From positions 9,176,001 to 9,240,000 of the forward strand of contig OX597838.1 of NCBI GenBank assembly GCA_951406725.2: a stretch of 64,000 nt of DNA, given 5' to 3'. Positions 1 to 64,000 of the stretch are shown piece after piece (the stretch's first letter is position 1; the number at the start of each line of letters is the position of its first letter). A program made the position numbers and the translations under genes. Source of the DNA: Octopus vulgaris (lineage: Eukaryota). A model generated the notes under the pieces. The model saw nothing but the letters and a program-made list of their open reading frames with translations. It was not told where the DNA came from and did no database searches.

Positions 1-694
1 TATTATTATTAATCAAATAATGTTTATACCTATTTTTTTTTGTTTTTAGAGACTTCGAAATGTTAAAAAAAAAAGAGACAATAAATATTACGATAAAAAG
101 CAATTAGGGACGGTAATGAATTTAGTGTAATTAAAAGTCTCTCCAGCGAATTTGCTCCGGATCTGCATTCTGTCCTCATCGTTCGTCATAAACATTGCAA
201 ACAATAAATATACAAGGAATAAATTCGGTTTCAATTTCTCTTTTTCCGTTGTAAAAATAAAACAAGGTTTTCCTCGGTTGAAAAAACAACCTGGATATAA
301 ATGACATTAATTAATGAGGATTGTATAAAGGATAATAAGGAAGTTATATAATAAATAGATACAGTAAACAGAGGACAACGATTCCATGTTTTGTAGGTGT
401 GTGTATGTATACACACACATATATACATATATATTATATATATATACGTACACACACACAAACACATATATATATATATAATATATATATACGTACGCAC
501 ACACAAACATATATATATATTTATATGTATATATGGTATTTTAATGTGTAAAAGGAACCCTTTTTTGTCAAAGATCAAGGGAAAAAATGGGTGTTTCTTA
601 TACATGGATAGCATTTAGTCCTTACAAAACTTTTTTTCCAAATTGTAAGTGCAAGAAAATCAGGGAATTCCTTAAACACGTTAAAATACACCTA

Positions 695-1188
695 TATATA
701 CATACATATATACATACATATATACATACATATTTATATATATATATACATACATACATATTTACATATATATACACATACATACATATTTACGTATATA
801 TATACATACATACATATTTACATATATATACACATACATACATATTTACATATATATACATACATACATACATATTTACATATATATACATACATACATA
901 CATATATATATACATACATACATACATATATATATACATACATACATACATACATACATATTTACATATATATACATACATACATATTTACATATATATA
1001 CATACATACATATTTACATATATATACATACATACATATATACATACATATTTACATATATATACATACACACATATATATACATACATACATATACATA
1101 CATACATATATATATACAATCATACATATATATATACAATCATACATATACATATATACATACATACATACATACATACATACATACA

Positions 1189-1219
<31 letters not shown>

Positions 1220-1230
1220 GCATGTATGTA
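695..1230. repeat. (TACA)n/(TA)n microsatellite
   Basis: Read directly. Similar tracts at 7645-7790, 17101-17280 (pure TA), 47300-47960, 48540-49220 (GA/TG) and 54690-55085. Confidence 0.95.
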
Positions 1231-1817
1231 TATTGTTTTGGTCGAGTCAGTCGCCTGAGAAGTAAAGACTTGAGACCAAAACAAAAATACATTATTATTA
1301 ATATATACTACAGGCATTGTGTATATAAACCACGGCATTTCTTCCTATAGCCAACGCTAAACGGGTTCAGAATGCATATATATACATACATAGATGTATA
1401 TATACACACAGAGGTGTGTATATAGAAGTGTTGATAGTGATGATACTCACATGAGGTAGGACCGTTTCCTGCATGACTTACGGCTGTATGTTGGTTACGA
1501 AACGAGCATAAACGCATCTGTTGCACAAGTCTGGCAAGGAGATGACAAATGCAGAATGTAAAACATCCAATTAAAAATAAAGTGGGGGAGAAACACGAAG
1601 AGAAACAAGAAAAATATAATAAATGAGAGAGAAGTCTTGAGAGAGAAAGAAACACAGCAGGAAGGAAGAAGAACCGATGGATTAGATGTCGTCACCAGAC
1701 ATTACGTCTGACGTTGATTGCCTCCCCTTGCATTAGGAACTCTTTTGTCTGCGAAATCGATATATGTAGAGTGACTTGAGACTAATTTATGGTCTTATGT
1801 TGAGTGCGACACACACC

Positions 1818-2640
1818 AGAGTGTTGGATAGTGGAGTGTTGAATAGTGGAGAGTGACTTGCTAGAGTGTTGGATACTGGAGTGTTAAATAGTGGAGAGTA
1901 ACTTACTAGAGTGTTGGATACTGGAGTGTTAAATAGTGGAGAGTAACTTACTAGAGTGTTGGATAGTGGAGTGTTGATATACTGGAGTGTGGTATACTGG
2001 AGTGTTGATATACTGGAGTGATAAATAGTGGAGTGTGATATTCTGGAGAGTAACTTACTAGAGTGTTGAATACTGGAGTGTTAAATAGTGGAGAGTAACT
2101 TACTAGAGTGTTGGATAGTGGAGTGTGATATACTGGAGTGTGGTATACTGGAGTGTGATATACTGGAGTGTTAAATAGTGGAGTGTGATATACTGGAGAG
2201 TAACTAGAGTGTTGGATACTGGAGTGTTAAATAGTGGAGAGTAACTTACTAGAGTGTTGGATAGTGGAGTGTGATATACTGGAGTGTGGTATACTGGAGT
2301 GTGATATACTGGAGTGTTAAATAGTGGAGTGTGATATACTGGAGAGTAACTTACTAGAGTGTTGGATACTGGAGTGTGATATTCTGGAGAGTAACTTACT
2401 AGAGTGTTGAATACTGGAGTGTGATATACTGGAGAGTAACTAGAGTGTTGGATACTGGAGTGTTAAATAGTGGAGAGTAACTTACTAGAGTGTTGGATAG
2501 TGGAGTTTAACTTACTGGACTGTTGGATAGTGGAGTACTTATACAGGAGTGTGGATACTCAAGTATAACATATTGGAGTGTGACATACTGGAGTGTTGGC
2601 TATTGCAGTGTGATATGCTGGAGTGTGATATACTAGAGCT
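1818..2640. repeat. Complex minisatellite
   Basis: Interleaved 14-16-bp variants TACTGGAGTGTGATA / TAGTGGAGTGTTGGA / GAGAGTAACTTACTA forming higher-order blocks, degenerating at both ends. Confidence 0.9.
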
Positions 2641-5299
2641 TGCATTGCTGTTATTTAACATGAATCTACCCCTAGTTATTTTTTAAAGACCACCAGCCTC
2701 TAGATCGAGGTACCATGGCAAAGAGCTTCTCTAGATCAACAAATGCTAGGTAGAGAGGTGAATTCCCAGTTCTTTTTGCAGTTGTCTCATTATGAAAAGA
2801 ACTGGTATTATACAGAGCTAGGCACACATCTAAACTAAATCCCATGCAAACTGATTATCTTATTAATCATCATCATCATCATCATCATCGTTTAGCGTCT
2901 GCTTTCCATGCTAGCATGGGTTGGACGGTTCAACAGGGGTCTGGGAAGCCAGAAGGCTGCACCAAGCTCCAGTCTGATCTGGCAATGTTTCTACGGCTGG
3001 ATGCTCTTCCTAACGCCAACCACTCCGTGAGTGTAGTGGGTGCTTTTTACGTGCCACCGGCACAGGGGCGAGGCGAGGCTGCCAAACGGCCACGATCAGA
3101 TGGCGCTTTTTATGTGCCACCAGCACAGGTGCCAGACGAGGCTGGTAAACGGCCATGATCGAATGATGCTTTTTACATGCCACCAGCACGGGGTCCACAA
3201 TTAATCTATTGTGTTAATAGTCATTCAATTACTTTTATACCTTTGTGCATCAGGCTGTAATCTCATTTGGTAGTAAACCTGGTATAAAGAAATACATGGA
3301 ACAAAAGTGATAACTTTAAATACGTTTATTGTGGCCACACGTATATATACACAACTGAATGATAAATAGAAGTGGTTAATGTACATTTATTCATATATCT
3401 ACATGCATCTGCATGGGTTGTATGTTAGCTGTTAACCCTGGTGAGGAAAGCTCACGAACAGTAATATATTAGACCCAGTGCAGTGTGTTGGTGCTGTGTA
3501 GATGTTGTTGATGATGTTGGTGAGAGACATCATGGTGATGGCGGTTGCTGTAATGTGGCCAGTGGTGAGATCTTAGAAACTCTGGAACCAACAGGCGTTG
3601 AGACTAGAAGGATGTAAGCTTTTATAGCTGACAGTAGGCTTAACTGCTGTTTGGAACAGACTGTCTCACGTGACTTATTTGGAGGTTGTGATTAACTGGG
3701 TTGCATATTGGTGCACGATAGAGCAAGAGACAAATTGCGCCAATACCAACCAAATGGAGTGGTAGACACAAACGGGGTCCAAAACAGCAACCAAAGGTTA
3801 GCTGCTACCTGCTACATTCATATGTACTTAGATATAAAAGAGAGAGGAAGTTCACTAGAGTTTACTACACTTTCATAACAATTAACAATCATATTGCTTA
3901 GCCAGACATTGGGTATGACACCTCCTTGTATGATCTGGTTGACTATGCAAGGCAATGAGCTGGCAGAATCTTTAGAATGCCAGACAAGATGCTTTCACCA
4001 GATATTTTTAGCATCCTAACACCTATATGTGTATGAATGTGTATGCATATATATATATGCATGTATATATGTATACTTGTGAATGTAGGTGTGAACAGAA
4101 TGTGTGTGTGTAAGTAGATGTATGCTTTTGTATGAGTATATATATATGAAACCATCTTACCCATGCTGGCATGGAAAAGAGATGCTAAATGTGATGATGA
4201 TGATATGATATATATATATATATACTCTTTTACTCTTTTACTTGTTTCAGTCATTTGACTGTGGCCATGCTGGATCACCGCCTTTAGTCGAGCAAGTTGA
4301 CACCAGGTCTTATTCTTTGTAAGCCTAGTACTTATTCCATTGGCCTCTTTTGCCAAACCACAAAAGTTACTGGGACGTAAACACACCAGCATCGGTTGTC
4401 AAGCGATGTTGGGGGGACAAACACAGGCACACAAACACACACACACATATATATACATATATACGATGGGCTTCTTTCAGTTTCCGTCTGCCAAATCCAC
4501 TCACAAGGCTTTGGTCGACCCGAGGCTATAGTAGAAGACACTTGCCCAAGGTGCCCCGCCATGGGACTGAACCCGGAACCATGTGGTTGGTAAGCAAGCT
4601 ACTTACCACACAGCCACTCCTGCGCCTATATATATATATATATGTATGTATGTGTATGTGTGTGTGTGTGTGTGTTGATGTATATATAAGCGTGTATGTG
4701 TAATGGGGGTGTCCATAAGATGATATTGACTAAGGCTCCCTCATTCTGGTAATAGAAGCCTTCCACAGCACAGATGTCTGCAACCTGATAGGATTGTATA
4801 TATTAGACATCTTAACAAAGGCTTAAGAAGGATCTTATTTGCACCCTTAGTTCTGATGGATTCAAGGTTACAATTGAGACCAGTCTTACCATTGTCAACG
4901 TTTTTAGAAGTTACGTTGGACCTGGGCACTTCAAACAAGCACTACTGCAACCCACATGAAGGGCTGTCATACATTAACACAACTTACAGCCACCCACTTG
5001 CCATGATCAACAACCTAGTGAAGGGTTTCCACATGAGGATTTCAAACCTCTCCTTCAGTCAATAAATTTTCGATACTGCAGCCAATATTACAAGGCTTTG
5101 GCATCCAGTGGATTCAAGGACCGCATCTCCTATGCACTGGACCTTAGTATTCACAAAAAAAAAGTGCCACTGTAAAGTCATTTGGTTTGTCCCACCCTTC
5201 TCGCTCAACGTCAAGACTTGTGAGGAAAGGACATTCCTTGGGTTAGTGGACAAACACTTCACACAGATGTGGGTATTTGTTTAATAGATATGACTTAAG

Positions 5300-5702
5300 G
5301 GCGAGCTGGCAGAAACGTTAGCACGCCGGGCGAAATGCTTAGCGGTATTTCGTCTGCGTTACGTTGTGAGTTCAAATTCCACCGAGGTCAACTTTGCCTT
5401 TCATCCTTTCGGGGTCGATAAATTAAGTACCAGTTATGCACTTTGGTCGATGTAATCGACTTGATACCTATGTCTGTCCTTGTTTGTCCCCTCTATGTTT
5501 AGCCCCTTGTGGGTAATAAAGAAATAGGTATTTCATCTGCATTACGTTGTGAGTTCAAATTCCGCTGAGGTCAACTTTGCCTTTCATCCTTTCGGGGTCG
5601 ATAAATTAAGTACCAGTTATGCACTGGGGTCGATGTAATCGACTTGATACCTATGTCTGTCCTTGTTTGTCCCCTCTGTGTTTAGCCCCTTGTGGGTAAT
5701 TT
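5300..5702 (+). mobile_element. SINE family A dimer with 22-bp target-site duplication
   Basis: Head plus two bodies, flanked by TTTAATAGATATGACTTAAGGG at 5280-5301 and 5703-5724. Confidence 0.85.
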
Positions 5703-7411
5703 TTTAATAGATATGACTTAAGGGTCTCTTTTGGCTGTGTATCCAGCAGGGGATGGTCAATGCAACTCTGTATGAAGCTGAGGTGGTGGCCAGAACCGGT
5801 GACCACAACAGCAGCATTGGCAAAAACAGCAGCAACAACAAGAATGATGTTCTTGTTGCCAATAGCAACAACAATGATGACAGCAATTACAGTGGCAATG
5901 GTAGCAGCAGCACATCAAACAGCAGCAATATATGTTTCTTTATTAGCCACGCAGGGCTGCACACAGACAGGACAAATTACAAGGTAGAGCTTTTCTTTTG
6001 GGAATAAAAAAGGGGGTTTGGTTTTCGATCAAAAGGGATCGTAAAAGGAAAGAAAGAGGAAAGTCAAAAAAAAAGGGGGGGAGGGGTTCAAAAATAAAAG
6101 GAAAAGGAAAAAAAGTCGATCAATAGGGATCGTTATCACAGAAATGTCAATATAAAGTGTAAAGGGGAGGACAGGTGAGGTTTACCCGTGGAAAGAAAAG
6201 CCTACGGAAAAGACCACGGTAACCTCGGTCAATGAAGTCACATGTTATATATATTATTTTTTTTTTACAAATAAGCAACTCTCTGTATTAATTTTTACGG
6301 TTCATAGGATCATGGTCAAGGTGGCTTCGTCGTTCATACATGCCATCCTTGCTACATTCACCCAGCTGCAACAACAGCAGCAATGCCCCCTGCAGTGGCA
6401 GCAACTGCGACACCAGCAGCAATAGCAGCGATGCCAGCAACAACAACATCATCACCATTGGGCCAGCTTTGACAGCAACATAAGCATCATTGGAGACGCA
6501 ATGGCCCAGTGGTTAGGGCAGCGGAGTCACGGTCGGAGGATCGTGGTTTCAATTCCGGGCATTGTGAGTGTTTATTGAGCGAAAACACCTAAAAGCTCCA
6601 CAAGGCTCCGGCAGGGGGTGATGGCGATCCCTGCTGTACTCTTTCGCCACAACTTTCTCTCACTCTTTCTTCTGTTGGCCTGCTCGCTTAGCCAGCTGGG
6701 TGGCATCATTTGGAGGCTAAAACAATGCAAAGCGCATTGTGACCAGCGATGTGTAGCAACATCTGATAGCCTGGTCGGTCACATGATGATGATGATGATA
6801 AGCATCATTAATGCAACAGCCGCTGTAGCACAAGAGCACAGACACAGAAATATGTTGGTTCCACGGGTGGCCTGTTCAAGCAACGTCTGAGTAAGCACCG
6901 GCCCCCTTTTAGGATACCAGAGAGGCACAACATCACATCCCTGGCCACCTACATTTGGTGTTTAAAAGAGGAAAGCATGCCATACATGATTAAACAGAGG
7001 CTCCCAGAATAACCAGGGTCATATCTTTATGGGAGCAAATGATGTAAGCTTTGCTTGAATGAAAGAGCAAGGATCCTAAAAAACTCATTTGATCCAGGCA
7101 CCTTTTTAAACTCCAAACACGAAGTGTTTAGTCAATGCCCTCATAAGAGGAAATTCTTTTTGTAAACAGAATTCTGCCTTTGGTGAACCAGGAAACTGCT
7201 ATCAATTTCGAAAGTAGTCGTTGACACAGCTGCAACTAATCTAAGGGGAATAACTCTGCCTCACCCAAGACTGCATCAGTCGGTTTTGTTCCAGAAAATT
7301 TTTGTTTACAAAATTAACTGACCATAACGTTTTCCCCATGCATACATACTTGTATACATACATACATACTTACACACACACACACACATATATCTCACAT
7401 GTGTATGTATG

Positions 7412-7476
<65 letters not shown>

Positions 7477-7648
7477 CTGTTAAAATCGAACTGCACTCTT
7501 CAAAACTTGCACTAAGAATAAAGACAAAGTAAAATTACTACTTGCTTTTATAGCAAGTTGATGCAGGTAGTTTATCCTGCATCCCTCCAACTTTTAGTTC
7601 ATACAATTGATAAAACTGCATTATTTATGGGATGACCCAATATAAATG

Positions 7649-7680
<32 letters not shown>

Positions 7681-10600
7681 TGTATGTATGTATGTATGTA
7701 TGTATGTATGTATGTCTGTATGTATGTATGTATGTATGTATGTATGTATGTATGTATGTATGTATGTACGTATGTATGTATGTACGTAGATATGTATGCA
7801 TGCACATATGTGTGAGTGTGTATCTTTGTGTCTGTGTTTGTCCCTTGATCATCACTTGACAACTGGTGTTGGTGTGTTTACATCCCCATAACTTAGTGGC
7901 TGAGCAAAAGAGACTGATAGAATAAGGCTTGGGGTTGATTTGTTCAACTAAAACCCTTCAAGGCAGTGCTCCAGCATGGCCACAGTCAAATGACAGAAAC
8001 AAGTAAAAGAATAACACAAAGAATACACACACACAATGGAAGTGTGTGTGTATGTGTGTTTTGGGGCCTCCTTGTCCTGACATTGCATGATAGTTTTTAG
8101 TGCCACTGTGATTGCAGTCGGCACCATTCGTATCTTGTGTAGAAACAAGTCAGGGCTTGGAGAAACTTTATTTTGCCTGGAAACGAGGAATGGTATCTGA
8201 CTGTAGAAAATCTGCTTTAACAACAATTTGTTATCTGATCAAGGCAAGCATGGAAAATTGGATATCAAAGTATTACAGGTGCTGAAAATGGTAATGTGTG
8301 TGTGTGTGTGTGTGGATGGATGGATGGATGCATCTTCACAGATATGGCTGAGTGATAAGAAACTTGCTTTTCAACCACATGGTTCTAGGTTCAGTCCCAC
8401 TGCATGGCACCTTGGGCAAGTAAGTGTCTTCTATTGTAGCCTCATGCTGAAGAAAGACCTGGGCGTAGATTTGGTAGACAGAAACTGAAGGAAGCCCACT
8501 GTGTGTGTGTATTTTTTGTATATGTGTGTGTTTGTGTCTGTCCTCCCAACACTTGACAACCTGTCTTGGTTTGTTTACATCCTTGAAACTTAACAGTTTG
8601 GCAAAGAGAAACCAATAAAATAAGTTCTAGGCTAAAAAGAAAAAAAAAAAATCCTGGAGTCAATTCGTTCAACAAAAACCCTTTGAGGTGTTGCTCCAGC
8701 ATGGCCGCAGTCAAATGACAGAACCAAGTAAAAGATGAAAAGATAAAAAATACCTGCATTTACAATTCTGTCCATTACTATTCATAATTAACGACCAAAT
8801 AAAGTGGAATTAATACAAAAATTAAATGAATGAATACTAATCAACATATATCACATGATCACATGACCGACCAGACCATCAGATGTTGTTACACATCGCT
8901 GGTCACAATGCGCTTCACATTGTTTTAGCCTTCGAATGACGCCACCCAGCTGGCTAAGCGAGCAGGCCAATCAACATATATATTTAAGCTATTTCTATTC
9001 AAATATTTTTTATTTGGAAATTCTTTCATCATAAGAATTCATAAATATTTCAATAAATTCCGAGTCTTTATGTTTCCTTCAGAACCTAATTTTGTATTTG
9101 CACATATTTTCCACCCTTTCTGTGAATACTTTCATTGTTGAATGCATACATCATGATTTAGCATCCGTTGTCCATACCAGCATTGGTTGGACGGTTTTGA
9201 GCAGCGCTGTCAAGCTGGAAGGCTCCACCAGACTCCAGTCTGGTTTTCTACAGCTGGGAGCTCTTCCTAACGCCAACCACTCTGTGAGTGTAATGGGTGC
9301 TTTTACATGCCACCGGCACGGATGCCATTTGCGTGACACCAGAATCTGCCACAACTGTGATTTTGCTTGGTTTGATGGGTCTTCAGCTCAAGCATGACAT
9401 AATGCCAAAGGTCTCGGTCATTGCTTCTGTGAGGCCCAACACTCAAAAGGAAGCTTTCCAAACATCTGATATGAATGCTCTTTGTCACGTGACAACTTGC
9501 TGGGGCTGCCTACTGGAGCCTATGCGGCAGGTATTTAAAGGGAGAAATTTGACAAGACAGTCAGTCACCGGCTGACACTCGCTGACGATACATCGAAGAG
9601 GCCAGGGAACAGAAGAAAGAAGAAGAAAGAAGACATGCACCCAACACCAGAGCTGAAGACACCTCCGAAAGCGGGGGGCCCTGCCATGTCAAAACTGTAG
9701 AGGAGTAGGGGCTGAAACCGGACGTGGTTCCTCCTGATGATGTCTTGAGCTAACTGGATCCTATAAAGGAGCTGTTGTGGTAGCAGACCACGAAACACGG
9801 TTGTAATTCCTGATCAAAATTAAAATCTTCCATCAATATTTCCTGTTTATGTTCTCTCTATTCTTGTCTCATCTGGCATAATGTCACATTTCTCAATTCT
9901 ATTCCTTCCTTCAGTCTTGTAAATTATTTGGTAACCTCACTGATGCTGGTGCCATTGAAAAAGTGTCTAGTCCATGCTGTAAAGTGGTTGGCATTAGGGA
10001 AGCCATCCAGCCATAGAAATACACACACACACACATACACATACATAGACAGATAGATCGATATATAGGCAGGTATAGGCATAATGGATTTCCACCTGCT
10101 TTCTTTCTTAAGGCATTGGCTGGGCCTGGGGCTAAAGCAGAAAACTCGCTCAAGGTACTTCACAGTCAGACTGAACCCAAAACAATGTGGTTGGGAAGCA
10201 AACCTTTTAACCACACAGCCACACCTACCCCCATATCACATAATATTTCTATATGACATTTAAGACTGCTTCTTCTAATTAGACACAGTGATGCTGTGCA
10301 ACACACATTGCCAGGATGGAGAATTGTCAACTTTCCAAGGTCACACAGAAACAAGAACATCCTCTGGTCACCATGATAAGGAAACACCAAAGAAGAGGTA
10401 CAATGCTTCCCTAAAGAAATCTCTTAAAAACCTATTTCTTTACTACCCACAAGGGGCTAAACACAGAGGAGACAAACAAGGACAGACAGACAGATTAAGT
10501 CGATTATATCGACCCCAGTGCATAACTGGTACTTAATTTATTGACCCCGAAAGGATGAAAGGCAAACTCGACCTCGGTGGAATTTGAACTCAGGACGTAA

Positions 10601-11859
10601 TGGCAGACGAAATACCGCTAAGCATTTCACCCGGCGTGCTAACGATTCTGCCAGCTCGCCGCCTTATAATACCACAATACCTGGCTCATAATACCACAAT
10701 ACTTTAACCACCAGGTCAAACGCCTTTGTACCTGATTGTATAAAGGTTGCTAGAAACTTATAAGCAGTCTTCTGCTTCACTTGGCTTCATCAACAAACAT
10801 TTTCTGAGGGGGATGCCCACATCTGTTGCTGTCCAGTTCAAGACAAACACACAACCACAGAGGCTAACCAGGGCAGGGTGTAATGTCCTTGTTTTCCATC
10901 TGTTCTTTCTTGTCTGCAAGGATGAGTCCTGCAGGTGTCTTCAAAAAACGCTGTTGCCTGATGGACAATGAGGTGCCAGGCTTCATGGTCAGTGGCAAAA
11001 ACAGTGGTGGCGAGCTGGTAGAAACATTAGCATGCCGGGCGAAATGCTTAGCGGTATTTCGTCTGCCATTACATTCTGAGTTCAAATTCCTCCGAGGTCG
11101 AGTTTGCCTTTCATCCTTTCGGGGTCAATAAATTAAGTACCAGTTATGCACTGGGGTCGATATATTTATGAGCCAGGCTGTGGTTTAGGGAAGGACTGGA
11201 AGTGAGGAAGTACACATGTCCTGTCGGAAGTGTGGCCTGTGGGTCCCACTGGAAGGGCCACGGTGGGCATGTGGGGTTGGTGAGGCATGGGTGGTCAGTT
11301 GGCAGTGGACAGCGTACGAGAGTAGACCTGTTAGACGGTACGGTGGAAGACAGAGCATGTGAACGCCACGAGTGACTCTTCCTTCTTTTCCTCCTTCACA
11401 TCACAAGTATTCAACTCACGGTCGTAAACTCATGAGTTCAATTCCTAGGAGTGTGTTGCACCCTTCAGCAAGACCCTTTATTTCACTTTGTTCCAGTTTG
11501 CTCAGAAGGCAAAAATAAGCACCACATGCATTCTACAGAAACAGTCTTGTCACATTCTGTACCGTATTGAATCTCTCAGAACCATGTCAAGGGTACACGT
11601 GTCTGAGGAGCGGTCAGCCACTTGCAGGTTGATTTCCCGTGTAGGTTGTTCTGTTGATAGGGGCAACGGGAACCCTTGTCATGGTAACCGATGGTGTGGC
11701 GCAAGTTTACAATCTGGGGAAGAGCGTTAGATAGAGACATACTGTGAAGGAGGGAATTTAACCTTGATGTCATGCTATTAGCCTGTCTTCCTCTCTTTGT
11801 CAAAGCACATGACATGTCAGGCGGAGAAATAGACAAAGACAGTCTGTATATAATACAGG

Positions 11860-11871
11860 TATGTGTGTGTG

Positions 11872-11928
<57 letters not shown>

Positions 11929-12139
11929 TGTGTGCGTGTGTGAATGTGTGCATCTGAGTGTGTGCGTATATGTGTGGGAGTGTGTGCACATGGGTGTGTG
12001 AATGTGTGTGTATGTGTGTGTGTGAATGTGTGTGTGAATGTCCATGAGTGCTTGTCTGTACATGTGAGTGTGGGTGGCTATGTATGTGTGTGATTATGTG
12101 TGAATGTGCATGTGTGTATGTGTGAGAGAGAGAGAGAGA

Positions 12140-12175
<36 letters not shown>

Positions 12176-12341
12176 ATGTGTGTGTGTGAATGTGTGTGTG
12201 TGAATGTGTGTGTGTGAGAGTGTGTGCACATGGGTGTGTGAATGTGTGTGAATGCCTGTCTGTACATGTGAGTGTGGGTGGGTATGTATGTGTGTGATTA
12301 TGTGTGAATGTGCATGTGTGTACGTGTGAGAGAGAGAGAGA

Positions 12342-12394
<53 letters not shown>

Positions 12395-12772
12395 TGTGTG
12401 TGTGTGGGTATATGTGTGAGAGTGTGTGCACATGGGTGAATGTGTGTGAATGCCTGTCTGTGCATGTGAGTGTGGGTGGCTATATATGTATGTGATTATG
12501 TGTGAATGTGCATGTGTGTACGTGTGAGAGAGAGAGAGAGAGAGGTAGTGTGTGTGTGTGCGTGTGTGTGTGTGTGTGTGCGTGTGTGTGTGTGAATGTG
12601 TGTGTGGGTATATGTGTGAGAGTGTGTGCACATGGGTGTGTGAATATGTGTGAATGTGCATGAGTGCCTGTCTGTACATGTGAGTGTGGGTGGGTATGTA
12701 TGTGTGTGATTATGTGTGTGAGAGAGAGAGATAGTGTGTGTGTGAGTGTGTGTGTGTGTGTGTGTGAATGTG
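11860..12772. repeat. Compound (TG)n/(GA)n microsatellite with ~200-bp higher-order repeats
   Basis: Landmarks such as GTGCACATGGGTG and TGTCTGTACATGTGAGTGTGGGTGG recur about four times. Confidence 0.85.
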
Positions 12773-13121
12773 ATAAGCATCTCACAAATGATAAGTAGTT
12801 TTGGACAAAGGTTATACAAGTTTAAACAGCCTTGTTTGTTTAAGAAATAAAAGAAATCGGAGAATGTAGAAAGTGAGAGAGAGAAAGGGTGGAACAAACT
12901 GCTGGCATCAGTTGTTAGTTGTCGGAGCAGTGCATCCTTCAAAACTTCCATGCTTCCTGAGATTCGCCAACACTACACCTGATTTTCTCCCCTCCATACA
13001 CACACAAGCATGTATCTGACTCATACACTGTTCGCTTCCCGGACATTTGTACATTACTGCATATGCTTTATATGCACTTTCTGACAAGTTGTGGTGCACC
13101 TGAGCACTGTATACAATAATT

Positions 13122-13159
<38 letters not shown>

Positions 13160-13322
13160 TTCATTAAAAAAAAATGTGAAACCATTATTCTAAGCTAATT
13201 TAGTTAATTTTGTCAAGCTCCCTTTTCAGTTTTTAAAATAGAAATTTAAATGTAATAAAATGTTTCAAATGAAATTTAAAGTGCCTATGTGACAACTGTA
13301 AACCTACTTTTGGGTCACCCTG

Positions 13323-13465
<143 letters not shown>

Positions 13466-14099
13466 GTATATATGTGTGTGTATATATATATATATTGGGC
13501 CTGATGAAGCCTTCCAGCTTCACAGACCCCAGTTGAACCGTCCAACCCATGCTAGCATGGAGAACGGACGCTAAATGATGATGATGATGATGATGATATA
13601 TGTATATATATACTACTGGCATTCTGTTGGTTATGACAACGAGGGTTCCAGTTGATCTGATCTACGGAACAGCTTGCTCATGAAATTAACGTGCAAATGG
13701 CTGAGTACTCCACAGACATGCGTCTCAGGGAGATTCAGTGTGGCACAGAATGTGACAAGGCTGGTCCTTTTGAAGTACAGGCACTACTCATTTTTGCCAG
13801 CTGAGCGGACTGGAGCAACGTGGAATAAAGTGTCTTGCTCAAGGCTACAACGTGTCATCGGGAATTGAACTCACAACCTTACGATCTTGAGCCAAATACC
13901 CTAACCACTAACCCTCCCCCCCCCGCCATATATATATATATATTTGTTGTTGGCATCCTTTTTGTCTCGGGAGACAATGGAGTTGCACGTAAAATAGTCT
14001 AGTCCGGCTTTTACATTTCATGTCCTGATACATTTCCTGCTGTGGCTGTGTAGTCCTATCCTGGACAAACACACCCTCTGGCAGGTGCCACAAATGTAG

Positions 14100-14419
14100 C
14101 GAAGACTTTGCCTGGCTGGTTGTAATGTCATAGTTTCTTGTCTTTCCATTTCTCCTCTCTCTCTTTATGTCACTCCTTTGTGTTCCCTCTTTTACGGTAC
14201 GTTGCCAATCTCCACGGTTGCTGGCAACTGCTTCTCAGTTGCTAATATTGATGTTGCAGGCCTTCATGTCCCTTTTGCAAACATCCTTGTATCGTGAGAA
14301 CGGTCTTCCCACAGACCTAGTGCCCCTAGCAAGCTCTCCGTAGAGTATGTCCTTGGGGATTCTGCCATTTGATGCCAAGGATTTTCCGGAGTGAAAGATA
14401 TTTAGGCGACGCTCTTGGC

Positions 14420-14420
<1 letters not shown>
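14100..14420 (-). mobile_element. RTE-like LINE 3' fragment
   Basis: Minus strand reads GRIPKDILYGELARGTRSVGRPFSRYKDVCKRDMKACNI. Confidence 0.7.
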
Positions 14421-14464
<44 letters not shown>

Positions 14465-16301
14465 GTAAGTAGCTTGTTTACCAACCACATGATTCCGGGT
14501 TCAGTCCCACTGTGTGGCACCTTGGGCAAGTGTCTTCTACTATAGCCTTGGGCCGACCAAAGCCTTGTGAGTGGATTTGGTAGACGGAAACTGAAAGACG
14601 CCCGTCGTATATATGTGTATATATATATATGCGTGTATGTGTTTGTGTGTCTGCGTTTGTCCCCCTAGCATTGCTTGACAACCGATGCTGGTGTGTTTAT
14701 GTCCCCGTTACTTAGCAGTTCGGCAAAAGAGACCGATACTGGGCTTACAAAAGAATAAGTCCCAGGGTCGAGTTGCTCAATTAAAAAGGCGGTGCTCCAG
14801 CATGGCCGCAGTCAAATGACTGAAACAAGTAAAAGAGTAAAAGAATATATAGGCAGTGTTTGTTAAGGCTCAGACACACTGAGCTGTTACTTAGGGGCCT
14901 GACAGGTCTAGGGTACCAGTTCCGATCTATGTATTCTGTGACTTGCTGTCAATAAATATTGTAGGGCCCACTGCTTTGGTTTACCTAGGGACTTATGATG
15001 CTGTTAAGACAGTCCTGTATATAAGTTGTTTTTGATGTTTTTTCGTCTATATACACCGGTTGTTGTGGTTGGATTCAAACCAGATACAGTTCAGACACCA
15101 CTGATAGCAACTTTCATCCTTTCAGGTTTGATAAAATACCAGTCAGCTATTGGTGTTGACAAGCCTTGTGCCTATAGTAGAAAGAATTTATTATTATCAT
15201 TATTATTATTATTGAGTGAGAGAGCAGTTCATGCCATCAAAGTGACACTGGAGTAAAATATACGAAGCCCAGTATACCCATCATGACTACCCGTCTGATT
15301 AGGGTACACCAGGCACATGCATCACAACCATATGTGCGCGACATGGTGATCTCATATCAAGATAAACAGCACATGACCTTGCAGGTGGGGCCCAGTTAGA
15401 ATTTTCTTCAGGTTGAGTAGCCCATCCTGCTCAAAAGGTCCCTGAATAAGGGTTGTTTAAGGATGTTGAAAGAACCACCCATGTTTCCAGAGGTGAATTA
15501 TTCAAACCCCAAAGAATCCCTCTCAACACATGGCTATGATGCTCCCCCACTACTTCTGCTCGTGATCAGAGATGCACATGTCGTCAGCCACTAAGGGACA
15601 TGCTCAACTGGTTTATTATTATTATTATTATTATTATTAAGGTGGTGTGCTGGTAGAATCGTTAGCATGCCGGGCAAAATGCTTACCAGTTATTTCATCT
15701 GTTTTCATGTTTTGTGTTCAAATTCTGCTGAGGTCAGCTTTGCCTTTCATCCTTTTAGGGGCGATGAAATAAGTACCAGTTACACACTGGGGTCGATGTA
15801 ATCGGATTACTCCCACCCCAAATTGACTGAACAAAATAAAAGAACCACTGATTCCTTAGTGAAACTTAAAGCTAAGGGAGGTAACTCTTGTAACTCTCAT
15901 GGTCACTTTACCTGCTAGAAATAGCAGCCCAAATGCTTTTAAATCAGATCCCAATGCTGGATGTTCCAGAACCAAATGAAGGGCAGATTTTCAACCCCGG
16001 GATCATCTTGATTCTAAAAAAAAAAGGTATGTCTATGCAGAACAAATGTAGACTGAGACACAGGTATACCACACAGACAAAATTTCACTTTTATATATAG
16101 AAAGTCTAGAAAAAGAACAAATTTTCTGTAAAAATATCATTTCTGATGATTCTTCGAAATGATATGAAAGCATTAAATAAAATAAATATTCCAAATTCTG
16201 ATTGCCTTCTTTTTCTTAAAAAAAAATGATATACACACACACACACTCACATATAGAGTAAAAGAGTAAAAGAGAGTTTATATGTATATGTATATATATA
16301 T

Positions 16302-16710
16302 AGGCGCAGGAGTGGCTGTGTGGTAAGTAGCTTGCTAACCAACCACATGGTTGCGGGTTCAGTCCCACTGCGTGGCACCTTGAGCAAGTGTCTTCTGCTA
16401 TAGCTCCAGGCCGACCAATGCCTTGTGAGTGGATTTGGTAGACGGAAACTGAAAGAAGCCTGTCGTATATATGTATATATATATATATGTATGTGTGTGT
16501 GTTTGTGTGTATGTGTTTGTCCCCCTAGCATTGCTTGACAACCGATGCTGGTGTGTTTACGTCCCCGTCACTTAGCGGTTCGGCAAAACAGACCGATAGA
16601 ATAAGTACTGGGCTTGCAAAGAATAAGTCCCGGGGTCGATTTGCTCGACTAAAGGCGGTGCTCCAGCATGGCCGCAGTCAAATGACTGAAACAAGTAAAA
16701 GAGTAAAAAG
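16302..16710 (+). mobile_element. SINE family B (tRNA-like head, internal microsatellite, AAAAGAGT-type tail), representative full-length copy
   Basis: AGGCGCAGGAGTGGCTGTGTGGTAAG...GGTTCAGTCCC (A/B-box-like)...GAAACAAGTAAAAGAGTAAAA. Other copies at about 4224-4627(-), 8345-8740(+), 14461-14845(+), 19860-20312(+), 28650-29059(-), 36603-37180(-, with internal duplication), 50044-50200(+), 51385-51723(-) and 61878-62070(-). Confidence 0.85.
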
Positions 16711-17094
16711 ATACATATTTTTTTTTTACTTTTTCACCTGTTTGTCATTAGACTGTAGCCAACGCTGGGGCACCACTTGCAAGAATTTTCGTCACAAGAA
16801 TTAGTTCCAGCATTTCTTTTTTCAAAACTACTAAGCCACCGTGACATAAACACACCCACACCGGTAGTCAAACGATGGTGGTGGTGGTGGGGAGGCAAAT
16901 GTAGACAAAAACACACTGTAGGCTTCTTCTAGCTTCCAACAAGCAAGTTCCTGTATAAGGTTTCTACTATAGCCTGAGGCCATCAATAGTAGAAGACACT
17001 TGCCCAAGGTGCCACACAGTGGGATTGAACCCAAAACCATGTGGATGGGAAGCAAGCTTCTTACCACACTGCCATGCCTGTGTATTAGTTCTTT

Positions 17095-17284
<190 letters not shown>

Positions 17285-17799
17285 ATCCAAACAAGAAAGC
17301 ACAAAAAAACACAACAACGCGAGGACGTGGAACAAATATAGTATTATTGGATGCTCAGGAAAGAAGGGAAGAAGGAGGGTTTGACGTTTCGAGCGGAGCT
17401 CTTCGTCGGAAGCATAGGAGAAGGAAAGGTCCCGAGAAGGGAAGACAGAGGGAAAAAAATCGCTAGTGATACAGACGAGGTCACATGATGATGATGATAT
17501 ATATATATATATATATATATCATCATCATCATCATTTAACATCCATTGTCCATGTTGACATGGGTTGGATGGTTTGACTGGGTTGGCACACTGAAAGGCT
17601 GTACCAGACTCCAGTCTGATTTGGCATGGTTTTCTATGGCTGGATGCCCTTCCTAACACTAACCATTCTGTGAGTGTATTTGGTGCTTTTACATGCCACC
17701 AGCATGGGTACCAATTTGCGAAACACTGGTATCTGCCACAATTGTGATTTCACTCAGCTTTTTTTCAAGCATAACATAATGCCAAAGGTCTTTGGTTAT

Positions 17800-18032
17800 T
17801 GCCTCTGTGAGGCCCAACACTCGAAAGGAACTCGGCCACCTTGCTTCTGTGAGGCCCAATGCTTGAACAGAACTCAGACACTTTGCCGCTGTCAGGCCAA
17901 ACGCTTGAGAGGAACTCAGCCACTTTGTGTCCGTGAGGCCCAGTGCTCAAAAGGAACTCAGACACTTTGCCTCCATCAGGCCCAATGCCCAAAAGGAACT
18001 CAGACACTTTGCCTCCGTGAGGCTCAACATTC
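17800..18032. repeat. ~43-bp tandem repeat, about 5 copies
   Basis: Unit approximately GAGGCCCAAYGCTCGAAAGGAACTCAGACACTTTGCCTCCGT, adjacent to a family C element. Confidence 0.8.
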
Positions 18033-18610
18033 AACATTTGGGTAGAGATTCAGTTATAAGAGCAAGGTCATCAGCATAGAGGAGCTCCCAGGGGCAGTCG
18101 TGGTTGGCATTAGGAAGGGCATCCACCCGTAGAAATCATGCCAAATCAGACTGGAACTTGGTATGGCTTTCTGGCTTCCTAGTTCCAATCAAACCATCTG
18201 ACCCATGCCAGCATGGAAAGCAGATACTAAATGATGATGACTATGATGATGATATCTACTATTAGCAAATGAAATGAAACAGGTGCTTTGGTGAGTAAAT
18301 AATACCAAAAAATTTCCAATTTCCTGTTTTTTATTTAAGAACTAATCTATATTTTATATCTGTACCTAAATCTACATCTATCTATTTATCTCTTGAGGTG
18401 CAGGTGTGGCTGTGATCATAGGCACAGGTGTGAGTGTGTGGTAAGAAGTTTGCTTCTGAAACTCATGGTTCCAGGTTCAGTCCCACCATTAATATAAGTA
18501 CTAGGCTTACAAAGAATAACTCCTGGGGTCGACTCGTTCAACTAAAGGCGGTGCACCAGCATGGCCACAGTCAAAATGGCTGAAACAAGTAAAAGAATAA
18601 AAGAATATGA

Positions 18611-18649
<39 letters not shown>

Positions 18650-18675
18650 TGTGTGTGTGTTTGTGTGTGTGTATA

Positions 18676-20405
18676 CAGGTGTTGGACAAAATAATGGAAA
18701 CACCTTAAAATTTCAAACAAATTTATTTTAATATGGGGTAGGACCGCCTTTGTCAGTAATTACAGTTTGAATTCTACACGGTATGAACTCATACAAGGTT
18801 TGAATTATTTCCAAAGGAATTTTTGTCCATTCTTCAGCTAAAACAGTCTCCAGTTCTTGTAGTGATGATGGTGGAGGATATTGGCTCCTTGTTTTTCTAA
18901 AATGCACCATAAATGTTCAATGATATTGGGATCTAGGGACTGTGGTGGCCAGATAAGATGTTCAACTTCACTAGAATGTTCCTTGTGCTATTCAGTAACA
19001 ACATTAGCTGTGTGAATTTGCGCATTATCATCCTGAAAGATTGCGTTTCACTCTGTAAACAGTTCCGCAACCATATGATGAATTTGATGAGATAAAATGC
19101 TTAAATAGTCTTGACTATTAATTCTGCCATGAAGGGAAACCATTCAGCCAGTGGATTTCCAAGATATAGGCCCCAACAGATCATCACAGATCCTCCTCCA
19201 TGTTTAATAGTTGGAAGAAGGCAGTCTGCGGCAAATGCTTCTTTTGGCTGTCTCCACATTTATAAACAGCCAGTGGTTGGAAATAAAGTAAAGGATAACT
19301 CGTCTGAGAAAATAACATTCTTCCACTGCTCTAGGGACCACTTCAGTAGGTTTTTATTCCACTCTAAACGCTTTGCAACATTTGTTTTTGAAAGTAGTGG
19401 TTTTTTGATTGCAGCCCTCTCATGAAATCTGGCTTTGTGCAGTTCCCGGCAAATAGTTTTTGTGGAAACTAGGTTCTCACGGTAGTCATTAAGCTCTGCA
19501 GTAATTTTGGGAGCTGTATTTTTGTGCTCCTTTCTAACAATTCACGTAAGAGTCCGATGGTCCTTATCTGAAAGTTTTGGTTTTCTTCTAGAGTTTTGTT
19601 TCGACAAGGAAGTTTTTCCAACTTTCTCAAAGGCTGTCATTACTTTCAAGAAAGTACTTCTTGATACACCAAACATTTCAACTGTTTTTGTTACGCTAGC
19701 GCCTGCCATATGAGCACCAACAGTTTGACCTCTTTGAAAGTCTGACAGATCTGTCACTTTAAAGAATTTTAATTATGTTTTTCTGATGATATCTGAAAAG
19801 AAACAGCAATTTTAGCAAAACATATTAAGCAACACTAATGATACAATAAAAAAAAAAAGCAGGAGTGGCTAGGCACAGGAGTGGCTAGGCACAGGAGTGG
19901 CTAGGCACAAGAGTGGCTGTGTGGTAAGTAGATTGTTTACTAACCACATGGTTCCAGGTTCAGTCCTACTGCGTGGCATCTTGGGCAAGTGTCTTCTGCT
20001 ATAGCCCCGGGCCGACCAATGCCTTGTGAGTGGATTTGATAGACGGAAACTGAAAGAAGCCCGTCGTATATATGTATATATATATATGCGTGTGTGTGTT
20101 TGTGTGTCTGTGTTTGTCCCCCTAGCATTGCTTGACAACCGATGCTGGTGTGTTTATATCCCCCGTTACTTAGCGGTTCGGCAAAAGAGACCGATAGAAT
20201 AAGTACTGGGCTTACAAAAAGAATAAGTCCCTGGGGTCGAGTTGCTCGATTAAAGGCGGTGCTCCAGCATGGCCGCAGTCAAATGACTGAAACAAGTAAA
20301 AGAGTAAAGAGTATAAAAATAAACAAGCTTTTGATGGGTTTTATAGATATTTCAAAATTATTATGCTATGGTGCTAGGTGTTTCCGTTATTTTGTCCAAC
20401 CCCTG
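18676..20405 (-). mobile_element. Decayed Tc1-like (DD34E) DNA transposon with nested SINE
   Basis: TA-flanked TIRs CAGGTGTTGGACAAAATAATGGAAACACC / GGTGTTTCCGTTATTTTGTCCAACCCCTG. Minus-strand remnants include DLSDFQRGQ...FGVSRST (HTH), WKNVIFSDE, FQDDNA and WPPQSLDPNIIEHLW, with stops and frameshifts. SINE inserted at about 19860-20312. Confidence 0.9.
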
Positions 20406-20643
20406 TAATAATGTGGGTGTGTCTTTATGTCTGTATTTGTTCTCCCCCACCATTGCTTCACAACCGATGTTGATGTGTTTACGTCCCTGTAACTTAGCGG
20501 TTCGGCAATAGAGAACGATAGAATAAGTACTAGGCTTATAAGAAATAAGTTCTGGGGTCGATTTCTGTGACTGAAAATCTCTTTAAGGTGATGCTCCAGC
20601 ATAGCCGCAGTCAAATGACTGAAACAAATAAAAGAGTAAAAGA

Positions 20644-20685
<42 letters not shown>

Positions 20686-22170
20686 GGCGGCGAGCTGGCA
20701 GAAACGTTAGCACGCCGGGCGAAGTGCTTAGCGGTATTTCGTCTGCCGCTACGTTCTGAGTTCAAATTCCGCCGAGGTCGACTTTGCCTTTCATCCTTTC
20801 GGGGTCGAATAAATAAGTACCAGTTACGCACTGGGTCGATGTTATCGACTTAATACCTATGTCTGTCCTTGTTTGTCCCCTCCGTGTGTAGCCCCTTGTG
20901 GGTAATAAAGAAATAGGTATTTCGTCTGCCGTTACGTTCTGAGTTCAAATTCCGTCGAGGTCGATTTTGTCTTTCATCCTTTCGGGGTCGAATAAATAAG
21001 TACCAGTTACGCACTGGGGTCGATATAATCGACTTTATCCGTTTGTCTGTCCCCTCCGTGTGTAGCCCCTTGTGGGTAATAAAGAAATAGGTATTTCGTC
21101 TGCCGTTACGTTCTGAGTTCAAATTCCGTCGAGGTCGATTTTGTCTTTCATCCTTTCGGGGTCGAATAAATAAGTACCAGTTACGCACTGGGGTCGATAT
21201 AATCGACTTTATCCGTTTGTCTGTCCTCTCTGTGTTTAGCCCCTTGTGGGTAGTAAAGAAATGGGTATTTCGTCTGCCGTTACGTTCTGAGTTCAAATTC
21301 CGCCGAGGTCGACTTTGCCTTTCATCCTTTCGGAGTTGATTAAATAAGTACCAGTTACGCACTGGAGTCGATATAATCGACTTAATCCGTTTGTCTGTCC
21401 TTGTTTGTCCTCTCTATGTTTAGCCCCTTGTGGGTAGTAAAGAAATTGGTATTTCGTCTGCCGCTACGTTCTGAGTTCAAATTCCGCGAGGTCGACTTTG
21501 CCATTCATCCTTTCGGGGTCGATTAAATAAGTACCAGTTACGCACTGGGTCGATGTAATCGACTTAATACCTATGTCTGTCCTTGTTTGTCCTCTCTGTG
21601 TTTAGCCCCTTGTGGGTAGTAAAGAAATAGGTATTTCGTCTGCCGTTACGTTCTGAGTTCAAGTTCCGCCGAGGTCGACTTTGCCATTCATCCTTTCGGG
21701 GTCGATTAAATAAGTACCAGTTACGCACTGGGTCGATGTAATCGACTTAATACCTATGTCTGTCCTTGTTTGTCCTCTCTGTGTTTAGCCCCTTGTGGGT
21801 AGTAAAGAAATAGGTATTTCGTCTGCCGTTACGTTCTGAGTTCAAGTTCCGCCGAGGTCGACTTTGCCATTCATCCTTTCGGGGTCGATTAAATAAGTAC
21901 CAGTTACGCACTGGGTCGATGTAATCGACTTAATACCTATGTCTGTCCTTGTTTGTCCTCTCTGTGTTTAGCCCCTTGTGGGTAGTCAAGAAATAGGTAT
22001 TTCGTCTGCCGTTACGTTCTGAGTTCAAGTTCCGCCGAGGTCGACTTTGCCATTCATCCTTTCGGGGTCGATTAAATAAGTACCAGTTACGCACTGGGGT
22101 CGATATAATCAACTTAATCCCTTGTCTGTCCCCCTCAATGTCTAGCCCCCTGTGTGCAATATAGAAATAT
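20686..22170 (+). repeat. Tandem array of 8 SINE (family A) bodies behind a single tRNA-like head
   Basis: Units begin GGTATTTCGTCTGCC at about 20733, 20916, 21090, 21264, 21448, 21630, 21813 and 21996 (period 174-184 bp). Each carries the B-box-like GTTCAA(A/G)TTCC; the head GGCGAGCTGGCAGAAACGTTAG occurs once. Confidence 0.92.
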
Positions 22171-22861
22171 ATGTGTGTGTGTGTGTGTGTGTATGTGTGT
22201 GTGTGCGTGTGTGCTTATGTATCTATGCGTGTAATGCGTATGTCATACAATCGTGTTAAAAGTGGTTTTATTTAGTGATATTATTGAATAATGTTTATAA
22301 GCGAAATATGCTTTGCCATTTATTGCCGCGCTGTTGCCATTCGATTGTAATGTTAAACCCGGGGCAAATATCAAATCGAATGAAATAAAATAAAATGAAA
22401 TAAAATGAAATTAGAGATAAAATAAAATATAAACCGATATTTTCGTCCTGTAACAGTTGTGTATTGCTATTGTGGTTTAGTGTGAGAGACGAACTAAACT
22501 AATCGCCCACGGTTTTTTTTTCTTTCTTTCTTTCTTGTTTGCTTTTGTTTAATAACACACCTGATAAGTGAAAGAGAAGAAGAGGAGGAGGAGAGGAGGA
22601 AGAAGAGATAATGAAAGGCCATCGGTCTTTTTCTTTTCTTTCTTTCTTTTTTGTCCTATAATAATAATTATCTCATGTGACCGAATCGCATCACAATAAG
22701 CAACCCACCGGGATTAAGACCAGATTTTTTTTTATTTTCACTGTGGTACACGCCATCCCCAAAACTGAACGAATTTCCGTTTAAAAAAAACGGAAAAGAA
22801 GAAGATTAAAACATAACCAAGTGCTGCAGTAGAAACAACAGTGAAATAACAAGATATAGTA

Positions 22862-22992
22862 ATGGGTTATTGCGATTTTATTTTGAGTTTAATTTTCGAG
22901 TATGATACTCCAAAGATCGTCCACATCCACAGTAAGAAAGTCGGCGTCATCAATCGTTTATTACAACTGATTATAATAGGATATATTGTTGG
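22862..22992 (+). CDS. P2X: P2X receptor exon 1 (start, intracellular N-terminus, TM1)
   Basis: ATG at 22862 gives MGYCDFILSLIFEYDTPKIVHIHSKKVGVINRLLQLIIIGYIVG, with the conserved FEYxTPK (TxK) motif and TM1 (R-L-L-Q-L-I-I-I-G-Y). Ends GG|gtaagt, phase 2. Confidence 0.95.
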
Positions 22993-24599
22993 GTAAGTCG
23001 TTGTATTTTCTTTTCTTTCTCTCGTTTTTGATGGGTTTTTTCCCTTTTATTTATATGAAATAACTGATGGTTTTTAAAACAAGGAAAGAGAAGAAAAAAG
23101 ATGGAGAAAAGAAGAGACTTTGTACTCCCCCAATTTGATTAAAAATGGGAGTTTTTTTTATATGTATATAAGGTATATATAACTAGTGCTAAATACCAGT
23201 TGTTGATGAAGGACAGGCTCCTGGGAGAATGGAGGTGTTTTACGAGAGGGGTTTGATGAAAATTTGCTGGTCGCAGTCTAAAGTAAGGATTATAAAACCT
23301 TGTCGGGTTTACAGAAAGAACAGATGACCCACCAACGACAACAAAGGGGCTGACGAAAGAAAATATTCTAGACCTAGATCTAGATGATTCTGGCTGAAAA
23401 GGGGGCTATTAGTGGAGATCAATTAAATGTCGTTTGGATACAGGCCTAAACTTGCTCAATTTGGGTCGAATTGCTTGGCTGAGGGTTGTTTTTGGACCCG
23501 AAAACATCTCGGATATACACGACGCTGACCACGTATCCGAATATTACATCCATAAATATGTGTTGAGTTAACAACGTTTGCTGTTGTTGAAGAAACAACG
23601 ATAAATCGAAAGCATTCTACTTACGAAATGTTTTCGTCAATACTCACACATGAGGTCACAATAGCCGCAACAGGATATCTGTGCGGGACAGACATTCCTT
23701 CGAGTTGTAATAACGAAAGTGAAAATATTGACATTAGCGACAATATCCCGTTGACTGGATCGAATAGATGCCTCGCCCACTTTTTTTCCCCCCCACTTTC
23801 TCATATTTCTTTTCTTTTTCGTTTCCTTTTTCAAAAGTTACTGCTTTTTCTGAAGTTTTTCCACAACGGAGATTACGACTTCACCAAAAGGAAAAAGAAA
23901 CGGCTTTTTACATTTTTCTTATTCCCCCTTCTTCTCAACCTTTTTTTTTCTTTTTGACTTAAGTTTAAAATAAAATTATTACAATTCTGTAAAACATTTG
24001 TTTTTTAAAATTAAATTTTTTTTAAATCGCAAAATATTTTTTTCTAAATTTTCTATACCCATTGCTTACAATAATTTTCGGCTTTCAATTTGTAATAATA
24101 AATTGAGAAGGTTTTCAATAGATACGTTGTAAACACAGCTAGTTCACTTATACTAAACTTGGAATCTTTCGGTTTAAGATCACGTAGTGAAAGTGAAAAA
24201 CAAAATCGTCAATGAAATGAATATCACCTGATCTATTTGCATGATCTCTAGCATGCCCTAAATGGTTATTTACTACCGAGTGCTACAAGGTAGAAATAAA
24301 AATTAGCGTTGTGAAGATTGAAACATTGGCCCTCACTAGAGAACCTTCTCAGTGCATTCTGCATGTTAATGTGGGACATCACTGTGCCAGGGAGCCGTGT
24401 TCATCAGCGATGGAAGGCAGAAGTTTGAATTTGGATGCTAAACTTGCAGGATCTTGCACAGTGATGTGTCATCCCCAACATTTGATCCACAGAAGAGAAA
24501 AGAGCCATTAAAAATAACCAAACTTACTGTCTTTAATACAGTTTGGGAATTATTTTATCTTCAATTTGATTAGCCAACATCCATGAGCAGACTGAAAGA

Positions 24600-25022
24600 G
24601 TTGTATCAGGAATACAAGTGGCCGAAATAGGTTTCTCTGATGGGTCTCTGGAGTAACCTTACTGGACAAGATGCATAGACCAGAGATCAGATCGTCTCTC
24701 CAGGTTCAGCTGTTACTTCTCGTGATTGAAAGGTCACAGCTCTGGTCTTGCAGACATGAGATTAGAATGTCGCAGGAAAGAATTGCAAGACGGATTCTTC
24801 AAAGTGAGCCAAACTGGCAGGGACCCTAGGGACAGACCAAGAACAAAATGGTCGGATAATATCTATGATCTCAGTTGGTTATGTTTAGGAATACACCCAG
24901 AAAGTCTAACAACAGTTGCTTCTGTTAGGACCCAATAGAGAAGGTATGTGAGGACTCCTTCCCCCATGACCCTCCTAGGGATAGTTGACAGAGAAAATGG
25001 TTGAATGGATGGATGGATGGAT
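24600..25022 (+). mobile_element. Decayed RTE-like LINE 3' fragment
   Basis: GRDPRDRPRTKWSDNI motif followed by a (GGAT)n tail. Confidence 0.65.
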
Positions 25023-25579
25023 TCATTCATTTTGAAAAGTCCAAGTGACCCTTCATGAATGATAATTGATAATGAATTAACAGTGAATGTCTGAATCTCT
25101 TATGACTAATATATGAAAGTAAAAATATTTAATTTGTAGAGTAATAATGTGCATTACAACTAAAAAGATTGCATAAATGGCTGGTTTAAATGGTTTATTT
25201 GCTAGCAAAATAATTTATTTGCATAACTGGCTTAATTGCTAGCAAAATAGATATAATGCACTTAATAAATTTTGTTTTCGTATCACTTTGGTTTTACAAG
25301 AATGTTATTGAACAAGTTCAGTTGAATTAGATGAAAATTAGAGATAAGGAAACTGGTTTTTCCATTATCAAGTGCTTTCAAATTTCCAAATGTGGCCATC
25401 ACAATAAGTATGGCTTGTGTCGGTGTGTAACATGCATCGGCTAATAGGTTTTTTATGGCACCTCATGGACATCTAAAAGTTCACGAGCAGACATAGACAT
25501 CCTTCTTGGTGCTGTGATATCTGGAGGAAAAGAAGACTGCATTATGACTGACTTTGTTTCCATGAATTTTGTAAAATCT

Positions 25580-25960
25580 ATCTATCTATCTGCTCAGTCG
25601 AAGTTGACTCTCGGTTACTCGATGGATCAGTGTCCTCCAGTCAGTTCTATCCTGGGCCGCTTCTTTCAGATTGGCTATATCCATTCCGGTATCACTCTTG
25701 ATGGTGTCAAGCCAGCGGGTTCTTGGTCGGCCTCTTCCTCTCTTGCCACTGACCATTCTGAGCACGATGTCCTTCTCCAGAGATTTTCTCCGCATAATAT
25801 GACCAAAATATGCCAATCTATGCTTGGTGATCCTAGCTTCTAGCGACATTTTCAGCCTGATCTGCTACAGAACTTCTCCATTGGTGAGCCTCGCTGTCCA
25901 TGGAATCCGTAAAAGTCTTCTCCAACACCAAAGCTCGAATGCATTAATTCTCTTCTGGTC
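25580..25960 (-). mobile_element. RTE-clade LINE 3' fragment
   Basis: RRINAFELWCWRRLLRIPWTAR...RLAYFGHIMRR..LEKDIVL..VSGKRGRGRPRTRWLDTIK...DRTDWR followed by a (GATA)n tail; typical RTE ORF2 C-terminus. Confidence 0.85.
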
Positions 25961-26291
25961 ATTTGTAAAATAACTTTGTTATTATTAAGCTGGTGTTTAG
26001 AACATAAATTAAATGGGAATTTTAATGGAAGGTTTTGATTTATGCCGCTTTAAAACAAGAAAGTTATACCATAAAAGCAACATTGGTCAGAAACAAGTTA
26101 ACCTTTTTGATGCCAGCCTGCTTTCAAGACTGCCCTGGTTCTCTAATACAAACTTCATGTTTTTACGTGATCTGAATCAAAACCCTCCATCAAAATTTCA
26201 TGTTAATTTATGTTCTAAACCCTAGATTAACAATAAATAGTCGTTATTTTTCTCAAATTAGATGTCTTCAGATGAAAAAGCAAAAAAAAAA

Positions 26292-26603
26292 GGTTCACTA
26301 CCCTGATAGATATTCCCTATCCTGATAGAAGTTCCCTATCTTGATAGAAGTTCCTTATCCTGATAGAGGTTCCCTACCCTGATAGAGGCTCCCTATCCTA
26401 ATAGAAGTTCCCTACCCAGATAGAAGTTCCCTATCTTGATAGAAGTTCCCAATCCTGATACAGGTTCCCTACCCTGACAGAGGTTCCCTATCCTGATAGA
26501 GGCTTCCTACCCTGACAGAGGTTCCCTATCCCAACAGAGGTTCCCTATCCCAACAGAGGTTCCCTATCCCAATAGAGGTTCCCTATCCCGACAGAGGTTC
26601 CCT
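26292..26603. repeat. 19-bp minisatellite, about 16 copies
   Basis: Unit GTTCCCTATCCTGATAGAG with variants. Confidence 0.9.
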
Positions 26604-27709
26604 CTAAATAGTTTATTTTTTAATCCTTTCCCATCCAAGGCACATACGTTAAAACAAAAGTGTGAAACCTCTTCTGTTCCGGTGGAAAGTGGAATGACAT
26701 AAAAAGTAGGTTTTTTTAGTTTCCTATTCTACAATAAATATTTAAAACAATTTCTGCACAGATGTAGTTTTTCACACCAATTATGAAAATCATAACCATT
26801 TTTTGAGATATTAAAAGCAAAGAAGTTATGAATCTTTAAATATTGAAATTGTTTGGAATTTCTAGAAAAAAATTGGATCTGGTATGTGACATTGAAAATA
26901 TCCTAAAATTCTGTAGAATGTTTCTGTGTTGGAAGAAAAAAGGAATTTTTAATTTTAGAATTTCATGAATTGACGTAAAATAACTCAGGCAACATTAATT
27001 AAAGTGTTATAATACATTAATTAGTCACACAATTATAATGATTTAATGCAAACATGAAAGGCACCACAGAGTATAATGTTGAGATTTTTATGAAAAATAA
27101 TTTAAACAAAATGAAGTTTGTTTAGAATAATATAATTTTGCAGACAGGTGGTGCTCCAGCATGGCCACAATCAAATGACTGAAACAAGTAAAAGAATAAA
27201 AGAACATAACGAGTCATGAATGATTAGAATGTCAGAAAAAAGTGTTTTGCAGAATTTGTTTCAATTCTTTATGCTGTGAGTTCAAATCCAGCCGAGATTT
27301 AACTTTGCCTCTCATCCATCTGGGGGTCAATAAAATAAAGTACCGACCAAGTACTGGGGTCAAAGGCATCATCAAACCCTTTCCTTCAAAAATTGTTGGT
27401 GTTGCACCTAAATGAAAGTTTTCTTTAAGTCAGCCTACCTTAATTGGCTGAGCACTTGGCGCTGAAAATTTGAATTATATGCTGGAAAATACGGTATTTG
27501 GCAATCGGCTAACAATTTGACCGAGTAACTAATTAATTGTTTGATTAATTCCTCAGTCAATCAATCCATCAGTCAATCAATCAATCAGTCATCATCATTC
27601 ACAACTTCTTCAATAATATATCCAAGTCTGCTTCAGGTATTTCACTTGCATAATGGTCCTCCTTATATATAACACAATGTCCAAGTGGAATAATATATAT
27701 AAATATATC

Positions 27710-28019
27710 ATCGTGATCACCGAGACCGACCAGGCTATCAGATGTTGCTACACATCGCTGGTCACAATGCGCTTCACATTGTTTTAACCTTCAAACGATG
27801 CCACCCTGCTGGCTAAGCAAGCAGGCCAACAGAAGAAAGAGTGAGAGAAAGTTGTGGTGAAAGAGTACAAGCAGGGATCACCACCACCCCCTGCTGGAGC
27901 CTCGTGGAGCTTTAGGTGTTTTCGCTCAATAAACACTCACAATGCCCTGTCTGGGAATCAAAACTGCGATTCTACGACTGCGGGTCTGCTGCCCTAACCA
28001 CTGGGCCATTGCGCCTCCA
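27710..28019 (-). mobile_element. SINE family D (tRNA-like head GGAGGCGCAATGGCCCAGTGGTTAGGGCAGC), representative copy
   Basis: The same sequence recurs at about 6491-6790(+), 8850-8970(-), 32760-32921(-), 40560-40730(+) and 49712-50005(-). Confidence 0.8.
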
Positions 28020-28234
28020 CATATAAATATATGAAAGGTATTAAGTTTGGTCGATATAATTCCTTTGTATTGAAAAAAAAAATGTGCCACCCAGTTTCTG
28101 AAATACCCTGAAGTATACACAAAAGTAAATATCTTATTCAAAAAGCAAGGTAGACAAATATTTTGTCTTTTGTACATAAATTAGATTCTTCCACTAATTA
28201 CAGCATTATCGTTATATGTTTCTGTCTTTGACAG

Positions 28235-28388
28235 GTATGTTATTATCTACAACAAAGGTTACCAAGAATTTGATTATGTAGTTGGATCTATCAGCACGAA
28301 AGTAAAAGGCATTTCTTTGACAAACCGAACAATTTTGTCAGACAAACCTGGAATCTGGGATGTGGCAGACTATGTTGTTCCACCTCAG
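28235..28388 (+). CDS. P2X: P2X receptor exon 2
   Basis: ttgacag|G then YVIIYNKGYQEFDYVVGSISTKVKGISLTNRTILSDKPGIWDVADYVVPPQ|gtgag. Contains KGYQ, the ATP-binding KVKG lysines and WDVADYV. Phase matches exon 1. Confidence 0.95.
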
Positions 28389-29798
28389 GTGAGATAAACC
28401 GAAAATAATTTCTTAAAAAGGGTTAGTGACATTTTGGTGAACTGGATTCTTTGGTTTCTCTACGGAACCAGATTAACTGCAATGCTGCTAATAATGAAAG
28501 TGATTGAGCAATAGCAGAGAAACGATTGATTTGTATCCTTTAATTTTTGGTGGGATTTGGTATCTAATGAAAACATTTTACCCTCGACTCTACCAGTCCA
28601 TTATCATCATCATCATCATTGTTTTAATGTTCGCTTTTCTATGCTTGCATACTCTTTTACTCTTTTACTTGTTTCAGTCATTTGACTGCGGCCATGCTGG
28701 AGCACCGCCTTTAATCGAGCAACTCGACCCCGGGACTTATTCTTTTGTAAGCCTGGTACTTATTCTATCGGTCTCTTTTGCCGAACTGCTAAGTAACAGG
28801 GACATAAACACACAAGCATCGGTTGTCAAGCAATGCTAGGGGGACAAACACATACACACAAACACACACACGCATATATATACATATACATATATACGAC
28901 GGGCTTCTTTCAGTTTCCGTCTACCAAATCCACTCACAAGGCTTTGGTTGGCCCGAGGTTATAGTAGTAGACACTTGCCCAAGGTGCCACGCAGTGGGAC
29001 TGAACCCGGAACCATGTGGTTGGTAAACAAGCTACTTACCACACAGCCACTCCTGCGCCTTGGTTGGATAGAATTTGTTGAGGCAGGTTTTCTTTGGCTG
29101 GATACCTTCACCAACCTTCACCTGTTTCCAATATTTCCCCGTGACCAGACATGTTTTCATGGAAGACTGGAAATGAAGGACACTGCTTGTATGACAGTAA
29201 CAGTACCCAGTCCACACTGTAAAGGGGTTGGTGTTCGGAAGGACATCCAGCTGTAAAAATTCTGCCAAAACAGTTACAGAAGTCTGGCACAGGCTGCTGC
29301 CTGGCTGATTCTTGTCAAGCCATCCCACTCATGCCAGCATGGAAGGTGGACGTTAAATGATGATGATGATGGTAAAAAGCACCCACTACACTCACGGAGT
29401 GGTTGGCGTTAGGAAGGGCATCCAGCCGTAGAAACACTGCCAGATTTGACTGGGCCTGATGAAGCCTTCTGGCTTCACAGACCCCAGTAGAACCGTCCAA
29501 CCCATGCTAGCATGGAAAACGGATGCTAAACGATGATGATGATGATGATGATATATGTATGTATGTGTGTGTATGTGTTGATCCATTAACTCCTTTACAT
29601 TTTTCCCTCTCTCTGATTTTTTTCATTCTTTCTCCATTTTCTTCCCCTCAATCCTTTCTGTCAAAGAGCACAGGTTCAAAATGTCAAAGACTTTTCCGTT
29701 CTTCCCAAACATCAAACGAATACACCTGCTTCTTGTTCATTCACCTGTCCTTTGTCTTTTGGTTCCTGTAAATTCGAACATATCTTGATATTTTACAG

Positions 29799-29867
29799 GA
29801 GAACGGGGCTGTGTTTGTAATGACCAATGCTGTTATAACTTACAACCAGACTCAAAGGTGTCCCCAG
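29799..29867 (+). CDS. P2X: P2X receptor exon 3
   Basis: ttttacag|ENGAVFVMTNAVITYNQTQRCPQ|gtaagt; 69 nt, phase 0/0; FVMTN and QTQxCP motifs. Confidence 0.93.
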
Positions 29868-30587
29868 GTAAGTAAACTACTACTACTAATAATACTACTA
29901 CTACTAGAAATGCTTTTATTGTTGTTCTTGCTACTGTTGTCAATGCTACGGCTATTACTGTGAGTAGAGTGAAAGTGTGAGGTGATAAAAGTGTGACTGG
30001 TGTTCACTGATACTATAAAGGAGATATCACCATGGATAAAGTCCAAGAAGATTAATAAGGAAGATATCACCATGATTAAGGTCCAAGAGGATTAATAAGG
30101 AAGATATTTCTCAATACATACTGCTGTTATGCCTTCACTCCCTCATTTTATGCCTACATCATAGATGGGTAGATTTGCAAGTATATATATATATATATAT
30201 ATTATTTATATTATTATATGATTGAACGCCACGCATCCTCTTCCAACTAAGTTTTGAAACACGCTGGAGTTGAACTAGGGACGGCTGATGAAGGGGATTT
30301 TTCCTTGTGTAGTTGTCTTGTACTCTGTTTTTCCGTTGTTAAAGGAATGGTCCGTTCCATGCTGTTTTTACGTTTTCATTTCTCGTTGAGTTCTACGTCC
30401 ATTTGTGGTGTCCTGTACACACGTATATATATTTATATATGCATGTATATATACATGTAGATGTAGGTAGTACATATATGTTTGTATGTATGCATATATT
30501 TTATTTATTACACTATTGTATGACTGAGCGCCTTCGCATCGATTCGATTCGTTTGGTTTTGTTTCGTTTCTCCTTCTTCTCTAAGCT

Positions 30588-30651
<64 letters not shown>

Positions 30652-31026
30652 TGAACATATGACACAAGATTACCGGCTGCTCAATACCCCCTCCTCTCTC
30701 AAAGGATCTTAGTCTTACAAGTTATTTGGTGACCCTTCCAGTGCTGGTGCTACATAAAAAGCATCGAGTCCTCAATGTAAAGTGATTGGCATTTGGAAGA
30801 GCATCCAGTTGTAAAGACCATGCCAAACTGACCTCTCCTGTGCTGGTGCCACATAAGCATTCAGTCCACTCTGTGGGTTGGTTGGTGTTAGCAAGGGTAT
30901 CCACCCTGCCAAAGCAGACACTGAAGCTTGGTGCAGTCTTCTGCTCAACCAGCTCCTCTCAAGCCGTCCAACCCATGACAGCATGGAAGGAAGACGTTAA
31001 ATGATGATAAAGTCAGACAAAATAGG

Positions 31027-31122
<96 letters not shown>

Positions 31123-31544
31123 CACCCACTACACTCATGGAGTGGTTGGCGTTAGGAAGGGCATCCAGCCCTAGAAACACTGCCAGATCAGACTGGGCCT
31201 GATGCAGCCTTCTGGCTTCACAGACCCCAGTTGAACCGTCCAACCCATGCTAGCATGGAAAGCGGATGCTAAATGATGATGATGACGATGATGATGATGA
31301 TATATATATATATGTATATATATTGGTCAGTCGAGTAAGTTTCTTACAGAGTAACAGTTACAGTTTATCATTTAAGCAAGCTGTTTTGCCTCAAGTATTG
31401 GATAACCAAGTATTTGATAACAAAGTTGATTATCTTAAGAACAAACATCCTGTTATCTGATATCCAATATCCACTGTGTGTATCCAATGTTAAATTGATT
31501 TGTAAGAAAGATGAAAATGGATCTGTAAAACTTTGCATGTGTGT

Positions 31545-31583
<39 letters not shown>

Positions 31584-31724
31584 TAAACATGTATATCTAT
31601 CTAGCCATTTATGTGCATGCATGTATGTATATGTGTGTGTGTGTGTGTATATATATATGCATGGGTGTGCATCTATAAATGTGTGTGTGTGTCTGTATGT
31701 ATATATATATATATTTATATATAT

Positions 31725-32030
31725 ATTCCGACTCGTGGCCGATGCCAGCACCGCCTCGACTGGCTTCCGTGCCGGTGGCACATAAAATACACCAATCCGA
31801 CCGTGGCCGTTGCCAGCCTCGCCTGGCACCTGTGCAGGTGGCACGTAAAAAGCACCCACTACACTCACGGAGTGGTTGGCGTTAGGAAGGGCATCCAGCT
31901 GTAGAAACATTGCCAGATTAGACTGGAGCCTGGTGCAGCCTTCTGGCTTCCCAGATCCCCGGTCAAACCGTCCAACCCATGCTAGCATGGAGAACGGACG
32001 TTAAACGACGATGATGATGATGATGATGAT
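31725..32030 (+). mobile_element. SINE/LINE-tail family C ending in (GAT)n, representative copy
   Basis: ...GAGTGGTTGGCGTTAGGAAGGGCATCCAGC...CCAACCCATGCTAGCATGGA...TTAAACGACGATGATG. Other copies at about 2867-3195(-), 9150-9320(-), 13497-13596(+), 17521-17710(-), 18095-18250(+), 29370-29551(+), 31120-31300(+), 37470-37790(-), 38848-39007(+) and 42180-42255(+). Confidence 0.8.
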
Positions 32031-33024
32031 ATATATATATATATATATATAGTTAATCCAAACAAGAAAGCACAAAAAAACACAACAACACGAGAACGTG
32101 GAGCAAGTATAGTATTATTGGACGCTCAGGAAAGAAGGAGGGTTTAATGTTTCGAGCGGACCTCTTCATCGGAAACATAGGAGAAGGAAAGATCCAGAGA
32201 AGGGAAGACAGAGGAAAAAAAGTCAATGGTCCACACAAGGTCACACATATATATATATATAGTACAAAGTAAGATAGGGGTTATGGGTGTAACCCACTAT
32301 GGGATATCATTTATCCAATATACTGTTGGTAAAGTACCCAAATTCTTAATACATAAATGTTTTTAATTGCAATGCAATTAATTCATTTATTGTATTAAAC
32401 TGGTGAAGGTAAAGAAACTCTGCCAGATAAGATTGGAGCCTGGTACAGCCTTCTGACTTACTAGAACTCATTCAAACCATCCAACCCATGCCAGCATGGA
32501 AAGCAGGTGTTAAACAATGATGATGATGATGAGATGTATATATAGATATATACACATATATGGTGGAAGCACTCCGTCGGTTACGACGATGAGGGTTCCG
32601 GTTGATCCGGATCAACGGAACAGCCTGCTCATGAAATTAACGTGTAAGTGGCTGAGCACTCCACAGACACGTGTACCCTTAACGTAGTTCTCGGGGATAT
32701 TCAGCGTGACACAGAGAGTGACAAGGCCGGCCCTTTGAAATACAGGTACAACAGAAACAGGAAGTAAGAGCGAGAGAAAGTTGTGGTGAAAGAGTACAGA
32801 GCCTCGTGGAGCTTTAGGTGTTTTCGCTCAATAAACACTCACAACGCCCGGTCTGGGAATCGAAACCGCGATCCTACGACCGCGAGTCCGCTGCCCTAAC
32901 CACTGGGCCATTGCGCCTCCACATACACATATATATCATAGTTATGTAAATCCTGAAAGTATATAAGTTAGTCTGTGTAAATTCTTAGAGTCCCTGTTTA
33001 AATATCAATGTCTATGTGTTGCAG

Positions 33025-33097
33025 GATGTTGCTTCTGGTGACTTTTGTACCTCCGACGCTGACTGCCCAGCTGAAACAAAGATACCAAGTGGCGATG
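33025..33097 (+). CDS. P2X: P2X receptor exon 4 (Cys-rich head)
   Basis: ttgcag|DVASGDFCTSDADCPAETKIPSGD-G|gtaagt; CxSDxDC motif; 73 nt, phase 0/1. Confidence 0.92.
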
Positions 33098-33654
33098 GTA
33101 AGTAGTTTTCTGGATTTACATTCAGTCCAAGATTATCCTGATCCAGGACACCTTAAACATTGTATTGAAATAAAACAAATCTTAGTTTAGATTAGGGGTT
33201 GGCCAAATGGTGAAAAGTGAACCCCAGGGTCCATGTAGATATCCAAGGGGGTTGATAAACAGCCAAAACAATTTGGGGCATTAAGCCTTTTGTTACTACA
33301 TTTCAGTTAAAATACACTACATTTGTTTGAATAAGTTTTCTAAATTTCAGGTTGGTATTTTCCAAACACCAGCTTAATAATGATAAATGCCATTTTGATG
33401 GAAGGTTATAGTTTAGATCCTTTTAAAATGCAAAGTTTGTAACATAGAACCAAGGCCTTTTTCAGGTGGATTGGTATTAAAAGGGTTAAGGGTGTTGAAA
33501 TGTAAGTGAACTCAATCTGAAACTTAGGAATGAATTTTTATTGGTGGTGATGATGATGATGATGGTGGTGATGGTGGTGGTTTTGATGGTGGTGGTGATG
33601 ATGATGATGCATTCAAAAGGTCCTAGATTATGTGAAGTGATTTATATTTTCCAG

Positions 33655-33748
33655 GCTTCAGAACTGGTCTCTGTGTAAACTCTTCCCAAAATGGCACTAA
33701 AGTCTGTGAGATTTATGCCTGGTGTCCATTTGAAAATGATACTTTAAG
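33655..33748 (+). CDS. P2X: P2X receptor exon 5 (head domain)
   Basis: tttccag|(G)FRTGLCVNSSQNGTKVCEIYAWCPFENDTL-S|gtaagt; GxxTGxCV and CEIxAWCP motifs; phase 1/2. Confidence 0.95.
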
Positions 33749-34179
33749 GTAAGTGTTGGTTCAATAACTTTTTACCTGTTTTGCTTTTTCTTTTTTTTTC
33801 TTTCTGATTTTTAACAAAAACTGTAAAAATAAATTCATACCCAAATAATACAAAAAATACAAAAAAAAAAAAAAAACCGCCAGAAAACAGAAAAACAGGT
33901 CCTTCTGCTTGACATGCAATAAGTAGATTCCACTGGAAATTGTTTGTTTTTGCATTGCATTGCAACTATGAAAATCACAATTTTTGGAGAGATCGTTTCA
34001 CAGGTGTAACTTGCCAGACAGGTGTTTTGATCTGAGACTGTGTTGTGGCCATTAAAAAACTAGGCTGTAGTTGGTGCAATGAAAATTTGGACACCAAATA
34101 ATAAAGGGTTGAGTGAAATCATGTCTTTGTGTGTTTTTCAAAGGCCAATATAATGTCTTCCATGCCACAATTGTATCAA

Positions 34180-34403
34180 CCCATTAAGTCCCAGAATACT
34201 TAAATTTCTGAATATTAATTTTAAATTTTTACAGATGATTGAAAATACATTAAAAGGAAAAAAAATAATTATTAAAACTCCTTTACTTCAAGTAGAAATG
34301 GAAACATTCAGTGTCCTATAAATAGGACACTGGGATAATGTGATATAGCTTATTTAATGTTCTCATTTAGTGTCCTATTTATAGGACAGGGGGACTTAAT
34401 GGG
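34180..34403. mobile_element. piggyBac-like MITE
   Basis: 13-bp TIR CCCATTAAGTCCC / GGGACTTAATGGG flanked by TCAA and TTAA; two internal palindromes AGTGTCCTATwwATAGGACA. Confidence 0.7.
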
Positions 34404-34548
34404 TTAATAAAACTTTGTTGTATCTCAGGAGAGACATTATGCCAATAAGAAACACATTTACTGGTTTTTATGAAGTGATTCTTCGTCCGTGTTCTCCCTT
34501 CTGATTACCTTTTTCTATCTTTAGAGTTTGCTCAGACACTTCCCTCCT

Positions 34549-34593
<45 letters not shown>

Positions 34594-34618
34594 ACTTGAT
34601 AATTATTGTCTCTTGTAG

Positions 34619-34699
34619 TGAGCCCTTACTGAAATCAGCAGCTAATTTCACCATCTTCATCAAGAACAATGTTCATTTCCCTAAATTCAATGTCTCCAG
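34619..34699 (+). CDS. P2X: P2X receptor exon 6
   Basis: cttgtag|(S)EPLLKSAANFTIFIKNNVHFPKFNVS-R|gtaaga; NFT..IKN..FPKF motif; phase 2/2. Confidence 0.95.
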
Positions 34700-35254
34700 G
34701 TAAGATTTTTAATTATTTTCTAAGACTCTGCTGTCATATGCAGGTAAACACACACACACACACACACACTTCTTTGTCTTTGCCAAGTGGTTTTCCTTGA
34801 CTTCTGCTGTCAGAAATGGCTTTTTGTGTTCCTTGCATGAGTGGTAGCGATGGTCCCCATTCAGGGCCCAAGTTCCCGTTCTCGGATCTTCAGTCACCTA
34901 GTTTTGCAGTTGTTGGATGAACCCCGGTGTGTGGATGTTGTCAGAATGCTTGCTATGCCCTTTCCTGCCGGCTGTGGCAATAAGCCATGTCATGTCTTAA
35001 AACCTTTACAGCGTCTACAGATCATTGAACAGCAGTTATGATGTTAGCATTTTGATACCCAACACAAATTGTCTTGATACAAACAACCCTTCTCCAATAT
35101 TCAGATGGTCTCCTATCTTTTATGTCAGCTTAACTTTTTCTCAACTACATTTTTATGCTCTCCAATGCCTTTGACTATTTACCAATGCAGCAAACTGCTC
35201 CTGACAAAAGGAAACAATTTCTCGAATTTAGTTTGAACATCTTGTTTGGATGTA

Positions 35255-36152
35255 TGAGGTGTAATCAGAAAGTATCCGACCTTTGACCAAAAACAAGTAA
35301 TATTAAAAAACAAAACTCACTATTTTGATTTAGTCTCCTTCAAAATGTTTGCCTTTTTGAGTCTACACACTTCTACTAGCATTCCTGCAACTGCTGAAAA
35401 CATTTCTGGAAATCACCTTTTGGGATTCTGTAGAGCTGTGCCGTCGAATTTTACTTAATGTCCTCTGTTGACTCACATCTTCTCTCTTTGAGTGTTTTTT
35501 TGAGCTTTGGGAAAAGCCAAAAGTCTCATGGAGCCAAGTCTGGTGAGTAGGAAGCCTGATGAATAAGTGGTGTGTTTTGCTTGACAAGGAATGCTTGGGC
35601 GATGTGGGCGGAATGAGCAAGAGCATAGTCATGGTAGAGTTACCAGTTCTTTGCTGCCCACAGGTCAGGTTGTTTTTGGCACACAGCTTCAAGAAGGCAA
35701 CAAAGAACCCCCAGGTGGTATTCTTTGTTAATTGTCTCACCTTGCAGTGCATATTTATGGCTCACTGTCCACTGAGGTGTGACCATCTTTGAACTGGTTG
35801 TACTACTCCTTTTTTTGTGTTTTCCCAAAGCATCATCTTCAAAGGTCTTCTGAATCTTCTCGATAGTCTTGGCTTGCATCTCACCAAGTTTTTGGCAGAA
35901 TTTGTTACAGTCTCTTCACTCAAAACACTCAGTCATCTTGACTCAAACAGAAAAATTGCACAGCACACTTTTCGCATCTGTCCTCAACGCATCACTGTGG
36001 GTAAGTGGCGCAACCCACAGACACGAGAATTTTTGCTCATGCTCAGGAAGGACTCAGCCACTTAATACCCTTGCAGATTTTAATCATGCGTTATTATTTT
36101 GTGCAAAAAACAAAAACAAAATCAAGGTCAGATACATTTTGGTTATACCTCA
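35255..36152 (-). mobile_element. Internally deleted mariner-like (DD34D) transposon in P2X intron 6
   Basis: TA-flanked imperfect 28-bp TIRs (TGAGGTGTAATCAGAAAGTATCCGACCT / AGGTCAGATACATTTTGGTTATACCTCA); remnants GETINKEYHLGVL..LEAVCQKQPDLW, YHDYALAH and SPDLAP*DFWLFPKLK. Confidence 0.85.
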
Positions 36153-36974
36153 TACAGTAGTGTGTGTGGGGTGGGGTGGGGGGTTGTTCCCCACCACTGC
36201 TTGACAACCAGTGTTCAAAACAAACCTCATGGACTAAGTACTAAGCTTTAATAAAATAAGTCCTGGGATTAGTTTGTTCAACTGAAAAACACTCCAAGGC
36301 GGTGCCCCAGTATGGTCGCAGTAACAAGTAAAAAAATCTAGTTTATATTTCAGCATGTCCCAAATAAGCTTCACCACCCACTTGCCCTATTTTAGCTCAA
36401 ACCCTTGACCAAGGAGTGTTGTTTTGTTATCCTGTTCTTTTGAGATTATAGTCCAGACACTTAACTCTCATGTGAGATAACCTACATTTGAACAAACAGA
36501 TTATGTAGGAGACAGTGAGGGAGACTTTGTGTGATTGCGGCTGCTGCCAGCGATAATAATCTACTTCCCCTCAAATAATACTTTTCCATTATAAAATATA
36601 TTGTACTCTTTACTCTCTTCACTCTTTCACTTGTTTCAGTCATTTGACTGCGGCCATGCTGGAGCACCGCCTTTTAGTCGAGCAAATCGACCCCCAGGAC
36701 TCATTCTTTGTAAGCCCAGTACTTATTCTATCGGTCTCTTTTGCCGAACCGCTAAGTTACAGGGACGTAAACACACCAGCATCGGTTGTCAAGCGATGTT
36801 GGGAGGACAAACACAGTCGAATCAAATCGACCCCAGGACTTATTCTTTGTAAGCCTAGTACTTATTCTATCGGTCTTTTTGCCGAACTGCTAAGTTACAG
36901 GGACGTAAACACACCAGCGTCGGTTGTCAAGCGATGTTAGGAGGACAAACACAGGCACACAAACATATACACTC

Positions 36975-37007
<33 letters not shown>

Positions 37008-40000
37008 CATATATATACGATGGGCTTCTTTCAGTTTCTGTCTACCAAATCCACTCACAAGGCTTTGGTCGGCCTGAGGCTATAGTAGAAGACACTTGCC
37101 CAAGGTGCCATGCAATGGAAATGAACCTAGAACCATGTGGTTGGTAAGCAAGCTACTTACCACACAGCCACTCCTGCGCCTTATCATAAGAATTTTATAG
37201 ACTTTCAAGAAGACATGAAATAATGCAGCATAGAATTTTGTCAGTGCAGAGGTCGTGGTCTCCATAGCACCATAAATATTTTGGCAAATTAAATTTAAAT
37301 GTTGAAGTGAATCTAACGGTTTTTGTGTGTTTCTTAAATGGCTTATAAACACCTTTCATGCTGCAATTGTTTTTGTTCCAGCACATGATCACAGATCAGG
37401 TCTATATTTGCTGAAGAGTAAAAGTACAGTTTTGTGCTTTTATCAGATCTTATCAGTTAATGGTCATTCCTCCTCCTCATCATCATCATTTAACGTCTGT
37501 TTTCCATGCTGGCATGGGTTAGATGATTTGACTGGGCTCTGGGAAGCCAGTAGACTGCAACAGGCCCTAATCTGATCTGGCAGTGTTTCTACAGCTGGGT
37601 GCCCTTCCTAATGCCAACCCTCTCCAAGAGTGAGGTGGTGTTTTTTACATGCCACCGACACAGGAGCCAGAGGAGCTGGCATCGACCACGATCGGATTGG
37701 TGCTTTTTACATGCCAGCTGCACGGAAGCCAGTCAAAGTGGCACAGGCATTGGTCACTTTCAGACGGTGCTTTTTACATGGTACTGGCACGGGGTCACAA
37801 CTACAATTTCCATTTGATTTGGTTTCAATGTTAACGAAGTTGAAAAATATAAATCTAAGGAGACATGAACTCTTTGCAATATCAATTTCATTGGTTAATA
37901 CATTTGAAGAAGATCTTTTGTGTAGAATAATGTGGAATATTTATTTAGATTTATTAGTTCATAATTGATGTAAATAACTTTCAGATCAATAATTTGTTAA
38001 TTGAATGAAGAGAAGCCAGTTATGTTTTGATCAATAACAGACCCTGATTTATATTGACAATCGATACAGTATTTGGGCTGCCAGTAAAAGAATGTCACAG
38101 ATTGCCGTTAGTTTTCTTAGTTTTCTTCTATCTGATGTCTAACAAATTACTTTCCATTTGTGTGTGATGGTAGTTAATCACATGTTTTTATTGGTGATTA
38201 AATTTGAACTCACTTCAGCAAGCTACCCTATTTTCTGGCAAACAAGTTGACATAGAATAAAAGCATAAACCATTTAAACATCATCACTATCTCTTCAAAT
38301 CCTGCTGCATTCCTTATGGAATTTTTGGTTCCCCAAAGTTCTCTTGGTACATAAATTGATGTAGCATTTATGGCTGTCGATTTTGGTCTGAATGATCTGG
38401 CTTGTGTATACAGGCTCAAGAACTGTGGATGAAGTGGACGTGAGGACACGCCCTAAAGGTTTTTTTGTTGGGTGGGGGCCATTGGAAACACCTTGAACAT
38501 CCTGGGTTGAACCTAGGCTTGCATTCTCTAAGCAAATTTCATTCCCACACTTCTGCTTGTGCACCAGAAACTACAATAATGAAACAGTTTTAATTAAGAA
38601 GCTAATGATCCAGTCTTGTATTTAAATGAACAGGCCGTTTCAGTTTTATATTTATAAAGAATACATTGTCTGGAATTAAAAGATTTTGCCAAAAACATTG
38701 CAAAGGAAGGGTGTCCACCATGGGTAATACTTTTAAGTGGGGGCAGCACATTTGGATCTGCTATAATTAATGCCACTGGAGTCAGTGATAATTTATGAAA
38801 ATTTAATGTTTAAGATTATAAACCAATATCCTAGTGACAAGACACTTGTGGAGTGGTTGGCGTTAGGAAGGGCATCCAGCTGTAGAAACACTGCCAGATC
38901 AGACTGGAGCCTGGTGCAGCCCCTGGCTTCCCAGACCACGGTCGAACCGTCCAACCCGTGCTAGCGCGGAAAATGGACGTTAAACGATGATGATGATGAT
39001 GATGATGAAGACAAGATGAATTTCTTTGAAAATCTCTTAAAACACAATTTGAATTTCATAACCTTTACATGTCAGAGAAACAGATTTTACAGACTTTGTC
39101 TCGATGGAATCTGGTGCAGCTATGGCCTGGCCAGTTCCTGTTCAGCTGTCCAACCCATGCCAGCATGGGAAACAGATGTTAAATGATGATGATGATGATG
39201 ATGATGATGATACGTCTATTTGGCTGAACACATCATTTTTCAGTGGAATCAGAGAATTGGTTGCTGCTGTTTAGGATGCTAATGAATTGGAATGGTTGAG
39301 CTTGGATGTAGAATTTATTTTAGCAACAATACATTTTTTGCACTGGAGGCAGAGGCAGACAATCGCATATGCACATATGCACACACAGAAATATATACAC
39401 ATACAGTGAGAGAGAAAGAGGGAGAGTGTGTGGGGGACATTACAATTAATTAATTGATCACAGTTGGAATAAACATTTTCTTCTCCTCACACACATACAG
39501 AGAAATATGCTACGCACATAAAGTGACAGAGAAAGTGGGGTGGGGTGGGGGAAGAGATGGGGGAAGGGGAGAAAGAGAGGAGAGGGGGGAGGGGGAGGGA
39601 TGTCAAAATGTCACCTGCTCTTTTTCTGAGCATCTGCTGGAAGGATTTGAACTTAAGACAGCTGGTTTACTGTTGTGTACAGCAATAAATTGTGCCTAAG
39701 CATATTATCTATTTAACTGTAAAGAAAAATAAACTGTCTGAGAGTTAAGTATCTTGCTCAAGAACCTAGTGTAACAGTAACAGGATATGCATGGGGAGCC
39801 CTTTGGGGTCTCTATTCGATTATGTCATCCCAATGAGTTGGAAATACCAGTTTCTGAAAACAGGATACAAAGCATTCAAAATATTTAAAAAAAGGCATTT
39901 TTTGTCTTATTTTCCTAAATATTTGATATTAACTGAGACAACAGGTGTAAAACCCCCAAAAAAAAATTTATATAATTCTGTTTATCCTTTTTTTATATTT

Positions 40001-40089
40001 TATTTTTACTTCCTATTTCTTGGATTTTTAAAAATATTTGTTTCTCTCTGTTTTTTCTTTTTAATTTTTATTTTTGTTCATTAATACAG

Positions 40090-40219
40090 GGTAAATGTTG
40101 ATTCGAATATGTCCAAAAACTGTACCTATGATCCCCATACTTTGAAATCCTGCCCCATTTTTCGCATGAGTACCATCACAGACATCTTTGGAACACCTTT
40201 TAAAAACGTTGCCCTTCAG
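40090..40219 (+). CDS. P2X: P2X receptor exon 7a (alternative dorsal-fin exon)
   Basis: Long polypyrimidine tract, then aatacag|(R)VNVDSNMSKNCTYDPHTLKSCPIFRMSTITDIFGTPFKNVALQ|gtagat. Open frame with C-x9-CPIFR and FxxVAxQ motifs; 130 nt, phase 2/0. Confidence 0.88.
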
Positions 40220-40731
40220 GTAGATAGCACGTTTGTGCCGGACATTTATTATTTATAATATTATAATAATTATCATTAACATTACTATTATCATCATCAT
40301 CATCATCACGAAGGTGGTGAGCTAGCAGGCTCATTAGCACACCAGGTGAAATGCTTAGTGGTATTTCACCTGATGCTACGTTCTGAGTTCAAATTCTGCC
40401 GAGGCCAACTTTGCCTTTTGTCCTTTCGAGTTCAGTAAATTAAACACTGGGGGTCAATGTAATTGACTCATCCTCTACCCCAGAATTGCTGCTCTTGTGG
40501 CAAAATTTGAAACCATTATTATTATTATTATTATTATTATTATCATCGTCATCGTCATCATCCCTGCTGTACTCTTTCGCCGCAACTTTCTCTCACTCTT
40601 TCTTCTGTTGGCCTGCTCACTTAGCCAGTGGGGTGGCATCATTTGAAGACTAAAACAATGCGAAGCACATTGTGACCAGTGATGTGCAGCAACATCTGAT
40701 AGCTTGGTTGGTCATGGTGATCACGGTGATA

Positions 40732-40763
<32 letters not shown>

Positions 40764-40833
40764 CTTCTATCTGCAAGTTAATTCCTTTACAAACTGTGAA
40801 TTCCCTGTCTAGAACTTTCATACATACTCACTT

Positions 40834-40911
40834 TGTCTCTGATGAAGGAATACCCAGTGTATGGAGATGCTAACCTATCACTTGGGATATCCTAGAAACA
40901 GCTGTAAGACA
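40834..40911 (+). ncRNA. Type I hammerhead ribozyme motif (minimal stem III, Penelope-type)
   Basis: TGTCT-CTGATGA-[AGGA...TCCT stem II]-A-GAAA-C AGCT G-TA-AGACA: 5-bp stem I, intact core, GUA cleavage triplet; one extra A before GAAA. Confidence 0.65.
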
Positions 40912-41019
40912 TCCAATAAGTAATTAATTAATTAATTACTTCAAATTCATCTTACTCTAATTAAATATTCTAAATGACTTGAGATACTCATCCTGCTTTG
41001 GTTTTTGCCGTCCTTTTCC

Positions 41020-41060
<41 letters not shown>

Positions 41061-41077
41061 CACACACATACATACAA

Positions 41078-41158
<81 letters not shown>

Positions 41159-41160
41159 AA

Positions 41161-41393
41161 TATACAAAATGGGACAAGAACGCAAAACATTCAAATAGAC
41201 AACACAAAAAAACAGACGGGTCATTCGAAGCCCCTAATCTTCAGTCAAGAACCGGATCATCCTCGCAATAAAATTAATCAGCCAAAATTGCGAGGATGAT
41301 CCGGTTCTTGACTGAAGATTAGCGGCTTCGAATGACCCCCCGTTTTTTGTGTTGTCTATTTGAATGTTTTGCGTTCTTGTCCCATTTTGTATT
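41161..41393. repeat. Long inverted repeat (~108-bp arms, 17-nt loop)
   Basis: ATACAAAATGGGACAAGAACGC...GGATCATCCTCGCAAT is mirrored by ATTGCGAGGATGATCC...GCGTTCTTGTCCCATTTTGTAT with only a few mismatches. Confidence 0.92.
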
Positions 41394-41714
41394 TTTATAT
41401 ATATTTTTTATACATAAATTATTGCGGCGTAACGTACACTTTGTTCTCTTATACATATATATATATATATATATAATAAATATCAGGGAATAAATCCAAA
41501 CTTACAGGGAAAAATCAAATTTAGGATTGAATCCAATTTTATAGTAAAATATTATATTATATTAAATTAGAGACAAAACCACTATTAGGCAAATCAAACA
41601 ATGAAAGACTTAAGCCAATACATAAATTAATTTATATTATTTAAATATGTAACAATTATTAAAAAAATATAATTAATATCCACTTGATTTGCCTAATAGT
41701 GGTTTTGTCTCTAA

Positions 41715-41758
<44 letters not shown>

Positions 41759-43826
41759 ATGGATATAATTTTTTTTGTGAAAAATACTTGATACAATCGC
41801 AATATTTGAAGAAAGATTTTCTTAAAAACTATCAAATGTTTCAAAAATCTTAGTAAAACAGAGTAACATGAACCCTTTGGAAGGAGGTCTTCATATTGTG
41901 TGTGTAAGCGCTTTCATTGTTAAATTTTCCAAACACATGTCATAGTCATAATCCATATAAAGGAAGTTGTTTTAAGTAGCAGTGTTGACTATTCCTCGTT
42001 TGGTTTCAGACTTTAAATTCTTGTAAAGTATTCTTCTTTTGATCATTTTCTTCCTTTATTTGAAAAAAAGGAAATATTTTGAATTTTAAATGTGCACAAA
42101 TGTCTAAATGAGATTTTTTTTTTTGAGTTGTAAAACAAAACAAAAAAAAAAGAATCTGCTGTGGAAGAATCTACCACAACAAATTCCATCTGACCCATGC
42201 CAGCATGGAAAAGTAGATGTTAAACGATTCTGATGATGATGATGATGATGATGATGTAGTAGTAGTAGTAACAGCAGCAGTAGTAGTAGTAGTTGTAGTG
42301 CAGCAGCTACCCTTAATAATTGCAGTTCTTTTACAGCTGGGTTGGGTCCTTTCTGAAATCTGAAGAGCCATAAAAAGCTTATCTTCACCTTTGATATTTT
42401 TATTTTTATTTTGCTTTTTTGCCAAAATGTGGAATGACAGATACAGTATCTGTAGGGACACAACTGCAAAAGAAATTCTTAGCGAAGAAACCCCTTCCCT
42501 CCATCACCTCTCCCCAACCCGCCCACTCGCCCACACAGACAACCACTTCATTCCTTTTATTAATTGACTTCTAATTAAGTCATATAAAATATGAGTTCTT
42601 TTAATTCCTCTTTTTTTATTCTTTATTCATTATTTGGCCCCAGTCCATATGTTTACCATTCCTTCCTCATTTTGACTTTGTTCTTAAGGATTCTTGGTAG
42701 TTTCTAAACACCTCGGTTGGAAAAATCTCTTTCTTCAGATGAAGGTCCGATCTTGTAATGTCAGATTCCTCTCCTCACAGCATCCAAACTTAAGAACAAA
42801 CATTTTTAGTTTGCATCTGTTGATCTGTAAAATGGTTTTCATAAGAATCTTGTTATGTTGTCTGGTGGGGATAATGATGGTTAGTGCAGGGCATGGAGGA
42901 GAGCAGAATATAGAGATAAGAGGAAGAGAGACAAGTGATGTGGAAGAGGCACAAAGGCAACCAGTGATTCTCAGGGGTCGAGGCTACCGTTGAAATTGTA
43001 TAAAGCAAGATGTAAGAAATCCCACATCTGGTGTTTGATGCTGAGAGATTCCATACCAATATGTTGTGTTGCCTATTCTTAGATACAGTCTATGATGTCT
43101 GTACATATTGTTACAACACTGCTCTTGGTTTTGAATGCCATTGTAAAGAGTTGGCACCAGAATGATAACCTGTAGTCTTGGAGGACTGAGAAGGTTTTGA
43201 ACACAACCCTTTCCTCCAAACCAAACCATACTGTCCTCTAAAAAATGTCTTGTAACATTTGTATTAGGCCTGTATATGAATGTTCTTTGAAGAATTCAGT
43301 GTCCAAGAAAGGTTTTGGTTCATTATAATTCTTGAGACTGTAACATAAGTTAGGAAGTTCCATACACTGAAGATCTAATGATTCTCATCGCAGAATCTGT
43401 CTGAGTTTCAGAAAAAAGATCCTAACCCAGAAGCAAAATCTAAATCCAAAATAGCTAAACATGAACAGGAAGGACCAAAATGTTGCTTAATTTATGCAAA
43501 AGGATATACAAAAAAGGGAATCTGACACATGTACCTATGAAATTGTCTAAAAGAGACGTCTCTCTTGTGAGTTCAAAGTCAGCCAGGCAGCAATTATTGG
43601 AGACAAATTATAGATCAATACTCAAACCTGAGGAATACAGATCTTCTAAAAGCTACATGTTGTAATGTGGCAACCATCAGTTCCATGGTCGCATGTGTTT
43701 ATTGGCCAGTGACTAATTAACTAACGACTTACTTATTAGTCTTCTTCTGCCTGATATCTCAGTTATATTTTAGTGATTTTTTTTTCTCCTCTCTCTCTCT
43801 CTCTCACTCTCTCCATCCAATTTCAG

Positions 43827-43980
43827 ACGTAACATAATTGGTTTTGAAAGTAATCGTCAGCTGATGACCTGCCGTTATGATCCCCGAAATGCTACAAATC
43901 GTTTTTGCCCCATCTTTATAATTCAGGATATTTTAGACTTAGTAAGAGGCGATGACAGTACCGAAAGCATTCTGAAAATG
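43827..43980 (+). CDS. P2X: P2X receptor exon 7b (alternative dorsal-fin exon)
   Basis: (CT)n tract, then tttcag|(R)RNIIGFESNRQLMTCRYDPRNATNRFCPIFIIQDILDLVRGDDSTESILKM|gtaagg. Open frame with RNI and C-x11-CPIF motifs; 154 nt, phase 2/0. Confidence 0.9.
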
Positions 43981-45441
43981 GTAAGGAGATTTGTTTACAT
44001 TTCATTTTCCAACTTGCCCTCTCTCTTTCTCTTTCATGCCTCTCTCTTTCTCTCTTTCTTCCGTTTACTTCTGGGTGTTTGGTTAAATGCCTTGTTAGGG
44101 ATCTATCTCGGTGCATCATATTTCATAGGGAGACATAGGGAGAATTCTGTCTCATAACCAAAACATTTCCATATTCCTACACAATCACTCTGAAACTAAT
44201 GGTCTTAGAGTCCTGCTTCCTCTTGTCGGACATGTTTCTCCTTGTCTTCATATCTTTTCTGCTCTCATAAAAGCCAAATTAATACAGATTTTGGTGAAAT
44301 AAATGCTTTTTGTGGAATTGACTCAAAATTCTGACTTTCTTTCTCTCCAAGATCAGTTTTGCTTTACATTTTTCTTCTAATGATAATTCGTTAGACTGGT
44401 GGGAAAGTGGTTAGCAGTATTTCTTTCAGCTCTTTGTGTTTTGAGTTCAAATCCTGTTCAGATTGACTTTGCTTTTCATCTTTTTTAGAGTTAATTAAAT
44501 AAAGTACCGGCTATATGCTGGGGTTGCCTCAAAACTGTTGACCTTGAGTGTAAATTAGAAGCTACGAGGTTAGGAAGGTGAGGAACGGGCAAAATTGTTT
44601 GAGCATAGGGAAAAAAAAGCTTTGAGGTTATTCTTTTGGGGTCAACTTTTGTCTTTCATTTTCCAAGGCTAATAAAAGAAGTACCAATTAATTACTGGGC
44701 TAGGCGAGGAGGTGGGGGTGATCTGATAAAATCAACTTACCCCCTCCACACCACACCCTTAAAATTGTCTGAATTAGAAACAATTATTTAAGGAAGGCAG
44801 CAAACTGGCAGAACGATTAGAACCTCAGATAAAATGCTTTGCAGAGTATTTCCTCAAGTTTGCCACATTCTGAGTTCAAATCCTGTGAAGGCCAGCATTG
44901 CCTTTGTTTTTTTTTTGATACCAAGTATTGAGGTCAATGGTATCTGTTACAGTGGCAAGCTGGCAGAATCGTTAGCAAGCCGGGTGAAATGCGTAGCCGT
45001 ATTTCATCTGCCGTTACGTTCTGAGTTCAAATTCCGCCGAGGCCGACTTTGCCTTTCATCCTTTCGGGGTCGATTAAATAAGTACCAGTTACGCACTGGG
45101 GTCGATATAATCGACTTAATCCGTCTGTCCTTGTTTGTCCTCTCTGTGTTTAGCCCCTTGTGGGTAGTAAAGAAATAGGTATTGGTTACAGCCCCTCCTC
45201 TCAATATTGATGGCCTTGGGAGGTATATGACTAAGTGGTTAGGGTGTTGTACATAAGTGCATGCATATATTGCCCTTACTTATAAATTGTTTATAAATTT
45301 AACCCTTAAAGGTATTTTTTAATATGCTGGCCATTGATAGAATTTTTTTCAAAAAATTTTATCCTACATTAGATATATATGTAGATATGTATGTATATGT
45401 ATGTAGATATATACGTATATATATATGTATATATATATATA

Positions 45442-45489
<48 letters not shown>

Positions 45490-45862
45490 TTAACAGTTAT
45501 CGCTGAGCTAATATGGCAGTCCAAAAATATAAGACTAAAGCTGCTGTTGATTAGCTCCAAGAGGCCATCGCCTCCAGCTAGCTATATGACACATGAACCT
45601 GTGTCCATTATAACCTTCGAACAGGGGAGGTCAGCCGCTTTCCCTTGTTGGTCAGACATTTGCGGACATGTTTCAGGGTATTTGCCCTTTATCAATGCAG
45701 AGTAGCCAGACCCAGCAGGCGTCACTGCCGACCGTCTGTTCGAAGGATTATTTACCTAATTTCAGTGGAATACATCCACTGGTTTTCATATTAGCTTGTC
45801 GATAACTGTTAATTTCCAGTATCGCTGCCGTAATTTCCTTTAGAGAGACTTAGAAATTTTAA

Positions 45863-45900
<38 letters not shown>

Positions 45901-46078
45901 TATATATATTGATAAAAATGGTAAGATAACAAAAGAAAGAAAGAGACCTCAATATTATGTGAATAGAGGAAATTTATCTGTAAAATAATGTGACAATTAT
46001 TCAATATTATTATTATTATTATTATTATTAGCACACGATCTCAGATCAGGTCAGTTGCTATGCAAGTACATCTCCCTG

Positions 46079-46121
<43 letters not shown>

Positions 46122-46492
46122 AATAATTGTCACATATTATTTTACAGATATATATATATATATATTAACTTATCACACCTGGCTAATATGAGCATAATGA
46201 GATACCCATATCTGCATGGCTGAAACAGGTGTAAGATGTAGTTTATATTTATATTTATTTATATTCACTTATACATATTGTACTTATTGTATCATATTAC
46301 TCATTGATGTGCATTGTTTTGTTCTATACAATTATGTTTGACCTTGATGTTCATATGTAGTGGTTTAATAAATTATGTGATTGGGTATTATCTGGTAGTT
46401 GATTATTGATTAAGGTGTATTGTGTATTTCTCCATTTTCTTATTTTGTATATATATATATATATCCCTTCTCGGGATCTTTCCTTCTCCTAT

Positions 46493-46527
46493 GTTTCCGA
46501 CGAAGAGCTCCGCTCGAAACGTCAAAC
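46493..46527 (+). ncRNA. Minimal hammerhead-like motif with variant core
   Basis: GTTT-CCGACGA-A-GAGC tcc GCTC-GAAA-CG-TC-AAAC. The core has U4C. It lies in a ~165-bp repeat (46465-46630) also found on the minus strand at 17281-17486 and 32052-32246. Confidence 0.5.
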
Positions 46528-46625
46528 CCTCCTTCTTCCCTTCTTTCCTAAGCGTCCAATAATACTTTATTTGTTCCACGTCCTTGCGTTGTTGCTTTTT
46601 TGTTTTTGTCTTCTTGTTTGGATTA

Positions 46626-46674
<49 letters not shown>

Positions 46675-46680
46675 AATGTT

Positions 46681-46748
<68 letters not shown>

Positions 46749-46966
46749 TATACAATATACATACATATAGTTAATGATGATGACGATGATGATGATGATG
46801 AAAATGATGACAATGATGATGATGATGATGATGATGATGACAATGGCATAAGTTATTCTGGTTATGTATGTTTACAATGTTATATTCTGAACAATTTCTT
46901 TGGTGACATCTCCTCATCGAACTTGTATTTCTGGATTGTCCGTTATTGCAATTCTTGCTCTTTCAG

Positions 46967-47094
46967 GGGGCCTCGATCCAAGTAAATATTGTTTGGAACT
47001 GTAACCTTGACCATTCTCTCGATGAATGCTTACCAGAATATAGGTTCACTCGATTGGATCGGTCAAACGTTGTATCGGAAGGCTTCAATTTCAG
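46967..47094 (+). CDS. P2X: P2X receptor exon 8
   Basis: tttcag|GASIQVNIVWNCNLDHSLDECLPEYRFTRLDRSNVVSEGFNF-R|gtaaga; WxCNLD, CLPxYxFxRLD and the ATP-binding GxNFR motif; phase 0/2. Confidence 0.96.
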
Positions 47095-47316
47095 GTAAGA
47101 ATCCATTATCTTGTCAACCTCAAAACACAACACTCTCTCAGGTATTTCAAGTCATGTTTTCACCTTAATTGCCCTTTATATATTTATATATGGCTGTATT
47201 CTACCTATCTGTCTGTCTGTCTACACTTTTATGCACACACACATATATATTTATATATATACATGCAGACATATACACACACATATATATATCCTCATAA
47301 TGACTGAATATATATA

Positions 47317-47356
<40 letters not shown>

Positions 47357-47358
47357 GA

Positions 47359-47389
<31 letters not shown>

Positions 47390-47465
47390 CATGCATATAT
47401 ATATATATACATGCATATATATATATATATATACATGCATATATATATACATACATATGCATATA

Positions 47466-47502
<37 letters not shown>

Positions 47503-47503
47503 G

Positions 47504-47557
<54 letters not shown>

Positions 47558-47719
47558 GTGAAGGGAAGAAATGGAGCTGAACAAAGATTCTACAGAATTC
47601 CTTTTAATAATCCGTAACAAGATAATTCATTTATCCATTTCAATAAATATATATATATATATATATATATACATGCATATATACATACATACATACATAC
47701 ATATATAAATATATATATA

Positions 47720-47797
<78 letters not shown>

Positions 47798-48351
47798 TAT
47801 AATGCATATATATATATATATACATGCATATATATATATATGCATATATATATATATATATACATATGCATATATATATATATATATACATATGCATATA
47901 TATATATATATACATACATATGCATATATATATATATATTTACATGCATATATATATTTATGTATGTGCATGCATGCGCATGTATACATACACGTACACA
48001 CATACACACACACACACACAGATACAACCTCACTCATACACTTGTGTGTGTGTGTGTGCGTGTGTGTCTCCATATCTGTGTTTGTGTTTCCATTGCTATA
48101 TGTTCTATGACTTAGTTGACCAACAAACTGGTACTGATGAATCCCGTACCATATGAAAATAAGTACTTGGATTATTACTATCAGTAAAATCCCTCGAAAT
48201 TAAATAACTGAAAAAATTAAGATATCCAACAATTAAAAATTAAATGATTAAGAGATTAAATGATTAAGAGATTAAAAGAGATTAACAGATTCAATGATTG
48301 AAATATTACAACACTATATATCCTGTTTGTTTGTGTGTTCTACTTGTCCAG

Positions 48352-48508
48352 GTTTGCAAAATATTTCCAAAGTGGGGATCAACCGATGCGGACATTGGTA
48401 AAAGCGTATGGAATCCAGTTCCTCGTTACAATTCAAGGACGTGGAGGAAAGTTCAGCATCGTTCCACTCATGTTAAATCTTGGAAGTGGTTTAGCCTTAT
48501 TATCACTG
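48352..48508 (+). CDS. P2X: P2X receptor exon 9 (pre-TM2 and first half of TM2)
   Basis: gtccag|(R)FAKYFQSGDQPMRTLVKAYGIQFLVTIQGRGGKFSIVPLMLNLGSGLALLSL|gtgtgt; RTLxKAYGI, GKF and NxGSGLALL motifs; phase 2/0. Confidence 0.96.
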
Positions 48509-48543
48509 GTGTGTATATACATATATACATTTGAATGTAAATT

Positions 48544-48583
<40 letters not shown>

Positions 48584-48668
48584 AAGTGAGAGAGAGCAAG
48601 ATAGAAGCTAGTAATGGCAGAGTGTTTATAGAGAGATAAACATTTGGAGAGAGAGAGACAGAGAGAGA

Positions 48669-48710
<42 letters not shown>

Positions 48711-48837
48711 AGAGAGAGAGAGAGAGGATTGGATAGAGAGCAAGAAGAATAGATATATAGATTGATAAAGAGAGAGAGAGAGAGAGAGAGAGGAAGGCAA
48801 TTAAACTGAAACAAAGGAGAGAGAGAGAGAGAGGACT

Positions 48838-48888
<51 letters not shown>

Positions 48889-48975
48889 GAGAGAATTTGA
48901 TTGGAAGCTACATAATGAGATAAAAAGAGAGGGAGAAAGAATTAGAGAGAGAGAGAGAGAGAGAATTAGATAGAT

Positions 48976-49013
<38 letters not shown>

Positions 49014-49341
49014 TGATCGGAAGATACATAATGAGATAAAGAGAGGGGGAGAAAGAATTAAAGAGAGAGAGAGAGAGAGAGAGAATTAGATAGATTGAAA
49101 TAGAGAGAGAGAGACAGGGAGCGAGAGAGAAATAGATAGATAGAGAGCAAGCTAGCTAGCTAGATAGATAGACAAAGAGAGAGAGAGTAAGTGAGTGAGT
49201 GAGTGAGAGAGAGAGAGAGTTTGGTTTAGAATTAGTGTTGTGGAATGAAGCGTTTCCTATCAGTTTTTCGCCTCTTTTACAAATTCCACGAAACCAGAAC
49301 CGTTTCACCAAATTCCATTTCTTATTGCTTCTCTGTTTCAG

Positions 49342-49440
49342 GCATCGGTCGTAGCAGACATAATTATGTTATATGTTTTGAAATCAAAGAATTTTTACCG
49401 AGAACAGAAATACCAAAATGTGGATGACAACGTATATTCG
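49342..49440 (+). CDS. P2X: P2X receptor exon 10 (end of TM2, YxxxK motif)
   Basis: gtttcag|ASVVADIIMLYVLKSKNFYREQKYQNVDDNVYS|gtaaga; conserved TM2 Asp and C-terminal YxxxK (YREQK); phase 0/0. Confidence 0.94.
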
Positions 49441-49679
49441 GTAAGACATACTTTCGTTTTTCATTATCAAAATGAAATTATCAAAATTCTACCAGTAAGT
49501 TGGTAGAATTTTTGGTATAAGTGCAGGAGGGGCTGTATGGTAAGAAGCTTGCTTCCCAACCACATGGTTCTGGTTTCAATCCCACGGCATGGCACCTTGG
49601 GCAAATATATTCTATTATAGCCTTCGGCCGACCAAAGTTTTGTGAGGGGATTTGGTAGACGGAAACTGAAAGAAGCCTG

Positions 49680-49719
<40 letters not shown>

Positions 49720-50744
49720 ATCACGTGACCGACCAGATCATCAGATGTTGTTACACATCGCTGGTCACAATGTGTTCGCATTGTTTTAGCCTTTGAATGA
49801 CACCACCCCGCTGGCTAAGCGAGCAGGCCAACAGAAGAAAGAGTGAGAGAAAGAGTGGTGAAAGAGTACAGCAGGGATCACCGCCCCCAGCCGGACCCTC
49901 GTGGAGCTTTTAGGTGTTTTCGCTCAATAAACACTCACAGTGCCCGGTCTGGGAATCGAAACCGCGATCCTACAACCGCGAGTCCACTGCGCCATTGTGC
50001 TTCCACCCCCCACCCCCACCCACACATATATATTTATATATATAGGTGCAGGAGTAGTAGTATGGTAAGAAGCTTGCTTCCCAACCACATGGTTCCAGGT
50101 TCAGTCCCACTGCGTGGCACCTTGGGCAGGTGCCGTCTACTATACCCTCGGGCCGACCAAAGCCTTGTGAGTGGATTTGGTAGACGGAAACTGAAAGAAG
50201 GAGGAGGAGGTAGAAGAAGAAGAAGAAGAAGAAGAAGAAGAAGAAACCTAAAACTAAGGCTACCACTTGCAGTTACTGTCTGCATCTGCTGGTCTCGGAT
50301 GTCCAACTGGAGGCTGACAGCAATCGGTTTATCTCTTAGAATTCTGTTCTTTCAGAAGAGCACCATTCATGAACTGAGTAGGAACAAGATATGGCATAAT
50401 ACTCCAAATGCTGGGCTCCTGTTTAAAAGCACCATGGGTCTTTGCTTGAAAACCTTTGCCATTGGGAAACTGTGGTGAAACCTTTCCCGCTGAGAGGAGT
50501 AAGCCCAAGTCCTCGCAACAAACAGACCTGCACTAATAATATCTGATGCTTGTTTGATGAGGATAAGCCAAACGACAAAATAAATTCCAAAACTTTCCTG
50601 ATACCAAGATGCCGTTGTTTCTAAGCATGTCTTTTTTATTCAACATTTATTTTTGATATCTCTGATATTTTGCTCTATAATTTCGTGTGAAAAAAAAAAA
50701 AAAAAATTGTAAAAAATCTATAAAATTATATTTTCTATTTTCAG

Positions 50745-50816
50745 TCAATGAAAGAAGACACACCAATTACTACATATAACTCCAACAAAGACCAGCGCTC
50801 TGCCTCATATCATTAA
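50745..50816 (+). CDS. P2X: P2X receptor probable terminal coding exon
   Basis: ttttctattttcag|SMKEDTPITTYNSNKDQRSASYH-stop. First strong acceptor in unique sequence after exon 10; the tail is not conserved, so this rests on splice signal and frame only. Confidence 0.65.
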   Translation, partial: SMKEDTPITTYNSNKDQRSASYH

Positions 50817-51119
50817 TACATGCATACATATAGATATCTATATATATATATATATACACATTTTATATATGTGTATATATATATATATTGTTGATGCCAT
50901 AAGAATTTATAAAACATTTGAACATTTGAGAAAATGCAAAAGAATTCTTTCTTGAAATAGGATCTTGATGTATATATAAAGGTATACGTACAGCATGTAA
51001 TTATTTACATGCTATTATTATTATTATTATTATTGATAGCTTTATATGTATATCGATATCCAATTTTGAAAATAATATACACACACAGGCATACACTTGC
51101 ACATACACAAACACATCTA

Positions 51120-51177
<58 letters not shown>

Positions 51178-51736
51178 TACACACACCCATATATATATGT
51201 ATGCATGCATGAATACATATATGTGTATATATATGTATGTGTGTGTGTATATATATATATATACACACACACATTTATATATGTATATACATACATATAT
51301 ATATAGATATATACATACACATATAAATGTATGTATGCATGAATACATGTATGTATGTATATATATATAAATATATATATATTCTTTTATTCTTTTATCC
51401 TTTTACATGCTTCAGTCATTTGACTGTGGCCATGCTGAAGCATCACCATTAGTTGGCTGAATCAACCCCAGGACTTATTCTCTGTAAGTCTAGTACTTAT
51501 TGTATCGGTGTCTTTTGTTGAATCGCTAAGTTAAGGGGATGTAAACACACTAACATCGGTGGTCAAGTGATAGTGGTGTGGAGACAAACACAGACACAAA
51601 CATATACATATATATATATACACACACACACACCCATATACGCCAGGCTTCTTTCAGTCTCCGTCTACCAAATCTACTCACAAGGCTTTGGTCGGCCAAA
51701 GCCTGTAGTAGGAGAGAATTGCCCATATATATATAT

Positions 51737-52025
51737 ATAAATTAGAAAAAACCCACCTTTTATCAATTCAAAATGAACAATTAAATTACACCATCTAGAA
51801 AATTACATATAATAGAAATATTAAAATTAAAATAACAATAATATACCAATGATTAAGTAAATTGCAACAATATATACGTTTTTATTATTATTTTGCAATT
51901 TACTTAATCATTTGTATTTTATTGTTATTTTATTTTTAATATTTCTATTATATGTAATTTTCTAGATGGTGTAATTTAATTGTTCATTTTGAATTGACAA
52001 AAGGTGGTTTTTTTCTAATTTTTAT
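51737..52025. repeat. Long inverted repeat (~130-bp arms)
   Basis: AATTAGAAAAAACCCACCTTTT...GATTAAGTAAATTGCAA is mirrored by TTGCAATTTACTTAATC...AAAAGGTGGTTTTTTTCTAATT; flanked by (TA)n. Confidence 0.9.
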
Positions 52026-52499
52026 ATATATATATTATATTTCGTGAAATTTGATTTTGTATTTCTAAATTGAATTTTTCCCTGTAAGTTAGGAATAATA
52101 TTCCCTCAAATAATTATTATTATTTATATATATATATATATATGAACACACACAAACATAGATATGATAACAAGTTGATTCAGAAAAAGCATTACTCAGT
52201 GTTTTGTACATGTAGTTATACCTACATCTTCAAATGTAAGGAGGTCTGAATAAAGAGAATTTAAAGCTGGCTTCTATGTATGGATATTTGGGTCTTCATT
52301 GGTCACATCAGATCATGTGAAGAGCTTGAGAAAACTGCAGCCCAAATCATTTCCTCTTTTTAACATCTTTTCCTTTGGGGAAGGAGTAAGAGGTCCTCCA
52401 TATATAATAATTTATTAGTAAAACCACTCCATTTCAGTGCTTCGTTATAATAGGTTGTAGCTTTTTTGATCTTTTTATAGATTCTTCTGCTGATGCCTG

Positions 52500-53100
52500 T
52501 GACCAGGTTTCTGGTTTCACCAAAGTGGTAGGGCTGAAGTTCTTATGGGTGTAAACAGTTTTAAATTTTCTATAGGGGTAGTGTATGCCTGCCTTGAGGT
52601 TCTGAATGGCAACCAGAAAGTCAACTTCAGTTAAATTGATGGTAACAATTATACTCATGATGAACACTTTGAAGATATTATAAGGTTTTTCTGGAACTTT
52701 CCATAGAGTGGTCATTCAAATGACTTGAGATTGCCAAGCTATCATCCCTATAAAGGGCTGAACTGTTATGGGGGATGGGTGGGGTGTATCTTTATTCAGG
52801 GTATCTAGTGTAAATAACCCAATAAGGTCAGTAACTTCAGCCCCATTGTAACTTCCTATGAATATGTCAAACAGTGGACACCCTTTTTCTTCATAGAAGG
52901 GGTCATTGTGCAAAAGGAATGACTTCTTAGGGATCAGAATGATTCTGATATTGAGATGACTGATTTCAGTAGATTGTCTCTTAAAATCTAGAATTTTTCA
53001 TGAGCAAAGATTTCGATATGGAAGGGTAGAAATCCACAATATCAAACTGGGTGGATTTGCAGTTTGCTTTATTCTTTATGCCATGGAATCATCTGAAAAT
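52500..53100 (-). mobile_element. Decayed Penelope-like element reverse-transcriptase fragment
   Basis: Minus-strand FDIVDFYPSISKSL, FDIFIGSYNGAEVTDLIGLF and NLTEVDFL..NLKAGIHYPYRK match PLE RT motifs (FDIxxFYPSI; FDVxMGSYDGAEV); multiple stops and frameshifts. Confidence 0.75.
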
Positions 53101-53218
53101 GTAGAGCCATATCTGCACCCATGAAACTTTGAGTAATGCAGAGCTTTCATGTCAACTTGTTATTTGAATACTTGCAACACCATGCGTTGATGGCCACATT
53201 TTTGCATTTGTTCATTTA

Positions 53219-53267
<49 letters not shown>

Positions 53268-53767
53268 ACATGTGTGCATGTGTGTGTGTGTATACAACAA
53301 ACCTGGAGAATCTGTTTGTAAATTATGAAATAAATGTCCTCCTACATATGTTTCAGTGAAAATAAAAGCAGAATGATGCAATTTAAGCCTGGTGGGGTTT
53401 CTTCATCAGAGATACAGGGCTTTGATTGCATTATTCACTCATAATCTTCACTGAAACACATGTAAGATGATGTAACTAAATAATTTGACAACCAACTCTC
53501 TGGGTTTTCTTTTTCTTTTTTTTCTTTTCATATGTACTCTATGATCTTTCAAACTCTGGAGACCAGTGAAAGAAAGCTTGGACTATAAAACATAGGGTCT
53601 CTTCACAGTTTTCTATTTTGCTACATAAGGATGCACAGAAACCTCTAAATACTGGTGATATGTCATGCCATTTTAATTTAAATCACACTATACAAATATA
53701 TATACACAAACGGCGGTGCATCAGCATGGCCGCAGCTCTGAGCTGAAACAAGAAAAAAAAAATACAA

Positions 53768-53798
<31 letters not shown>

Positions 53799-53955
53799 AA
53801 ATTAAATAAGGGTAGAAATTGATATTAATCAATTAAAACCAGTGGCCTAGCATATTTTTAAAAAATCCAACGATTAGAAATTTTTTTACATGCAAAATTT
53901 AGAGGACTGACCACTTGGCTGTCCATTTTTTTAGTGGTCATTCCTCTAAATTTTG

Positions 53956-53990
<35 letters not shown>

Positions 53991-54162
53991 ACATGCATAG
54001 ATACACACGCAACCACACACACAAGTAATGGTAGAGACATATGGATTTACTGATGTGAAGATAGACTGAGGTTAGTAAATGAAACCAACTGGAATTTTAT
54101 ACACTCATGGAGGTTAGTCAGCATAAATAACTGGTACATGCGACTACGGTACCCACTTAGAT

Positions 54163-54239
<77 letters not shown>

Positions 54240-54792
54240 GTGTGTTTTGGAGACAAGAAAGTCAATTTTGAATGCCAACATTTTTTCTGTCTTACAAAGG
54301 GTTAAATACTCAATCTTTCTCTGCTGTTTTCACAGCTTTACTGCATTTGAAATTTACTTTCTTTTTTGAAAAATTCCAACCACATTCGATGGTTCCAAAG
54401 TTTGTCGATACAAACCCAGAACAGTGAGAGAACATCATCGATGAGGTTGCCAATGACAACGAAAGAACTTTGACAAACCAACTGATTTATCAGTTGATCA
54501 AACAATCACTCAAACAATTAATTAGTTAACTGGTTAACTATTAATAAATAAAAAAAAAAAACATGCAAGAAAATCAGCGTGTGTGTTTTTATTGGCCAAA
54601 TGACCTTCCCCAGATGCATTATCTATTTCAATACATGAATTCATTTGAAGGATGAAAAAAAATCATCAAAGAAAACAAATACAAAACTGAAATATGTATG
54701 TATGTATGTATGTTTGTATGTATGTATGTATGTATGTATGATTGTATGTATGTATGTTTGTATGTATGTATGTATGTATGTATGTATGTATG

Positions 54793-54823
<31 letters not shown>

Positions 54824-54980
54824 GTATGTGTGTATGTGTGTATGAATGTATGTATGATTGTATGTATGTATGTATGCATGTATATATGCATGTATGTATG
54901 TATGTATGTATGTATGTATGTATGTATGTATGTATGTATGTATGTATGTATGATTGTATGTATGATTGTATGTATGTATG

Positions 54981-55014
<34 letters not shown>

Positions 55015-55483
55015 TGTATGATTGTATGTATGTATGTATGTATGATTGTATGTATGTATGTATGTATGTATTTATGTACGTATGTATACAAACACACACA
55101 TATGCATGTCAGTCTTCCAGTCAGCTTAAAACATCAGAGTTGCCTTCATTAACATCAGCACCTTGAAAGGTAAGTTCGGAGAGATTGTAGAGGTGCTAGA
55201 GCAGAGAACATTGGTGTATGTTATGTACAAGAGATAAGATGGAAGAGGAGTTCAGCCAAAGTCCTTCCAGATAAGGAGCAGCAGTACAAATTCTTCTCGG
55301 TTAGTAACCACAAGGGAGTGGGTGATGTAAGTATATCATAGCCAAAGAAATTGATAGATAATGTAATTGAGGTGAATGATAGAGTGAACAATACGATAAT
55401 TGAGCTTAGACTAACGATCAATAGTTGAACAGTGTCATTGATCTCTGCATACACGTGACAGCAAGAGCTGATGAACAGAAGGA

Positions 55484-55710
55484 CCTATTTCTTTACAACC
55501 CACAAGGGGCTAAACACAGAGGGGACAAACAAGGACAGACAAATGGATTAAGTCGATTACATCAACCCCAGTGCGTAACTGGTACTTAATTTATCGACTC
55601 CGAAAGGATGAAAGGCAAAGTCGACCTTGGCGGAATTTGAACTCAGAACGTAATGGCAGACGAAATACAGCTACGCATTTCGCCCGGCGTGCTAACGTTT
55701 CTGCCAGTTC
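55484..55710 (-). mobile_element. SINE family A monomer with 16-bp TSD, inserted in a decayed LINE remnant
   Basis: Reverse-strand family A sequence flanked by GATGAACAGAAGGACC at 55470-55485 and 55711-55726. Other family A copies lie at about 10430-10663(-), 11006-11163(+), 15640-15810(+), 40310-40520(+) and 44950-45185(+). Confidence 0.85.
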
Positions 55711-56474
55711 GATGAACAGAAGGACCACCCTTATGATGTCCCTTCTGCAGTTTACTTCAATGACAGATTACAAATTGAGGCTTCTTCATCATTGCATCTG
55801 GTGACTTGAAAGGAAATGCTGGAAAACACCAGGAAGGCTTCCAAAGACTAAATATAGGCTATGGATATCCTTCAAGAAGGAGGGATCAATATTACTGCAG
55901 TTCTGCAGCAGAAATAACCTAATCATTAGCAGCAGTACAGGAAATCAATTAGAGACTTGATCATCTGTTAATTAGGTGGACCCACAAGTTGAATAAACTT
56001 CATCCTTGGTAGGATCTGAACTCAGATTGCAGAGATCCAGAAAAAATACTGTAGACTAAAATACCAGATGCTCTAATAGTTCTACCAGTTCACCAGTCTT
56101 TAAATAGACTTCCTTATCTCCAGAAAACAGGATAGACAGATGATTGCGACTGCTAAGTTTATCCTTGATGACTAATGTATTATCCAGCACAGGTTTGAGA
56201 TTAGATATAACAGAGTAAGAGCAAAGTAGACTCAGAGGGTAAGATAAATTCATGTTTAAAAATCTTCTGAGACAAAAGCCTGGATAAGCTTCTAAAAAAA
56301 AAAAAAACGATCTCACACACACCTCCCATTTATTTATTTATTTATTTAAGGAAGGTTACTGTTAAAGAATTTCAGTCACCTTCCTTGCATCTGATTGTAA
56401 TTGGCGTTTGGAATTCTAAATCGTTTTGCTCCATCGTTGAATTGGAAACGAAATTCAACTTGCTGGTGAAATAC

Positions 56475-56888
56475 CTTTTTTTTTTTTACTACCCACAAGG
56501 ACAAACAAGAGAGGACAAACAAGGACAGACAAACGGATTAAGTCGATTATATCGACCTCAGTGCGTAACTGGTACTTATTTAATCGACCACGAAAGGATG
56601 AAAGGCAAAGTCGACCTCGGCAAAATTTGAACTCAGAACGTAGCGGCAGACGAAATACCTATTTCTTTACTACCCACAAGGGGCTAAACACAGAGAGGAC
56701 AAACAAGGACAGACAAACGGATTAAGTCGATTATATCGACCTCAGTGCGTAACTGGTACTTATTTAATCGACCACGAAAGGATGAAAGGCAAAGTCGACC
56801 TCGGCAGAATTTGAACTCAGAACGTAGCGGCAGGCGAAATACTGCTAAGCATTTAACCCGGCGTGCTAACGCTTCTGCCAGCTCGCCA
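56475..56888 (-). mobile_element. SINE family A dimer
   Basis: Two bodies joined at GACGAAATACCTATTTCT, the same junction as in the 8-mer array, with the head at the right end. Confidence 0.85.
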
Positions 56889-56989
56889 GCGCACGCACGC
56901 ATATAAGTGCGCACACGAGTCTCACTAGTTGCTGTTCTTGTTTAGCCTCCATAGCAGCTCTGAGCCAGCGGACCAATAATGAAATGCAT

Positions 56990-57250
56990 TCCATCCATGA
57001 CTATCCCATCTTTCAAGTTGTTTAATAATTAGCACATGATCCTCCTGTCGTTTGATTTCTTCCTTTTCTCTTCTGAGGGCTTCGAAGTTTTTGGTTCCGA
57101 TGGTGTTGAAGCACCGCCACTTAGTACGGTCTCGGGCTTGTGTTTCAAACGATTCAGGATCAATTCCAGTAGCTTTCATTTCTGTTTTTAGTTGGTCCCC
57201 GTATCTCCGAAAAAGGGCAACCTCATGGTCTTTTTCCTGAAGTGAGCTCA
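56990..57250 (-). mobile_element. RTE-like LINE 3' fragment
   Basis: RRYGDQLKTEMKATGIDPESFETQARDRTKWR resembles the RTE ORF2 C-terminus. Confidence 0.65.
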
Positions 57251-57936
57251 CTGAATAAGACTTAACATGGGAACCTTGACTCTTCTGTTCTTACTGCGTG
57301 TCCTGACCAACGAAAATGGTATTACAGGATCAACGATTCAGTACTTTCCAGGACCTTTGGATCTTTCCAGGACTTTGTTGTTGGTCACATAATGTTCCCA
57401 TTTCATGCTCAAGATTGAACGAAGCTTTTGTTAGTGAAAGGGTTCTAATTTTTGGATGTGGTTCCGGCCTATGGTTGATGAGAGTTGAAATATCAGATAA
57501 GGATAACTCGGTTGTGTGCATAGAGAAAGCCAACCCCACGAGTATTTAAGCACGTAAGACTCCAGCCACATCCCTGCTGTATCCTTGGGATATTCTTTTG
57601 TTTTGCAAAATTACTTCTCATCTGAGGATTACAGTCTTTTATAACGGAGCAAAGTTCTCATTCTTCAACACACACGCACCCATTTTCCATTTTCACCAAC
57701 GACCAAACAAATGAGAGAAGTTGCTTGTTAACTTGAGAAAGTGAACGCGTAAACTCCAAGACCGCTCATTTTTAATCCATTCTGGTCACTTCCAATTTTT
57801 TTTTTTACTTTTTATTCCTGACGCAATTTTTTTAAACGCGCGAAAAATAATTAACCGAATTACTTCCCTTTAATTTTACGTTTTATTTTCTACTTGGCTT
57901 TACCTCCTCTTGTTTTATTTTCGGTTTACTTTCTAC

Positions 57937-57979
57937 CCTGTAGATGGCGCGTTGTTAATAACGCTTCGCCTTAACAACG
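57937..57979. promoter_or_regulatory. Candidate NPHP1 promoter motifs (CTCF-like site plus inverted X-box-like half-sites)
   Basis: CCTGTAGATGGCGC resembles the CTCF consensus; CGTTGTTAA-N12-TTAACAACG is a perfect 9-bp inverted repeat with RFX-like half-sites; locally CpG-rich. Confidence 0.35.
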
Positions 57980-58020
57980 TGTAAACTTCAAGTTTTTGCA
58001 AAGAATGTTAATACGAACAG

Positions 58021-58185
58021 GTAGATACACACACATACACACACACACACACACACATACACACACATATATTTATATATAGATAGATACACACACACAG
58101 ACATACATTGACGCGAGCAGCCACGTTTATTCATTCATACATTCGTACACACACTCGCGCCCAACTTATTCTTCTACATACACAG
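58021..58185 (+). other. Candidate 5'-UTR intron of the NPHP1-like gene
   Basis: AACAG|gtagat donor, (CA)n-filled interior, and ttattcttctacatacacag| acceptor 11 nt upstream of the ATG. Confidence 0.5.
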
Positions 58186-58196
58186 GCGTAATAATA

Positions 58197-61136
58197 ATGT
58201 TGGGCAGGACACCAGTTGCGCTCCAGACGTTATCGAATTCGTATGATAAATTAAAAAAAGATACAGATTCGTTTCTAAAGAAGTTTAAAAAGTTTAAGAA
58301 GTCGAATCCGGACGTGAAGGAGTCGGAGAATGTTTTGGCGTTGAGCGAAGAATGTAAAAGTTTGGCGAACGAGCTGGAAGGTCTAACGAAGGAAATTGAT
58401 TTACTTGAAAATAAGGATCCGAAACAACAGAAGAATTTCGATTCCAAGAAAAAGAGCCTTCTGAAAAAAGTGGCCACCCAACAGAAACTAGTATCAGATG
58501 CTTACGATGTTATTGTTCAACAAACAGCATCAGAAGAAAACGAAGGAAACAAAAACGGTGAAAGTACCAAAGATACAGATTCAGTGGGAAAGGCGGCAGC
58601 GAAAAGCACCACAACAAAGAAGAAGCAAAAGGAGATTTCTGAGAAGCAAAATCGATCGAAGAAAGAAAACAATAATAACAGTAGTAAGAAAGGTTCCCAG
58701 TCTGGAAGCAGCATTTCAGGAAATATTCTAGGAAATCATGAAAAAGAAATAAACGAAGATATATCTGAAAATGTGGACGAGCTTGATGAAAGCGATGATG
58801 ATGATGACGACGACGACGATGAAGACGATGACGATGATGATGATGACAATGAAGAGGATGATGATGACGAAGAGGAAGAAGAGGGTGCAACTAGTACTAC
58901 TGGTGCTGCTAGTACTAGTGCCACTGCTAGCTCGAGTGGCCCAGCTAGTAGTACCAGTGTTGCAGTTACAGAGAATGACGATGTTAGTAAGGTAAAGTCT
59001 TTTACAAGTAGCCATTCTTCTTCGAAATCCAAGTTGAAAATTTTGAAACAGAAATCAGACTCTGAGAAAAGCCCCACTCAAGTTGTTCCCACGCCAGATC
59101 CTCATGAGGGACCAGCAGCAGCGACAACAACAACAACAACAACCACAGAAAGTCAAAGTTCGGTGACCAACCAGAAGAAGAAAGGTTTGAAATCAAAGTT
59201 AATAGCCGACATGAAATCAGTTTTGAAACATAATCTTCGTCCTAAAGAGAAATTACCTCCAAAAACTAAGGAACCCTTGGAAGAGGAAGATGAAGGAAAG
59301 AAGGAGGAAGAGGAGTCAGATGAAGAAGAGGTGGAGGAGGAGTCTGATGAATATGAGGCAGAAGAGGAGAAGGAGGACGTGGGTAAAGTGGATGAGGAAG
59401 AAGGGGATTCTACAAATGAGGAAGATGATGATGATGAGGAGGAGGAATCTGAGTCTGATGAAGAAGTAGAACTTCCTACTAAGTATTTTGTTGCATTATC
59501 AAACTATGAGAAAGAAGAGACGAATGATTTAAGTTTTAAGAAAGGTGAAGTCTTGAAAATCGTGCAGGCCCATCGAAATGGTTGGTGGCTTGCTGAAAAT
59601 AAGGATGGTTTTCGAGGCCTGGTGCCCAGCACCTATCTGCAGATGAGGTCTACTACTGATGTCGATGATGATGATGAGGAGGAGGAGGATAGCACTGAAG
59701 AATCGGCAAAAGATGAAGGAGAAAGTGACAGTGATGATAACTTTGAGGAAGAAGAAGAGAAAGAAAAAGAAAATGAAGAAGACTCAGATATGGATGAGGA
59801 TGTGAAAGTGGACAGCGGAGGAGATAAACCGAAAATTCGTTCTGCTAAACAACTTTGGCAAACTATCAAAGAATCGATTCAAGAACAATCCATTGTTGAT
59901 GTTCTTCAAGCAAAAGGCACTGTGCCATCTGGTTTCAGACCTTCTACTCTGAGTAGTTTATGGGCTGCCAACTCGGAGTATCGCATGGAGAAAGCACTTC
60001 ATCCGTCCTTGAGTAAAACTGCAATGGGCTATACAGATTTGTTTTACTCTCCTTCAGACAAACATATTTGTCCTTACAGTGTAAATATATTAAAAATTGG
60101 GAGCATTCAGTCTTGCCGGAACATTCCACAAACAGGTCCGGGTATCGATGTCCAGTGTCGATGCGTACGAGTTTGTATCTTTGATGGAAAAAATGTCTTG
60201 AGTAACATACACACAATCAAAGTGCAATCAGTTGATAAATCTCAAAAGTCTTGGAGTTTTTCTTCTCGTGTCTCTGATAATATGGATGTCAGTTTACATA
60301 CGGAATTCTTTGTGAGAACAAATTACTCAGGGAATCAGATAAGTTTACTGTTTGAGCTGTGTCTGTCATACACCCAACAAGACACCCAGGAACAAGGGGT
60401 ATTCAGCTGTGGTTGGACTAAGCTTTTATTAAATGAAGAAACCATTACAAACCGTTCTTATGAATTGCCCCTTCATGGTGGAACTCCCTATGATAGAGGT
60501 ATTCCTCTTGATTCCAGGTTTTCAAATGCAGTTGAAGAGAATTCCTTTCTTAGTCTCTTTACTGGGCACCAAAAGCCAACATTAGTGGTCAAAATTTTTC
60601 CTCCCAAAAAAGAACAGAAAGATGTTTTGAACAGTTTACCTCACACCATCATTGGTAATGCGTGCCTGATGCATTTCTATGCATTGTACCGGAACATTCT
60701 GGCAAAGACTCTCCTACGAGACAGAACCGATTCGGATAACACGGAGCTGATATCCAGTTCGGTTTTGGCGTCTTTCCCTTTGGTTGCGGATCAATTCGAC
60801 ATGATGCAATTGCTTCGTGACACTTGGATTGAGAAACAGAAAGAGATGAGTCGAACGGCTCGACGCGACAGCAACAACCACAAGAAGATGTTTATAGATA
60901 GTTTCCTGGAGACTGTTTACCCATTTTCCCATATACTGACCCCTGGAGGGCCTGCAACAGGCATAGACACAAGCCAAAGGCAGTATGATGCCATACAGAA
61001 ATTCAAAGAATTGAAATCAGAACGTGGATCTACGCTGGCCGTTTTGTTGAGCGATGATTTCACTTACGAACCAATGAGACTAAATGAAGTGACATTTTCT
61101 GTTTTGAAAGATAACGAATCCATAAGTGAGGCATGA
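58197..61136 (+). CDS. NPHP1: Nephrocystin-1-like protein, 979 aa, single coding exon
   Basis: Domain order matches NPHP1: N-terminal coiled coil, acidic tract, SH3 (about 59484-59642, YFVALSNYE...DLSFKKGEVL...GWWLAE...GLVPSTYL), second acidic tract, then the nephrocystin-homology region with GFRPSTLS, FDGKNVLSNIHT, FELCLSY and SCGW...YELPLHGGTPY. Confidence 0.88.
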   Translation: MLGRTPVALQTLSNSYDKLKKDTDSFLKKFKKFKKSNPDVKESENVLALSEECKSLANELEGLTKEIDLLENKDPKQQKNFDSKKKSLLKKVATQQKLVSDAYDVIVQQTASEENEGNKNGESTKDTDSVGKAAAKSTTTKKKQKEISEKQNRSKKENNNNSSKKGSQSGSSISGNILGNHEKEINEDISENVDELDESDDDDDDDDDEDDDDDDDDNEEDDDDEEEEEGATSTTGAASTSATASSSGPASSTSVAVTENDDVSKVKSFTSSHSSSKSKLKILKQKSDSEKSPTQVVPTPDPHEGPAAATTTTTTTTESQSSVTNQKKKGLKSKLIADMKSVLKHNLRPKEKLPPKTKEPLEEEDEGKKEEEESDEEEVEEESDEYEAEEEKEDVGKVDEEEGDSTNEEDDDDEEEESESDEEVELPTKYFVALSNYEKEETNDLSFKKGEVLKIVQAHRNGWWLAENKDGFRGLVPSTYLQMRSTTDVDDDDEEEEDSTEESAKDEGESDSDDNFEEEEEKEKENEEDSDMDEDVKVDSGGDKPKIRSAKQLWQTIKESIQEQSIVDVLQAKGTVPSGFRPSTLSSLWAANSEYRMEKALHPSLSKTAMGYTDLFYSPSDKHICPYSVNILKIGSIQSCRNIPQTGPGIDVQCRCVRVCIFDGKNVLSNIHTIKVQSVDKSQKSWSFSSRVSDNMDVSLHTEFFVRTNYSGNQISLLFELCLSYTQQDTQEQGVFSCGWTKLLLNEETITNRSYELPLHGGTPYDRGIPLDSRFSNAVEENSFLSLFTGHQKPTLVVKIFPPKKEQKDVLNSLPHTIIGNACLMHFYALYRNILAKTLLRDRTDSDNTELISSSVLASFPLVADQFDMMQLLRDTWIEKQKEMSRTARRDSNNHKKMFIDSFLETVYPFSHILTPGGPATGIDTSQRQYDAIQKFKELKSERGSTLAVLLSDDFTYEPMRLNEVTFSVLKDNESISEA

Positions 61137-61833
61137 TTCAGAACAAAAATAAGGCAAAAAAAACCAAAAAAAAAACTCACCTGTCTTTGTGAGAAAGACA
61201 ATCTTGAAGAAAAGGTGTGATGTGTGATGAGATGAAAGAGAGATTGTTATTTCAAGCAGGGATTCTTTGATTTATTTTCAAGTAAATTACAACTGATGAA
61301 GGCCGCCACATCACCATTGGACTACCATTTTCTAATTACTGTCAGGTAAATCTCAATGAAATTCATCTGGCATTGCTGCTATCAGTCAGGTAATTTTGCC
61401 AGGTACTTAATTAGATTTGTGTACTTAGTGCTTGATATGTTTGCTTGAAACTGTATTGTAATGACAGTACAGTACTAGATGTACTAAATGTATTTGTGAG
61501 TCCTGATTAGTCAATGTTACAATCTCACCTGTACATGCACACATATTTCGAAATATAATCAAAACAAACACCTTTCATATCCAAGAATATCTAAGCACAA
61601 AAACACTATATATACGTGCATATGTATATGTATGTATGTGTGTATATATACATATTTATATATATATATATAAAAATAAGCAACAAGGATATCCAAGGTA
61701 GAGTAGTACAATTGTTTCATGCTTGCTTATTTTGATTATAATCACCCCATTTGATTTATATGGATAATACCATACAAAATTCTGGCGCCTTTAACTTAAG
61801 TACCATATTCATCTGAATCTAAATTTTGCTGAA

Positions 61834-61879
<46 letters not shown>

Positions 61880-62082
61880 TTTACTTGTTTCAGTCATTTG
61901 ACTGCGGCCATGCTGGAGCACCGCCTTTAATCGAGCAACTCGACCCCGGGACTTATTCTTTTGTAAGCCCAGTACTTATTCTATCGGTCTCTTTTGCCGA
62001 ACCGCTAAGTAACGGGGGACATAAACACACCAGCATCGGTTGTCAAGCAATGCTAGGGGGACAAACACACACACACAAATAC

Positions 62083-62144
<62 letters not shown>

Positions 62145-62214
62145 GGATAAAAACAGTTTGATTCAAATTCGTTGATAATCTTCAGTTTCAAGCATGATGC
62201 TAGTCGTCAGCTAT

Positions 62215-62258
<44 letters not shown>

Positions 62259-63228
62259 AACAACGGGCTTCCATACAGTTTCCATCTAATTCCAGTTACT
62301 AGCACAGTAGAAGACACTTGCCCAAGGGTGCTGTGCAGTGAGGTAGAACATAAAGCCAATTATTCTCATAGCCTAGACTTGTATACATGTGCGTATACAT
62401 AAATACACACACACATACACACTGGTTTTGTTTCACGGGTTATTTTTTTATTACGAACCCACTAAGGTCGCAAGGTGGCAGAACCATCTGCATAGCATGG
62501 CAGGCAAAATGCTTAGCGGCATTTATTCAATTTTAATGATTTGAGTTCAAATTCTGCTGAAATTGACTTTGAAAGGGTGAAACCCTTTCAGGGTTGATAA
62601 AATAAATATCAGTCAAAAATTGGGGCTGATGTAATCAGTTAGTGCCCCACAACACATACACACACACACACACATAATCATGTTGGGCCTGCCCCCCCAA
62701 TCTTCGTTCTCTCCGACACGCTGTGCCTTCCAGTTTTGAAACAGCGCTTTCACATTTATTGTTTCCATAATATTTCCATCTCCCAGTTGAGCAGTAGAAC
62801 TCCTAAAAAGGGACAGGAGTTCAAACTGCTTTCTGGGATAAACACTTTTGAAGGGATTTCATTGGTGATGGGCATATTATCCGCATATAAACCAAACTCA
62901 ACTGTGAGCAGTAAACTCCACAGACTTTGTTCGCAATTCTTTGTATAAATCATGAATCTGAATAACTTGTGTGTGTGTGTGAATCACTGATACTTTTTTA
63001 TGATGCAGATTCACCAGTAATTTAAATAAAATAACAGCTGAGGAATCTGTAACTTTTAAATAAAGAAATTCTATTCTGTTGACCTCAGTGAAATATTAAA
63101 ACAATTTATATAAAAGTTTCCCTCATATTTTGTTCTCTTTGGATCCAATCCTTCAAAGTATTTTCAATAAAATATTTAATTATTCTATATCAAATATATG
63201 AAGTGTATATATTTGATGCATCTATTAA

Positions 63229-63702
63229 GCCTTTCATTACCAACCCAGCTGAAACCGTCTCTGGCTCTGAGTACAAATGTCTTGTTTTCATAAGTTTTGA
63301 ATTAAAATCTTCCACCAAACCTTAGTCACAATTTATGTTCCTAACACTAGCTTAATGATAATGAAGTTGTTTTACTAAATTCTTTGTTATATTTAAAATT
63401 AATTGGAAGAAACACAGAGCATCTCAACAGAAATATGGTAACAAAACGGTTAAAATATACAATAGAAAAACAATTCTTAACCCTTTCAATACCAACCTGG
63501 CTGAAACTGCCTCTGGCTCTGTAGTACAAATGCCTTATTTTCATAAGTTTTGAATTACAATCTTCCACCAAACCTTATTCACAATTTATGTTCCTAACAC
63601 TAGCTTAATGATAATGAAGTTGTTTTACTAAATTCTTTGTTATATTTAAAATTAATTGAAAGAAACACAGAGCCTCTCAAAATAAATACGGTAATGAAAG
63701 GG
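63229..63702. mobile_element. Two adjacent copies of a ~220-bp piggyBac-like MITE (63229-63449, 63481-63702)
   Basis: Each copy is bounded by TTAA with CCCTTTCA(A/T)TACC...GGTAATGAAAGGG-type TIRs and near-identical interiors. Degraded relatives at about 33282-33489 and 25965-26230. Confidence 0.75.
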
Positions 63703-64000
63703 TTAAATACCATTTTTTCAAATGATGTAAAATGCTGCCATTTTGATGGTAGAGGATGGTGGTTGTGTGTCATTGATGTGGCACAACCAATCCAAAGAAG
63801 TAACTTTGAATTCGACTCAAGCATCCATCTTTTTACTTGTTTCCTTTAACCAAACTTTCCAAAGCGGTGCCAAGCTGGCCATCTGATGCTTGGTTTGTCG
63901 TGGAGGCATCAAGTGTACCTGAAACCTAATTTACAAGTGGACTTGAAAATGTGAATGGAATCAGACCACTTTTGCATCAAATTGCTCTCCTCATATTTGC

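Follow-up and report, generated by a model that had tools for sequence, protein, structure and literature searches.

Tandem alternative exons for the P2X dorsal fin in Octopus vulgaris and other molluscs

The alternation of P2X exon 7 in molluscs is partly known, from a supplement in one species and from a hint in another. In Aplysia californica, the isoforms AcP2X and AcP2Xb (NP_001191558.1 and NP_001191559.1; PMC7943599), both of 434 aa and 92.4% identical, have their differences confined to positions 215-264 and represent an event orthologous to the swap described here. According to the supplement of the Aplysia paper, they differ in exon 7 only, and its methods term the swap a 147-base deletion/insertion; in the accessible parts of this paper, tandem duplication, conservation in other molluscs and separate pharmacology are all without mention (PMC7943599). 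Judging from its sequence, the record of the characterised form (GenBank AAR28669), i.e. the one used in oocyte work, for which an EC50 of 306 uM is given, likely carries a frameshift that affects the first 13 residues of exon 7a and is then compensated. In Lymnaea stagnalis, a region of 150 nt/50 residues differing between two transcripts was interpreted in 2012 as an alternatively spliced exon; the authors assigned it to the head domain and did not follow it up (PMC3510196). LymP2X is of the b type and the Lymnaea genome model of the a type, and we infer that the second transcript (FX193730) is the 7a form; only the b form was recorded, with an EC50 of 6.2 uM (PMC3510196).

More generally, tandem duplicated exons are documented in CaV, NaV, Slo and GlyR/GluCl channels, where homologous neighbours are used singly, are ancient and are enriched in ion channels (PMC9741552); P2RX does not occur in the accessible main text of that paper. 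No description of a duplicated, phylum-wide pair of mollusc P2X exons was found in the literature.

The octopus gene and its exon 7 pair

The window, i.e. the whole stretch of 64,000 nt of O. vulgaris DNA that was analysed, carries a P2X gene with the following coding exons:

22862..22992, + strand: exon 1, start codon, T-x-K site and start of TM1; spliced product equal to P0002/P0003
28235..28388, + strand: exon 2, end of TM1, TKVKG with ATP-binding lysines; by spliced-product match
29799..29867, + strand: exon 3; by spliced-product match
33025..33097, + strand: exon 4, cysteine-rich head; by spliced-product match
33655..33748, + strand: exon 5, cysteine-rich head; by spliced-product match
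34619..34699, + strand: exon 6, NFT..IKN, phase 2 at its end; by spliced-product match
40090..40219, + strand: alternative exon 7a (130 nt), dorsal-fin segment, short loop; U-rich acceptor, donor GTAGAT
43827..43980, + strand: alternative exon 7b (154 nt), dorsal-fin segment, full-length loop; (CT)n acceptor, donor GTAAGG
46967..47094, + strand: exon 8, left flipper, NFR; early stop here if both exon 7 copies are skipped
48352..48508, + strand: exon 9, RTLVKA lysine and start of TM2
49342..49440, + strand: exon 10, end of TM2 and YxxxK motif
50745..50816, + strand: exon 11, final 23 residues and stop

The forms carrying exon 7a (395 aa) and exon 7b (403 aa) are identical, letter for letter, to the public O. 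vulgaris proteins P0002 and P0003. Both match the PF00864 profile over positions 1-360 (448.9 and 442.9 bits for a cut-off of 27) and possess 10 ectodomain Cys plus Cys4, two membrane helices and all of the TKVKG, NFT..KN, NFR, RTLxK, T-x-K and YxxxK motifs. A search of the O. vulgaris genome, in which 12 candidates were scored, gave 11 matches, all within this same gene, which is single-copy in the genome. Its closest solved relative is vertebrate P2X4 (E 1.5e-111; Foldseek TM 0.76); assignment to the P2X7 subtype was rejected, since the match to P2X7 has E 1.4e-65 and the octopus protein has 403 aa vs 595 and lacks the long tail. A trimeric ATP-gated cation current has been published for the Aplysia and Lymnaea orthologues, and the octopus channel is known here from sequence.

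Exons 7a and 7b are alike in being entered in phase 2 and left in phase 0, with acceptors ending in ATACAG and TTTCAG, respectively. Their peptides share 34% identity, and blastn comparison of the two exons including their flanks found no significant DNA similarity (best E 0.12). Exon-7 profiles from other molluscs, searched against the six frames of the window, find exactly two copies (a profile E 1.8e-10 and 1.5e-9), the next-best match of any of three such profiles having E 0.06. Therefore, the presence of two copies is not due to chance. The first-pass annotation had proposed two intact, homologous but strongly diverged dorsal-fin exons, each giving a full channel with 10 ectodomain Cys; coordinates, splice sites, phases and both products are reproduced. 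Its further claim that only the inclusion of a single copy is productive also stands: joining 7a to 7b introduces a stop at the second codon of 7b (product of 245 aa), and skipping both introduces a stop within exon 8 (206 aa).

Both copies are maintained, in line with the earlier view that neither is dead. Indeed, two de novo contigs of O. vulgaris, c33163_g11_i2 (7b) and _i3 (7a), correspond to the two forms as assembled transcripts. Both copies are found in O. bimaculoides, where, counted as peptide differences from O. vulgaris, 5/44 residues of 7a and 5/52 of 7b are changed, proportions that fall between the extremes of the constitutive exons (1/42 to 8/53). In each of the four tissues tabulated, the two contigs are given 2.0-3.4 CPM (PMC12919962, Tables S2 and S3); these near-equal values give no hint of tissue switching and may merely reflect shared reads split between contigs.

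A transcript with both copies and one with neither would each meet a stop more than 100 nt upstream of the following junction (148 and 109 nt, respectively); going by this frame logic, nonsense-mediated decay reasonably probably enforces exclusion, at least partly. Exclusion may be leaky, because a RefSeq model of O. sinensis (XP_029650972.1) ends exactly like the 7a-to-7b join, from which it differs by one residue, the O. sinensis models being truncated predictions. This 245-aa model is accounted for by the join and not by read-through of the 7a donor. Steric or U2/U12-enforced exclusion was rejected from intron length and site class, as the intron between 7a and 7b measures 3607 nt and all splice sites of the gene are GT-AG.

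Exclusion could instead be set by the splicing step itself, through regulators or RNA pairing, without involvement of decay, and this is a real if weaker possibility. The two acceptors are unlike in kind, U-rich for 7a vs (CT)n for 7b, and the 7a donor lies farther from consensus. CU-rich tracts are typical PTB targets, which speaks for the same reading. However, the length and the site class of the intron argue against it, as does the annotation of a 7a+7b model in O. sinensis. Furthermore, inverted-repeat searches limited to the O. vulgaris window revealed no unique docking/selector pair of the Dscam type, the cross-intron inverted matches being microsatellites or interspersed repeats, which occur 6 to 21 times in the window.

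The dorsal fin and the predicted effect on ATP sensitivity

As first proposed, the swap touches the agonist pocket: it exchanges the dorsal-fin segment, which mutagenesis places at the ATP pocket. In rat P2X4, L214A and I205A shift the EC50 about 10-fold and R203A leaves almost no function (PMC4232510). Octopus 7a has only 11 residues before its first Cys, i.e. a loop four residues shorter, and lacks the ATP-contacting leucine. At the positions of Leu214 and Arg203 it carries Ser and Val, respectively. It has two N-glycosylation sequons (N207 and N211) and keeps Asn204, both Cys and CPIF. Octopus 7b has 15 residues before the first Cys, Leu213, an 11-residue spacer between the two Cys and one sequon (N222). 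Leu, Ile or Phe occupies the Leu214 position in 57/60 exons, the three exceptions being cephalopod 7a copies. AlphaFold2 predicts a helix at 210-215 in the 7b form whose counterpart is missing from the 7a form, the latter keeping both downstream helices (pLDDT 83-93).

The explanation that we consider probable is that tandem duplication of exon 7, with either copy present in full-length transcripts, provides ATP pockets differing in one moving wall, the 7a pocket being less sensitive. Full-length transcripts arise from the single octopus gene with each of the copies, and ATP-gated channels with a different moving wall of the pocket likely follow. Owing to its short loop and to the missing leucine and predicted helix, 7a is predicted to have a lower ATP sensitivity, and by analogy the octopus 7a form likely needs more ATP than the 7b form. 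That octopus 7a lowers ATP potency is slightly favoured, by reference to mammalian mutagenesis and to the published hypothesis on P2X7, in which a 4-residue deletion in the dorsal-fin loop is proposed to reduce ATP efficacy (PMC5801290). In cells making both forms, shared subunit surfaces and similar expression give an even chance of mixed trimers with graded sensitivity. The mollusc a/b pair would likewise be likely to yield channels of different ATP sensitivity. Against a difference in function stands the sole published side-by-side remark, on Aplysia, in which the currents of the two isoforms are called very similar. However, the equation of a short loop with 7a and low affinity is limited to octopus and does not extend to the phylum, because 7a outside cephalopods has a full-length loop and the leucine and because cuttlefish 7b is also short.

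The swap could rather alter a trait other than potency, i.e. desensitisation, surface delivery via differing glycosylation, or the response to modulating ions or antagonists. This is rather unlikely, although the sequons lie elsewhere in 7b than in 7a and both copies keep the leucine in most molluscs. It also draws on the Aplysia paper, where currents of the second isoform are described as very similar in shape but much smaller and unstable, from data that its authors do not show (PMC7943599); however, this comparison is unpublished and concerns a record with a likely 7a frameshift. Furthermore, the octopus changes fall at positions that shift the EC50 when mutated in rat P2X4 (PMC4232510).

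It is less likely still that coleoid 7a no longer opens alone and, as a subunit of mixed trimers, damps the response or acts in a dominant-negative manner. The Val and Ser substitutions and the loop four residues short would fit such a role, R203A being near-dead in rat P2X4 (PMC4232510), as would the long branches of 7a in octopus (1.22) and cuttlefish (1.58). Moreover, six assembled cephalopod-like proteins and two cuttlefish proteins, which together make up two clusters, and the two cluster representatives are all b-type. Against this, 7a retains Asn204, CPIF, the two Cys and the two helices downstream, is as well conserved between the two octopus species as the constitutive exons are, and P2X7 is functional with a loop of equal length (PMC5801290).

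Occurrence and origin of the pair in molluscs

In the wider comparison suggested by the first-pass annotation, both peptides recur in other cephalopods and molluscs, and the pair is mollusc-wide, isoforms differing at exon 7 being found in 17 species (chiton, snails, bivalves and cephalopods). Among 17 aligned isoform pairs, 14 are same-species mollusc pairs with one large differing block at exon 7; the Crassostrea virginica and Lineus pairs, which differ at the C-terminus only, were rejected as swaps, and the Patella pair, which is cross-species, was left uncounted. Mercenaria, Gigantopelta and Sepia provide three further exon-7 swap pairs. Globally, an exon-7 segment could be parsed in 299/352 proteins, yielding 62 swap pairs that involve 64 proteins (60 from named molluscs and 4 further members of the cuttlefish cluster). 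No exon-7 swap was found outside molluscs in six named clusters (Lineus, Tubulanus, Ptychodera, Montipora, Diadema and Macrostomum) and one more cluster; this limited sample, with single models for annelids and no brachiopods, sets no upper age for the duplication.

The a/b order is visible only in the O. vulgaris window and in gene models holding both copies (Sinanodonta, Batillaria and Mytilus coruscus), where the a-type precedes the b-type in 3/3 cases. Profiles built without cephalopods assign octopus 7b to the b type (60.9 vs 37.4 for a) and octopus 7a to the a type (38.4 vs 24.5 for b), and leave-one-genus-out sorting is correct for 36/37 copies, a test that is partly circular because the labels of the other species were first set by motif. 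Aplysia 7a was excluded from profile training and from the tree because of its shifted start. In the tree, 24/24 b copies, including those of octopus, argonaut and cuttlefish, fall in one starred clade (98/94), joined by one long flatworm branch, and all 24 have a Cys spacing of 12. The a clade is weakly supported (41/77) and octopus 7a scores alike on the non-mollusc (39.1) and a (38.4) profiles; it fits the a type by its upstream position and by Thr/Arg features, the Thr seven places past the second Cys being found in 17/21 a copies, including octopus.

Given the grouping of the 24 b copies and the a-then-b order seen wherever it is visible, it is highly probable from these sequences that exon 7 was duplicated once, before chitons split from other molluscs, and that the order has been kept. 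AU tests reject a separate duplication in bivalves (p 0.0004), in chiton (0.025) and, marginally, in gastropods (0.044). An independent duplication in cephalopods, their likeness to other molluscs being convergence, is very unlikely. It is compatible with the AU tests on 50 columns, whether placed inside octopods (p 0.29) or cephalopods (p 0.17), and ion channels often show convergent duplication of tandem exons (PMC9741552), but the position of the cephalopod 7b copies within the starred clade, their b-type Cys spacing and residues, and an a-then-b order matching the bivalve and snail models oppose it. Lastly, the idea that either exon is a dead copy or stems from misassembly is effectively refuted, as both forms are assembled as transcripts, both are cloned as Aplysia cDNA and the two reading frames stay intact in the species compared.

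Comparison with known P2X channels and duplicated exons

In published work, dorsal fins and potencies of mollusc P2X receptors are compared across exons that are not equivalent, and the best-characterised Aplysia sequence has its likely local frameshift in precisely the dorsal-fin loop; such comparisons call for caution. On a broader and decidedly tentative reading, molluscs have since the Cambrian replaced the vertebrate paralogue route by a splice switch in the pocket, and octopus 7a has converged on the P2X7 loop, which would provide a sensitive receptor in the synaptic range, a high-threshold, damage-sensing receptor and mixed trimers between them. If this were true, the 50-fold difference in reported potency between the Aplysia and Lymnaea channels would stem from the exon used, perhaps along with a frameshifted clone, rather than from marine vs freshwater ecology. 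The octopus isoform pair also bears on cephalopod nociception, for which P2X is a listed candidate.

The loop of vertebrate P2X7 is four residues shorter than that of P2X3 and P2X4 (PMC5801290), and octopus 7a is shortened likewise; it aligns ungapped to rat P2X7 210-248, with a weak score, and in both a Met stands four positions ahead of the first Cys. As the octopus protein is P2X4-like overall and lacks the long tail of P2X7, this likeness is convergent at most. The isoform pair nevertheless amounts to a natural version of the dorsal-fin swap proposed in 2018 by P2X pharmacologists for the P2X7 vs P2X4 question, namely that P2X7 requires about 100-fold more ATP than P2X4: one channel, with a single loop altered and four residues shorter.

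The exon boundaries of vertebrate P2X4 are those reported for Aplysia P2X, but it has a single exon 7, and dorsal-fin variety in vertebrates comes from seven paralogues whereas octopus has an exon pair. Unlike in the CaV, NaV, Slo and GlyR/GluCl cases, the octopus module belongs to an ATP pocket, and its gene is single-copy.

The P2X gene and the use of both exons in octopuses

The P2X gene rebuilt from the window comprises eleven coding exons (22862 to 50816), and exon 7 comes in two candidate versions, the only exon-7 copies that score there:

40090-40219 (+): exon 7a, 130 nt, phase 2 in, phase 0 out
43827-43980 (+): exon 7b, 154 nt, phase 2 in, phase 0 out

These lengths and phases reproduce those of the first-pass annotation, which had proposed, from sequence alone, that the two exons are mutually exclusive. 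Both the observation and its interpretation hold up. Either exon alone gives the announced full channel (395 or 403 aa), which carries ten ectodomain cysteines and the family motifs and matches Pfam PF00864 at 449 and 443 bits, and the two products are letter for letter the public Octopus vulgaris proteins P0002 and P0003. As claimed, only exactly one exon is productive, since joining 7a to 7b leads to a stop at residue 245 and skipping both to a stop at 206. All 11 matches of a search in the octopus's own genome lie within this gene, which is therefore the sole P2X gene seen by that search.

Both exons are also live. A search with each exon alone retrieves a full-length octopus protein, and protein clusters include both forms in O. 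vulgaris (QHX41545.1, QHX41546.1) and O. bimaculoides (XP_014779935.1, XP_014779936.1), together with truncated models from O. sinensis. Both O. vulgaris forms are assembled transcripts (c33163_g11_i2 and _i3) with 2.0-3.4 CPM in columns TIP, SEM, SUB and OL of a supplement, and are listed without comment in the accessible text of that paper (PMC12919962). Their near-equal CPM give no sign of tissue switching, and shared reads may be behind it. The columns presumably correspond to arm tip, two brain masses and optic lobe. Between O. vulgaris and O. bimaculoides, 7a differs at 5/44 residues and 7b at 5/52; changes in constitutive exons range from 1/42 to 8/53.

Elsewhere in the window, 1017 codons stay open in one frame (58083-61133, +); they encode an acidic stretch as well as an SH3 domain, whose matches include nephrocystin-1. 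The layout is reminiscent of nephrocystin-1, the gene of which is multi-exon in vertebrates.

Spread and age of the exon pair in molluscs

The exon-7 event is already in databases and noted in two snails. Two P2X forms were cloned from Aplysia (PMC7943599), and by alignment they are an a/b pair, i.e. copies matching octopus 7a (a-type) and 7b (b-type). In Lymnaea, a divergent 50-residue region was considered a probable alternative exon and assigned to the head (PMC3510196). More generally, substitution between tandem exons is an established class of event, with ion channels over-represented; the main text of the paper concerned (PMC9741552), as far as available, makes no mention of P2RX. A literature search, with most subscription journals, theses and preprint supplements outside its coverage, returned no publication describing a P2X exon duplicated across the phylum, and none that gives its phylum-wide age, the P2X7-like loop of the octopus or the problem with the Aplysia record.

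The exon-7 pair is mollusc-wide. Among 352 proteins gathered by full-length searches and cluster look-ups, 17 isoform pairs were aligned, of which 14 same-species pairs differ by one large block that matches exon 7 (Aplysia, Liolophura, Lymnaea, Mya, Pecten, Argopecten, Mytilus edulis, Dreissena, Elysia crispata, Haliotis rubra, Pomacea, Biomphalaria and two octopuses). The Patella pair is cross-species, and the Lineus and Crassostrea pairs were discarded as exon-7 swaps, their differences being confined to the tail. Mercenaria, Gigantopelta and Sepia also show the swap, and in three gene models both copies are present together, a-type leading. A systematic pass over 299 parsable proteins gave 62 swap pairs among 64 proteins, 60 assigned to molluscs and 4 belonging to the cuttlefish cluster.

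In oyster (Magallana) models (P0336, P0337, P0335, P0338), 7a runs on in frame into the final portion of 7b; one model includes a 7b Cys-Pro-Ile-Phe piece, and all oyster proteins listed begin with the a type. Use of 7b in oysters may be rare or may go through an inner acceptor. Sepia pharaonis (P0068, P0307, P0308) has both copies, both with short loops (first Cys preceded by 9 and 11 residues), and its 7a model continues into unrelated sequence. Many mollusc and nemertean P2X genes also carry alternative last exons altering the cytoplasmic tail (P0161/P0284/P0286/P0280, P0184/P0296, P0181/P0287, P0166/P0295), which, combined with exon-7 choice, multiply isoform number.

Our reading is that one duplication probably preceded the chiton split, dated to more than 500 million years ago, and was followed by fast change of 7a in coleoids. 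In a tree built on 50 columns from 60 exon peptides, the 24 b copies all fall in one starred clade (98/94), which also draws in one long flatworm branch, and a weak branch (41/77) has all 21 a copies on the same side. The flatworm branch, a Macrostomum lignano exon (P0243), would be either an artefact or a hint of a duplication predating molluscs. Separate duplications are rejected by AU tests for bivalves (p 0.0004) and chiton (0.025) and narrowly for gastropods (0.044), and not rejected for cephalopods (0.17) or octopods (0.29). Cephalopod-free profiles score octopus 7b at 60.9 (b) vs 37.4 bits (a), and 7a at 38.4 (a), 24.5 (b) and 39.1 bits (non-mollusc); 7a is thus closer to a than to b, and no closer to a than to non-mollusc exons. 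Cys spacing is 12 in 24/24 b copies and, seven places past the second Cys, Thr occurs in 17/21 a copies and Asp in 17/24 b copies. These diagnostic residues are consistent with the position of the copies, an agreement that is partly circular as a/b labels were initially assigned by motif.

Maintenance of exclusion

Simple steric or U2/U12 exclusion is a poor fit, because the 7a-7b intron is 3607 nt long and every splice site is GT-AG. The window sequence of this gene yielded no unique pairing of the flanking introns. The stops of the two wrong outcomes lie 148 or 109 nt ahead of the next junction and, by the exon-junction rule, a stop this far upstream of a junction invites decay. The predicted O. 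sinensis model XP_029650972.1 equals the 7a+7b join except for one residue, which suggests that such transcripts may occur. Regulated exon choice plus decay of wrong products would be the likeliest mechanism.

The intron between 7a and 7b contains two self-complementary elements, each with one match within the window:

41082-41483: element of about 400 nt
41549-41734: element of about 190 nt

They look like hairpin transposon remnants and, as RNA, could shorten this intron.

The Aplysia record and the ATP pocket

One Aplysia record, used for electrophysiology and modelling, probably contains an error:

P0275 (NP_001191558.1), residues about 215-228: likely compensated frameshift at the start of exon 7a, from frame-shift compatibility with reference exons

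The first 13 residues of its 7a match other a copies at 1/13 directly. Shifting by one frame raises the number of compatible positions to 8 to 13 of 13 for each of 11 reference exons, vs a mean of about 3 in shuffles (0/2000 as high for nine references, 2/2000 and 7/2000 for the others); the five other shift and offset settings give 0 to 5. The published contrast of 306 uM (Aplysia) vs 6.2 uM (Lymnaea) and the basic Aplysia dorsal fin (PMC7943599) compare an a form with a frameshift-suspect stretch and a b form. This record, with its likely frameshift, is the one behind the oocyte pharmacology and the comparison of dorsal-fin charge published for Aplysia.

Exon 7 begins, by alignment, at the equivalent of rat P2X4 R203-L214. 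In an alanine scan of rat P2X4, R203A and N204A are nearly dead and I205A and L214A are shifted about 10-fold; in modelling, the residues mapped to the ATP pocket are I205, T210 and L214 (PMC4232510). At the R203/N204/I205/L214 equivalents, octopus 7b retains R, N, I and L, and 7a has V, N, V and S. The L214 position is Leu, Ile or Phe in 57/60 exons, the exceptions being the three cephalopod 7a copies. In AlphaFold2 models, residues 210-215 of the 7b form are predicted to be helical, and 7a has no such helix (exon pLDDT 83-96); the best match of the 7a model is still P2X4. Four residues are missing from this loop in P2X7, which was proposed to reduce ATP efficacy, a loop swap being put forward as a test (PMC5801290).

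By analogy, lower ATP potency would be predicted for octopus 7a, because its pocket residues are changed, its loop is short and P2X7-like, and the predicted helix is absent. Against this, cuttlefish 7b is short as well, 7a outside cephalopods has the full length, and the two Aplysia currents are described as very similar in the paper on them (PMC7943599). The phylum-wide age, the loop of octopus 7a and the problem with the Aplysia record open a standing pharmacological hypothesis to direct testing. Octopus 7a aligns with rat P2X7 210-248 gaplessly, with a weak score. The P2X7 dorsal-fin loop is four residues short and so is that of octopus 7a, in which 11 residues precede the first Cys, vs 15 in 7b and in 11/15 non-mollusc exons.
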